Source: Leucoraja erinacea (Eukaryota). From it: a stretch of 64,000 bases of DNA. A program made the translations under genes and the position numbers. How positions within the stretch are numbered: position 1 is the first letter of the stretch; the number at the start of each line of letters is the position of its first letter. The notes beneath the pieces were generated by a model that ran no database searches, was not told the origin of the DNA, and saw only the letters and a list, made by a program, of their open reading frames with translations. Positions 1 to 64,000 of the stretch are shown in pieces. Location of the stretch: the NCBI RefSeq assembly GCF_028641065.1, contig NC_073383.1, positions 64,046,001 through 64,110,000 on the forward strand. Reading direction: 5' to 3'.

Positions 1-2700
1 CCGCCAGCATCCTCCAGTCACGGGCCCTGCATAGGTTTCCTTCTTCTGATCTGGTGGAAGGATGTTTAGATGTTTTCTGTCCTTCTCGGACAAAGGTTGT
101 TGCCCTTAGGGGGGGGGGGGGGGGGGGGGGGGTTGCTTGCTCTCGGAGGCAAGGAGTTGGTCGCACACCGCCTGTTCTCAAGGGCTGATGCCAGGCTTTT
201 TAGTACCTGATTATGCCGCCACGTGTATCTCCCTTGCGTGAGGCTGGTCTTGCAGCCTACCATGATGTGTTTGAGGGTTGCTGGAGTTGGGCAGAGGGCA
301 CAGGTTGGATCCTCGCCGTACCACTGATGGAGGTTCTTTGGTGATGGAAGCACGTCATAAGTCGCTCTGATGATGAAGCTGATCTTGCTTGCTTCCATTT
401 CCCATAGTTCTTTCCAGCTGATCTTCCTCCGCTCCACACCTTCCCACTGCATCCATTGCCCCTGTTTGGCAAGAGAGACCGCCTTTGCACTTCTTGCGGC
501 CTCCTCCTGTCGCCACACCTCCTCGACCACCAATGTCCTCCGCTCTGATGTTGTGGCCTTTCGCCAAGTTGGTTTACTTGTCGTAAGGCCAAAGCCTCCT
601 CTTCCCTGCTGGACTTGCCCCACGATGTCTTTGTGCCTCAGGGCTGATGAAGCTTGCTGTACTGCATCAGATGGTGTCCACTTCCGGCCAGTTACTAGGG
701 GCGGCGCAACAGCACTGATGGTCTTGTCTCTAGAGTCCCTCAGTGTCATCTGGAGGCTTACTTTAGAACACTTGTATTACTCTGTTAGACTAGTGAGAGG
801 TAGTTCCAGGACCCCTTTGCCATATAGGCCGATGTTAGTTAGACATCGTGGGACCCCGAGCCATTTCTTCGCGTATGAAGTTATGGTTCGCTCCATCTTC
901 TCCACAGTTGTTATTGGGGCTTCATAAACGGTCAGTGGCCACATCGTCCGAGGAAGGAGTCCAAACTGTAGGCACCAGAGCTTCAGTTTCCCAGGCAGTA
1001 GGGTCTGATTGATGTTCTCCATGCCGTTGACAATTTTCTTGCCTTAGTTGTTGCACCTGCTCTTTGTCCTTGAGACTTGCGTTGTACCATCTGCCCAGGC
1101 TTTTAACTGGCTGCTCAGACACTGTTGGTATTGTGCCTCTAAGCACCCCCTTGACTATGAAGATGCTTCGAAATTTACTTGGTTTGATTTTCATTCGGGC
1201 CCACTTGATGTTCTCCTGCAGCTTTCCAAGTAGCCGCTTGGTGCATGCTGCAGTAGTGGTTAGTGTTGTCATGTCGTCCATGTATGCCCTGATGGGTGGC
1301 AGACGGAGTCCAGCCCTGGTTCGTTCACCACCCACCACCCATTTTGAGGCCCTGATGATGACTTCCATGGCCATTGTAAAAGCCAAGGGTGAGACTGTGC
1401 AGCCTGCCGTGATGCCTACTTCCAAGTGCTGCCACGTTGTACTGAAGTCAGCTGTTGTGAAGCACAGCTGCAGGTCTTGGAAATAGCTCTTGACCAGTGT
1501 GGTGATGAGCTCTGGTACATGGAAAAAGGCAAAAGATTCCCAAAGGAGTTCATGGGGAACTGAGCCAAATGCATTGGCCAGATCGAGGAAGATCACATGT
1601 TGGTCTCTCTTGTCCTTCTTTGCTGCTCGGATCTGGTGCCAGATGATGCTTGTATGTTCCAAGGAGCCCGAAAATCCTGGAATTCCTGCTTTCTGTACAG
1701 ATGTATCAATGTACTTGTTTGTTACCAGATAGGTGGACAGCCTTTGTGATACAATGCTGAAAAAGATTTTTCCCTCGACGTTGAGGAGACATATTGGCCA
1801 GAATTGGCTGATGTCTGACGCATCCTTTTCTTTAGGTATTAGCACGCCGCTGGCCCTTCGCCACACCTTAGGTATTGTTTGCTTCTTCCACACCACCCTC
1901 ATGAGCATCCATAGAAAGCGTAACACATCCGGTGCGTTCTTGTAGAGCTTGTATGGTACTCCGTTTGGCCCCGGAGCTGATGCTGCTCTTGCTCGCCGGT
2001 CAGTGTTCTCTACCTCTTTCCATCTCGGAGGGCTGGTGTCCAGGTTGAATTCAGGTGGTTGAATAGGCTGGATGTCATGTGGGATGACTAACTGCTCATG
2101 CCTTTTCATGTCTTGGTGGGCCTTTTCCAGGTATCCTCCAATTCCCGTTTTGATGTTTTCAAAGTTCCACTTTTTTCCTTTGCGAAGAGGTCTTTGATGA
2201 ACTTGAAAGGGTCATTGTAGAACCGTGTTCTTGTGTGTTCTTTCTTCTTGCGAAGTTTCCTCAAGTTCTCTGCTTTTCGCAAGGTTGCCAATCGGCTCTT
2301 GATGTCCTCTTGGAGTAGCATGAGACCTTCTCTCTCTGCGTCAGTTGTTTTTTTCCATTGCTTTTTCAATTGTCTCCTCTCTCTGATTAGCCTCTCGATC
2401 TCCTGCTGCCTCCTGGACTTGATTGGTGTTGGTAATTTCTTTCCACCTCTCCCTTTACTCACCCCAAACCGTTCTTCTCCATAGCTGTAGATTGTGTTGC
2501 CCATCCTTTCAAACTTTTCCACTGCTGTGCCCGCTTGCTGCTCCAAGATATGTATAAGGTCACTGTTCACCGTCTCCCACTCTTTCTTTTCAACAGCTTT
2601 GGGCCATTTCACTCCAGGTTTGTGCCCTTTGATCTTTCCCTCCAATGGAGGTCTTTGTAGTTGTTGCGTGAAACTGCCAATATCTCCTCTTTGGTAATTC
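1..2700 (-). mobile_element. HERO-like non-LTR retrotransposon (RT + CCHC knuckle, RLE-type), 5'-truncated and frameshifted; runs off the window start
   Basis: Collinear minus ORFs 2106-2708, 922-2109, 777-1022 and 66-749. Motifs: SAPGPNG, LDLANAFGSVPH, GCTVSPLAF, YMDD, CALC..LKHIMVGC, RHNQVL. ARDWRMLA at nt 1-26 usually precedes the RLE domain. No APE domain. Confidence 0.85.
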
Positions 2701-2853
2701 TTACCCAAGTCACCCTTTTACTCTTAAATTAAAAGATTCCCCCATGCCTCTTAGTTTATATTACCATTTCTAAATCATTAGTTCATCATAGAAAGTGAAA
2801 CTCTCAATTGGTCAATCAAGGCAAAATTGAAAATTGGCAACATTGAGGGATCA

Positions 2854-3080
2854 CTGAGATCAAAAGGGGAGGACCCGGCAGGGCGCCACCCCGAGAATGA
2901 AGGGCTTCCCGGTGGGAGGCCATCGAGAATGATGGGGGACCCTGCAGGGAGCCGCCAAGAATGAAGGGGGACCCAGCTGGGCATGCAGAAGATAAGACTG
3001 TTTGGTGAACGTTTGTAACTTTGTCAGCGCCAGACACTCATGTACTGCCTAGGTGAGGTCTGCTATATGATTTTACAGGG
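2854..3080 (+). repeat. GC-rich interspersed repeat with degenerate ~30-bp internal units (GAGAATGAAGGGGGACCC-like)
   Basis: Three to four imperfect units visible; a similar short tract occurs at about 36280-36385. Confidence 0.4.
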
Positions 3081-3099
3081 TTGTAAGCACATAATATAA

Positions 3100-3668
3100 C
3101 ATCAACATCCACCACAGTGACTCCTTCACATTCCTCACTGTGATGGAAGGCAAAAAAAAGTTCCAAACTCTTCCCTTCTATGCTCTCCCGCGGTCGTGGA
3201 GCCTCGAGCCCTACATTAACGGGACGATCAGCTCCTACATTGGGGGGATGTCAGCTCTTCCGCACCGGCGATCGGACCCCCGGTCGGGGCTGGTCGAGCC
3301 TCTGTGTCGTTGGAGCTTCCAGGCTCGGACTCTCCCGAGACTGCGAGCTCTTGATGGTAAGTCCGCAGGCAAGGGATCAACTCCAATGTTAAGTCCAAGC
3401 CCCGCGGTGGGGCTCAAGTCAGTCCAAGGAGGCCTCCAGCTCCATCGATGGTAGGCCGCAGAGCGACCGGAGATGTGACCCGGAAAACAATCGCAGCTCC
3501 GGCATGGTAAGAAAATGAAAAAAAGTTTCCCCTGACCCCCTCCACCTCCCCCCACATAAAACAAACTGGAGAACATTTACACAAACTTTTAACACACACT
3601 AAAAATTAAAAAAAGACAGAAAAACAGAGACTGATGGCGGGGCTGCCCATCGTGCGGCACCCCTGGTG
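3100..3668 (-). mobile_element. Non-coding GC-rich retro-element, same family as 4780-5020
   Basis: The reverse complement of 3100-3165 (ttgccttccatcacagtgagga...tcactgtggtggatgtt) matches 4844-4890. Confidence 0.5.
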
Positions 3669-4779
3669 AAATAAGAAACCCAATGAACATTAAACTTGCT
3701 CACTACATCCCACCTTCCCTGTACAATCAGGATAGGTGGGAAGACAGTTTCCTGGCATCAAGAGGGTGATCAACCAGTGTTTCAGTTAAGACTCAGTAAT
3801 CAAGGAAGCAAAATCATGAGAGCTCCCTCCCTGAATTATTATATTTTTAATTTTTCGTCACTATTCTGGCTTATTATGCTTGGGATACCTTACTTTCTGG
3901 GACCAAAATATCGACAAAAGGAAACACATTGACGTTTTTATCACTTTCTCTGGTTTTGGGCTCCTTCTGCATACAGTCTGCCTGTCATTTCAGCTTACAA
4001 AGTAATGAGTGTAAAGTAATGAGTGTAATTGTTGTTTGAGCACTTGGTAAGCGATGACAAAATTACACATTCTTCCTCAATGTATGTGTGTATGTGCTAT
4101 AGCAGCATTTAATGTCCCAAACATCACAGTAAATATCTATTCATGAATTTTGCAGGGCAGAAAAGACAACCATTGTGCGACGTAAATGATGGTACATTTC
4201 TCGAATGCAATCTACCCAGCATTATTATTATATTAAACTGAAATCGAGCATTTGCAATCAGCAGAGAAGCAGTGGCATTTATCCATGACCTTGTAGAAAG
4301 CCCCCTGCAAAGATCCCGTGATCTCCATGACAGAACATTTCCTTTCCAGATGTTAGTTCATGGGGAGATCTGGCAGCCAGCAATTGTGACGTCAACACCC
4401 TTGCTGTTGCATCCAATTATGTTAAAAAGCGTACCTAGAAGCAAAAGCCATAACTTTAAATTAAAGTATAGAGTAGGAAATAAATATTAAGCCAGTTTGA
4501 TGAATTAGAGGTTGAAATGGCAAAAACTATTTTGAAACATTTGAAACAAACATGAAACATATATATTGAAATTTTTAAATTAAGGGAATGAAATACATGT
4601 AGATAAAGTGTGTTTTTTCAGCCAGATAGTTCGCGCAGTAGTAATTATAGGTCAATGGAATGTTACAATGCCATTTAGACCTTGTTTAACAAGGAGTAAG
4701 CATTTTAAGGTAATTTTGTCGTAAAACTATTTGGAAAATAACTTAAATTCCCATCAGTTCAATTGATGGCCGTGGGACT

Positions 4780-5022
4780 TACCATCGCCCGCCTGGGGCT
4801 TCAACATCGGGAGAAGAATGGTGCACAGGGGGAGAGAAAGGACTTGCCTTCCATCACAGTGAGGAGGAGATTCACTGTGATGGATGTTTGTGTGAATTGA
4901 ATTGTTTGTGTGTCTTGTATGAATTGTTTTGTTTGTATGGCTGTAGAAACAGAGTTTCATTTGAGCTTCACTGAGGTACAAATGACATTGAATAAATATT
5001 GTATTGTATATTGTATTGTATT
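4780..5022 (+). mobile_element. 3' part of a LINE-dependent element with (TATTG)n tail
   Basis: Internal hairpin catcacagtga/tcactgtgatg, a LINE-like 3' end (tttcattt...atgaca..aataaa) and a TATTG tail. Confidence 0.5.
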
Positions 5023-5681
5023 GATTTCCCTCGATTGCAGTTTGGAAGCATATTGCCAGTAGCCTAGGAATTTTTTGCTTAAACTATGCAAGTGCAGAAA
5101 TCCAGAAGTTGCTCTTACTTTCACAAAGTAATGATGTGGAACACCAATAGATTTGCAGATTTACCACCGCAAAATACTGGTTAATTTTATTCCAGTGGAT
5201 CCATTTTACAGCAAATAAAGAAAAAAGGGGAACATCTAAAACTCGTATTTTAACATTATGACCTCAAGTCACTGGGTGTCTCATTGATTAATCTCAGTAC
5301 TGTAAAGTCTAACAGAGTAAATTAAAAGACAGTCTCTAAATTAGCTCACCGTGGTAGCAATATAAATAACACAATATATTTTATTGCATTAATGAATGAT
5401 AATAAATTAATGTAAACCGATGCAGTGCTAACAAAGTATTTTTTCATCTAGTAATTAATGGTAATAACCAATAAATAGTTGATTCATTTTATTTTAACTG
5501 CCTTATTTCCTGGGCTGCATTTGCAGAAATACATCATTTGCATTACAAAACTGCAGCTGCACTGTCTGTGCGCAAATGGTAAAATCTACACGAGAAGTGT
5601 CACGGGATTGTATTAAAAGTACTTGACCCCCTTCCAAGACAAAAGTAACTCATTTGATAAGCAGAATATCACCTTAAGCAT

Positions 5682-6125
5682 GTTTAAGAAGGAACTGCAG
5701 ATGCTGGAAAATCGATGGTAGACAAAAATGCTGGAGAAACTCAGCGGGTGAGGCAGCATCTATGGAGCGAAGGAAATAGGCGACGTTTCGGGTCGAGACA
5801 CTTCTTCAGACTGATGTGAGGGTGGGGTAGCGGGAAGAGGAAAGGAAGAGATGGAGACAGTGGGCTGAGGGAGAGCTGGGAAGGAGAGGAGAAAGCAGGG
5901 ACTACCTGAAATTGGAAAAGTCAATGTTCATACCGCTGGGGTGTAAACTCCCTTTTACCACCTCTCCCTCAGCCCACTGTCTCTGCCTCTTCCTTTTCTC
6001 CTCCCCCCCCCCCTGCACCCTCACATCAGTCTGAGGAAGGCTCTCGACCCAAAATGTCACCAATTTCCTTCGCTCCATAGATGCTGCCTCACCTGCTGAA
6101 TTTCTCCAGCATTTTTGTCTACCAT
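5682..6125. mobile_element. Penelope-like element terminal repeats in inverted arrangement, with minimal hammerhead motifs
   Basis: About 5715-5830 is the reverse complement of about 6015-6125. A CTGAAGA..GAAACGTC core lies on the minus strand at about 5782-5813. Confidence 0.7.
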
Positions 6126-6206
6126 CACCTTAAGCATTCTCTCTTTCTGTCAGGGAATGCTCAATGTAGTTGCACACGGTCTTTCAGTAACACCTGCACA
6201 TTAGTT

Positions 6207-6518
6207 AGGCACAGTGGTTCAGCTGGTAGAACTGCTGCCTCACAGTGCCAGGACCCGTGTTTCATCCTGAAGTTGGGTGCTGGCTGGATGGAATTGGTAC
6301 ATTCTCCCCGTCACCTGAGTAGGTTTTCTCCAGAATCTCCAGTTTCCTCCCACATTCCAAAGACGTAGGTTTGTAGGTTGATTGGCTTGGTATATTTGTA
6401 AATTGTCCCTAGTGTGGGTAGGATAGTGTTAATGGGTGGGGATTGCTGGTCGGCGCGGACTCGGTGGGCAGAAGGGCCTGTTTTGTTGCTGTATCACTAA
6501 ACAAAACTAAACTAAACC
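6207..6518 (+). mobile_element. HE1-type tRNA-derived V-SINE
   Basis: tRNA-like head (ggcacagtggttcagctggtag), V-domain-like ctccagtttcctcccacattccaaagac, (TAAAC)n tail. Confidence 0.8.
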
Positions 6519-6519
6519 A

Positions 6520-6612
6520 TCCGAATAAAGGTCTCGACCTGAAACATCACCCATTCTTTCTCACCAGATATGCTGCCTGTCACGCTGAGTAACTCCAGCA
6601 TTTTGTGTCTAC
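6520..6612 (+). mobile_element. Penelope-like terminal repeat fragment
   Basis: ggtctcgacctgaaacatcacc...gctgagtaactccagcattttgtgtctac. Confidence 0.6.
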
Positions 6613-7184
6613 CCTAAGCTAAACAAGCATTGAGCCTTACATATCACAATAAAATGTAGGTAACTTAGAATCAGCATGCCTGTAGTTTCCTGATGGGAAC
6701 TGGCAGTGGGAACACTGACAATAGTTTCCTCCCTGATGGCATTACTCAGGAAGATTTAAGCTGTCATGGATTCATGTGAAATTTAATGCACAGTATAGTT
6801 TATATCACATTATTTTATTTCACACCTGTGATAGTCAAAGATGGTAATGAAAGGAAGTGAAATTATACTTAATGGTTGGCAGCAACACCCAGTGTTAATG
6901 GTTGGCAGTATTGCAAGTATTTAGTGATTCATTTAAATATATCTAAAAATCCAGGGAGGTGTCTGCAGAATAAATGAAGTGGTCCAGAATGCTACAATGG
7001 TTGACAATTTTTTGTAACACTTTTGTACACAAATGTTTAAGCAATGAACAGGAAATCATAAATTAATACTCACTCTGCTCTCGGTAGTATCCTGTGTATT
7101 ATGTTGCAGTATTTTACTATATATTATCTAAGTTGCTTATTCATAGACAAATTAAAGAGGCTGTCAAATTGAAACTGATTTGAT

Positions 7185-7280
7185 CAGTCTGAAGAAGCGT
7201 TTTGGCCCAAAACGTTGCCTATTTCCTTCACTCCATAGATGCTGCATCACCCGCTGAGTTTCTCCAGCACTTTTGTCTAC
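7185..7280 (+). mobile_element. Penelope-like terminal repeat fragment
   Basis: cagtctgaagaag...aaaacgttgcctatttcc...ccagcacttttgtctac. Confidence 0.6.
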
Positions 7281-8140
7281 TATAGGTTTATCTTGACCTA
7301 TTTCATATTTGGCATAGAGTTTGTGGGACAAAGGGCATGTCCCTGTGTTGTACATGTTTTATGTCCTATTATCTTCAGTACTGATGGTGTCTCAGCCTTT
7401 CTCAACAACAAGACTAAATGTTGGTAACTGTTTCAAATATTTCTTTATTTTAACGTGTCATATTTTCAGACCTCTGTGGTTTATTTTAGCTGGGATCTTC
7501 TAGTGTTTCAGAAAACCTCCTCAGATTCTTCATGTACAGTACTTCATGCAACTCTTCCAAGTTTTTTTTGATCCTTACATTTGTTGCTAACTGTCCAAGT
7601 GTAAATCTAGAAAACGGGCATACTGTAGTCCATCAAGCACCTAAATAACTCATCCAACCGACAAATATATCTTGATAAACCTCCTGATAGGCTCTATAAT
7701 TAAAAAAAATTGAGAGCCAGTTTTTCTTTTAGTTCTGGAAATATTGCCAGGTGGTGTCATGAAAAGTGTCTTATCCTTGTGTAACTTTGTAAGCAGTAAG
7801 ATCATATAAACAAGCTTGAAGTCACTGGCAATCACCGATGCTGCAACAAATAAACCTTCCCACAAGCATTTTTGAAGTAAGAAGAACAGCTTTTGGATTT
7901 GTTCCCCAAACTTTGTTATTTATGCTTTACAAACATTAGTCTTCTGCATGGTTTGTTTTGGCACTTGTTGTATCTCATACAGAGTAAGCATAGAGCACCA
8001 CACCAACATTTTGATGAGAATTGATTCCAATGCAGTTTAAACAAGTAGCCACAGCATAGTTTGTGCCAGTTTTTAAACAGCTGGTAACAGCCTTCTGTAA
8101 ATACTGATGATCCAGTCACCATTGCTGTCACAAGGTAACC

Positions 8141-8817
8141 GTTCATAGCAAAAGGATTTGAGTATAGGAACAGGGAGGGTTTACTGCAGTTGTACAGGGT
8201 CTTGGTGAGACCACACCTGGAGTATTGCGTACAGTTTTGGTCTCCTAATCTGAGGAAAGACATTCTTGCCATAGAGGGAGTACAGAGAAGGTTCACCAGA
8301 CTGATTCCTGGGATGTCAGGACTTTCATATTAAGAAAGACTGTACTCCATCAAGCACCTAAATAACTCATCCAACCGACAAATATATCTTGATCTTGGCT
8401 TGAACTCGCTAGAATTTAGAAGATTGATGGGGGATCTTATAGAAACTTACAAAATTCTTAAGGGGTTGGACAGGCTAGATGCAGGAAAATTGTTCCCGAT
8501 GTTGGGGAAGTCCAGGACAAGGGGTCACAGTTTAAGTATAAAGGGGTAATATTTTAGGACCGAGATTAGGAAAACATTTTTCACACAGAGAGTGGTGAAT
8601 CTATGGAATTCTCTGCCACAGAAGGTAGTTGAGGCTAGTTTATTGGCTATATTTAAGAGGGAGTTAGATGTGGCCCTTGTGGCTAAAGGGATCAGGGGGT
8701 ACGGAGAGAAGGCAGGTACAGGATACTGAGTTGGATGATCAGCCATGATCATATTGAATGGCGGTGCAGGCTCAAAGGTACTCCTGCACCTATTTTCTAT
8801 GTTTCTATGTTTCTATG
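8141..8817 (+). mobile_element. CR1 LINE 3' fragment with (TTTCTATG)n tail; carries a 55-bp templated insertion
   Basis: Near-identical to 52762-53395 ([21 protein letters not shown]). Confidence 0.9.
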
Positions 8818-9051
8818 TCCCTGAGTGATGCAAGGTGTCCATTTTCTTTCAGGTGATTGCCCTCTTTTAATAAATAAATATGTGCCCTGTGACATGCATG
8901 GGATTCTATTTGCTATAATGGCAGTAGAGATGGACATGAATCAGTGACTGTGTCAGAGTTGGAGCATTGATCATATACTCTCTGACCGGTTTCAGTCTGT
9001 TGATGCCGCTGAAGCCCAAAAGAGTGTTTAGTTTAGTTTAGTTTAGTTTAG

Positions 9052-9288
9052 TGTAGATTAGTGTGTCTCTACTATATATACATCACCACACAGATTATGC
9101 ATGCTGCACATTCCTTATGTAGTCCAGTGTGGATCTTCATCTCTACCCGCCCATAAACCCGCGTGTCTCTCTCTCTCTTGAATTAGATGTATGCCATGGA
9201 GACAAAAGCAGAATGTGTTTCCTCCATGGAATTACAAATAAAAGACTACGAGTTCTAAACTCTAAGTGTGAGTCTGATCATTTCAACA
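9052..9288 (+). mobile_element. Gypsy LTR (TGT...ACA)
   Basis: Starts TGTAGATTA, has AATAAA at 9237-9242, ends TCAACA directly before a PBS. Confidence 0.75.
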
Positions 9289-9306
9289 TGGTGTCAGAAG
9301 TGGGAT
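9289..9306 (+). promoter_or_regulatory. Primer-binding site complementary to the tRNA-Leu 3' end
   Basis: TGGTGTCAGAAGTGGGAT, the canonical 18 nt. Confidence 0.85.
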
Positions 9307-9319
9307 CTTGATGTTTCCA

Positions 9320-9710
9320 TGACAAATCCGACAAGGAATGTGTGTTTATATTTTGTCTCTCGATAGAGGCAGCATGTCCTCGTTAGTCAGAGATGTTGGT
9401 GTCGGAGGTCCGTGGGACGTCTCTGGCTGTAAGTTCTCTTGCTGGAGCAGGTGGACTGATTGCTTCGTCTGTGCTCTGTTCCCACGCGAGTGGCAACAAT
9501 GGATGGAATGATTTCTGCGTTTACAGCACTGACAAAGTTCACAAATGCCTCCATGCGAACCTCCACAGTTCACACAATTACTAATGAACCCAACACCAGA
9601 TCTACCGGGCACTTGTGAAGGCTGGCGCTGGGCCTGATAAAACGTGCCGGCAACATTTACATCATAGGCAGAATGGGGACCCAGCCCCAGGGTTTTAGTG
9701 TGTGAGTCTG
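9320..9710 (-). pseudogene. Inverted Gypsy gag C-terminal (zinc-knuckle) fragment
   Basis: ORF 9346-9612 contains CVNCGGSH..C and CQCCKRRNH...C. It overlaps the end of the plus-strand gag by 60 bp (55/60 identical). Confidence 0.7.
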
Positions 9711-9809
9711 ATCATTTCAACATGGTGTCGGATATCTCAGACACCTTACTCTCCTAGTTGGTTTCAGTTTATTTTAGTTTGTTTTTTTTGCTCAGTTCGT
9801 TGTTTTACT

Positions 9810-10404
9810 ATGGCTGGCACACTTCGTAAGCCTGAACCTTTAGTGTACGATAGTTACCTTGCCGAGCGTTGGCGCATCTTTGAAGAGGACCTCACCATGT
9901 ATTTCCATGCAGCGCATCATGCTGCTACTCCAGACGTTCATGCCTCCATTCTTCTCAACTTGGCTGGTACAGAGGCCACTCGATATGCTCGCAGATTTCA
10001 CTATGCCCCAGCCCAGTTAGACGCTGCGGGTGTCCAGGTAGTTCCGGCTGAATCTGTCTGTCTGATGAACAAGTTCAGAAAGCTGTGTGAGCCAAGCATT
10101 AATCTCGTAATGGAGTGCCACAAACTATTTTCGCGCAGCCAGAGGCAAGGTGAGCCTCCTGAAACTTACATAAGTTCTTTAAAGCACATCGCCAGCCGAT
10201 GCGACTATGAAAATCTGTGTGATAGTCTTATATGTGACAGGCTGGTTTATGGTATTCTCAATGACAAGGTGCGTGATGAAGTCCTACGTGATGCAGATCT
10301 CACTCTGGAAAGTGATGAAAATCGCTGTCGTGTTGCAGAGATGACAGACTCTCACACTAAAACTCTGGGGCCAGGTCCCCATTCTGCTTATGATGTAAAT
10401 GTTG
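9810..10404 (+). pseudogene. Gypsy gag N-terminal/capsid part
   Basis: MAGTLRKPEPL..AERWRIFEED, ILLNLAG, FSRSQRQGE, LICDRLVYGI, LRDADLTLE. Confidence 0.8.
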
Positions 10405-10424
10405 AGCTTTTGATGTTTAGAGAT

Positions 10425-10712
10425 AGTTTATTTTAGTTTAGAGATACAGTGCAGAAACAGGCCATGCCAACCAGCGATCCCCGCATATTAACACTATCCT
10501 ACACACACTAGGGACAATTTACATTTATACCAAGCCTACAAACCTATACATCTTTAGAGTGTGGGAGGAAACCAAAGATCTCAGAGAAAACCCACGCGGT
10601 CATGGGAAGAACGTACAAACTTTGTACAGACAGCATCCATAGTCGGGATCGAAGCCGGGTTTCCGGCGCTGCAAGTGCTGTAAGGTAGCAACTCCACTGC
10701 TGTGCCACCATG
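10425..10712 (-). mobile_element. HE1-type SINE
   Basis: (TTTAG)n tail on the left, antisense tRNA head (ccactgctgtgccacc) on the right. Confidence 0.8.
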
Positions 10713-11363
10713 ACAAGTGAGTTACAAGTTAGGTTTAGGGAACCAAGAGTGCAACTTCAGTTCCTGTAGAGATGCCAAACTGTCATTCCATTATCATACC
10801 AATCCGGCAAACTATTGTGACAATCGCCCATGCCTGTTTAGTTAGTTTAGAGATACAGTGCATAGTGTATCTACCTGTAACATACTTCTTTTCATCATAA
10901 CCTACCCATTCCCCATTCCGCCACTCTCTGAGGTGGAGCTCTGAGGTATCGGATGCAATGTGCAATTGGCTTTTCATCAAGATTAATTCCTTCTTCTCCT
11001 CACCCTCTAGGTCCCCTCTCCACTGAACTTCTTTCCCTCCCTCAAGTATTCATTTCTGCTCCTCCTACTGTTCAAACCCTCCCAGCTCAGTATGCTTCCC
11101 TTCTGGGAGGAGACGAATGGTGGCTCATTGCAACACTCTGCGTGTATACCAGAACAAAAAATTGCACTTGTAAGTTGCATGGCAATTATATCTATGGAGG
11201 CACAGTAGAACCTAGGGTAATGAGGATATTTGCGATTAACATTTTTGACATTTTTGGTGCAGCCCTCAAATCCATGGGCATAACATCTATGGATGTCTGC
11301 AGGTCATATTTAGTGCTTCATTCTCGGTGCTAACATTTCCTCACCTCCCGCAGCCACCACTGG

Positions 11364-11675
11364 GGGGCACGGTGGCGTAGCAGTAGAGCTACTGCCTTGC
11401 AATTCCAGAGACCCAGGTTCGATCGTGACTACCAGTGATGTCTGTATGGAGTTTGTACGTTCTCCCCGTGACCCACGTGGATTTTCACCGAGATCTTTGG
11501 TTTCCTCCCACACTCCAAAGATGTACAGGTTTGTAGGTTAATTGGCTTGGTATAAATGTAAATGTAAATGTAAAATTGCCCCTACTATGTGTAGGGTAGG
11601 GTTAATGTGCGGGGATCATTGGTCGGTGCAGACTCGGTGGGGCTGTTTCCGTGCCATATCTCGAATCTAAACTAA
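11364..11675 (+). mobile_element. HE1-type SINE
   Basis: ggcacggtggcgtagcagtag (A box), ggttcgatc (B box), TAAAC tail. Confidence 0.85.
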
Positions 11676-11679
11676 ATTT

Positions 11680-11945
11680 ATAAGAAATAGGAGTAGAATT
11701 GGGCCTTTTAGACTATCAGGTCTACTCCCCCATTCAATCATGGCTGATCTATCTCTCCCTCCTAACTTCATTTGATGTATTCAAGAGAGAGTTAGATATA
11801 GCTCTTAGGGTTAACAGAATCAAGGGATATTGGGAGAAAGAGGATGCTTACTCAAAATGGCCTACTCCTGCACCTATTTTCTATGTGTCTATGTTTCTAT
11901 GCTCCTGCCTTTCCCTCATAACCTCTGATGCCCATACTAATCAAC
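11680..11945. mobile_element. Interleaved CR1 3' UTR fragments in both orientations
   Basis: cattcaatcatggctgatct is antisense; gagttagatatagctcttaggg...tttctatg is sense. Confidence 0.65.
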
Positions 11946-14142
11946 TAATCCGTGCACCGAGGCACCTCCCACAGTCAACCTCAGAAGCCTCAGAGCACAG
12001 GAGATGAGCCCACAGCCCGCTTACCAGCATCGATCCCCTGCCATCTATGGATGCTGGAATCTAGAACAAAATGTAAAGTGGCAGAAGTACTCAGCGAACA
12101 GCAACTGTGCAAGTCCTGACGCAGGATCTCAACTAGAAACCCAGATTTTCTCCTTTTACCTCCACAGATGCCACTTGAACCAATCGGTTCTCCCGGCGGC
12201 CTGCTTAATTTTTGTTTGAGATGATACAACTCTTCTGCTGACTGCAAAAAATATTTTCTCCTCCAAGATTTTTAGATCTCTATGGCAATGCCAGCTTCTG
12301 TCAGGGACCTTTGGTGTCAGAAGCTATCATCAAAGTTACTCACCACCCAATCTCAGTAAAGAATTTTTACAGACAGGAAATAAGGAAGCGATTTTTAATT
12401 ATCTTTTTAAACATTTATGCAGAGCTCTAAATAAAGATTGGAATATTCAAGTGCAAGTTGATATAACTAAAAATAAAATTATTACTCACTTTGTTCGGAA
12501 ATATTCATGCAAATAAATGACAATACGCTTACATAAAATTACTATGTTACAGCAAGATAGTTTGTTAAGCAGCATTTATGGTTTAAAAACTCAATAAAGA
12601 ATTTATGTTTTAAAATGTTCACATTTTTTACAATGGGACGTGTGAACGGCCTCGATTTATACAAAATCTGGTGATAACACGAAGGTGCTGAAAAAGGATG
12701 CACAACACCAAGTCAAGTCAAGTATTTATTATAGTATGCAGAAGAATGATGAGGCACCGGTACAATGAATATCTTTCTTGCAGCAGCATTGTCATCAATG
12801 AATGCAAAATGAGTACAAAGGCTGTATGTGAATGGAGGTGAGATGGGGAGTTACAAAAGCAAACAAAGTAGGTTTACTATCCTTAGTACTGTATATCCTG
12901 GACTATTAGATGTGCTATTCCAAATCAAGATAAGATGCTCAATTGAGTCCTCCATTACAGAAAATAAAGACAAAGTTGGATGGTGCTGATTCAGAAATAA
13001 CATTAGAACTTTGGGCCTTGCATCATAGCAATATCATTTAAAAAAATTCAGTCCAAGTCCACCATTCACATTCAGAAGAACAAAAGCAAGTCGGATGAAA
13101 AAATCATAGTCAGTGAGAGGTAAAAGGTGGCTTCTGCCCACTCTCCATTCCTTCCCACTAGGTCTCAGAGAGCTTTATCTTATAGGTTTTGACATTCTTG
13201 TACTCCAATTACTGATATGAACGTGATCCTCCTTGTGAATGTATTTGGAAGATAAAATACGTTTTGAAATCTGAATGATTGTGAATGATTGTCTACCGGG
13301 AGATGTTCTTAAAAGCATTTACCTTTTATTTTCCCTACAAGAACTACTGCCCTACTGCTGGGGCAAATTCCCACAAGGAAAGCAGGAATTTGTTAGTCAG
13401 ACCAATTTGTCCACCTTCACTTATCTGACTGATGATGCTCTGCAGAATGTGCTTTGGAAAGTTTCTTTCCAAAGCACTCTTATTCTCTGAGACACATATG
13501 AGAAAAATAATTGTGACAGTATATTGCAAATCAAGCAACAATAGGCACATGATCTGAACAACATGTAAAACGACTGTCTCCCTAACAAGTTTCACGGACT
13601 CAGTTAAACTAGATCATAATTCCAAAATCGGAATCACTGTTCTACTCAGAAAATATAAATCTATTTAATCTGATCATCAATTCTGTGCTTACAATAGCAA
13701 ATCCTTGTTACCGAGCTAAACAGCACAAAAATTAATGTATTAGCCAGGTTTAGTGGATGACCTTTAATGGTGTTATTTAAAAAGACACAGGATTTAAATG
13801 TTATGTGGTTTTTAGGAAGTGCCTCTGTTTTAGTGTCCATAATTCTCAAATCTGATGTCTTCGCATCCAGATAATAGTCTGACAGTTACAGAGAGTTAGA
13901 TGTGGAATGAGCTCTTCGAGTTACGCATCCAGAGCCTTTCCACATCAAGAGAGCGTGCTGTGTTCTGAACAGTGCGATGACCTTGAGTTCATTGGATACG
14001 CGATTGCAATTGTGTAGAAGTGAGAATTATCCGGACTGCTGAAGGTGTTGTCTTTTGCCTGATATTGAGTCTATGTAATTAATTGGGAGACAGACTGACA
14101 GTGGGCATTATCCCACACCAAATGTAATACAAGCATCAGTGA

Positions 14143-14400
14143 GCAGCACGGTGGGGCAGCTGGTAGTGCTGTTACTTCACAGCACCTGAGACCTGGGTTC
14201 AATCCTGACCTCGGATGTTTCCTCCGGGTGCTCTGGTTCCCTCCCATATCCCAAAGGTGTGCAGGTTAATTGGTCTCTGTAAATTACCCCATATTGTCAG
14301 AAGTGGATGAGAAAGTGGGATAACTTAAACAAATGGTAACAGGTGATCAATGATTGGCATGGACTTGATGGCCTGTTTCAATGCTGTGTCTCTAAACTAG
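14143..14400 (+). mobile_element. Diverged V-SINE, followed by a degenerate Penelope-like fragment to about 14520
   Basis: gcagcacggtggggcagctggtag, gggttcaatcc, ctctaaac end. Confidence 0.65.
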
Positions 14401-15000
14401 GTCAGTGCCCTTCTTCAAACTAATTCTATCATCCAGAAGAAAGATTGTGGCCTGAAATGCCACATTCTACTTGACCTGAGGAGTTCCTCCAGCACTTTGT
14501 ATTTTACTCAAGATTCAGTTTTTGTGTAGACAAAACACATGGATTTCTGTAAAACCTTTCACACCCCTTTCAGAAAAACCTATAGCACATTATAGCCGCT
14601 TTCAGGAAAACCTATAGCCAAGGAAGTAATTTCCTTTTCAATTACTGTACAATCATCACTGTAATGTAGAAATCGTGACAATCAACTTACTCTCTGCAGA
14701 CTCTCACTAACAGTGTAGTGGATTTGTTTCAGGAATATTGATTAATGGTCCGGTTCCAGGAATAATATACCTTTTACATCTGAAAAAGCATACAGCACCC
14801 ATGTTTACCATTTTATCTGAAAGGGAGTGCTTTGTGAGTGCTGCTTCCCCTCCGTACACACACAACTCAAAGGGTAGCATTTAGCATGAGGGAAGATTGT
14901 TGTCCATCGAAACACAGCTGACATCTCATAATGTACACAGACCATATTTCAGATCAATTTTTAAAATATTTTGGAAATTGTATACAAATTGTTTCACAAG

Positions 15001-15274
15001 TTTAGTTTAGAGATACTGCAACGGCCCACCGAGTTCACGCCGACCAACAATCGCCCATACACTAGTTCTATCCTGTACACTAGGGAAAATTTACAGGAGC
15101 CAATTTACCTACGAAGCTGCAGGTCTTTGGAATGTATGCGGAAACCGGAGAAAACCGACGCGCTCACAGTGAGAATGTACAAACTCCGTACAGACAGCAC
15201 ACGTACTCAGAATCGAACTCGGATCTCTGCTGCTGTAAGGCAGCAACTCTACCGCTGCGCCACTGTGCTGCCCC
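15001..15274 (-). mobile_element. HE1-type SINE
   Basis: tttagtttag tail; antisense head ctctaccgctgcgccactgtgc. Confidence 0.8.
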
Positions 15275-17317
15275 TTGTGCCATTGTGCTGCTCCTTTTAA
15301 ATGTCTACTATTATTTATTTGCTCAGATTTAAACCTTCATTGTTCATACATCCAAGTGTTTAACAAACCAGCTTTGGTGTCATGCAGAATTACATAACAT
15401 TTTTATGGCACTGTTACAAGGCATTTGACGAGACTGGATTGAACTGGTGAAAATGCTCCACATAAATCTCCTCCCATTCCAATTCATCTAACCTTACTCT
15501 CATATTTTTGGCACTTGCCCTCAAAATTTACAGCTTCAACGTTAGTAAATTAAACCCAGAAAGAATCGAGACTTAATATTAGCTTCCAAATCTCTGCCTC
15601 AGTCGCTTCAGATAGATAGAACAAATTGGCAGCACATGCTAGCAGCCAGAGGTGCTGAGGGAAGACTCACTCTGTCAAACATGGAAGGTTTTACCAATCA
15701 AACTCAATTTGAAGACCTCATTCTGAAGGTTTTATTACTCACTGCGGAGTATAGACTATCATGGGATACTAACTTTTTCTTCAGTCCTTATGGTCCTATT
15801 GCCAATTTTATTCAGGCTAAACTGCTAATGATAACATGCTTTTAATTACTTTTTAAATGAGTGCTTTATTGGCCTGTTTTAGAAAGTAAATCAGTAAAGA
15901 AAAAGAAGTGCACAGTGAATCAAAAATGTGTTACTCATCAAAATAAATTTTCATTTTAAAAGGGTTTAAAATCAACCTGGCTCATTGACTCTGACAACCT
16001 ACAAGGACGCCCGGGTCTCCAGGGAATAGCTCCTCCTGAATACTCTTTGCTGCATGTAAGTTATAAGTAGAAACATATTAAGACATTGCAGCCATTCATC
16101 AGTTAACTTTTACTATCTGTACTCAGAGAAATGAGCCTCCCAGGAACTTCTCAAAGGATCTATTCTTTCATTAGCTAAGTAATATTGAGAGAGATGTTTA
16201 TGTCACCGTGTTAGAACTGAAGAGATTGATTACAGCTGAATTTACTTAAAGCTGCACCATCCACATTTTATCTAGATTTTGTTCTCTTTTTCAGATAGAT
16301 TGTAAAGTCCTGTACGACGCAGTTATCTACAAAGTTGGAGAAAATTGTTTTGGCTTTAAATTTATTTGAAAATTATAGAATTGCCTCACAAAGAACTGAT
16401 GGTAAGCAATCAAAACTTTCAAGCTATTGGCTAGTACGGTAGAGCTGAGAGAGAGAGAGAGGAAAAAAAAAAATCTAAAGTGGAATTAGTACTTGTACGA
16501 TAATTTGCCTTGTGCATGTTGGGTGGGAAGAAGGAAAGAATTACATGTTAATGGTTGTTTAATTGTCCTGTGTGACCCATTAAAAAGAGATACAGCAGGT
16601 TTATAACCTGGTTTTGTACTAAACCATGCTTACAGCCAAAATTATACACACAAAGTTCTGCATCATTTCCTGTACATCTGTTCCCTGCATTTCAGCATTT
16701 GATTTTTATACCAAAATCCAATTCAGTGGAACCCTCATTTAATGAACTCATGTTGGCAATAATGACATTTCATTAAAAAATGATTGTTATTGTATTGGGA
16801 GACCACTGCTACACTGGAATTTTAGTAGAAAATGTTACATTATTAAAGCAGTTTTACACTTGCTGAGCTCATATACTGATAGTGCAAACTTTTCAAAAAT
16901 ACCAATTTTGGAACATTTCTGCTATGAGCTATGAGCCACCCCTTATGAGCTAGGGGAGAGTAGGTAAAGTGGTATTAAGGTCCCTCCGCGCAAAAGTTGT
17001 GCTAGTCCACCAGGCAAGCATCCATCTGAATGCAGCGTGAAGATTTTTACCTACATTGTGAAATATTGATTAGATTTATACGAGCCAACAAAATCATGGC
17101 TAAAAGTCAGTTTGAGGTTTAAGCCTTTGATGACATGTTTGAGAGTGGAATGTACTGGTTTAACACAAACAAAAAAATAACATTGGGTATCATTAATCCA
17201 GTTATTAACTGTTTACATTTTACATGTGGAAAACTCTAATCTTTCTGATGGGAAAGAGAAAAAAAATCTCTGTGGGCAGACGACAAAGGGCATACGACAA
17301 AGGGCTGTTCTGCAGAG

Positions 17318-17628
17318 ATTTAGTTTAGTTTAGTTTACAGTTACAGCCGGAAAAAGGCCCTTCTCCCCACCGAATCTGCGCCGACCAGCGATCCCCGCAC
17401 ACTAACACTATCCTCCACACACTAGGGACAATTTACAATTTTACCAAGCCAATTAACCTACAAACCTGTACGTCTTTGGTGTGTGAGAGGAAACCAGAGC
17501 ACCTGGAGAAAACTCACGCAGTCACGGGGAGAATGTAAAAACTCCATACGTACTGCACTAGTCAGGATCGAACCCGGATATCTGGCACTGTAAGGCAGCA
17601 ACTCCATCACTGCACCACCGTGCCACCC
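17318..17628 (-). mobile_element. HE1-type SINE
   Basis: (TTTAG)n tail; ggatcgaacccgg is the antisense B box. Confidence 0.85.
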
Positions 17629-18619
17629 GAGCTGCCAGATTCTGAGTTACTCCTGCGCACAGTGTTTTTTAGAATATGTTATAAACCATTGTTGAAATTA
17701 AATTCCTAATAAAATAGAGAAACTTCATTATAAATTGGTTAAACTTGTAGAAGGAAAAGGTTGCAATGGTTAAAAAGAGAGGGGATTCAGTTGACTGCTG
17801 TTTACACAGTGCACATTCTGCCCTCTTCAGTCCGTTTGATAAAAGTACAATCACAAAGCAGACTAGCACAAGTCCCTCCCTCTCCTGTTCTCCTTTGCCC
17901 TATGGAAATTGCCCATTAATAGCAATTTTTGGCCAGTGTCCTTGACAGGAAACAGAACAGGAAATGATATAATGTTTCCAGAACTGTGCATTTCTCCCAT
18001 GCCCATCTGGTCCCTGTATGACCTTACAATTTACCAGGAAACTGTGAGGTGGCATGAACCTTAAAAGCTTTAAACATTTGAACTCTATTTTTTTTCAAGA
18101 ACAGTTCCTGTACAGTAAAAAAAAACCTCAGGAAGTTTATTTCAAAGCTGCCCAATGCACACAAAACATGTTAAAAGAATTTTCAGATAACACAAAAAAT
18201 GATTAAATTCAGAACTCTGGAAACGATAAACTTAATGATGTTGATATCAAAGTTCTTAGATAAAAAGCAGAAAAAATATGGGATATTACAATGTTTGTGG
18301 GGTTTTAAAATAGTTTAACTGTATGACGATTTAGCAGCCTCTGTGAGGTAGGGAACATTGAACATTTTAAAAGATTTTTGTAAGACATTATCCAGTCTAA
18401 TTCTTCCCACTGCATTTCCCAGCGCCTACCTTAAACAATATAATTTAATTAAATATGCTGGCTTGTTTTTGTGTCTCATTTTCTTGTCACCATTTTCTGT
18501 TCATTGTCATGATACAGAGAATTGGATTGTTTCCCTCCAGAAATCTTTCCAGCACTTGCTGAGAAAATGTCGACAGAGTGGAATGATTCCCTCATGGAAC
18601 ATCCGTACAATCTCCCCCC

Positions 18620-18621
<2 letters not shown>

Positions 18622-18669
<48 letters not shown>
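18622..18669. repeat. Poly-C homopolymer (about 48 nt)
   Basis: Seen directly. Confidence 0.9.
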
Positions 18670-20790
18670 ATGCAGTGCTCCCCTTCCTCCACCGAGTAAA
18701 TGTCTCTTAAAACTTTCTCCAGAAATGTTATCCTCGCATAACTAAATGGTTTTTGACAAAAAAAAAGAACCATTCCCAAGATTTGAGTGCAGCATAAGAC
18801 TCTGAAAAGCTGTGCAGGCATGAAGGGTTATGCTAGTAGTAATTTGAGTCCTGCTAAATTACAAGGAGGCAAAATAATATCATGGGACCTAAAGGATTTG
18901 AAGCAGAGGAACAGCACCAGATAAGATTAGGGATGTTAACTGTACAGTCATTAAAGGAAACCATTGAAACAGCAGCCCCCTTGTTCATATGCTCGTGTGC
19001 ACTACTGTTCTTTTCAGTATCAATAGGGTTAAAATGAACAAGCAAAGACCGAATTAGTGGATGAGGGGCTCTTGTGACACGATGACACTTGCACTGTGCT
19101 CTACAGAAGAGTGTAATGATAAAAACACCACAAAGGGAATGAGCATGAATTTTATTAATGACTAGAAGACAGTATGCAAAAACATCAAAGGTCCAAGGGA
19201 AGATTAATGACCCTGTGCAAGACTGTTTAATTACCTAGAGCTAATTAGATTCTTGACCAAATTTTTAATATCTGCATTTCTTGTAAAGCTTAATTGAGAT
19301 TCCCTAATATTTATCAATCTTTCAAAAATCCCTTAGTGAGCTGTTTTTCCTTCTGTTTATGACTTAGTTTACAGTCAATTATTAAATAAATAGCACAAAC
19401 ACTCACCAAAAACAGTATGTGCAGAGCACTTTATGCCTGTTTATTTTGACTAAAGGACCATCATTGGGATCTTTTGTATATAATGAAGCACTCCAGATAA
19501 TAAACCCACTAACTCTACTGTAAACAGAGCAGGAGCTATTATGTTATCGGGATTATGCTGAGGAACTTCTCATATGGTTTCTGTAAATTATCCAACTTGT
19601 TGGCCAGTTAATCCTTCTTCTGTTTACCTTGGTAAATCCCAGGCTGACTAGAATGGCATCATACGTTTACTGCAGCAGCCATTTCCACCCGGCATCTTTA
19701 ACTCATTCCTAACTAGTCTCGGGACTGATGGCAGCATTCAATCTTTTTGCTCTGTTTTATTGAGCCACAGAATGGTCCCTACAGTCAAGAGCTACCGTGA
19801 TTATTTCCTAACACTGGTTACTGAGGGGTCTGCCTGAGACCTTAGTTTAGAGTGACTTTTAGGTTGCTGTTTCACCAGTATGAATGTCATTACTTTTTTG
19901 TTGATTTCTATAGTAATAATGATAATTACGGCATGTTTTATGCTAGAATAAAGCAAAAAAAGTGTGTCATCCACACTTGAAGCAAAGCATGTTAATCTGC
20001 TCAAGCTATCTTAAAATATGTTGGATCATTCATTACTACTACCACCAGACTGGCCATTTTAGAAATGCTGGATTCTATTCTTTATTTACACCCTAATTGT
20101 TTCAGACAAATAATCTTTTTTTAGCTGTTAACTGATAACAAAAAATAATTTTATCACTGTTAAAGCTTCATTAGAGTTGCAGCTGCATTATATACATTTC
20201 CTTCATGGAGGAACACACACATTTACTACGTTTGCAGTGCAAAAACAAATGTGGGTTGTCACTGACAAAGGTGCCATTTGCTGAGAGCTGGGTTTAAAGA
20301 TGAGAGGAAAGGTCAAAAGGCACTTTAAGGCTTAATTTTAATGCATAATTCAGGTGATCCCTTTTGAATGATTTAGTTCAAGCATCACCTTTAAACGCAT
20401 TTGTTTTGCTCACATACAAAAGTGCATTCTAACGTATAGAATGGTATATGAATATCAGATGTAATGTATCAAGAAATAGTCAAGAGACAGTAACAAAAAC
20501 TAATATGTATAATTAAGGCATTTGAAAGCCTGTTTACACTTCTGCTGTAAATTCAGATTTGTTCCAGAATTTACAGCTGTTTTGTGTTTAAGCATACGGT
20601 TCCAAGGAGAATGTACATTTACTACAGTACTGTTTTGCATTCTGATGATATTTTAACCCTTTTCCATCAAGACTATATGAAATTAGAATATTCAATATGT
20701 GAACATTGCTTGCAAGGTTTTCACATATTGGCCAATCCTTATGGTCCTTGCATTATGTGGCATGCTGGATCATTTTTGAGGGCAGATAAG

Positions 20791-20920
20791 AATCAGTCTG
20801 AAGAAGGGCCCAACCCAAAACATTATCTATCCATGTTCTCCAGGGGTGCTGCCTGATCCACTGAGTTACTCCAGCATTTTGTATCTTTCCTTGGTAAACC
20901 AGCATATGTAGTTCCTTGTT
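20791..20920 (+). mobile_element. Penelope-like terminal repeat fragment
   Basis: cagtctgaagaaggg...ctgagttactccagcattttg...gtagttccttg. Confidence 0.6.
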
Positions 20921-23366
20921 GCCACAAGAATCGGCCACATTGTTTGGAGTTGCACATAGACCAGACGATGCAAGAATGGCAGATTCTCTTCCCCAAAATA
21001 TATTTTTGTAGAAAATGGCTTTTATAACAACATAGTCATTTTTCAACTACTGACTTTGATTAATTCATTGAATTTAATTTCAGTCAGATTGCTAGGATAC
21101 AAATTCATAATTAGCCTGGATTCAAACACAAAACTGAACCAAATGCAGAAATAAAAACAGAAAATGCTTAGCATTTCAGATAACATTTGTGTTAAAGTTA
21201 ATGTTTTGGTTTGAAGACCTTTGAATCATAATAATGATAAACTCCTATCACAACCTAAAATTCCAAATTGATAAATGAGCCACATTTTCCACAGATGATC
21301 AGTCCAGACATGATGGGCCAAACTGCCTGCTTCTATGTAAATTATCTCTCCTTCAATGGTTATACCTTAAAATAGCAAAAATTATATTTCATATTGAGAA
21401 CTAATTACCTGAAAACTTTCTGGAAAGCAAAATAGGATATTAAATTCATTCCACCGGACTATTAGAATTTTTTTTCTTTGTTTGTTTGATAAGTAGGGGT
21501 TTACTAAATGCTGGAGTAAGCCATGTACCTTTGAATCAGTACTGGTTTATTTTACCTACCTAATGATCTGTTGCATTGGTTGCACAGGTAATATCTCCAG
21601 CCACAATGAAGGACCAGGTGATCTGTCCATTGCTGTGCAATATTGAAGTTGTGTCAAGACGAGATAATTTTCGATTGTCATGTCCAACAACGTTTGAAAT
21701 CTATGAAAAATAATCAAACATAAACAGTATTATCGTTACCAGGTTCCAAACTTCTTGTACACTTCAAGGGGGTTTAATATCCTCTGGTCACATACAGACT
21801 AATGTGTTTGTGTAAAATCATTCTGTGTGCTGTTTCAGACAGAACAGGTTAATGAGTGCATTAACAAACGGCATACAAAGAGATTTTATGTAAACTGATT
21901 AACCAATACTCCACCAGAGGACAATAAACCCAGTTGAGATCGTACTGAAACAAGACCACTGCACTATGTTCATGAACACCTAATCATGGGAATAAAACGT
22001 CATGATCAGTGATACGTTTTGTGCAGCATTTATTCATTTCCATCATATTCTGCAACATTGAAAGCCATACATTTTCAGAATGTGCATGAGAAAATAGACA
22101 AGTTCAACCTGAATGCAATTCTGTCCTTCGAGATGAAGCCATTAGGTGTACTTAAATGAGCTGAGATACAGAGTGGGCAACTTAGAACATGGCATAAAAA
22201 AATATATCGGCAGCCCCTTCATCACAAGATGATTTTATAATCTGGAGCCTTGTAATGGATGGCATTCAGTATAATCAGATGGTATTGTTACCTTTAAAAT
22301 AGAATACACAAAACTACCCATAATTGGCCTCCAAGTGCCACTGGAAATCACTGACCCGCCACCTCCAGAAGATGCCAGCAGCTTTGGATAGCTGAGCTCC
22401 AGGAATGGAGACCTTCTCTGAGAAAATGCTAGTAAATGAGGAATGACGCAAAGTAGACAATGGCACCCATGGAATACTGGGCATAATCCATCTGCAATGC
22501 AATCTGAACAAATCGATGAAAGTGGGACCATAAGAATTTCATAGACAGATCCTTGTAGGGACAGGTCACTGAAGCTCCAATGTTGGATCATGAGACCAGT
22601 GATGACGGCAGTCTAATAAGTGGATCAGAATGTTTTTCAGTTTATTTCTAGAACATTGATGAGACTCATACAATGAGAACAGAAAAGCTCACATATTTCC
22701 TCAAATCTGGGGAAGTTGATAAGATCCAAACGATCATAAAATTTCACACTTTACATTACCATTGCAATTAGTGGCTTAGAAATTAGTCACTTGCAATATC
22801 TTTAAATGAACTATGGAGGGACACACTACATGTTGAACTCAACCTCATAAATTCACATCATTCACATCAATGGAACTGCATCTTGGAGACTATAAAAATG
22901 GTGCTGTTCTTTTTTTGAAGCACATTTAGCACTTTTCAACACTTAGCAATGGACTTCCTGTTTCTTTACACTGCTGTTTTTAATGCCAATTATCATGTTT
23001 GCATAGGCGACTGGCTGTTGAAAGTTCAGATGACAGAAATCCCAGACCATTTCAAACTGACATCGCACAAAGTACTTGAGAAACCATCATATATGTTACA
23101 ACAAAATGTGTTAAAAAAAAACCCTTATTAGTTTCTGATAAGAACAAGAAACAAATGCTAGAATAGGCCATTTGTCCTCTCAATCCTACTCTGCCAGGCA
23201 ATGTAAACGGAGAATATTGGAAACTGGCAGTTGATCAGGCAGGATCTGTGGAAAGAGAAATAAAGTTAACATTTTAGGGCTGAGACCAACAATATTCTTA
23301 AAAGTAATTTCATTCAGAGACGGTCTAATACTTTTAGTTATGACGTCATAAATATAAGGGAACACA

Positions 23367-23457
23367 AGGTCTGAAGAAGGGTCCCAATCCGAAACATCAC
23401 CTATTCTCCAGAAATGCTGTCTGACCTGCAGAGTTACTCCAGCTTTTTGTGTCTATC
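23367..23457 (+). mobile_element. Penelope-like terminal repeat with hammerhead core
   Basis: aggt-CTGAAGA-agggtcccaatcc-GAAA-ca-TC-acct. Confidence 0.6.
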
Positions 23458-24543
23458 AATGAATTCAGAAGAAACTTCGTAACTGGAGAATAACCAATAT
23501 GTTGAACCTGCTCCCACAAAAGAAAATGAAAACAAATAGAACTGATGCGTTTCAGCTAGGTAAACATATGAGAGAGAAAAAAAAAAGCTATGCTGATGCT
23601 ATGAGATGAGGAGGCATAGTCAGGGGATTATGTTGGGCATACATGCAAATATGGACCACGCTAGGCTGAATGGCATGTTTCTACATTTTTACATGCTTAC
23701 TTGAATGTTCTGAAAATATTATTTGATTATCAAAGCAAACATTTCAGACATCTCAGAAGAGATTTACACAATAGGTTTCAATGAGATTTCATTTCACATT
23801 CATTTAGATATAACATAAACGACATAATTGAGCCCTAAAATAAAATTCTACTGTCTTTCTCCTTATAAAGTCTGATTCACTGAACACAAGGGAGTTTGTT
23901 GATAAAATCTGAGTTTCGACAGTTAAGAACTATAGTGCATAGACCACGAACAAGGTTAACGCCTCTGGCAACTGATTGTTGTTTGAAAGTAGTTCAACCA
24001 ATTGGAAATGTCTGAGAATTGAATGATTAAGGGACAGAAAGAACTCTTTCACATAGTTCAGCTTTCTCCGAAATCATTTCAGTGCCAAGGTGCACATGCA
24101 TCGTCAATCTTTATCCCAGCCTGACATTCATTGGATGCTAATATGGGTGAGATTTCAAGAGATAAATGAGTCAAGGGAACTGTTTAAATTTGTTTTGATT
24201 TATTAATAGCCTACCATTTATTTTTTAAAAGTCCAGTCTGAAACTTTATCCTTTTTTTTCCTATTTGAACTCCTGGTGATACTTATAATTCCTAGAGATT
24301 ATGAACAAAAGTGTAGCAAAAACACCAAGAAAGACTAAAGATAACTCAAAGCAGTACGATGATGATAAATTTAGAGAAATAAAGCAGCTATCTTGCAAAT
24401 TTGATTTTAATTTGTTTATGCTAAATGGGACTTGGCTGCAAATTACAATACATAGATTTTTTTTGTAAATTTAATTGTTAAAGCTTTGAAATGTTAAAAA
24501 TCAGCTTAAAAAATTGAGATGTCCAAGATTTATGTGATCTCAC

Positions 24544-24890
24544 GCTCAATTGGCCAAATAATAGTCATAATGACACAGTGTGGAAACAGGCCCTTTGCTC
24601 CAACTTGCCCACACAGGCCAACATGTCCCAGCTACACTAGTCCCACATGCCAGCGTTTGGTCCATATCCCTCCAAACCTGTCCTATCCATGTACCTGTCT
24701 AACTGCTTCTTAAATGTTGGGATAATCCCTGCCTCAACTACCTCCTCTGGCAGCTTGTTCCATACACCCACCACCCATTGTGTGAAAAAGTTACCCCTTA
24801 GATTCCTATTAAATCTTTTCCCCTTCACATTTAACATATGTCCTCTGGTCCTCGATTCACCTAGTCTGGGCAAGAGTCTCTGTGCATCCA
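24544..24890 (-). mobile_element. CR1 3' fragment
   Basis: ORF 24637-24948 reads SRTRGH..RGNFFTQWVVGVWNKLP..FKKQLDRYM; homologous to 61250-61600. Confidence 0.85.
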
Positions 24891-25552
24891 ATCCAGATAT
24901 ACAAGCTACTTCTCTGGGATCTAAATCACATACACAAATTGATACCACACTGACCCAGGGATTAAGCAGCTGGTTGGAAATTCAAATGCATCTCATCAAA
25001 GGTGAAAGTCGCAGTGTCTACCTTTGGTTCAGTTTCAACAGTGGTCACAGACTAAACACATTGTGTTCGTCAGGACTCACCTGGCCCTTATCAGGCCCTC
25101 AGCTGCAACCAAGTGCAAGAACAAATAAAGATCGAGGACTATTTCCTGTTTGGTAAACAAATTTGGTCTTAGGTTTATGTTTCAAAGTAAGAAGTGGGCA
25201 CATGTAATTATGTTACAGCAAAGTGTACAATTTTGTTTGAGGAGATAACACCATTTGTTTGTTTCGCTTGCATCCAGTAAGCTTTTGCATGAAGTAGCAT
25301 GGGATAATGATCCAAATCATGTTTATTGCGGGATGGATTCTTCAACAGGTCTATTTGTGGGATAAATATTGTCGAGAATCATGTTTAGTCAAGGCTCTTT
25401 GAGGTTAACTCATAATGATGGATTCCAGAGTGTCTGGCTACTGTTTATTCAGAGGAGTCTCACATGCTGTGTACTTTTAAACTGATTCATTTTAGGCCAA
25501 TTAGAAATTTTCATTAAGTTTGGAGCTGATAGTGGAGCTGATGTGTTTAGAT

Positions 25553-25830
25553 GTGTAGGAAGGAACTGCATATGTTGGTTTAACCCGAAGATAGACACAA
25601 AAAGCTGGAGTAACTCAGCAGGTTAGACAGCATCTCTGGAGAAAAGGAATCGGTAACGTTTCGGGTCGAGAGCCTTCTTCAGACTAAGAGTCAGGGGAAA
25701 AGGAAGAGATATAGATGCTGATATAGGAAGATGAAAATGAATGAAATGAATGATACAAATGAATGGAAAATGTGCAAAAAAGTAACAATGATAAATGAAA
25801 CAGGCCATTGTTAGCTGTGGGCTCGGTGAA
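25553..25830 (-). mobile_element. Penelope-like terminal repeat
   Basis: gtaggaaggaactgca...aacgtttcgggtcgagagccttcttcagact; homologous to 42010-42240. Confidence 0.65.
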
Positions 25831-27984
25831 AGATGTTGGTTTAAATCATCACAACATAGTTTGGCAACAATTTCAGTGCATCCGAAAATTCAAACACTTT
25901 CAAATATGATGGCTTTTTTTACTCCACCCAATAATCAAACTAACCTGATCAGCATATATATTTCAAGCTAACAGCAATGAAGTAAATCATATTTTAACAT
26001 AATTTCAAATAAACATTATTTGGAGAAAACACAGGGCAGGGGTGATATAAAAGTATATTAATTCTGCAGACGTATCTTCAGCTACTCATTAAAACAAAAG
26101 TATTCCATGCAAAATCAATAAATTACCTGAATTATTGACGTTTATGTTTTCATTATTGGCTTTTAAGTTTGAACCTCGGATTTAGTGATCCATGTATCTA
26201 GGCTCTTTATGGAAAAATAAAATAATGCAGGTGCTAGATAACTGAAATTAAACACAGAAAATGGTGGAAATATTCAGCAGCTCAGAGAGGATCTGTGGAA
26301 AGAGTAGGTAGCTGACTTGTTGAACACTGGGCAAATTATAGATTTTCATTGAATTTTCTAGAAATTATTATTTTGACTGTTCATGGCACATTTTACAAAT
26401 CAGATAATATGTTCAGTTCAGTTTTATTTGTCATATGTAGGTTAACACAGGGTCAATGGTACAATGAAATGTGTACGACAAGATAACAGGTCACCTCAGC
26501 AATGATATTACAATAAAATTAAGGTAAAACAAAAATATGTCCACTGGTAAACTCTATCACTGTACTGAAGAAAAACACAGAGTAGAAAAACACAATGCCC
26601 TAAATCTCAAGTTTAAATTTAACTTTGTGGAAATAAAGGCAAGCCAAGCACTAGCAATGTAACTACAGGGCAACACTGATGGTGGGAGAAGATAGGGATG
26701 CCAGCCTGCAACTACAAACACATCCGTGCATGCAGTGGTGGCCTTCATGCGATGTTGCTCCTGTTTAATGCTTTGTAATGTGCAATATCATTGATTTTCA
26801 GAAATCAATAAGTCAAGTTTTGGTTTTCTCGGAGAACTATGTAATGTTTCAGCCCTTGTTGTGAATGTTTGCTTGGAAACCATTCATTGAGTGTAGAACA
26901 ATGGCTTTGATTACTGCTGAGTATATGTGCAGCTTTATTACCAATTATATTTTACTTCTTACAGGTCAAGGCAACATGAGAGATGCTGTCAAACTCAAGT
27001 AGGATTCAGGAACATTTTGAGCAGTACCGGGCGACTGCATACATTTGAAATAGGTTTGGTGAGTAAATGAGGGGTTTTGGATGCTATTGGAAGGATGTTC
27101 CAGACTCTGGCATGGTAAACAAATAAATAAAACAAACACTGGAAGGCATGATGTAGAATTGTAGAATTCACTCTTCCAGGGAAGGATGACGATCAGCTTA
27201 TTGATCCCGTGCATTCTTGCTCTAGTCAATCCTATTTCCATTGCTCTCCCAAGTTATTTCCTCTAAGTGACTAATAATTCTGATTAGCTCACACTTGCAG
27301 ATGATGAGTTTCAGGCCACAGATATTCTCATCATAACAAAGATTTTCCTCACATCCTCTAACTCTCACCATCACTTTGACTCTGTGTACCCCAGTCCAGA
27401 GCCTTAAATTAATGAGAACAGCCTCTCTCTCAGCTTTACTCTAAACAGCCACGACCTTGTCCATTTCCACCAAATCTTTTGTCAACCTTCTTGGCTCCAA
27501 GGAGAACACCACCACTTTCTACATATAGTTGAATTTCCGCTGCTCTAATGGAACCATTTTAGTAAACCATTCTAGTAAATCTCTTCTTCTCTCTCTCTCA
27601 GGAATCATGACATCAGAAAGTGTGGTGTCAGGTGGAGGTTTGAGGCAAAGGGCTCAGAGTCAATGGAAGTGATAATAATGGTAAGCGGCAATGTGTTTGT
27701 TAAGGGGTTAATTCCTCAATTAAGAACTTATTTTAAAATCGTAGACATATTGACCTTGAATTGTCTTAAAAAAACTATGGTCAACTGCGCCCCCTACCTT
27801 CGACAGCAATTGTGGAGGTTTCAATTAAAGAAGCTTTATATTTGGCATTACAGAAAAGCATGATTAAAGATGTAATCGAAAGAAAGGATGATAGAAGTAG
27901 CAGTACTGAAAATGTCGTGATCAGAAATAAATGCAAGTTACTCATAATACAAAAAAAAATTGAAAGTTAAAAAGGTGCAGGTAA

Positions 27985-28415
27985 GTTCATAAGGCATAGG
28001 AGCAGAATTAGGCTATTCGATCCATCAAATCTGTTCCGCCATTCAATCATGGCTGATCTATATTTCCCTCTGAACCCTGTTCTTCTGCCTTTTCCCTGTA
28101 ACCTTTGACACTCTTACTAATCAAGAACCTATCAATTCCGCTTTAAAAATACCCCAAAATTGCTCCCAACAGCCATCAGTGGCAATGAATTCCATCACCC
28201 TCTGGCTAAAGAAATCCTCATCTCCTTTCTAAAGGTATGTTATTTTATTCTGAGGCTGTGCACACTGGTCCTGGACTCCCCCACTGGTGAAAACATCTTC
28301 CCCACATCCACTCTATTTAGGCCTTTCATTACTCGGAAAGTTTCAGAGAGATTCCCCCTACATCCTTCTAAACTCCAGTGATTACAGTCCCAGAGCTGTC
28401 AAACGCTCATCATAT
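27985..28415 (-). mobile_element. CR1 3' fragment
   Basis: Antisense CR1 3' UTR and ORF2 end (ccgccattcaatcatggctgatc, ggcaatgaattcc). Confidence 0.75.
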
Positions 28416-28479
28416 GATCAGCATGTATCATTCATCCATAAATATTGGATTCCATATGCTGGAAATCTGGCATAAGATT

Positions 28480-28750
28480 CTTAAGTCAGAGGGTGTTGCA
28501 TCTGTGGAAGTCATTGCTGCAGAAAGCTGTGGAGGCCAAGTCAATAGATATTTTTATGGTGGAGATGGATAGGTTCTTGATTAGTATGGGTGTCAGGGGT
28601 TCTGGGGATCAGGAGAATGGGGTTGAGAGGGAAAGATAGATCATCCATGATTGAATGGCAGAATAGACTTGATTGGCCACATGTGACAATAATTCCATTC
28701 CATTCTTTTTCAATTCTGCTCCTATGACTTATGGACATATGAGCTTATGA
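28480..28750 (+). mobile_element. CR1 3' fragment
   Basis: agagggtgttgcatctgtgg...gctgtggaggccaagtc, with a (CTTATGA)-type tail. Confidence 0.75.
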
Positions 28751-31700
28751 TAAGAACAAAAAATACTGAGGCCTTATCATGCCTTGTTAGAAGATGTCTC
28801 TGGAGGAAGTAAACTCGTTATGGTTTGACATGCAAGTGAAAAAATGGTCGGATCAAATCACTCAGATGCCTTGAATTAAAGAAAAATCAGAAAGGATGAT
28901 CAATGATTGAAATCAAACAATAAAAGTCTGACTTAGTCATGTTAAACCATTTAAGACAACATGACACTGATTCTCTTGTTTCATTTCTTTACCATTACCA
29001 ATCTATGGCGGTGTATACATCTCGCCACAACATTATAACTAAAAAATCTATCTTTTAAACACATGCAAAATTCCATTTGCAAATTCTATCATATGCTGCA
29101 CTCTTAACGACAGGCTATTTTACTTATATGCCCTAGGCAGTAATCAGAGTAAACTTTGCGACTGTCTAAATATTCCTCAACTCAGATCATGAAAGATCCT
29201 GCCTTTTAAATGTGAAAAAATGTCCAATGAAGAGAATATTTCAGTGCTGGTAATCTTCCTTTATTACTGCTCTTTTCACTCTTGGTAATAATGTGACATC
29301 CTTTAATTGTGTATCTAGAAAATCAAATGAACATTTAGTGGTCATATAAAAGAGTTTCAATGAGAGTCAGGATGGTGGGACCAATTTCAATGTTAAAGAG
29401 AGTTCTTCACAGACACTTATTGCTGCAATTTCCTCGTTTGATTTGGACATTATTAACAATGAGGAAGGGTGTTCTGCCATGCTTGGAATACCAGGTTAGT
29501 AGAGGATTTTGGAAATTGAGCAAATTATTTTAGTTTACTTCATTATTGTCACATGTAGAGAGTTACAGTGAAAACCTTGTCTTGCATGCTATGCAGTCAA
29601 ATCATACTATCCATGAATGCGATAGGACCTCTCCTGGAACAGCATGCAGAGAGTCGCCACGTTCCAGAACCATCTTGCACTTCCAAGTCTCTGAAATGTC
29701 TGGTCTTGGGCCCAGGAGATATGCAATTCTTTATTTTCTTTCTCTAAGGAGGCACTGGATCAATGAAGTAGGATTTCGCCTAGCCCAGCACAACGGCACC
29801 AGTTCCTTCCACCACTGCTCCACGCAGCTGCTGTGGGCTGAGCTCTATCCACTCGCTCAGCCATCCTCCACAGGGGCTTCTGCAGCTGCCACCACAAAAC
29901 ACCAAGACGCGAGACCCCCGCAACAATGCCTGTCTCCTCCAGCAACCACTCATCTGCTTCCATGCACCGAGGCTTCCACAGCCCACTTCCCAGGTCAATC
30001 GTGGAACTTTTCGTGGTCGCTTTTCGTGGCCATGGGAGGTGAGTTTCAGGAATGTTTACAGCGGCTACGTTTCTGCTTCACCCTCCATCACCACCACCAT
30101 CATCATCATCGTGATCGACAATTAGAGTGCCATCAATACTTTTAGGTGTCTTTTTGATGGAACAAGAATTAGGTCTGTTCCTTAAAAGAACTCCAAATTG
30201 TTGATCTTCTCGGAACCCATACATTCCGGTTTGCCTGGACAAGTATGCAGTACATTTTTCCTTCATTTTAACCCTCAGAACTTTGTTTGCTCAGGCAATT
30301 ATTTCCATCAATTTGTCCTTCCCCATACACCATCCTAAAACAAAACCCGGCATCAATAGAACAGAAACATTCATGTCCAGCACAGTTGACTTTGTCTTAA
30401 TAAAACATATTTTGATGTAGTATTGCCCCAGTCACAACAAAAATGCCTTGTTGTATTTGTATTAACCAAAGATTTGTGGCCGAGCTCTGCAGTTTCCAAG
30501 CAATACAACAATGGCACAGATGCAAGGTACCGATAAAACAAAAAGCCATAAAAGTCAGGAAAGCTAACAATGACACAATAGACAAAGACGCAAGAGATAG
30601 TTGTGTAGCAAAGGAAGTAATACTGTGACATTGGGCATGTAATTACTTCCAAAACAAGATTAATACAGATATAATAAATATGATTTCTGGATTTACATCA
30701 AAGCTATGTTTCAGTTATATCTAGCTTCCAGTTCTCCAAAGCAAGGCCAGATAATCCATTCATCAAAATGTATGCAAAACTGATTGATTATGAAAGTCAC
30801 TATGTCCTAATATGAAGTGTGAACACTTGTGAACATCACATTTTATCGCGTTCGATATCTTGAAATGTCTGACTTAATGGGTATAGGTTTATCAATAAAA
30901 TAAACACCTTATTAATAACAACAATGATCAAATTGCAAACATATTTTTATTTTCGATTGATTACTAAATCAAATAATATATGAATTTTCCAATGCAGTTA
31001 TTTCCTTCAGATATTTGTTTTAATTTTAAGGGCAAGTCCCATCTTTCAGTTTACAATACAATCTATATATCCCAATACTTTTATGGAATATTGATAAAAA
31101 CTATGAATTCCACAGCATATTGCAATTTATAGTCACAGTTCTGAATGAAAATGAAATACTCACAATGAATGATCACGGACAAATTAAACAGATAACAAAT
31201 GTAGGGAAGAAAATGGATATAATAATTATTATACTATGTGTTCTCTTATTAATAAATATTTGAAACCTTAATGTACTTTTGGCATTTAAAAGAATATATA
31301 TCCAGTTTAAAAATGCATGTGCATGAGTGATTATGGTTAATTTGAAAGGCATAACTGTGTCTGCAAATACAGAAGGAATGCACTGAGCTCGACTTTCAAA
31401 ATAAAGTGCATTTTTCATGATTCAGATTTGATGCTCGTTCAAATGAATTTACATCCACATTTTTATGCTTTTTGTACATTTTATTTTATACCTGCCTTTT
31501 AAACTAGATGGAAGCTTCAGCAGGCAAGAAGACAACTCAGGTTCATAGAGGTGCAACCATTGACAGCCATTGAGGAATGTGAGAGAAATGAATGATACCC
31601 TCTTGAGATGCCTTTTCTCGCACATTGGCAGCTTATTCACATTACTATTTTGCTGCTTTTTCTTCAGCGATCACTCGGGGCCTTTCTGTTAGCTTGGGGT

Positions 31701-32927
31701 CACTGGGGCTATGTCCTCTTTCAAACAAATTCAGCTGTAGTCAGGGTTTTTTGCGATGACAGATTGTGACTGCACGAGTGAGCTGTGTGACTAGTGTGGG
31801 ACTGTCACTTTAATCCAACTGTTTCAAGAGTGCTATGGAGAACATCAATACATGCCTGCAATTTATTTGCAGGGAAGAGGGTGGGGAGAGATTTCTGAGC
31901 AACATTTGTTTCTGAACCATTGAAAATCAGTTAATGCGCCGTTAACATGAAAAATTGATAGGAAACAGGTGTTTTAAACATGTACATTTCCAAACCAAAT
32001 AATATTCCAAATACTAAATAATATAGTAAATGGAACTAGAGCAATTAGTCATTGGATTGTTACTACCAACAATAAATGAAAATAAGGTTGCAAAATTAAT
32101 ACCTTTACAGAAAGAGGAAGTTTCTAGGTGCATTCATTGACATTATTAATTTACAAATGCTACTTTTTCTCCCAAATGAAATGTGATATAAACATTTTGC
32201 ATGCTGGATATCATTTTCATCTTATTGAACCATTGTTTGGAACAGAACAGCTATAAAAATCACAACATGCAATTTCTAAATGCTGAAATTTCTGACAGAA
32301 TTAGACAAGCATTCAGAATCTCAGAATCATTCTCCACTTATTGTTTTATAAGATCATGCTGAGGAAAATATTTCATAATTTTATTTTCAGGATGGGCGAC
32401 GAATCTCAACGGCAGCTATGGATGTTTAAAAAATACATTTTAATAATGTGATAGCCACATTAATGCAAATAAGTCTCTTTAATTTGTGAATATTGTCTAG
32501 TCTCACAGCTATATTGTGTTGCAAAAGCAGAGAGGCTGCATGTGGCTTATGGACTGTGGGAAAGATTAATGTAAGATGGGAGCATTACAGATCTATCTAC
32601 TGCTTTTATTGCTTAAGACACATCAGTTACCTCAATTCGAAACTGATCAATTTTACAACAGGTACTTTGGCACAGCCACATGGTTTTCAGATGATGAACA
32701 AGTGACTGACAGAGTGTGCCGGCAGAGTCATTTGGAGGCTCACATCTCAGCTGGAAAGAGCTGTTGGAAAGCTCCAGACCGTTATGGAAAGACTGATACA
32801 ACCTCTGAAATATTGTCAGGCTCAGCCAATGACCTGTAAGGTAAATAGAGGAGAATTGGTAGTTGCAGCGTGTGGGGAAGAAGAAACCTCGGACAACAGT
32901 AGTGCTGGTCACATTTGGGGGATGGGG

Positions 32928-33066
32928 NNNNNNNNNNNNNNNNNNNNNNNNNNNNNNNNNNNNNNNNNNNNNNNNNNNNNNNNNNNNNNNNNNNNNNNNN
33001 NNNNNNNNNNNNNNNNNNNNNNNNNNNNNNNNNNNNNNNNNNNNNNNNNNNNNNNNNNNNNNNNNN
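32928..33066. other. Assembly gap (139 N) next to a purine-rich low-complexity tract
   Basis: Run of N. Confidence 0.99.
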
Positions 33067-33643
33067 GGGGGAGGGGGGGGGGGGGGGGAGAGGAGAGGGG
33101 GGAGAGAGAGAGTGGGGAAAGAGAGAGAGAGAGGAGGGGAAGAGAGAGAGAGAGGAGAGAGGGGGGGGGGAGAGAGAGAGAGAGACCCAACTTCCCAACC
33201 CCAAACAACTATTTGCAGGCAGTTTTTTTTTTACCTCTAACCATATTTTCATTTTCAAACCAAATTAAGGGCTGTAGACATTTGTCAGTGTCATTCAAAG
33301 CTATGATTGAGGCCCACCACTTGCAGAGACTGATTGAGGCACACCACTTGCAGAGACTGATTGAGGCACACCACTTGCAGAGACTGATTGAGGCACACCA
33401 CTTCCTGGTTTTATTGTCGCTCCCCCTTCCTCCAGCGGGGCAGAAGAGAGAATGGGGAATGTTGTAAAAACATTAATATCTCTGTCAATTTTCATTGACG
33501 GGTAAAAATCCTCGGCACACACGCGGCGGAGGGGGGCTCTGAGCGAGGTGTCCAAAAATGACGGCCGTAGGTGGCGGCGTACTGTCGGAAACCGCAGCAC
33601 AGAAAGCCAAAACCTGTCAAGAACAGAGTTTTAGTAATATAGA
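33067..33643 (-). mobile_element. Non-autonomous Helitron-like element, 5' part
   Basis: Minus strand starts A|TCTATATTACTAAAACTCTGTTCTTG, resembling the start of the 48830 and 49223 elements. The 3' end is not visible because of the gap. Confidence 0.5.
33304..33403. repeat. 27-bp minisatellite, about 3.7 copies (tgattgaggcacaccacttgcagagac)
   Basis: Head-to-tail units with no spacers. Confidence 0.95.
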
Positions 33644-36600
33644 TGTACCACATCAATTTATAGCTTTAAAATATTTACCAAATGAAACAATTTGGCAATC
33701 AGCTATGCCCTATTAAAAATGGTGCCACTCTGAATGTAAAAATATTAACAGGACTGTAATAAAAACAGAAAATGCTAGAAATGTTCAGCAGTTCATGCCA
33801 TGTCTGTGCAAGGAAAAAACAGTGAACGTTTTGGGAAGTGACATTTGGTCATTTGGTGATAAGTTTTTGGAGCAGAATTAGACCATTCAGCCCATCAAGT
33901 CTACTCTGCCTTTCAATCATAGCTGATCTATCTTTCTCTCTCAACCCCATTCTCCTGCCTTTTCCCCATGACTCCTGACACCCTTGCAAATCAATTTCCC
34001 CACAAGCTCCCAAATTCTATCCACAAGTAACATTATGTGTTTTTTTTAATGTATATTGAAAATATAAACTCTGTCACACAGAATGAGACTAGTTGGCCCA
34101 TCTTTGTTGTGCCTGTTGAAAAGAGCTTTCCAACCAGATCCAGTCTGTTGTCCTGAAGGTTGCAGCACTTATCCAAACGTGTTTTAAACACAATGAAGTT
34201 TTCAGCTTCTATCGATGTTGCAAGCAAAGGATTGAAGATCCATTTATCACTGGATCAAATATATTTTCCTCATCTTCCCTCTAAATTATCTTGAAGTACT
34301 TCGTCTGTACTCCCATGGTGTCTGAATTTGCTATGATGGGAATTAGTTTGTTTCCTATTTGCTCTAATACAATCTAACCAATTACTCTCTTTTCAACTGT
34401 TTTTGTTGCAAAGAGGAGAGATCTAAGCGTATCCATTTTTTCCTCACAGGCACAATTTTCCAAACCTGGCGACATCATTGTAAATCTCCTTTTGCACCCT
34501 TGACATTACAATTATATATCTGTAATGTAATGGTTTAGATTTAGGGTTTATTATTGTCACATATACTGAGGTACAGTGAAAATCTTTGTTTTGCATGCTA
34601 TTTAATCATATCAGATAATACTGCACATGAATACATTCAGGTTAAACTCATGTGCAGGTGGAGCAAAGTGGAAGATACAGAATACAGCATGTCGTTTTCA
34701 GCTTTGTCACATGCCAGTTTCAGAGACTGGATTATAGTGGATCCTCCCCCGGGACCAACATGCAAAGAGTCGCCACCATCTTTACAGCATCTGAGGAGAG
34801 GATATTAAAGAGCATAGGGAAATAATTCTCAACCAATGTTATGTCCATTATTTAATTTATTATGTAAATAAATATTTTCACTGTGGCCTATAGTCACCAT
34901 GGATAGGTGACGACTCAACCCGAAACATCACCTTTCAATGTTCTCCAGAGATACTGCCTGATTCGCTGGGTTAATCCAGCACTTTGTGACTTCTATTTAT
35001 TGAAGTTTGCTTGGAGTAAACCAGTGAACTGCTTTATGCTGGGCATAATTATCTTTGCCTTTGACAGTTGTAAATATAAATGTTAGAAGACACCATGTCA
35101 GTATTGAAATAATTAAAAAATGAAGATGGTAAGAGTTTTTCTTATATCTGTGCAGTTAATGGTTAAAACATTCCTAGAAACTCCAGGAAGATGTACTTAC
35201 TCATTTATGGAGATTTAAATGTTCAAGTTTTAATTTCTGGTATAGTTTGAGGGTGCTGTTTGGTTATTATCATCTTTTTGGCCACATTTGGTATTTTTGG
35301 TTATTTAGGCAGAATTTAGGCAAATGCAGCAACTTTCTCTTTCTGTAACAAATTGCACCTAAGCCAATAATCATCGTACCTGTATTTCAATGTAATCCTC
35401 CAAGGAACCTAGTTCCATCACTGACAGACAAATACCATTTCATGTCCATAAACAAATATGTTTCTATGATATTTATAAATCATCAGCTTCTTTCCATCTT
35501 GATTATGATATACTCCTACCAGCAGTTACATCTATTGATGCGAACAAGTCCATGTTTAATGCCAGGGCATAAACCTTTACAACAAAAAATATTAAACCAA
35601 ATATTACAAAAGGGAGAAATTAACTCTTAATTATTCCCAAATCTGAAACATTCACCCAAATGTGCAGAGATTCCCAGATCTAGTTATAGTGTTTCCTGAA
35701 GTTTATTGCTGGAGTTGATTTTGGTTTTATACACAGATTTTACCTCCAGGGCTTCCTCAACAAATGTCAAGCATTCATTCTTCAATGTGTTACAAGGACC
35801 TTCAATGGTTTACCTTGCAATACCAGCCTCAAAGATTTTCAGTTGGACTAACTCAGGGCAGGTCTTGCAATAATTCATAAAGAAATGCTACGGGTACAAG
35901 TATATGTTAGTACCTGTGGATTAAACTTCTTTTCACTTAACTGTCAAAGATGTGCCTGGAAGCCCAACATGAACTTAAAACTTAAATGGTCTCTGGGCTT
36001 GTTTGCTTTTAAAACACTGGAATATTTTATTTTACACTAAACTACAAATATATTATGATATGTTTTGTTACTTTTTTTAAAATTTAATTTCATAAATGAT
36101 TATTCCCCACCCTTAGCCTCCTGTGATCGGCAGCTGCAGCTTCTTCTGATGTTTACTTAATAATCTACACTAAACCCTGGTTTTCCAAGAGAATGAGCAA
36201 CCATTTTTTTTCCATGCATGTGTTGCTCAGTTCTCCATGATAACCTTCAGTCTTTAATATTGGTCAACTCTCAGGTCTCAGTAAAGAATAATGGAAGACC
36301 CGGCGTGGGGGGGACCACCGTGAGGGATGGCGGGAGAACAAAGGAGGGCCCGGTGTGGGTGAGGGGGAGAGGGCACTCTGGTTTGAGAATCCTATGCCCA
36401 GGGGATAAGCCTGCGATCATTTGTTTGCCGGTTAAGGCGTTGTGCACACGGCAGCCAGCCAACATAAGCCTTTCTTTTTCTTCTTTTTTCACTTCTGCGG
36501 CTCCTTCCTACACATTCAGTTATTGCTCCTCTGCCTCAATGAACTTTCCTCTGACCGCCTTCTTCAATACCTTGACCTCACTACTCCGTCTGTACCTTAA

Positions 36601-38009
36601 AAAATCTCGAGATCCTCCTTCTTGGTCATCTTTTGACCCTCACTGATGACTTCACTTTATAACGAATGTGCAGCTTCGTGATGCAATCTAAGTAAAATAT
36701 GTTCAAAGATACTTTTAAAAAATGGACTGTGTTTTATTGGTAATCAGTCAGATTTGCCTGTTCTTTATTAATTTTCTCACATGGTCTGTGTAGTTTTGCT
36801 TTCCTAATGCATGATTTATGCATATCCTATTTCAGTTAATGTTTTAAAATGCAATGTTTAATTCAATTAGTCATAAATGTTACATTTATTTATGTAGAAA
36901 CAAGGAACTGCAGATGCTGGTTTGTGTGTTTCCACTTATTTATGTTTGACATTGACACTGAGGGGTGACATAACAGTTGTGATGCAGTGGACAACACTTA
37001 TGGGAAATGCCAGCTTGCGTATTGAAGGAAAGCATTCTCGTGCATTCAAAACTGTTACAGCTTAAAAATGAATGAGACAAGTGAATGTGGATAACTATAC
37101 TAACTATGAGCTCCTCGCTAAAGCTGCCATTGAATTTTTGAGGCATGCTGTCAAATTTAAAGTCATGAAAATCCTCACAAAATAGTCTGACTCGATTTCA
37201 AGCAAGATTTGACCTTATTGTCTGGGTTTCAGCCAAATTCTCTTCTATGCAATTGGTAGCTAGCTGAACTGATAGGATTGTAACTACAGTAAAAGGTTTG
37301 CAGCTAAGATAGACTTGTCCATTAACCCTGTTGAGAAGATATGAAACTAATATTTCCTTCTATATTGTAAGAGCTCTTTCAGCTTCCAATTTGCCCAACA
37401 GTTTATTTCAATGATAGTGCTATAATAACAGTGGAAAAAAAATCAGTTAAAATAAGCCATATTTCTAAGTATATGGCCTCTTAACTGTGCCTGTAGTTTT
37501 AGGCCTGTCATATTAACAACAAGATATTCCCTCGGCAGTTTTAAAAAATTGCTAAAAAAAAAAAAATCCAGAGTCCACTAGATAAATAACTCACCAGAGC
37601 ACAACATTAATCCACATTTTATGCAAGCTCACTGCTCAATGTTATTGGTAGCAGCAAGTCTCTGATGAGCTCCCCAATGTATTAAGCCTATATTCCTTCA
37701 TAAATGATTTTGCTAAAATTGCCATCAAAACTATTAACCAAAGTTGACACGTATTATTTTGATGATTATTTATGCAGTTTTGCTTGTGCACCGATATACG
37801 GTGGTTTTGAACATTCACTAACATTAAATAAACTAGTGCATTTAGCAAATTAGAGTCCTAAACTGCACCCGAGCACATTAAAATGCGCAACATACAAATG
37901 CATGAGCAAACTGAAAGCCCGATGAGTGGACAAAAGACCAGGTAGGAGCTGAAATTCGTGTATATCCTATGTATATATTTGTGTATCAACTCATAATATG
38001 TGTTCAACT

Positions 38010-39145
38010 CATATGTCAGGCCGTTATTCATTGATTACAGCTCGGCATTTAATACTATCATCCCCTCCAAGCTGGTTACCAAACTTGCAGAACTGGGTCT
38101 CTGCACATCCCTCTGCAACTGGATCCTCGACTTCCTCATTCACAGACCACAGTCTGTTCGTATTGGTGGAAATTTGTCACACTCGATAACAATCAGCACG
38201 GGAGCACCTCAAGGCTGCATGCTCAGCCCCCTGCTGTACTCCCTCTATACTCATGACTGCGTAGCCGGTCATAGTGCAAACTCCATCATCAAGTTCGCTG
38301 ACGACACCACTGTCATGGGACGTACCACTGATGGGGATGAGTCCGAGTATAGAAGAGAGATTGAACAACTGTCCATATGGTGCCAGCACAATAACCTGGC
38401 CCTCAACACCAGCAAAACGAAGGAACTGATTGTGGACTTTGGAAGGAGTAGGATGGGGACCCACTGTCCCGTTTATATCAACGGGTCAATGGTTGAAAGG
38501 GTCAAGAGCTTCAAATTCCTGGGCGTGCACATCTCTGAAGATCTTTCCTGGTCCGAGAACACTGATGCAATTATCAAGAAAGCACATCAGTGCCTCTACT
38601 TCCTGAGAAGATTACGGAGAGTCGGTTTGTCAAGGAGGACTCTCTCTAACTTCTACAGGTGAACAGTAGAGAGCATGCTGACCGGTTGCATCGTGGCTTG
38701 GTTCGGCAACTTAAGTACCATGGAGAGGAAGAGACTACAAAAAGTAGTAAACACTGCCCAGTCCATCATCGGCTCTGACCTTCCTTCCATCGAGGAGATT
38801 TATCGAAGTCGCTGCCTCAAAAAGGCTGGCAGTATCATCAAAGACCCACACCATCCTGGCCACACACTCATCTCCCTGCTACCTTCAGGTAGAAGGTACA
38901 GAAGCCTGAAGACTGCAACGACCAGGTTCAGGAATAGCTACTTCCCCACAGACATCAGGCTATTAAACCTGGCTCGGACAAAACTCTGAACATTAATAAC
39001 CCATTATCTGTCATTTTGCACTTTATCAGTTTATTTATTCATGTGTTTTGTAGTCAATGCCTATTATGTTCTGTGTGCTGAAACAAAGCAAGCGTTTCAT
39101 TGTCCTATCAGGGACACATGACAATAAACTTGAACTTGAACTTGA
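38010..39145 (+). mobile_element. Rex1/Babar LINE 3' part (RT) with (TTGAAC)n tail
   Basis: [40 protein letters not shown]; one in-frame stop at 38660. Confidence 0.9.
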
Positions 39146-39594
39146 AATTCAGTAAGCCTGAAAATATATAAAACACATATTCACTGTATCATGATAGAAT
39201 GTTGATTGTAGTCACTTTTAAATCACCCATTGACTTCCAGTGCTATTTTCCTGTTCATACACAGAAATAAAATTATTCTTTAGCTCTCCGTCAACTTTCC
39301 AAGTAGAAACCTTTCATCAGAATTGGACAAGTGAATTAACAAGTATGCTTTACATTGCAGAAGGTATGAATCTGCAGAGGGAGGAATCTGAGTTAATATT
39401 ACAGGTGGGTGACTTTTATTGGAACCTGGCCAGTGCTGACGCAAATAGTTACAATTTCCCAGACCTGGCAACATCTTTACAAATCTCCTCTGCATCCTCT
39501 CCATTGTACCTCTTTAGCAATGTTATATCTAATATTTTATTTTATTATTTTATTTATATTATTTTATTTAATAAGCAATAGTGGTCTAACTAAT

Positions 39595-39908
39595 TTTAGT
39601 TTAATTTAGTTTGGAGAAACAGTGCGGAAACAGGCCGTTCGGCCCACCGGGTCCGCGCTGACCAGCATTCCCTGCATATTAACAGTATCCTACACACACG
39701 AGGGACAATTTTTACACTTAACAAGCCAATTAACCTCCAAACCTGTACATTTTTGCAGTGTAGGAGGAAACCGAAAATCTCGGAGAAAACCCACGCAGGT
39801 CGCGGGGAGAACGCACAAACTCCGTACAAACAGCACCCGTGGTCGGGATCGAACCCGATGCTGCAAGCACTCTAAGGCAGCAACTCTATCGCTGCACCAC
39901 CATGCCGC
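39595..39908 (-). mobile_element. HE1-type SINE
   Basis: TTTAG tail; gggatcgaacccg is the antisense B box. Confidence 0.85.
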
Positions 39909-40684
39909 TACACATAATGTTATCGATATATATTCTATGCTTCAGCTACACCTCTGTAGAGTGAAGTGTGCTTAAAGTGAACTGGTGGACTTTATCATGC
40001 TGAACACAATTATCATTGCTTTTCCCTTTATCAGATGTAAGTGTGAATATTGGAAGATGCCATATCTGTATTGGGAAAATTGCTGCATTACGGATGGAGG
40101 CCCAAGGCTCAAGATGAGGTATTCTTCTAAACCTGGAAACATTGATTGCTTTACAAGCTGAGCTTTGCACATTTTCGATGGCGCAGTAACTGTGAACATT
40201 TTACGTTCTCACAGAGCTTGACTCGCAGGCAGATGTCGGTGCATTACCAAACACAGTGGCTATCTACTCTGGAATTTCATACCTATTTTTCAATAATTTT
40301 AAGATTATGAGCGAAGCTTCATTTCCACTGCTTGACGACAGAAAACTAACAACCAAAGACAAAAGCACACATTTTCCTAATCATTTTGTCGTTGGGTGTG
40401 GTGTAATCAGTAGCGTATATCTAGCCTGTCTTCTTAATCGTTGCGCTATATAAATTCTAACGTAGGACTAGTATCGGTCAAAAGAAAAATCACATTCTTG
40501 ATTTGTCATAGATAGATATCAAATACATGTGCTTCATTCTTAGTTTCTGCCACATTAATGATCAGTAATTAAAATGCTTCAAATTTAGGAGTTTGAACAG
40601 CACAGGGAAAAAAACGGATCATTTAAATTCTGGTCGGCAACGTTCTCAGAAATGAAATATATTGGATGTGTCACTTTTCAAGGC

Positions 40685-40897
40685 ATGTTACAGAAGACTG
40701 TGGAGTCCAAGTCACTGGATATTTTTAAGGCAAAGATAGATAGATTTTTGATTAGTACAGGTGTCAGAGATTTTGGGGAGAAGGCAGGACAATTGGGGTT
40801 AGGAGGGAGAGATAGATCAGTCACTGATTGATTGGCGGAGTAGACTTGATGGGCCAAATGGCCTAATTCTACTATCACATGACCTTATGACCTTATG
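40685..40897 (+). mobile_element. CR1 3' fragment
   Basis: cagaagactgtggagtccaagtc...gggccaaatggcctaattct, gaccttat tail. Confidence 0.75.
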
Positions 40898-42009
40898 ATG
40901 CCAGTCTAATATGTCTGTTTCAATAGCGGTGAGGGTATCAGGTTGAAATGACTTTGAAATAGTCAGTAACGTATTTCAAGCAAGCTTTATAATCAGCTAC
41001 CGCGTGAGTGAAATTACATTGAAACTCTTACCGTCTTTCAAATCAGCCACTAATTCCTTTTTACGTCTTTCCCAATTGACTCAGGTCTATTGCTGCATGA
41101 AGGTTAGTTCCCAACTGGTAGGTAGCTGCACCAACCCATTGACATGCAACAGCAGCTTCTGCCTTTCCAGCTCTTGATAAATCACCGCCGTGTATTTGCA
41201 TAAATAATGTATTCTGTTTTTGCATAACATGTGTTTGATGTAATTTGATGCAATAGTTAGATATATATCGTCTACACATCAATCAGGGAATTAGATGATG
41301 CTTGCACAGTGCTTTGCCGTACCATTACTCAATTGTCTTTCAAATGCGGAATCCAATATATCAATATTGTGACTCACCTTGAGTTGTTAAAGAGGAACAT
41401 GAAGGAGTGTCATTTTTATTGGACTCTTGATACTACTGATGCATTATGCACAATCATTTTCATATTTCATTGAGCTGTGAGCTTCAGTTTAATTATGATA
41501 ATAAGATGATCCACTTTGCAAATTTTGAGCAGAATTCACAGCAACTGTTCTTCGTTATCTGCAAACTGACCTACATTGTTAACTGCTCTGTAATGCAATC
41601 AATACAAATATGTCCTCTGTCCCTGAAGTTAGGTGTCCTTCATGTAAAGACTTCATACTGTGGGAGTTGTCAGCTACGCTACAGACTGCGATGACTTCTT
41701 GGTTGACCTTGGCATTACAGAAAGCATTTGAGAGGTTCAAGAGAGATGACCTACTTTCGTCAAGTTCGTAGCACTTTCAGAATCTGCAGTATCTGGGTCA
41801 CAACAATATAGGTCACTGACTTTGCTGGAAAAAACCTCTACAATCAATAAACCCATAAAGGTGTGGCAGCTAATTTAGGTTTACAATCTTATGTCCACTG
41901 AATGCACATCAAGAATTTGATTTGTGAGGTTTCAATGCTAGATGTACTGTACTTTTTCACAGTTCCCTGAGCTTCGTGTAAGCTTTACCCTACAGAGTAA
42001 AGATTATCA

Positions 42010-42420
42010 CAAAAAAACCGGAGTAACTCAGCGGGTCAGGCAACATCTGTGGAGAAAAGGAAGGGGTGGCGTATCAGGTCGAGACCCTCCTTCAGACAGT
42101 CAGGGGAAATGGAAATGAAAGATATAGACAGTGATATAGAGAGATATAGAACAAATGAATGAAAGATATGCAAAAAAGTTGCGACAATAAAGGAAAGGTG
42201 GAACCCACAATGGTCCATTGTTGGATGTGAGCTAGGTAATAACGAGTTATACAGACAATGAAACTGAATAGGACGACAGTGAAACTAGTATGACAACTAG
42301 GGTGGGAGAGGGAAACATCACCTATTCCTTTTCTCCAGAGATGCTGCTTGACCAGCTGAGTTACTCCAGCTTTTTGTGTCTATCTTTGGTTTAAACTAAC
42401 ATCTGCAGTTCCTTCCCTCG
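42010..42420. mobile_element. Penelope-like terminal repeats in inverted arrangement
   Basis: ggagtaactcagcgggtcaggcaacatct on the left is inverted relative to agatgctgcttgaccagctgagttactcc on the right. Confidence 0.65.
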
Positions 42421-42989
42421 CACAGAGTAAAGAATACTTATTCAAGTTCCTCTAATGCAAATTCTTTTTTTTAAATCAAGACCGTTAAATGCTTTGGCAA
42501 CAGACTTGAATGAAGGCACTTCAAAATTCTGTTTAAGAGTTACACAAGAGTTATTTTTATATTCACATCAATAATGTTGATGCCGTCTCACAAATTATTT
42601 TGCCGGAAGAACAATGTTGGATATTCAGAACACATTATTGTATCACTAATCTTCACCCAGATTAATCTGTCTTCATGGGAAGAACTTGAAAACTGATTTT
42701 TTTTGCAGTTTAAATGGATCTCTTTAGGCTACTGTTCAAATTTTACATGATTAGTTTTCCAATAGAAATGTGAGTTCTTGATATCTATAACTAATAGAGG
42801 AAGATAGCATAATAGGTCCATCTTTGTTGTGAAGATGATGTGTTATAATTGTCATTCCTCCATTCTAGTCCTGCATTTAATGCTGTGAATGATCTGCTAT
42901 AATTCACAAATCAATAATGAGAAATGTTAAAAACATCTGATTACTAAGACACACAAAAGCCCCTTGACCTCTGTTTCTAAGGAAATCCT

Positions 42990-43540
42990 ACAAATGTTTA
43001 CAAATGCACCATAGCAAGTATCCTATCATGGTGCTTCACAGCTTGGCATGGCAACTGCTTTGTGTGAGACTGCAATAAATTGCAGGATGTTGGTGATGCC
43101 GCCCAGTGCATCACCCAAACCAACCTCCCCTCCATTGACTCCATCTACACTTTACGCTGCCTCAGGAAAGCAGTCAACATAATCAAGGGCAACTCACAAC
43201 CAAGTCGTTTTCTTTTCTCCCCTCTCTCATCGGGCAGAAGATATAAAAACATGGAAGCATGAACCACTAAATTCAAAACCAGCTTCTTCCCTCCTGCTAT
43301 TAACTCTTGAGTAAACCTTTTTATATGCCAAGGATGAATTCCTGATCTCCCAATTTACACTTTTGTCTAAACTTTCCATCGGTAGCAGTAAAACAATATT
43401 TTGAACTCTGTTTCCTTTCTCTTTTTACACTAATGTTGCACTTCATAACTGTTGCACTCATGTTTGGCATGAATTTGCCTGGATATCACATAAAACAACA
43501 TTTTTCATTGTATCTCAGTACACCTGACAGTAATAAACAA
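42990..43540 (+). mobile_element. Old Rex1-like 3' remnant
   Basis: AQCITQTNLPSIDSIY..RCLRKA..LSSGRRY; ends with tgacagtaataaac. Confidence 0.7.
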
Positions 43541-46363
43541 ATATTAATTTTTCATTTGATTTGCAATTAATCTTATCTGCCCTTCATCGGTCGCTGCTCA
43601 CTAACATGGTGAGGTAGGGAACTAGTTAATGAAATAAAAAACATCTCCAGCCTTTCTTTATATTTTTGTTGCTTACATTCTATAGTTCTCTATTTACCTC
43701 TCTTGATTTTGCTAGTGTTTTATTATTTTAAACGTCAAGTCCAATTAAAGATATTTCATCACCACTCGAGAAATTTTGTTGTTTATATATTTTTCTTTAT
43801 ACATGTGGCGCCTACAGCATTTAAATCCATTACTTGTTGTTTCAGCCACATACCTATATTGCATGACCCAGTACATTACCTGGGAGCTGTATCGCCGAAT
43901 CCTTGAAACAGATCTATTTAATGCAACTTTGGTATTATCAATACGTTTGCCCATCTTGTTAGACTGTTATACTGATAAATAATCATGGCACCTGATACCA
44001 AAGTATGTAAATATGCAGAATTAAAGTGCAGCACATGAAAACTTGTTACATTTCTAAGAGCACACCTCAAAAACAAATCATCAAAGTTGCTTCTGTCTGT
44101 AAAGGAAAGTAACATATTTAAATGTTTTCAGGATTAAATAACATTAATAAATTGTGCATCTGGACATTTAGATTAAAGAGGTTAGATTTACAAAAAAACA
44201 TATCTTACCATATCCATTCATAGAAAAGGATCGCACACAATGGCCATATAAATAGTATCAGGACTTTAGCTTCTGTTTCCAGCACACATCAAATTAAATG
44301 ACCCATAAATCTTCACCATTACTTTTAGGTTGTCAGCACAACCCTTAAATTGACCTTAGTCTTCTTCCTGATCTCTCTGCACAGCGTCAAAAAGTTTTCT
44401 AGATGTTCAGTTTTACTGTTGCTCGAGGGTCTCACTACATCCAGTGGTGTTCACAAACATTCACTGAAGTTCCCTGTCAAGAAGCAAAACTTCCATGTAC
44501 TCATCATCAATGCTACCTCAAAGAACCACGCACAGTGCTCGTGTGAATGAAAGTCTACACTTGTGGTGTGTACTGACAATGTGCTCTGAATTATTTCATT
44601 TAAACAATATTGCATCTGAATGGAAGAAAAATAAACTGTTGCACCCTTGTCCCATGTTGAATCAACCAAGACTTTGTGCTTTTTTTCCCAGGAGGCAAAT
44701 TGAAACACAAATCCAACAAAATATTTCTGCTTCATTTTCTGTGTTTTTTGTCAAGTTGCATTAAAAGTGATGATGAAACACAATCATTAGTTGCAAATGC
44801 TGAAATTACAGTTCCTACATTTCAGATTTTTTGTTTGTATTTTACACCCTGTGGCACTAGCATCTCTATCACTCCATGTGATACACGTTTTCTAAACTTT
44901 ACCCCTGCTGTTTGAAAAATATTCCTCATTTTCAACCTTGGGAGTACAAAAACAAACCCCAAAGGCAAAACATTAGTGATCTTTCAGCAAAGTAAAAAGC
45001 TTTACTCAAACAGCTATTAGCATCACCACTAGCTCTCCCCCTTGCTTCACTGCTTTTTGGTAAAGTATGCTAATGAAGATGATATGTTAAGAATATTTCT
45101 GTGTGACCGTCTGAGTTCACCCAGATATCTAAAATGGGCAGGCTATCAATTGTACTTGATCTGACAGCAAGATTTATGTCTTTGCAATAAAACATAACAC
45201 CCAGTTTGACAATACTTTACATTTTCAAAGACATTTTTCCATGAGTTAACAGTCTACTTACTGTGAAAACTGGGTAGCAAACTGCCCCTTGTAACCATGG
45301 CTTGCATTTTTGAGATTTTAAGAACATGAGCTCCCTTTACAGCTAAACCTGAATTTCAAAACAACCGAAAATAAAACCATAATGTCGGAGTTGAAAATTG
45401 AACAGAATATCCACAAATGTGTGAAACAACAAAAGCCAAATAATAGCATAACTTCATTATACCATCCCCAATAAATCATGCATTAACATGCAATTTAATC
45501 AATATAATGAATTCTGAAGCTATTAAGGTAAATACATTGGGTAATCTGTTCTAGTTAGCATTATCAGGTAAAAATGTAGGGACTATTAATTTTTAACATA
45601 ATCTTTCCATTTTGTAATTGCTAAGATGCAATATGAAGAGGCCTAAATTTGAAAGCCTCCAAAAGCCAGCCTGTCATTAATGGGGAATGACCAAGAATCA
45701 CTGATTGCAGGGCCTAACCTAATGGAGCTTGAATATCCAGCCAGCACTGACCAAGCTGTTTGTTATTGGGACACATCTGCAGTGTGTCAATGTTGTGAGT
45801 GTCAAAAGACAATTAAAGCAAATTGGCATTATTTTTTGTTTGCAAATTGTTCTACAAGTTGAGGCTAGAAGTAGAAGAAAGTGGGTCCCGGGATTTTCAC
45901 ACACCCCACGGCAACTTAATTTGGTGGATTAAATGAAACAATAGATGCAAAACACTATGGGACTACAAGATAATTGTTGCTGCCCTGGATACAGTATACA
46001 AGTTAATTGAAAGTAGTCAAGATTTTCAAAAGCAGCCACCACTCCCATATTCCAACCAACAGCACTATTTTTAACAATATCAATCAACATTTATATCTAA
46101 GATTCAACTGCTCCATGTAATTTTACATCATTACAACTTCTGCACGCACGCCTTACATCCAAATCTCATCTCTCGCTCACATTGCCAGCATGTGCAGCTG
46201 TCATACTGCAACCTCAGAACAGGGACTGGATAACAATCACCGTGACTGTCAACCATGACAGAACACGTTATTTACATAGGGTACATGACATAACTTTCTA
46301 GGTAAAGAATTCCAAATGCCGCCAGCCCATGCATGGTGATTTCTTCTCAGCTCATTTTTTTAA

Positions 46364-46403
<40 letters not shown>

Positions 46404-46424
46404 ACCTTTATCCTCAAATTCCTT

Positions 46425-46740
46425 GGTGTCATAGTAACACAACTTGTAGACCTGCTGTATCACAGTGCCAGAGATCTGGGTTCGATCCCTATCCTCAGGC
46501 TTTGTCAGTCTGGGGTTTGGACATTCTTCCTGTTACCGCTCGGGTTTCCTCTGGGTGCTCCAGTTTCCTCCCACATCCCCGTGACATACGGGTTTGGAAG
46601 TTAATCCACCTCTGTAAATTGTCCCTAGTGTGTATGGAATGAATGTAAAAAACTAATGTGGAAGGATGATCGATGGTCGGCATATACTCGGTATGCCGAA
46701 GGATCTGTTTCCATGCTGAACCTTTCAATTGATCAATCAA
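46425..46740 (+). mobile_element. Diverged V-SINE, preceded by poly-C (46365-46404)
   Basis: gggttcgatccc B box; ctccagtttcctcccacatc. Confidence 0.7.
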
Positions 46741-47039
46741 AAACCAGGAGGAACATTATCCCTTCGTAGATTCTCAAAAGCCTATAACAATTCAGTACAT
46801 TTTAAAGAGATCACTTTTTATTGTTTTAAAATCTAGAGAATACAACCAGAGTCTACTCATTCTCTTCTCATTCACTATCCTTTGAACCATCCCAAGTTTT
46901 CTTTCCCTCTTGCAAATAACTAAGGAGAGATGCAGAGCATAGCATTATCCATCAAGCAAACTAGCCCCCCTTCACACCATCTCCACTTTGCACTTCCTTG
47001 GGAAAATTGCCAATATAATCAAGGACTGCTCATGCCATG

Positions 47040-47625
47040 TCCTGAGAAGATTACGGAGAGTTGGTTTGTCAAGTAGGACTCTCTCTAAGTTCTACAGGTG
47101 CACAGTAGAGAGCATGCTGACCGGTTGCATCGTGGCTTGGTTTGGCAACCTGAGCCCCCTGGAGAGGAAAAGACTACAAAAGGTAGTAAACACTGCCCAG
47201 TCCATCATCGGCTCTGACCTTCCTTCCATCGAGGGGATTTATCGCAGTCGCTGCCTCAAAAAGGCTGGCAGTATCATGAAAGACCCACACCATCCTGGCC
47301 ACACACTCATCTCCCTGCTACCTTCAGGTAGAAAGTACAGGAGCCTGAAGACTGCAACAACCAGGTTCAGGAATAGCTACTTCCCCACAGCCATCAGGCT
47401 ATTAAACCTGGCTCGGACAAAACTCTGATTATTAATAACCAATTATCTGTTATTTGCACTTTACCAGTTTATTTATTCATGTGTGTATATATTTATATTA
47501 TGGTATATGGACACACTGATCTGTTTTGTAGTAAATGCCTACTATTTTCTGTGTGCTGAAGCAAAGCAAGAATTTCATTGTCCTATCAGGGACACATGAC
47601 AATAAACTCACTTGAACTTGAACTT
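47040..47625 (+). mobile_element. Young Rex1 3' fragment nested in an older Rex1 remnant (about 46930-47945)
   Basis: Near-identical to 38600-39145; TTGAAC tail; the older element resumes after the tail. Confidence 0.85.
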
Positions 47626-48829
47626 GATTCTCTCTTCTACTCTCTCTCGTTGGGATGGATACAAAAGCTCAAATTCATGTACCATAAGATTCAAGAACAA
47701 CTTCTCCCCCAATGTTATCAGATGCTTGAATAGACCTCTCTTATGCCAATGATATAGTTCCGATCTCCCAATCTGCACATTCATTTTCACTTTCTCTGTA
47801 GCTGTAACACTATTTTCTACCCTCTTTTGAGTTTCTCTTTTGCTCTGCCTGATGTACTAACGAATGGTATGATCTGCATGGATAGCATGCAAAACACAGA
47901 TTTTCAGTGTAGCTCAGTAAGCATGACAGTAATAAACCAATGCCAATAATCAAACCCACGTAAAAAAAGTCTGCAGTTCTCCTTTAGTGACTAGTATAGA
48001 AGTACACCTATGCCCCTTTGATCATTCAACAACACTCAATATTTAACAAACACTCTACTTTTCTGTTAGGTGCACTAAAATGAATAAACAAGCAATTGTC
48101 CACATTATATGCTATATGCCATATTCTTGCTCACTCACTCAGCCTATAAACTCTTGCAGTTTCTCTACATCCTCCTTTAGACTCATTATCCCACCAAATG
48201 TAGCACTTTCAGAAAACTTGGAAATATAATATTTTGTTCTTTCAGTCAAAACATTAATATAACTGTGAATAGTTCAGGCCCGCAAAAATATTCTTGTGGT
48301 AGCTAGTCACAGCCTGCAAACATTTGAAATCTAGTAATATCAATTGAAATGGATTTCGAGGTTGCTCCTGCAAAGTATATACTGCATTTAGTGTAACGGA
48401 ATAGTTATTAAGGCAGCATTGCAACAAAAGAACATTTTTTTTTACACATTTTCAAAGATTTATTTTTAGTTACCCGTGCAACGCATGTGCAAGATAGTGC
48501 CTGCTGGTTGCACTCTCAATCTCACTAATTTAACTGGAGCCAAATGTGCAGAGCTACATAGACTAGGTGGATAATGCATATACACTCATCGAACATAGCA
48601 ACTGAGGATTGACATTGTGCTATTTTGTTTTAAAAAATTCTTAGAGCAAGGAGATAATGGAAATAATTTTATAGATTTAGCACAAGGGTTGGGAACAGGA
48701 TATAAACTTATATTTAATAAATATATATTTAAGGTTATTGCCAAAGGAACCAAATATGACTAAGAGAAGAATTATTTTGTGCTGTATATTCTCATGATCT
48801 GAACACATTCGCTAAATAATGTTCAATAA

Positions 48830-49222
48830 TCCATATAACTATAAAACTGATCTTGTATGTGGATTTGTGTGTGTGTGTTTGTGTGTTTATTTGTTTGTGT
48901 GTGAACACATTTCTTGATAAAGCGACGCGCTAACAGTACATTATTTACATATTCCGGTAGAGATTTTTTTCCGTGGACTCCAGAATTGCCTTATCTGAAA
49001 AATTCATGCTTTATATCTTGAGTTATTTTTGAAAATGTTCACAATATATTAATAATATCATGGGGGGTGGTTAGTGTGTGTAGGGCGGGGTGGTTATTAT
49101 GTGTGTGATGCCACAGGCCACACCTACCACCCCCCCCCCCCCCCCCCATCCCCCATCCCCTCCCCTCCCCTCCACAACCACGCGTTGAGGGGATGGGACC
49201 CAGTGGGTCCCACTTGGTCTGG
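48830..49222 (+). mobile_element. Non-autonomous Helitron-like element, copy 1
   Basis: A|TC start, subterminal hairpin tgggaccc-agt-gggtccca (49194-49212), CTGG|T end (CTRR), no TSD. Confidence 0.65.
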
Positions 49223-49789
49223 TAACTATTAAAAGTCTGATCTTCTATGTGGATTTGTGTGTGCGCGTGTGTGTTTATTGGTTTTTGTGTGATTACATCT
49301 TCTCGAAAATCATTTTTACATATTCCGGTAGAGATTTTTTCCGTTGAATCCGAAATAACCTGATGTGAAAATTTCATGCTTTATTTCTCGTGTTATTTAT
49401 GAATATGTTGACGAATCCAATAAAACTTTTAAAATAAACCGGCTCTTTCGCTGATGATGTCACAATGGATTTGCTTGCTACTTGCGCTGTGATTGTCCTC
49501 ATCACCCCACCACCTCTCCCTCCCCCCCCTCCCCGGTTATTTAAAAGGCGCTCGGCCGAATACTCAGAGCTGCTGTAGATTTGGAAGCAACAGCAACAAA
49601 GATAAGCAGGGGAAAACACTGGTTGGCTCTAGCCCAAGTGGGAGGAGAGTTAGAAGTGAGTCAGAGGAAGAATACAGTTGAAAAGGAGAGGCAAAGCACA
49701 GGCAGATTTTACTCAGAGCTGCTGTAGATTTGGAAGCAACAGCAACAAAAGATAAGCAGGAGAAAACACTGATTGGCTCAACGTCAAGC

Positions 49790-50301
49790 AACGCCATTGT
49801 AGTGGGAGACTCCATTGTGAGAGGTACGGACAGGGGTATCTGCGGCAACAGATGGGATTCGAGGATGGTGTGTGTTGCCTTCCTGGTGCCAGGATCCAGG
49901 ATGTCACGGACAGAGTGCAGAAAATCCTCAAGGGCGAAGTTGAACAGCCGGAAGTGGTAGTGCATGTCGGCACAAATGATTTCGGAAAGAAGGGGATGAA
50001 TATTCTGCAGCGTGACGTTAGAGAGCTCGGAAAAATGCTGAAAAGCAGGACCTCCAGGGTTGTTATCGCCGGTTTGCTTCCAGTTCCTCATGCTGGTGAG
50101 AGCAGGAACAGGGAGATACAGGACCTGAATGTGTGGCTGAGGAACCGGTGCACGGGTCAGGGATTTAGATTCTTAGATCACTGGGATCTGTTTTTGAGTA
50201 AGGGGGAACTGTACAAAAGGGACGGATTGCATCTTAACAGGTGGGGGACCAGCATTCTCGCAGGCAGGTTTGCCACTGCTACACGGGTGGTTTTAAACTG
50301 A
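49790..50301 (+). pseudogene. CR1 ORF1 SGNH/GDSL esterase domain (frameshifted)
   Basis: VVGDSIVR, CLPGAR, HVGTND, DGLHLN. Confidence 0.9.
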
Positions 50302-50499
50302 ATAAGGGAGGTGGGGTGTCAAATGGGATAGTCGAAGATGGAGTTAAAGGGAAAGGGTTTCTTAAATGTGTGAGCGGAGAGACAGAGGGGTGTAAAATGA
50401 GGGTAGAAGGTGAAAAGTAAAAGTGGCAGGCAGACAAATTCAGGGCAAAAATCAAAAAGGGCCACTTTTCAACATAATTGTATAAAGGGTAAGGGTGTT

Positions 50500-53280
50500 G
50501 TAAAAACAAGCCTGAAGGCTTTGTGTCTCAATGCAAGGAGCATTTGTAATAAGGTGGATGAGTTGAATGTGCAGATAGCTGTTAATGACTATGATATAGT
50601 TGGGATCACGGAGACATAGCTCCAGGATGACCAAGGCTGGGAGCTGAACATCCAGGGATATTCAATATTCAGGAGGGATAGACAGAAAGAAAAAGGAGGT
50701 GGGGTAGCGTTGCTGGTTAGAGAGGAGATTAATGCAATAGAAAGGAAGGACATTAGCTTGCAGGATGTGGAATCGATATGGGTAGAGCTGCGAAACATTA
50801 AGGGGCAGAAAACGCTAGTGGGAGTTGTGTACAGGCCACCTAACAGTAGTAGTGGAGTTGGGGAAGGCATCAAACAGGAAATTAGAAATGCGTGCAATAA
50901 AGGTAAAACAGTTATAATGGGTGACTTCAATCTACATATAGATTGGGTGAATCAAATTGGCAAGGGTGCTGAGGAAGAGGATTTCTTGGAATGTATGCGG
51001 GATAGTTTTCTCAACCAACAAGTAGAGGAACCAGAGCAGGCTATTCTAGACTGGGTATTGAGTAATGAGTAAAGGTTAGTTAGCAGTCTTGTTGTGCATG
51101 GCCCCTTGGGCAAGAGTGACCATAATATGGTTGAGTTCTTCATTAGGATGGAGAGTGACATTGTTAATTCAGAAACAAGGGTCCTGAACTTAAAGAAAGG
51201 TAACTTTGAGGGTATGAGACGTGAATTGACCAAGATAGACTGGCAATTGATTCTTAAAGGGTTGACGGTGGATATGCAATGGAAGGCATTTAAACACTGC
51301 ATGGATGAACTACAACAATTGTTCATCCCAGTTTGGCAAAAGAATAAATCAGGGAAGGTAGTGCATCCGTGGATAACAAGGGAAATCAGGAATAGTATCA
51401 AAACAAAAGATGAAGCATACAAATTAGCCAGAAAAAGCAGCCTACCAGAGGACTGGGAGAAATTCAGTCCAGCAGAGGAGGACAACAGGCTTAATTAGGA
51501 AAGGGAAAATAGATTATGAAAGAATACTGGCAGGGAACATAAAAACTGACTGCAATTTTTTTAATAGATATGTGAAGAGAAAAAGATTAGTTAAAACAAA
51601 TGTAGGTCCCTTGCAGTCAGAAACAGGTGAATTAATCATGGGGAACAAGGACATGGCAGACCAATTGAATAACTACTTTGGTTCTATCTTCACTAAGGAA
51701 GACATAAATAATCTGCCGGAAATAGCAGGGGTCCGGGGGTCAAAGGAGATGGAGGAACTGAGTGAAATCCAGGTTAGCCGGGAAGTGGTGTTAGGTAAAT
51801 TGAATGGATTAAAGGCCGATAAATCCCCAGGGCCAGATAGGCTGCATCCCAGAGTACTCAAGGAAGTAGCCGCAGAAATAGTGGATGCATTAGTGATAAT
51901 TTTTCAAAACTCTTTAGATTCTGGAGTAGTTCCTGAGGATTGGAGGGTAGCTAATGTAACCCCACTTTTTAAAAAGGGAGGGAGAGAGAAAATGGGGAAT
52001 TACAGACCAGTTAGTCTAACATCGGTAGTGGGGAAACTGTTAGAATCAGTTATTACGGATGGGATAGCAGCACATTTGGAAAGTGGTGAAATCATTGGAC
52101 AAAGTCAGCATGGATTTATGAAAGGTAAATCATGTCTGACGAATCTTATATAATTTTTCGAGTATGTAACTAGTAGAGTGGATAAGGGAGAACCAGTGTT
52201 ATATCTGGACTTTCAGAAGGCTTTCGACAAGGTTCCACATAAGAGATTAGTATGCAAACTTAAAGCACACGGTATTGGGGGTTCAGTATTGATGTGGATA
52301 GAGAACTGGCTGGCAGACAGGAAGCAAATAGTAGGAGTAAACGGGTCCTTTTCTGAATGGCAGGCAGTGACTAGTGGGGTACCGCAAGGCTCATTGCTGG
52401 GACCCCAGCTATTTACAATATATATTAATGATTTGGACGAGGGAATTGAATGCAACATCTCCAAGTTTGCGGATGACACAAAGCTGGGGGGATTGTTAGC
52501 TGTGAGGAGGATGTTAGGAGGCTGCAAGGTGACTTGGATAGGCTGGGTGAGTGGGCAAATGCATGGCAGATGCTGTATAATGTGGATAAATGTGAGGTTA
52601 TCCACTTTGGTGGCAAAAACAGGAAAGTAGACTTATACCTGAATGGTGGCCGATTACGAAAAGGGGAGATGCAACGAGACCTCGGTGTCATGGTACACCA
52701 GTCATTGAAATTAGGCATGCAGGTGCAGCAGGCAGTGAAGAAAGCGAATGGTATGTTAGCATTCATAGCAAAAAGATCTGAGTATAGGAGCAGGGAGGTT
52801 CTACTGCAGTTGTACAGGGTCTTGGTGAGACCACACCTGGAGTATTGCGTACAGTTTTGGTCTCCTAATCTGAGGAAAGACATTCTTGCCATAGAGGGAG
52901 TACAGAGAAGGTTCACCAGACTGATCCCTGGGATTTCAGGACTTTCATATGAGGAAAGACTGAATTGACTTGGCTTGTACTCACTAGAATTTAGAAGATT
53001 GAGGGGGGATCTTATAGAAACTTACAAAATCCTTAAGAGGTTGTACAGGCTAGATGCAGGAAGATTGTTCCCGATGTTGGGGAAGTCCAGAACAAGGGGT
53101 CACAGTTTAAGGATAAGGGGGAAATCTTTTAGGACCAAGATGAGGAAAAACATTTCACACTGAGAGTGGTGAATCTCTGGAATTCTCTGCCACAGAAGGT
53201 AGTTGAGGCCAGTTCATTGACTATATTTAAGAGGGAGTTAGATGTGGCCCTTGTGGCTAAAGGGATCAGGGGGTATGGAG
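50500..53280 (+). pseudogene. CR1 ORF2 (APE endonuclease + RT) with multiple stops and frameshifts
   Basis: [53 protein letters not shown]. Confidence 0.92.
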
Positions 53281-53631
53281 AGAAAGCAGGTACAGGATAC
53301 AGCGTTGGATGCTCACCCATATTCATATTCAATCGCGGTGCAGGCTCGCAGCGCCGAATGGCCTAGTCCCGCCCCTAATTTCTATGTTTCTATGTTACTA
53401 TGGCCCCCTCAGTCCCCCTCCTCTCCCCCCCCCCCCCCCCCCCCCCCCCCCGGGCTCTCCCCCACGGGCCCTCTACCCCCCGGGCTCTCTTCTTCACCCT
53501 GTCTCTCTCTTCCCCCCCGGCTCTACCCCCCCCCACCCCCTCCTCTCCCCCCCCCCCCCATCCCTCTCCTCATCCCTCTCTCTCACCTCCCCCTCTCTCT
53601 CTGCCCCTCTCTCTCTCTCTCTGCCTCTGCC

Positions 53632-53662
<31 letters not shown>

Positions 53663-54160
53663 CCACCCTCCTTCTCTCTCTCTCTAGATGCACATGTTAG
53701 CTGGGAGCTATGCTTGAGTGGATAGGGCGGGGATGGGGTTAAAGGAGCGACTGAATAATATTAATATATTATCAAGGGGGGTGGTTAGTGTATTATCAAG
53801 GGGGTGGTTAGTGTGTGTGTGTGTGTGGGGGGGTGGTTAGTATGCGTGTGACGCTACAGACAGCCCCCGCCCCACAACTGTGTGTTGAGGGTACGGGACG
53901 AAACGGGTCCCACTTGGTCTACTAACATATAAAAGGAAATCAGATAAAGAATTGAAAAAAAAAAATGGTTTTGGGGGGAAGTAGAATTAATTATAGTGGA
54001 TTAAAGGGCTAGATAGCTACAATAGGCAGAATCACCTCCATCTGTGGGTACTTTATGTGGGAGAAATTTGTCTGCATGTTCAGGTTCTCGGCACTAAGCT
54101 GAGAGGGCATAGTCAGGCAAAGTTAACAAGGATGTAGATTAACCCTTATTAATCCATGCC

Positions 54161-54428
54161 TGGAAATCATTGTAGAGCTGCCATGTCCGTAGATGTTGGC
54201 ATTTAGTTGATGGTAATGGTTTTAGACGGGTCTTGTCACATGTGTAGGCAGTAAAGAGTTGTTCCATAGTATGTTGGAAATCTTCACTGGATGAATTGAT
54301 GCCAAATGGCTTTCGTAAGAATCTGTAGCGTCCATAGAGCATTGCGAATGTGGTTAACATGGAGGATGCATGGTCTAGCGGTATTTGCCAAAATGAGTTC
54401 TTTGCATCTAGGACAGAGAAGACTGGCT
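54161..54428 (-). pseudogene. Gypsy RT fragment with the YxDD region deleted
   Basis: VFSVLDAKNSFWQIPLD..LTTF..YGRYRFLRKPFGINSSSEDFQ, then a DPSKT..MPT..LQxFxGM-like tract in another frame. Confidence 0.8.
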
Positions 54429-54429
54429 T

Positions 54430-54655
54430 TACCCAGACTGGCTGCGACCTCTTCCACCGCCTACATAGCTGCTGTTGGTGCCGACAATGGCTGCCATGGT
54501 GTACTGCTCCTTGCTGTTTTGTATGTGTTTGTTCGTTTGGGTCGTCTGTGAATACCCGACAAAGATTACTTTCACAAGAGAGGTACTCATAAACATCGGA
54601 CATGCAGTACCTCCAAACATCGTTCCGGATTTCTCTCACTCGCTGGATTATTTGG
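54430..54655 (+). mobile_element. Probable 5' end of a Rex1-like LINE
   Basis: atggctgccatggtgtactgctccttg... encoding ITFTREVLINIG resembles fish Rex1 leaders as I recall them. Confidence 0.4.
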
Positions 54656-55660
54656 ACTCGACTTCTTCTTGTTATAAAGGCCAACATGCCATTCACTTTC
54701 TTCACTGCCTGCTGTACCTGCATGTTTATTTCATAGACTGATGAACAAGGACCCCCAGATCCCGTTGTACTTCCGCTTTTCCAAACTTGACGCCATTTAG
54801 ATAGTAATCTGCCTTCCTGTTTTTTATACCAAAGTGGATAACCTCACATTTATCCACATAAACTTCATTTGCCATCAATCTGCCCATTCCCCCAACCTGT
54901 CCAAGCCACCCTGCATTCTCATAGCATCCTCCTCACAGTTCACACTGTCACCTAGCTTTGTGTCATCTGCAAATGTGCTAATGTTACTTTGAATCCCTTC
55001 ATCCAAATCATTGATGTATATTGTAAATAGCTGCGGTCCTAGCTCCATGCCTTGCGGTACCGCACTAGTCACAGCCTGCCATTCTGAAAGGGTCCCGTTA
55101 ATCCCTACTCTTTGTTTCCTGTCTGCCAACCAATTTTCTATCCATGTCAGCACTCTATCCCCAATACCATGTGCCTTAATTTTGCCCATTAATCTCCTAT
55201 GCGGGACCTTATCAAATGCTTTCTAAAAGTACAGGTTCACTACATCCATTTTCCTAGTTACATCCTTAAAAAATTCCAGAAGATTAGTCAAGCATGATTT
55301 CCCCTTGGTAAATCCATGCTGACTCGGACTGATCCTGTCACTGTGATCCAAATGTGTGGCTTTTTCATCTTTTATAAATGACTCCAGCATCTTCCCCACC
55401 ACCAATGTCAGGCTAACTGGTCTATAATTCCCTGTTTTCTCTCTCCCACCTTTCTTAAAATGTGGGATAGCATTAGCTACCTCCAATCCACAGGAACTGA
55501 TCCTGAGTCTATAGAAAATTGGAAAATTATCACCAATGCATCCACGATTTCTAGATTCTGTTCGGTCATGTGTTCACCGTGTCCCGTCCTCTCCAGCTTT
55601 TTATGTAGCCTCCTCGCCTCAGCCTCCCCACCAAAGACTCACTATACTAGACTCGCTGAA
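54655..55660 (-). mobile_element. CR1 internal RT fragment plus a 5'-UTR-like piece
   Basis: [36 protein letters not shown]. Confidence 0.85.
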
Positions 55661-56409
55661 TGTCCCTATCCAGCTATCTAGCAAGTTAAACAATTAATCC
55701 AATAAAGACCCGTAGACACGAGATGTCGTTGATTCTTTACTGTATTCAACTGTGAAACTGTAACATACAAGCAGAAAGGGAAACCGCATATTTAGTAACG
55801 TTATACACTTGGTATAGAAACATAAACTATGATGCCACCACTAAATACAGTGCTGTTATGTCAGAAACCAGCCAGGGTACATGAAACATTCTTAACTTTG
55901 TTAATGATAGCAATCCTGCGCAATAACGTTAGTAACATATAAAGATGCTGTTACACAAACATAATTACTCACAGACAATGCGTCTAACAAACTGGGGCGG
56001 AAGGATGGCATTAGATTGTGCGCTGGAATTACAGTCTGCACCATGCAGTACTCTCCCTGAGCTGGACTTCCTGGTTTATGATAACTTTCTGCCTAACAGG
56101 AAGGGTAACTCAAAGCTGTAGGAACCTGAACATACAACAGGTGGCATTAATACCTGTAAACAGAAAGTGGTCCAGCACACTCACACTTTACTCACGGCAC
56201 TTCCCTAACAAGGCCGCTTCCCTAGACCAGCCTTGCTTATATTGACTGATAAATTGCCTAATTTACCAATTTACAAATCAAATTCCTCGGTTTTAAACTG
56301 TTTTTCCCCTGTGACTTAGTCACCTTTCCCACGGGCTTCACCCAATAAGCTCTTCACCCTGCTTCTCTTTGATTCTTCCTTGTCCAAGATCCACGTAAGC
56401 ACTGGGCTC

Positions 56410-56529
56410 ATCTTTAGGGTTGATGCAAGTCCTTATTTCGGCTTTGTTCATGTTGATTGCTGTGATCATGGTGGAGTCCCAGGTGGAGGGGTCGTTGACA
56501 GGGGCTATCACACCCAGTGTTTCCATTCT
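56410..56529 (-). pseudogene. Gypsy RT N-terminal fragment
   Basis: (DR)METLGVIAPVNDPSTWDS..EIRTCINPKD matches the Gypsy MExLGVI..V.EP..W.S..IRICINPKDLN pattern. Confidence 0.75.
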
Positions 56530-56578
56530 GTCTCAGTCTCCTTTGGAGGTGTGGGTTCGTATCCCACTTCTGACACCA
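56530..56578 (+). other. 3' 49 nt of mature tRNA-Leu including CCA; this is an extended PBS of the minus-strand element, not a tRNA gene
   Basis: gtctcagtctcctttggaggtgtgggttcgtatcccacttctgacacca covers the variable arm, T arm, acceptor strand and CCA; the 5' half is absent. Confidence 0.8.
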
Positions 56579-56812
56579 TGTTTGTAAATGTTCTACAACA
56601 ACACACATAGTGAAAGATCAATCATTATTCCATAAGCAATCAGGAACATTTTAAACTGCCAACCATTCACATACAGCTCGGCGTGGTTTGTGAGAGTTGG
56701 CTGACCTTGCTAGAGTAAAGCTGTGTAGTACCGTAATACCATGTAAAGGGTGGCATGCATAAATGTGTAGTGGAGATTATAAATGGCATGGATTAATAAG
56801 GGTTAATCGACA
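56579..56812 (-). mobile_element. Gypsy 5' LTR (234 bp)
   Basis: Minus strand TGTCGATTA...ACAAACA directly before the PBS. The start and the cac.acaca..ttatgcatgc motif resemble the LTR at 9052. Confidence 0.75.
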
Positions 56813-59524
56813 TAGGAGAAACAATTCCACTGTTGTGATGGTGTGCATAGATGGCTAGAAAAACATTTTGTAGTTGAATACACCACTCTTATGACTAGTC
56901 AGGTTCGGCTTCTGACAGTTGTCAGGAAGAAGGATGGAGTAGGGAATTGGGGAATTGAGCTTTCAGTGGATATCATATCCTGGACCGGTTTGTAGTTTGC
57001 AAGATTAGGAAAATCACAGCAGCAATCTTCAGCTGGTACAGTTGGTTGAATTGCCAGCCTGTACCACTACAGTTGTGACAGAGATAAAGATTTATTATAG
57101 ATTATGTTGCATATATTCCACATAGCCACTTCATTCATTGCATGGATAAAAATAATCCTCTTGCACAGCAGGATTGAAACATAACTTCCTCTACAACAGG
57201 AGATGATTTATTTAAACTAGCTCACAGTGTTACAAGCAAATTAAAATATTCAATTTTTATTATCATCATAAATTTACTTTATGAATAATAATAACATTGA
57301 TATATCATTTGTTTTTTTAATATTGCATATAACTGGAAAATATTAATTTATTTGATGTTTATAATTGCTTCTACCTATTTTGTTTCTTTGATCTACAAAA
57401 AAAAAACCCTTTCCCCAGTGAAATAAAGATTAAAGCTGGTGCATACCAACAAATGACAAATCTTTCCTAACCCCATGCACCATCTTAAACGCTTCCATCA
57501 AATATTACTGTTAAAATATTGTTAAGCACAACTTCAGCAGATTTACTTCCTGCAAAGTGCTATTTAACAAACCTAGGCAGGATACCAGTGAGCAGAATGA
57601 ATTACAGGTTGCCACTGCGTTTCCTGTGATGGGAGTGACAAGGGATCATTTTGTCATGGGACCACCTCCAGCGTGTTGTGACAACCGGTCATTACACCTC
57701 TGAACACAAAGCTCAGCTGCAGGTTTTTATAAGATGCAAATGGTCTCAAATGGACCCATTTGTTTGTTTGACAAAATTGGAAAGGCTGATAATGTATTTT
57801 CTCCTCACAAATTTCGGAGTGTAAAAGCAACCTATGACACAAGAATGATTCAATAAAGAATGTCTCTGCTAATAACATGCTTTTTTTTAGTTATCTAAAA
57901 ATCTTTCTGTAAAAGGATCACACTGAAGGAAGTCATCGTGCTTTGATTTCATTCCCACAGTTAATGTAATAATGTTATTGTTTCTGTGGTGCCGACACTT
58001 ATTTCTCAGGTCAACATTTATTTGATGTTCAGACTGAGAGCACTAAACACATTTATCTGCAGAATGCAGAAAAATGTTGTATTTTCCAATAAAAAGAAAC
58101 AGCAGGGCACTACTACAATGTTGATCTAGACTTAGCATATATTTGACAAAAATGACAGATACAAACTTTTTTTCATATATCTGCTTACAAACCATTCACA
58201 AAGGAGTCGAATTTGCTATCAATTTAGGCAGGAGAAACAGCTGCATAAATTGCAGTTGGAGAAAGAACAACCTATAATCCTCTTTTTCAGACCACCAAAG
58301 AGGCCTCTAATACAAGATCATTAAGAGGAACCTTTAATTTTCCCTTTCCTTCGGTATTGTTTGCAGTAATTCTCAAACCCCATGGGTTTGTAAAGTTCAA
58401 ACCACTTCCGTGCAAATCTGAAGATATGGCCCCTGGGTATTCTTTGGAGAAAATTACAAATCACGACAGGAGTGAGAGTCAGCTAACATTGACTTTCAGC
58501 AGCCCTTTGGTATTGTTGCTGAAAGTGGTCGAGGTTTGACCACTTGAATAGGTAATCCTCTCACACATGTTATTTTAAGTCTATTTCTGCCTGGTCGAGT
58601 TGATGATCCTGAAATACTTGCATGTTGACCTGAAATACTTGCATGCTCATTAACCATTCATTCACCTTGCCCTTTTACTGAATGATTCTGCTCTTAATTC
58701 CCACTTCATCGAAAAGAACATTCGGAGGCTATAAAAAAAAAGATTGCTGCTCTTTGCAAATATTTTTGACAATAAAGCCTGGGTTTCCAATATATCAAAA
58801 GCCAGATGGCCTTTGGCTTCCAACGGTATGTACAAAAATGAAGATGCATAAGAACACAGCAATTTTAGATGATTTTTTTGAAATTGTTGCTTTGTTTGGA
58901 AACTTTTATTATTAATATGGTCATTCTAGGGTGCATGTAAGCAGTCATTGCCCATTCATAAAAGTCTCTGAACCTACTGTACGTCTAGGCTATTTCACTG
59001 GATATTTATGTGTCAATCTCATGTGGCCAAATCAGGTAAAGATGGGGGGGTATCCTTCCCTGGAGGTTGTTGGTGTCTTTATGACAATTCAATAGATTTA
59101 GTATGGCCATTACTGAAACTAGCAATTTTAATTCAAAATGTAATTGCTCAAATTTAAATTCCCAGATACCATTGGGTGTAGGAATTCAAACTCATGCCAC
59201 CAGAGCAATAGTTCGGGTCACTGGAAACTAGTGCAATAACTTCACCACGGTGCTATTAGATGTGCATTAATATAGAACATGGTTTAAAATGGATATTTAA
59301 TATTACGACCGATGTTACATACCAAAAGTAATTTAAAATACTCCCATACAGCTCATATTTTGGCAATATGTTCCTCTTTTAATCAGTGCTTACATATACA
59401 TCTCTTTATAACCTGAAAAACCGATGAGCTATTTATTCTTTTAAAGTTATTTTGGCTAACCAGAAGAATAACATGATCTGGGACAGATATCAGTAATGGT
59501 TCAGATTTTTTGCTGAGATTCACA

Positions 59525-59700
59525 AGTGATAGCCTCACATATCCAGGGACTCAGGTTCACTCCTGAACTCAGGAACTGTCTGTGTGGTGTTTACAGTTCT
59601 ATTCCCGTGACTATGTGGATTTCCTGGGTGCTCTAGTTTCCTCCCACATATCAAAGATATACTGGCAGATTAATTGGCACTAAAATTATCCTTTGGAATA
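59525..59700 (+). mobile_element. Degenerate V-SINE
   Basis: aggttcactcctga..ctgtctgtgtgg..gtttcctcccacat. Confidence 0.55.
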
Positions 59701-60173
59701 GATGGGTGGCAGGAGAGTCTAGTTGGAGTGAGAAAAAGAATCAGCAATTTAGGTTGATGACTTCTTAAGAACATAGCAAAGGGACTTTGATCTGAAACGT
59801 TAAATCTGCTTCTCTTTCCACGTGTTGCCTGATCTGATCAATGTTTTCAACATTTTCTATTTATTTTTCAAATTGCTATTAACTGTTGTCAATTTATTTC
59901 AGGATGGAGTTGATGGAGACATGTGGGAGGATAGGTTGCAGGAAAATAGGTAAGGAACAGAAATAGCTCCAAGAGCAGGTTTGGACTCGATGGACAGAAT
60001 GGATTTCTGCTGCTGTAGCAAAATAAGAAATTTATTTGGACGCGTGGCAGATGACTTTATCACTACCCTATTTGTGAGCTCAGACCAAATGCAGTCTTTA
60101 GCTTAGCAGAGGGTTTGCATGGACCTCTCGTCGTGAATCCAGTTGTGAGGCAGGAACTTCTACAGATTCCTTA

Positions 60174-60721
60174 TGCCCGTCCCACTTAGGAAACCTGAAC
60201 GGAAACCTCTGGAGACTTTGCGCCCCACCCAAGGATTCCATGCGGTTCCCGGAGGTTTTTGTCAGTCTCCCCAATGGTCGAAAGTGGTTTCCGCTTCCTC
60301 TATGTTCCGGCGATTATTTCAAAAAATTAAAAAACGGCCGCGAATAAAAATAGGTTGCCGTTTTAAAAATCGGTAATTTTTTAGTCGAAGCCGGTTGCGA
60401 TGCTAGTTGAAGATGGTTGCCGGAGGTTGCAGGTGGTTGCCGGAGGTATCTGCAACCTCCGGCAACCACCTTCAACTAGCATCGCAAACCGGCTTTGACA
60501 AAAAAATTACCGATTTTTAAAACGGCAACCTATTTTTTGTTGCGGCCGGTTTTGAATTTTTTGAAATAATCGCCGGAACATAGAAAAAGCGGAAACCACT
60601 TTCGACCATTAGAGAGACTGGCAAAAACCTCCGGGAACCGCCAGGAACCGCACGGAAACCTTGGGTGGGGCGCAATGTCTCCAGAGGTTTCCGTTCAGCT
60701 TTCCTAAGTGGGACAGGGGCA
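60174..60721. mobile_element. Foldback MITE, PIF/Harbinger-type (TTA TSD)
   Basis: Inverted arms of about 260 bp and a spacer under 20 nt; termini TGCCC..GTCCCACT / AGTGGGACAGGGGCA; TTA at 60171-60173 and 60722-60724. Confidence 0.85.
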
Positions 60722-61249
60722 TTAAGATTTAGGTTTAGAAATTCCTCTGTTTATTGGCCTCTGGAGGAAAGGTAAATTGAGCTTTTTATTTGATTTAATT
60801 CGAGTTTATTTTTTTTTTAATTGCGCACTTGTGTTTTTTTTTAGTCTTTGTACTACTTCTTCAGTAATTTAAAAAAAAACATTATTTTGAATTTTTGAAC
60901 AGATCTTGAATGATCTTGAGTGTCAATGGTATTCAAAAATGCTCATGATAGTGACAGCTTTGACAGTCAGTGAGCTTGGGGACAGGGGCTCACTGGCTGT
61001 CAAATCCATTTTGTCAGCACAGTCAGGCACGTGCACTAAGGGAGACCCTTTGCTGCCATGGCGATGGTTGGAAGCCAGCCTCCCAGTGTAAGACTGCATC
61101 CTGAAGTGCTGTGAAGAAGCAATGGAGTTCAGAGGGAAGCGCCCAGCATTCTCAAGGCAGTGTAAGATCGCCTCTAAATCTTTCCAAGCAGAAGAGGAGT
61201 CTAAATTCCTTTGTTCTAAAATGAATTCAGATGATGATTATCTTTAATT

Positions 61250-61600
61250 ATAGTCATAGAGTCAGTGTGATACATTGTGGTAACAGGCCCTTCGGCCCAA
61301 CTTGCCCACCCCGGCCACCATTTCCCAGTTACACTAGTCCTACCTGCCTACGTTTGGTCCCTATCCCTCCGAACTTGTCCTATCCATGTACCTGTCTAAC
61401 GGTTTCTTAAATGTTGGTATAGTCCCAGCCCCAACTGGCAGTTTGTTCTATACACCCACCACCCTTTGTGTGAAAAAGTTACCCCTCAGATTCCTATTAA
61501 ATCTTTTCCCTTCGCCTTGAACCTAAGTCCTCTGGTCCTCGGTTCCCCCACTCTGGGCAAGAGATTCTGTGCATCTACCTGATTTATTCCTCTCATGATT
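61250..61600 (-). mobile_element. CR1 3' fragment
   Basis: Homologous to 24544-24890. Confidence 0.85.
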
Positions 61601-61809
61601 TATTATCTCTCATTTCATACATCACACCACAAGCAACAAGTCAACTGTCTTTCACTGTTGCCACTTTGTATTGGCCGTGCCACCAGGACTCCATGGGGAA
61701 AAACGTGGGACAATAATAAGATAAACTGTTGTATGGGCACAAATTTCAAAGAATACAGCAAATATCAGTGTGATGATTTGGACTATAAACTAAAATAATA
61801 GATGAGCTA

Positions 61810-62860
61810 TTTAGCTTTGCTTGAAGGCGCAGTCTGCTCAGGCCTGCTGGATTTCCCAGTTACTAACCATCTCAATGGTTCAATCTTGACTCAATTTCCC
61901 ATTCCCTTACTGACCTTTCTGTCCTGGGCCTCCTCTATTACCAAAGTGAGGCCACAAGTAAACTGGAGGAACAAAGAACTGCAAATGCTGGTTTATGCCA
62001 AAGATAGACACAAAGTGCTTGTGTTATTCAACGGGTTTGGCAACATCTCTGAAGTAATGGAGGAACAGCACCTCATATTCCTCTTGGATAGCTTATCGCC
62101 CAATTTTAGGTAACACTCCACAATCCGCCTTCTGTTTCCTCCCCTACTCTTTTCTGTGTCACCGCTCCATTTCTCCCACTATCCCATCCCCTTACACCTA
62201 TGTTCTTCCCTCTGGTTTTACATTTCACTCCACTTCAACTCCTTTTCCTATCTGACATCCTTTTGTCTCCTTGTCTCCTTTCTGCCTTCTTCGGTCTCCT
62301 TTTGTCACCCTTTTGTTAATCTCCAGACTCTATCCACCTATATATATCAATCAATATCCCTCCTCGCCTGCGTCCACTGATCAGTTGCCAGGCTTTGTCC
62401 AGCTTACACCTATTTGCCAGTTTTCCACCCCCCCAACCCCCCGGCACTACCATCGGTCTGATTCAAGATTCAAGAGAGATTATTGTCATGTGTCCCAGAT
62501 AGGACAATAAAATTCTTGCTTTGCTTCAGCACAACAGAATATAGAAGGCATGAATACAGAACAGATCAGAGTGTCCATATACCACTGTATAAACACATGA
62601 ATAAATAAAACAGATAGAGTGCAAATAAACTAATAACGGGCTATTAATGTTCAGAGTTTTGTTTGAGTTGAGTTCAATAGCCTGATGGCTTTGGGGAAGA
62701 AGCTGTTTCTGAACCTGGACGTTGCAGTCTTCAGGCTCCTGTATCTTCTACCTGAAGGTAGCGGGGAGATGAGTGTGTGGCCAAGATGATGTGGGTTCTT
62801 GATGATGCTGCCAGCCTTTTTGAGGTCTGATGAAGAATCCCGACTCAAAACACACCTATC
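61810..62860 (+). mobile_element. Degenerate Penelope-like 3' region, interrupted by Rex1
   Basis: ggaggaacagcacctcatattc..ttgg.tagctta, pyrimidine-rich UTR, and a terminal gtctgatgaa..aaaac motif. Confidence 0.55.
62463..62823 (-). mobile_element. Rex1 3' fragment with (TCTTGAA) tail
   Basis: KKAGSIIKNPHH..LPSGRRYRSLKT..FRNSFFP; flanked by the direct repeat ggtctgat. Confidence 0.85.
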
Positions 62861-64000
62861 CACATTAGTGCCATGTATCTCTCCAAGTGCTGAAGTGTCT
62901 CTGGGTCATTAAGTCTTCATGGTTTTGAGGCAAGACCCTCAGAAGTTTATGTCTTCACCACGGATCCTTAACATGCCAGCAGGGTATTTGGTTTCAAGGA
63001 TACATGAGTCTCTTTTCACTTGAAGTCTGTAAATGCACACTTCCGACAAGGATAACTGTTTAAAAATTAGAAATAGGAACTCAAGCCAACTTCCTTTTGA
63101 ACAAGGTAATTATAACACTCCTTGCAGTCAAGACTGGGATTAACTAATTCAGGCCAGATTGAAACCAAGACCTTGTGGTCTGTGTCGGCTCAGCCACACA
63201 ATAGCTGATAGAGCCCCAGGTTTCCATTTTAAATCAGTACCATTAAAGTTTGAAAAAGCAAATAAGATGCAGCAGAATATTTTTTGAACTGATTATTACC
63301 GTTCAAACGGGTTTTGAACGGTAATAAAACTGGAGAGAAAAAAAATCACACTATTATGTTTGGATGCTGGTGATAATATTAACTGAGGTTACACATAGTT
63401 GGAAACAATTAATGGAAATGCAGATTTTAGCAGAGGAAGGCAAATTTGCTTGTTCAACATTAAGCATTTGTGATTTGGCACCATTTAGCACTTTCAGTAC
63501 TTTGATTTAATGCCATTTTGTGAAATTTTCCCTGAATGAGCTTTAATCACAGAATGAGGCTGTCAAATGGTATCCATTACAGTGCAGCAGGAAAACTGAG
63601 TTGTAAAGCAAAAAATCAGGTTTCTGCTATCCTGGAGAAATTGTGTTTAAAGCAAAAACATAAGCCATACTAGAGAATTAATTAAAATTGCCTTCTGTTA
63701 CATTTAATGCATTATGGTGTTTATAATTCTTTTGTAGAACTGCAATTCACATTTTTTATACAACAATCTAGTATGCAGAAGTAATAATGCAATGCAATTA
63801 CTGCAATAACAATTCTTATAATGCAGCGAGGCTCCAGTTACCTTTCTTCTGAAGTGTCATCTGAACTAGATTATCCCTATAAGGCATAATCTGTTGCCTA
63901 GCACTATAAGAAAGCCTGCAGAGGACATTACTGGCAACTGAAGACGCATATTCTTCAAGATAATGTATATAGAAATGACATCACTGATGGTCGGTAATTA

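Follow-up and report, generated by a model that had tools for sequence, protein, structure and literature searches.

The window, the whole 64,000-nucleotide stretch of Leucoraja erinacea DNA analysed here, contains an element that we read, with a probability of about 0.88, as a defective Ty3/Gypsy copy formed from strong-stop DNA that likely extended past tRNA position 58, took up about 30 tRNA bases together with errors and entered the germ line by integration. Methylation as the cause of the errors and annealing of the over-long strand inside pol by a 3-nt microhomology are likely parts of this reading. Copying events of this kind are independent and have occurred by the hundred, across many LTR families, in this 2.19 Gb genome. 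The wrong bases and the end points of the copies gather at a few tRNA positions, likely as a result of RT stumbling over chemical marks on the tRNA, and the genome is thus likely to hold a fossil tRNA-modification map.

A tRNA-derived tract between LTR and RT

Read on the minus strand, the end of the LTR (CA, 56580-56579) directly adjoins sequence complementary to the 3' end of a tRNA, which is followed by RT-coding sequence. The features of the element are as follows.

56579..56812, minus strand: 5' LTR of 234 nt, TG...CA, Ty3/Gypsy-type family, 84-92% to many genomic copies
56561..56578, minus strand: PBS, 18-nt complement of tRNA-Leu 76-59, of which near-full-length members have the first 11-12 nt only
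56560, plus strand: T replacing A58, likely an m1A58 misincorporation; A in all genes, non-A in 47 of the first 100 copies
56533..56560, minus strand: read-through copy of mature tRNA-Leu(CAG) from 58 to 41/40; 45/49 over 56530-56578 to gene L051 plus CCA
56543, plus strand: T replacing the variable-loop C (e2/47d), likely an m3C misincorporation; 47/59 copies changed, neighbours about 1%
56530..56532, minus strand: 3-nt microhomology, tRNA 39-37 equal to the pol acceptor, from comparison with a family member
56410..56532, minus strand: RT N-terminal piece, putative landing site of plus-strand transfer; 89% to L171, 87% to L173
54476..56409, no strand assigned: later insertions splitting RT, about 1.9 kb, comprising an LTR-like repeat (55643-56179), LINE-like DNA (54656-55558) and other DNA
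54154..54475, minus strand: RT resumes; 84-91% to L171, L173 and L002; RVT_1 with E 8e-6, below the curated cut-off
54133..54160, plus strand: inverted copy of the first 28 nt of the LTR, the element's far end, ending in CA, from sequence comparison
54128..54132, no strand assigned: far flank, TSD-like, 4/5 match to the 5' flank at 56813-56817

Comparison of 56530-56578 (plus strand) with the 3' part of the genomic tRNA-Leu(CAG) genes that have a TCT variable loop (positions 37-76 including CCA) gave 45/49 identity, with 44/49 for the ACT-loop Leu(CAG) genes and 37/49 for Leu(CAA). The four mismatches to the TCT-type gene are A58>T at 56560, C48>T at 56550 (a CpG), loop C>T at 56543 and G40>T at 56533. 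A preliminary description of this DNA, made from the sequence alone, had proposed tRNA-Leu similarity far beyond 18 nt, and this is borne out, as are its identification of 56561-56578 with the PBS at 9289 (18 nt identical to 9289-9306) and its view of the T at 58 as a wrong base after read-through, all 18 genes retrieved having A58. Its anatomy was right for the tract and for the direct jump into RT (1,537 nt of gag and protease are missing between the two, measured against family member L171), while the loop signature at 56543 and the far end at 54133 had been missed.

The proposed mis-transfer to pol via microhomology agrees with the 3 nt at 56530-56532 that tRNA and pol acceptor have in common. 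As tRNA position 40 fits neither source, the tRNA-derived end of the window copy can be placed at 41-37, and a stop at 37 cannot be fixed from this copy by itself; the claimed stop at m1G37 is ambiguous here and finds its support in the copy population. The preliminary description had also taken an 18-nt PBS as the norm, and here it has to be corrected: in four near-full-length members (L171, L172, L174, plus L007/L010) the PBS pairs with the tRNA over about 11-12 nt, so that the remainder of the PBS at 56561..56578 was itself likely copied from the tRNA. In 4/5 near-full-length members gag starts 48-61 nt after the PBS.

Neither ARAGORN, run on the whole window, nor Rfam, searched over 55500-57500, returned a match. 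Contigs of public DNA runs, compared with small-share runs left out, reproduce the LTR/flank joint exactly in three of four runs and confirm the RT/insert joints. Contigs of the tRNA tract are many and have differing loose ends, those at 56543 appearing in 4/4 runs. One 70-nt contig equals 56503-56572 with zero differences; its RT side measures 27-30 nt, below the 31-nt bridging rule, under which no public-run contig bridges the tRNA/RT junction, and the run it comes from may be the assembly's own sample.

The family is Ty3/Gypsy-type, as judged from L171, which has two LTRs 96.6% alike, a 5-bp TSD, a purine tract and the pol order RVT_1, RT_RNaseH_2 and then Integrase_H2C2 (weak, E 0.006) in broken reading frames. 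By itself, the 41-aa RT piece of the window copy has no Pfam match. This copy is without a normal 3' LTR; instead, a 7-nt microhomology with RT at 54154-54160 joins the inverted LTR end. Its far flank at 54128..54132 is at the same time identical to the tail, inverted, of the polypurine tract in this family, and the TSD-like 4/5 match could be a carry-over of that tract. The LTR-like repeat inside RT (55643-56179, 537 nt) is unrelated to the element and has more than 1,500 candidate matches genome-wide. Elsewhere in the window, 60176-60717 forms a long inverted repeat with arms of 161 nt, 91% complementary and spaced 90 nt apart.

Recurrence of read-through copies across the genome

The one-off event envisaged in the preliminary description is contradicted by at least 270 genomic loci carrying read-through copies. 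Two exact search patterns were used, which miss shorter or older copies: one that extended beyond the PBS by 16 nt and left position 58 free matched 221 times, and one with 54-61 free and CCA required gave 270, each against 0 for the reversed-pattern control and so well above chance. A perfect 18-nt PBS adjoins 849 LTR ends, and at least 11 nt are present at 1,509 (control 13), the Leu-primed LTR junctions. Long read-through is thereby found in approximately one fifth of Leu-primed junctions, the patterns not being strictly nested, and 14 of the first 30 perfect-PBS loci have an extension of at least 7 nt. A generic pattern for other primers (T-loop, CCA and LTR, limited to tRNAs lacking C at 63) had 9 matches versus 15 in the control, and three of the nine are mutated Leu copies; primers other than tRNA-Leu left no trace in this search.

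Junctions, variable loop and ends were analysed in the first 100 of the 221 matches, from which four genes were removed to leave 96. The LTR end adjoins the tRNA copy in 93 of these (exceptions L047, L091 and L140), and the 93 copies have 92 different junctions, the one pair that shares a junction lying 23 kb apart. There are 49 different LTR-end 10-mers among the LTR-adjacent copies. Within the window's own family, six mappable copies have six different landing sites and the base at 58 varies between copies. A sense match to family proteins within 1.5 kb was present in 58 copies and lacking in 34/92; an internal deletion was observed in 52/58, and the other six (L032, L036, L076, L125, L137 and L158) are colinear with gag, indicating that an extended strand is able to land close to the leader at small cost in sequence. 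Plain 18-nt PBS loci were deleted in 4/16 cases, colinear in none and unclassified in 12. Among the 15 copies with two LTRs and an alignment beginning at TG, 13 are flanked by an exact 5-bp TSD, one by a 4/5 match and one by none. At several mapped junctions, compared with diverged reference members, there is little or no microhomology.

Some copies have unusual architectures. In L113 (G000:C35:4116141-4120173), in L008/L065 (G000:C36 near 7.663 Mb) and in the window at 54133-54160, a unit of LTR, PBS and tRNA copy is closed by an inverted 15-28-nt LTR 5' end, giving a fold-back element with U3 at both ends. L113 and L065 are flanked by exact 5-bp TSDs, which suggests that integration needs no more than two U3 ends. 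In L043 and L081 (also L103 and L107) the extended strand landed in the 3' LTR, leaving mini-elements in which the tRNA copy is followed by a partial LTR. In L125, L134, L131 and L144 an antisense LTR follows the tRNA copy, and in L125 and L134 it runs into the polypurine tract; this antisense continuation implies a switch to a plus-sense template.

Wrong bases and end points along the copied tRNA

Pattern searches retrieved 18 Leu genes, namely 13 Leu-CAG (loop TCT or ACT) and five intron-containing Leu-CAA, and all 18 have A58. The copies carry CCA, which is absent from the genes, and an intron-less Leu-CAA pattern has three matches, 3/3 adjacent to an LTR, with introns present in 5/5 Leu-CAA genes found. 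The CCA and these three spliced copies identify the template as mature tRNA. Nine clustered Leu-CAG genes at G000:C34:18.32-18.53 Mb (L056-L064) have the ACT loop. Every CAG-type LTR copy long enough to include the anticodon stem agrees with the dispersed TCT-type genes, a hint that the ACT-loop cluster seldom serves as primer.

Changes at positions 54-61 were counted by hand in the first 100 of the 270 matches. Position 58 was changed in 47 of the 100 (T 36, G 7, C 4), versus 4, 1, 1, 2 and 4 at the non-CpG neighbours 54, 55, 59, 60 and 61 and 15 and 8 at the CpG positions 56 and 57; the difference between 58 and 59 is highly significant (Fisher 4e-16). About half of the copies retain A at 58, which may stem from hypomodified or correctly read tRNA. 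The variable-loop C, which the pattern did not fix, was changed in 47/59 copies (T 36, G 6, A 5) as against 4/358 in neighbouring cells, and the changes extend over both primer types (4/4 CAG-type, 32/44 CAA-type). Whether a copy is changed at 58 and whether it is changed at the loop C are not significantly linked (P 0.32). Young copies, with LTRs 98-100% alike, are equally changed (58 in 8/17, loop C in 10/14), so the changes predate integration and are not later decay.

The end points of the copies are also position-specific. Per base, the probability that a copy ends is about 0.11 over 44-40 and climbs to 0.23 at 39, 0.41 at 38 and 0.60 at 37. Of 22 copies that reach 39, one passes 36 where about 14 would be expected (P about 1e-8, with 37 scored neutral). 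Six copies pass 37, four of them with T or C in place of G37; five end at 29-27 and none extends beyond 26, these five ends lying 0-2 nt from the starts of the search patterns (29 or 28). Most searches required an extension longer than 54-55, and the end counts refer to copies that run past those positions. The loop C was also weighed as a stop and rejected: 12 ends lie directly ahead of it, but the mean over this and the two following positions is an ordinary rate, and no clear pile-up remains.

Position-specific mixed mismatches and stops such as these correspond to the RT signatures described for m1A58, m3Ce2 and m1G37. The suggestion that the tract is a record of tRNA modifications stands as regards the pattern, m1A, m3C and m1G being the presumed identities, taken from zebrafish and human maps. 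By the same comparison, the marks would be m1A58, m3Ce2, m1G37 and m2,2G26.

The same capture could in principle have occurred with base changes that are tRNA gene variants (unassembled or extinct isodecoders), RT error or later mutation. Exact patterns can miss genes, unassembled tRNA genes may exist, T stands at the loop position of one degenerate CAG gene (L057), and C>T is the most frequent change. Gene variants would nevertheless have to supply three wrong bases at either site, and this in no fewer than three isodecoder backgrounds, from a gene set in which A58 is invariant among the 18 retrieved, and at sites and end walls that match the marks mapped for zebrafish and human; against later mutation, neither site is a CpG and young copies have equal rates. 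We regard this explanation as improbable. Still less probable is a tRNA-derived SINE or a LINE-made tRNA retropseudogene that came to lie at the PBS by insertion or recombination once the element was integrated. LINE and SINE-like repeats abound in this genome and a LINE RT would misread modified bases too; yet in 93/96 copies the tRNA 3' end lies exactly at the LTR end, in PBS orientation and without a tail or TSD of its own, the internal sequence loss begins at the tRNA end, there is no common 5' boundary, and ARAGORN and Rfam are silent at the window locus. A genomic tRNA or SINE origin with T58 and one boundary, raised in the preliminary description, is likewise at odds with the 18 retrieved genes, which are all A58, and with the near-unique junctions. 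A tRNA-derived SINE was rejected as a candidate on the grounds that only the 3' half is present, at LTR ends and with 92 different flanks, in place of the A/B-box head, common body and tail expected of such an element.

Least probable of all is that the extension is inherited as a constant feature of the family, in the form of a lengthened PBS or of a primer over-extension sequence descending from one or few founders; the sample largely refutes this. Lentiviruses do have a short primer over-extension sequence, according to the portions of PMC13191261 used here, and 6/92 extended copies are colinear with gag. The 23-kb pair, however, is the only case of a shared junction, the base at 58 differs within the window's family, and near-full-length members have 11-12 nt only, the extension being absent from them. 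We retain the reading of recurrent over-extension on mature, probably modified tRNA-Leu.

Proposed mechanism and relation to known systems

In the mechanism that we propose, tRNA-Leu primes at the short 11-12-nt PBS, a step apparent in the sequence, and plus-strand synthesis from the polypurine tract would then copy the LTR and the attached tRNA, as is established for retroviruses and Ty3. We infer plus-strand strong-stop synthesis as the time of these events. RT would misread 58 and the variable-loop C and stall mainly at 39-37, rarely at 29-27, in line with the observed pattern, presumably because of m1A58, m3Ce2, m1G37 and m2,2G26. With a native PBS of 11-12 nt, a tRNA copy of 18-60 nt has an unmatched 3' end and likely lands at chance sites, in keeping with the deletions and the absence of colinearity among plain 18-nt PBS loci. 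Such an over-long end would prime at a chance microhomology on the minus strand or, alternatively, fold back onto U3; the junctions of both kinds are observed, and the order of steps is the probable one. Integrase would finally insert the product, consistent with the 5-bp TSDs of other copies and with the ambiguous flank of the window copy. Mis-transfer of tRNA-bearing strong-stop DNA is somewhat more probably than otherwise a main death route of these elements, with about one fifth of Leu-primed junctions concerned. No host function of the copies is evident.

The mechanism is already known; what is new is the germline record of hundreds of events and the prediction for Leu-CAA described below. 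Deletions with tRNA read-through occur in spleen necrosis virus vectors. The skate copies share three features of delayed second-strand transfer, having tRNA sequence contiguous with the PBS past 58, a deletion junction at the insert and a mature template. In HIV-1, the consulted parts of PMC12657518 describe 44 defective proviruses with delayed second-strand transfer, inserts of 7-54 nt and changes at 58 in 5/44, and there too LTR, PBS and tRNA insert mark an internal deletion junction. Those cases concern a somatic lentivirus with an 18-nt PBS and tRNA-Lys3, whereas the skate copies are germline Gypsy elements with a short PBS and tRNA-Leu, at no fewer than 270 loci and with 47% changed at 58. 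The skate copies have further signatures, at 37, at 26 and in the variable loop, that do not appear in the consulted parts of PMC12657518, whose Fig. 5b may show more mismatch positions.

HIV-1 plus-strand strong-stop DNA made in vitro stops at 58, 55, 54 and 37 (PMC13191261, as excerpted), and with the corresponding parts of PMC8599865 this gives a picture like ours, with a major stop at m1A58 and minor ends at later modifications including 37. In those sections of both papers, products past 54-55 are deemed unable to transfer or integrate, whereas here they were integrated with TSDs. For Ty1/Ty3, the relevant part of PMC5371799 describes the tRNA-copied plus strand as normally a dead end whose primer sequence is not inherited. 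The present elements resemble Ty3 in being Ty3/Gypsy-type with a short PBS and a tRNA-copied strand that is normally not inherited; they differ in that Ty3 stops after 12 nt, while the strands here reach 18-60 nt and were likely rescued by mis-transfer.

RT-signature tRNA-seq offers the closest parallel for the error pattern, with misincorporation or stops at m1A58, m3Ce2/47d (Leu-CAG), m1G37 and m2,2G26. Zebrafish tRAM-seq places m3Ce2 in Leu-CAG and Ser, and m2,2G26 and m1A58 in Leu-CAG (PMC11417395, consulted sections); in human, HAC-seq (PMC7969016) and MSR-seq (PMC9072684) place m3C47d in Leu-CAG and m1G37 in Leu-CAA, again according to the parts used; and m1A yields arrest together with context-dependent mismatches in the excerpt of PMC4787781. 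In contrast to these assays, it was a retrotransposon RT that produced the read-out here, in vivo, and the genome has preserved it. The consulted portions of the tRNA-seq papers report variable-loop m3C in Leu-CAG and Ser only, whereas here the Leu-CAA copies are changed too (32/44), from which an m3C-like mark in the Leu-CAA variable loop is predicted. The writer of the variable-loop methylated C was given as unknown in the cited part of PMC9072684 (2022).

The copies provide an in-vivo, germline, position-resolved view of a retrotransposon RT working on its modified primer tRNA, which has mostly been studied in vitro (HIV-1, yeast Ty). They would also allow tRNA modifications to be inferred for species with only a genome assembly, and for the past, in the form of a modification map drawn from DNA alone; the new prediction that it yields is the methylated C of Leu-CAA. 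In a literature search, mostly outside subscription journals and Repbase/Dfam notes, no genome-wide germline record of this kind was found described for LTR retrotransposons. The data further suggest that most perfect 18-nt PBSs in the families studied are error products and not native priming sites, which bears on the annotation of transposable elements.

A second element lies in the window at 9057-9760. Its 18-nt PBS at 9289 is followed by about 390 nt of other sequence and then by the LTR 3' end again (9266-9298 repeated at 9700-9732); this second LTR end carries a short imperfect PBS, with gag at about 9810. The 18-nt PBS at 9289 may itself be a tRNA-copied product of mis-transfer.
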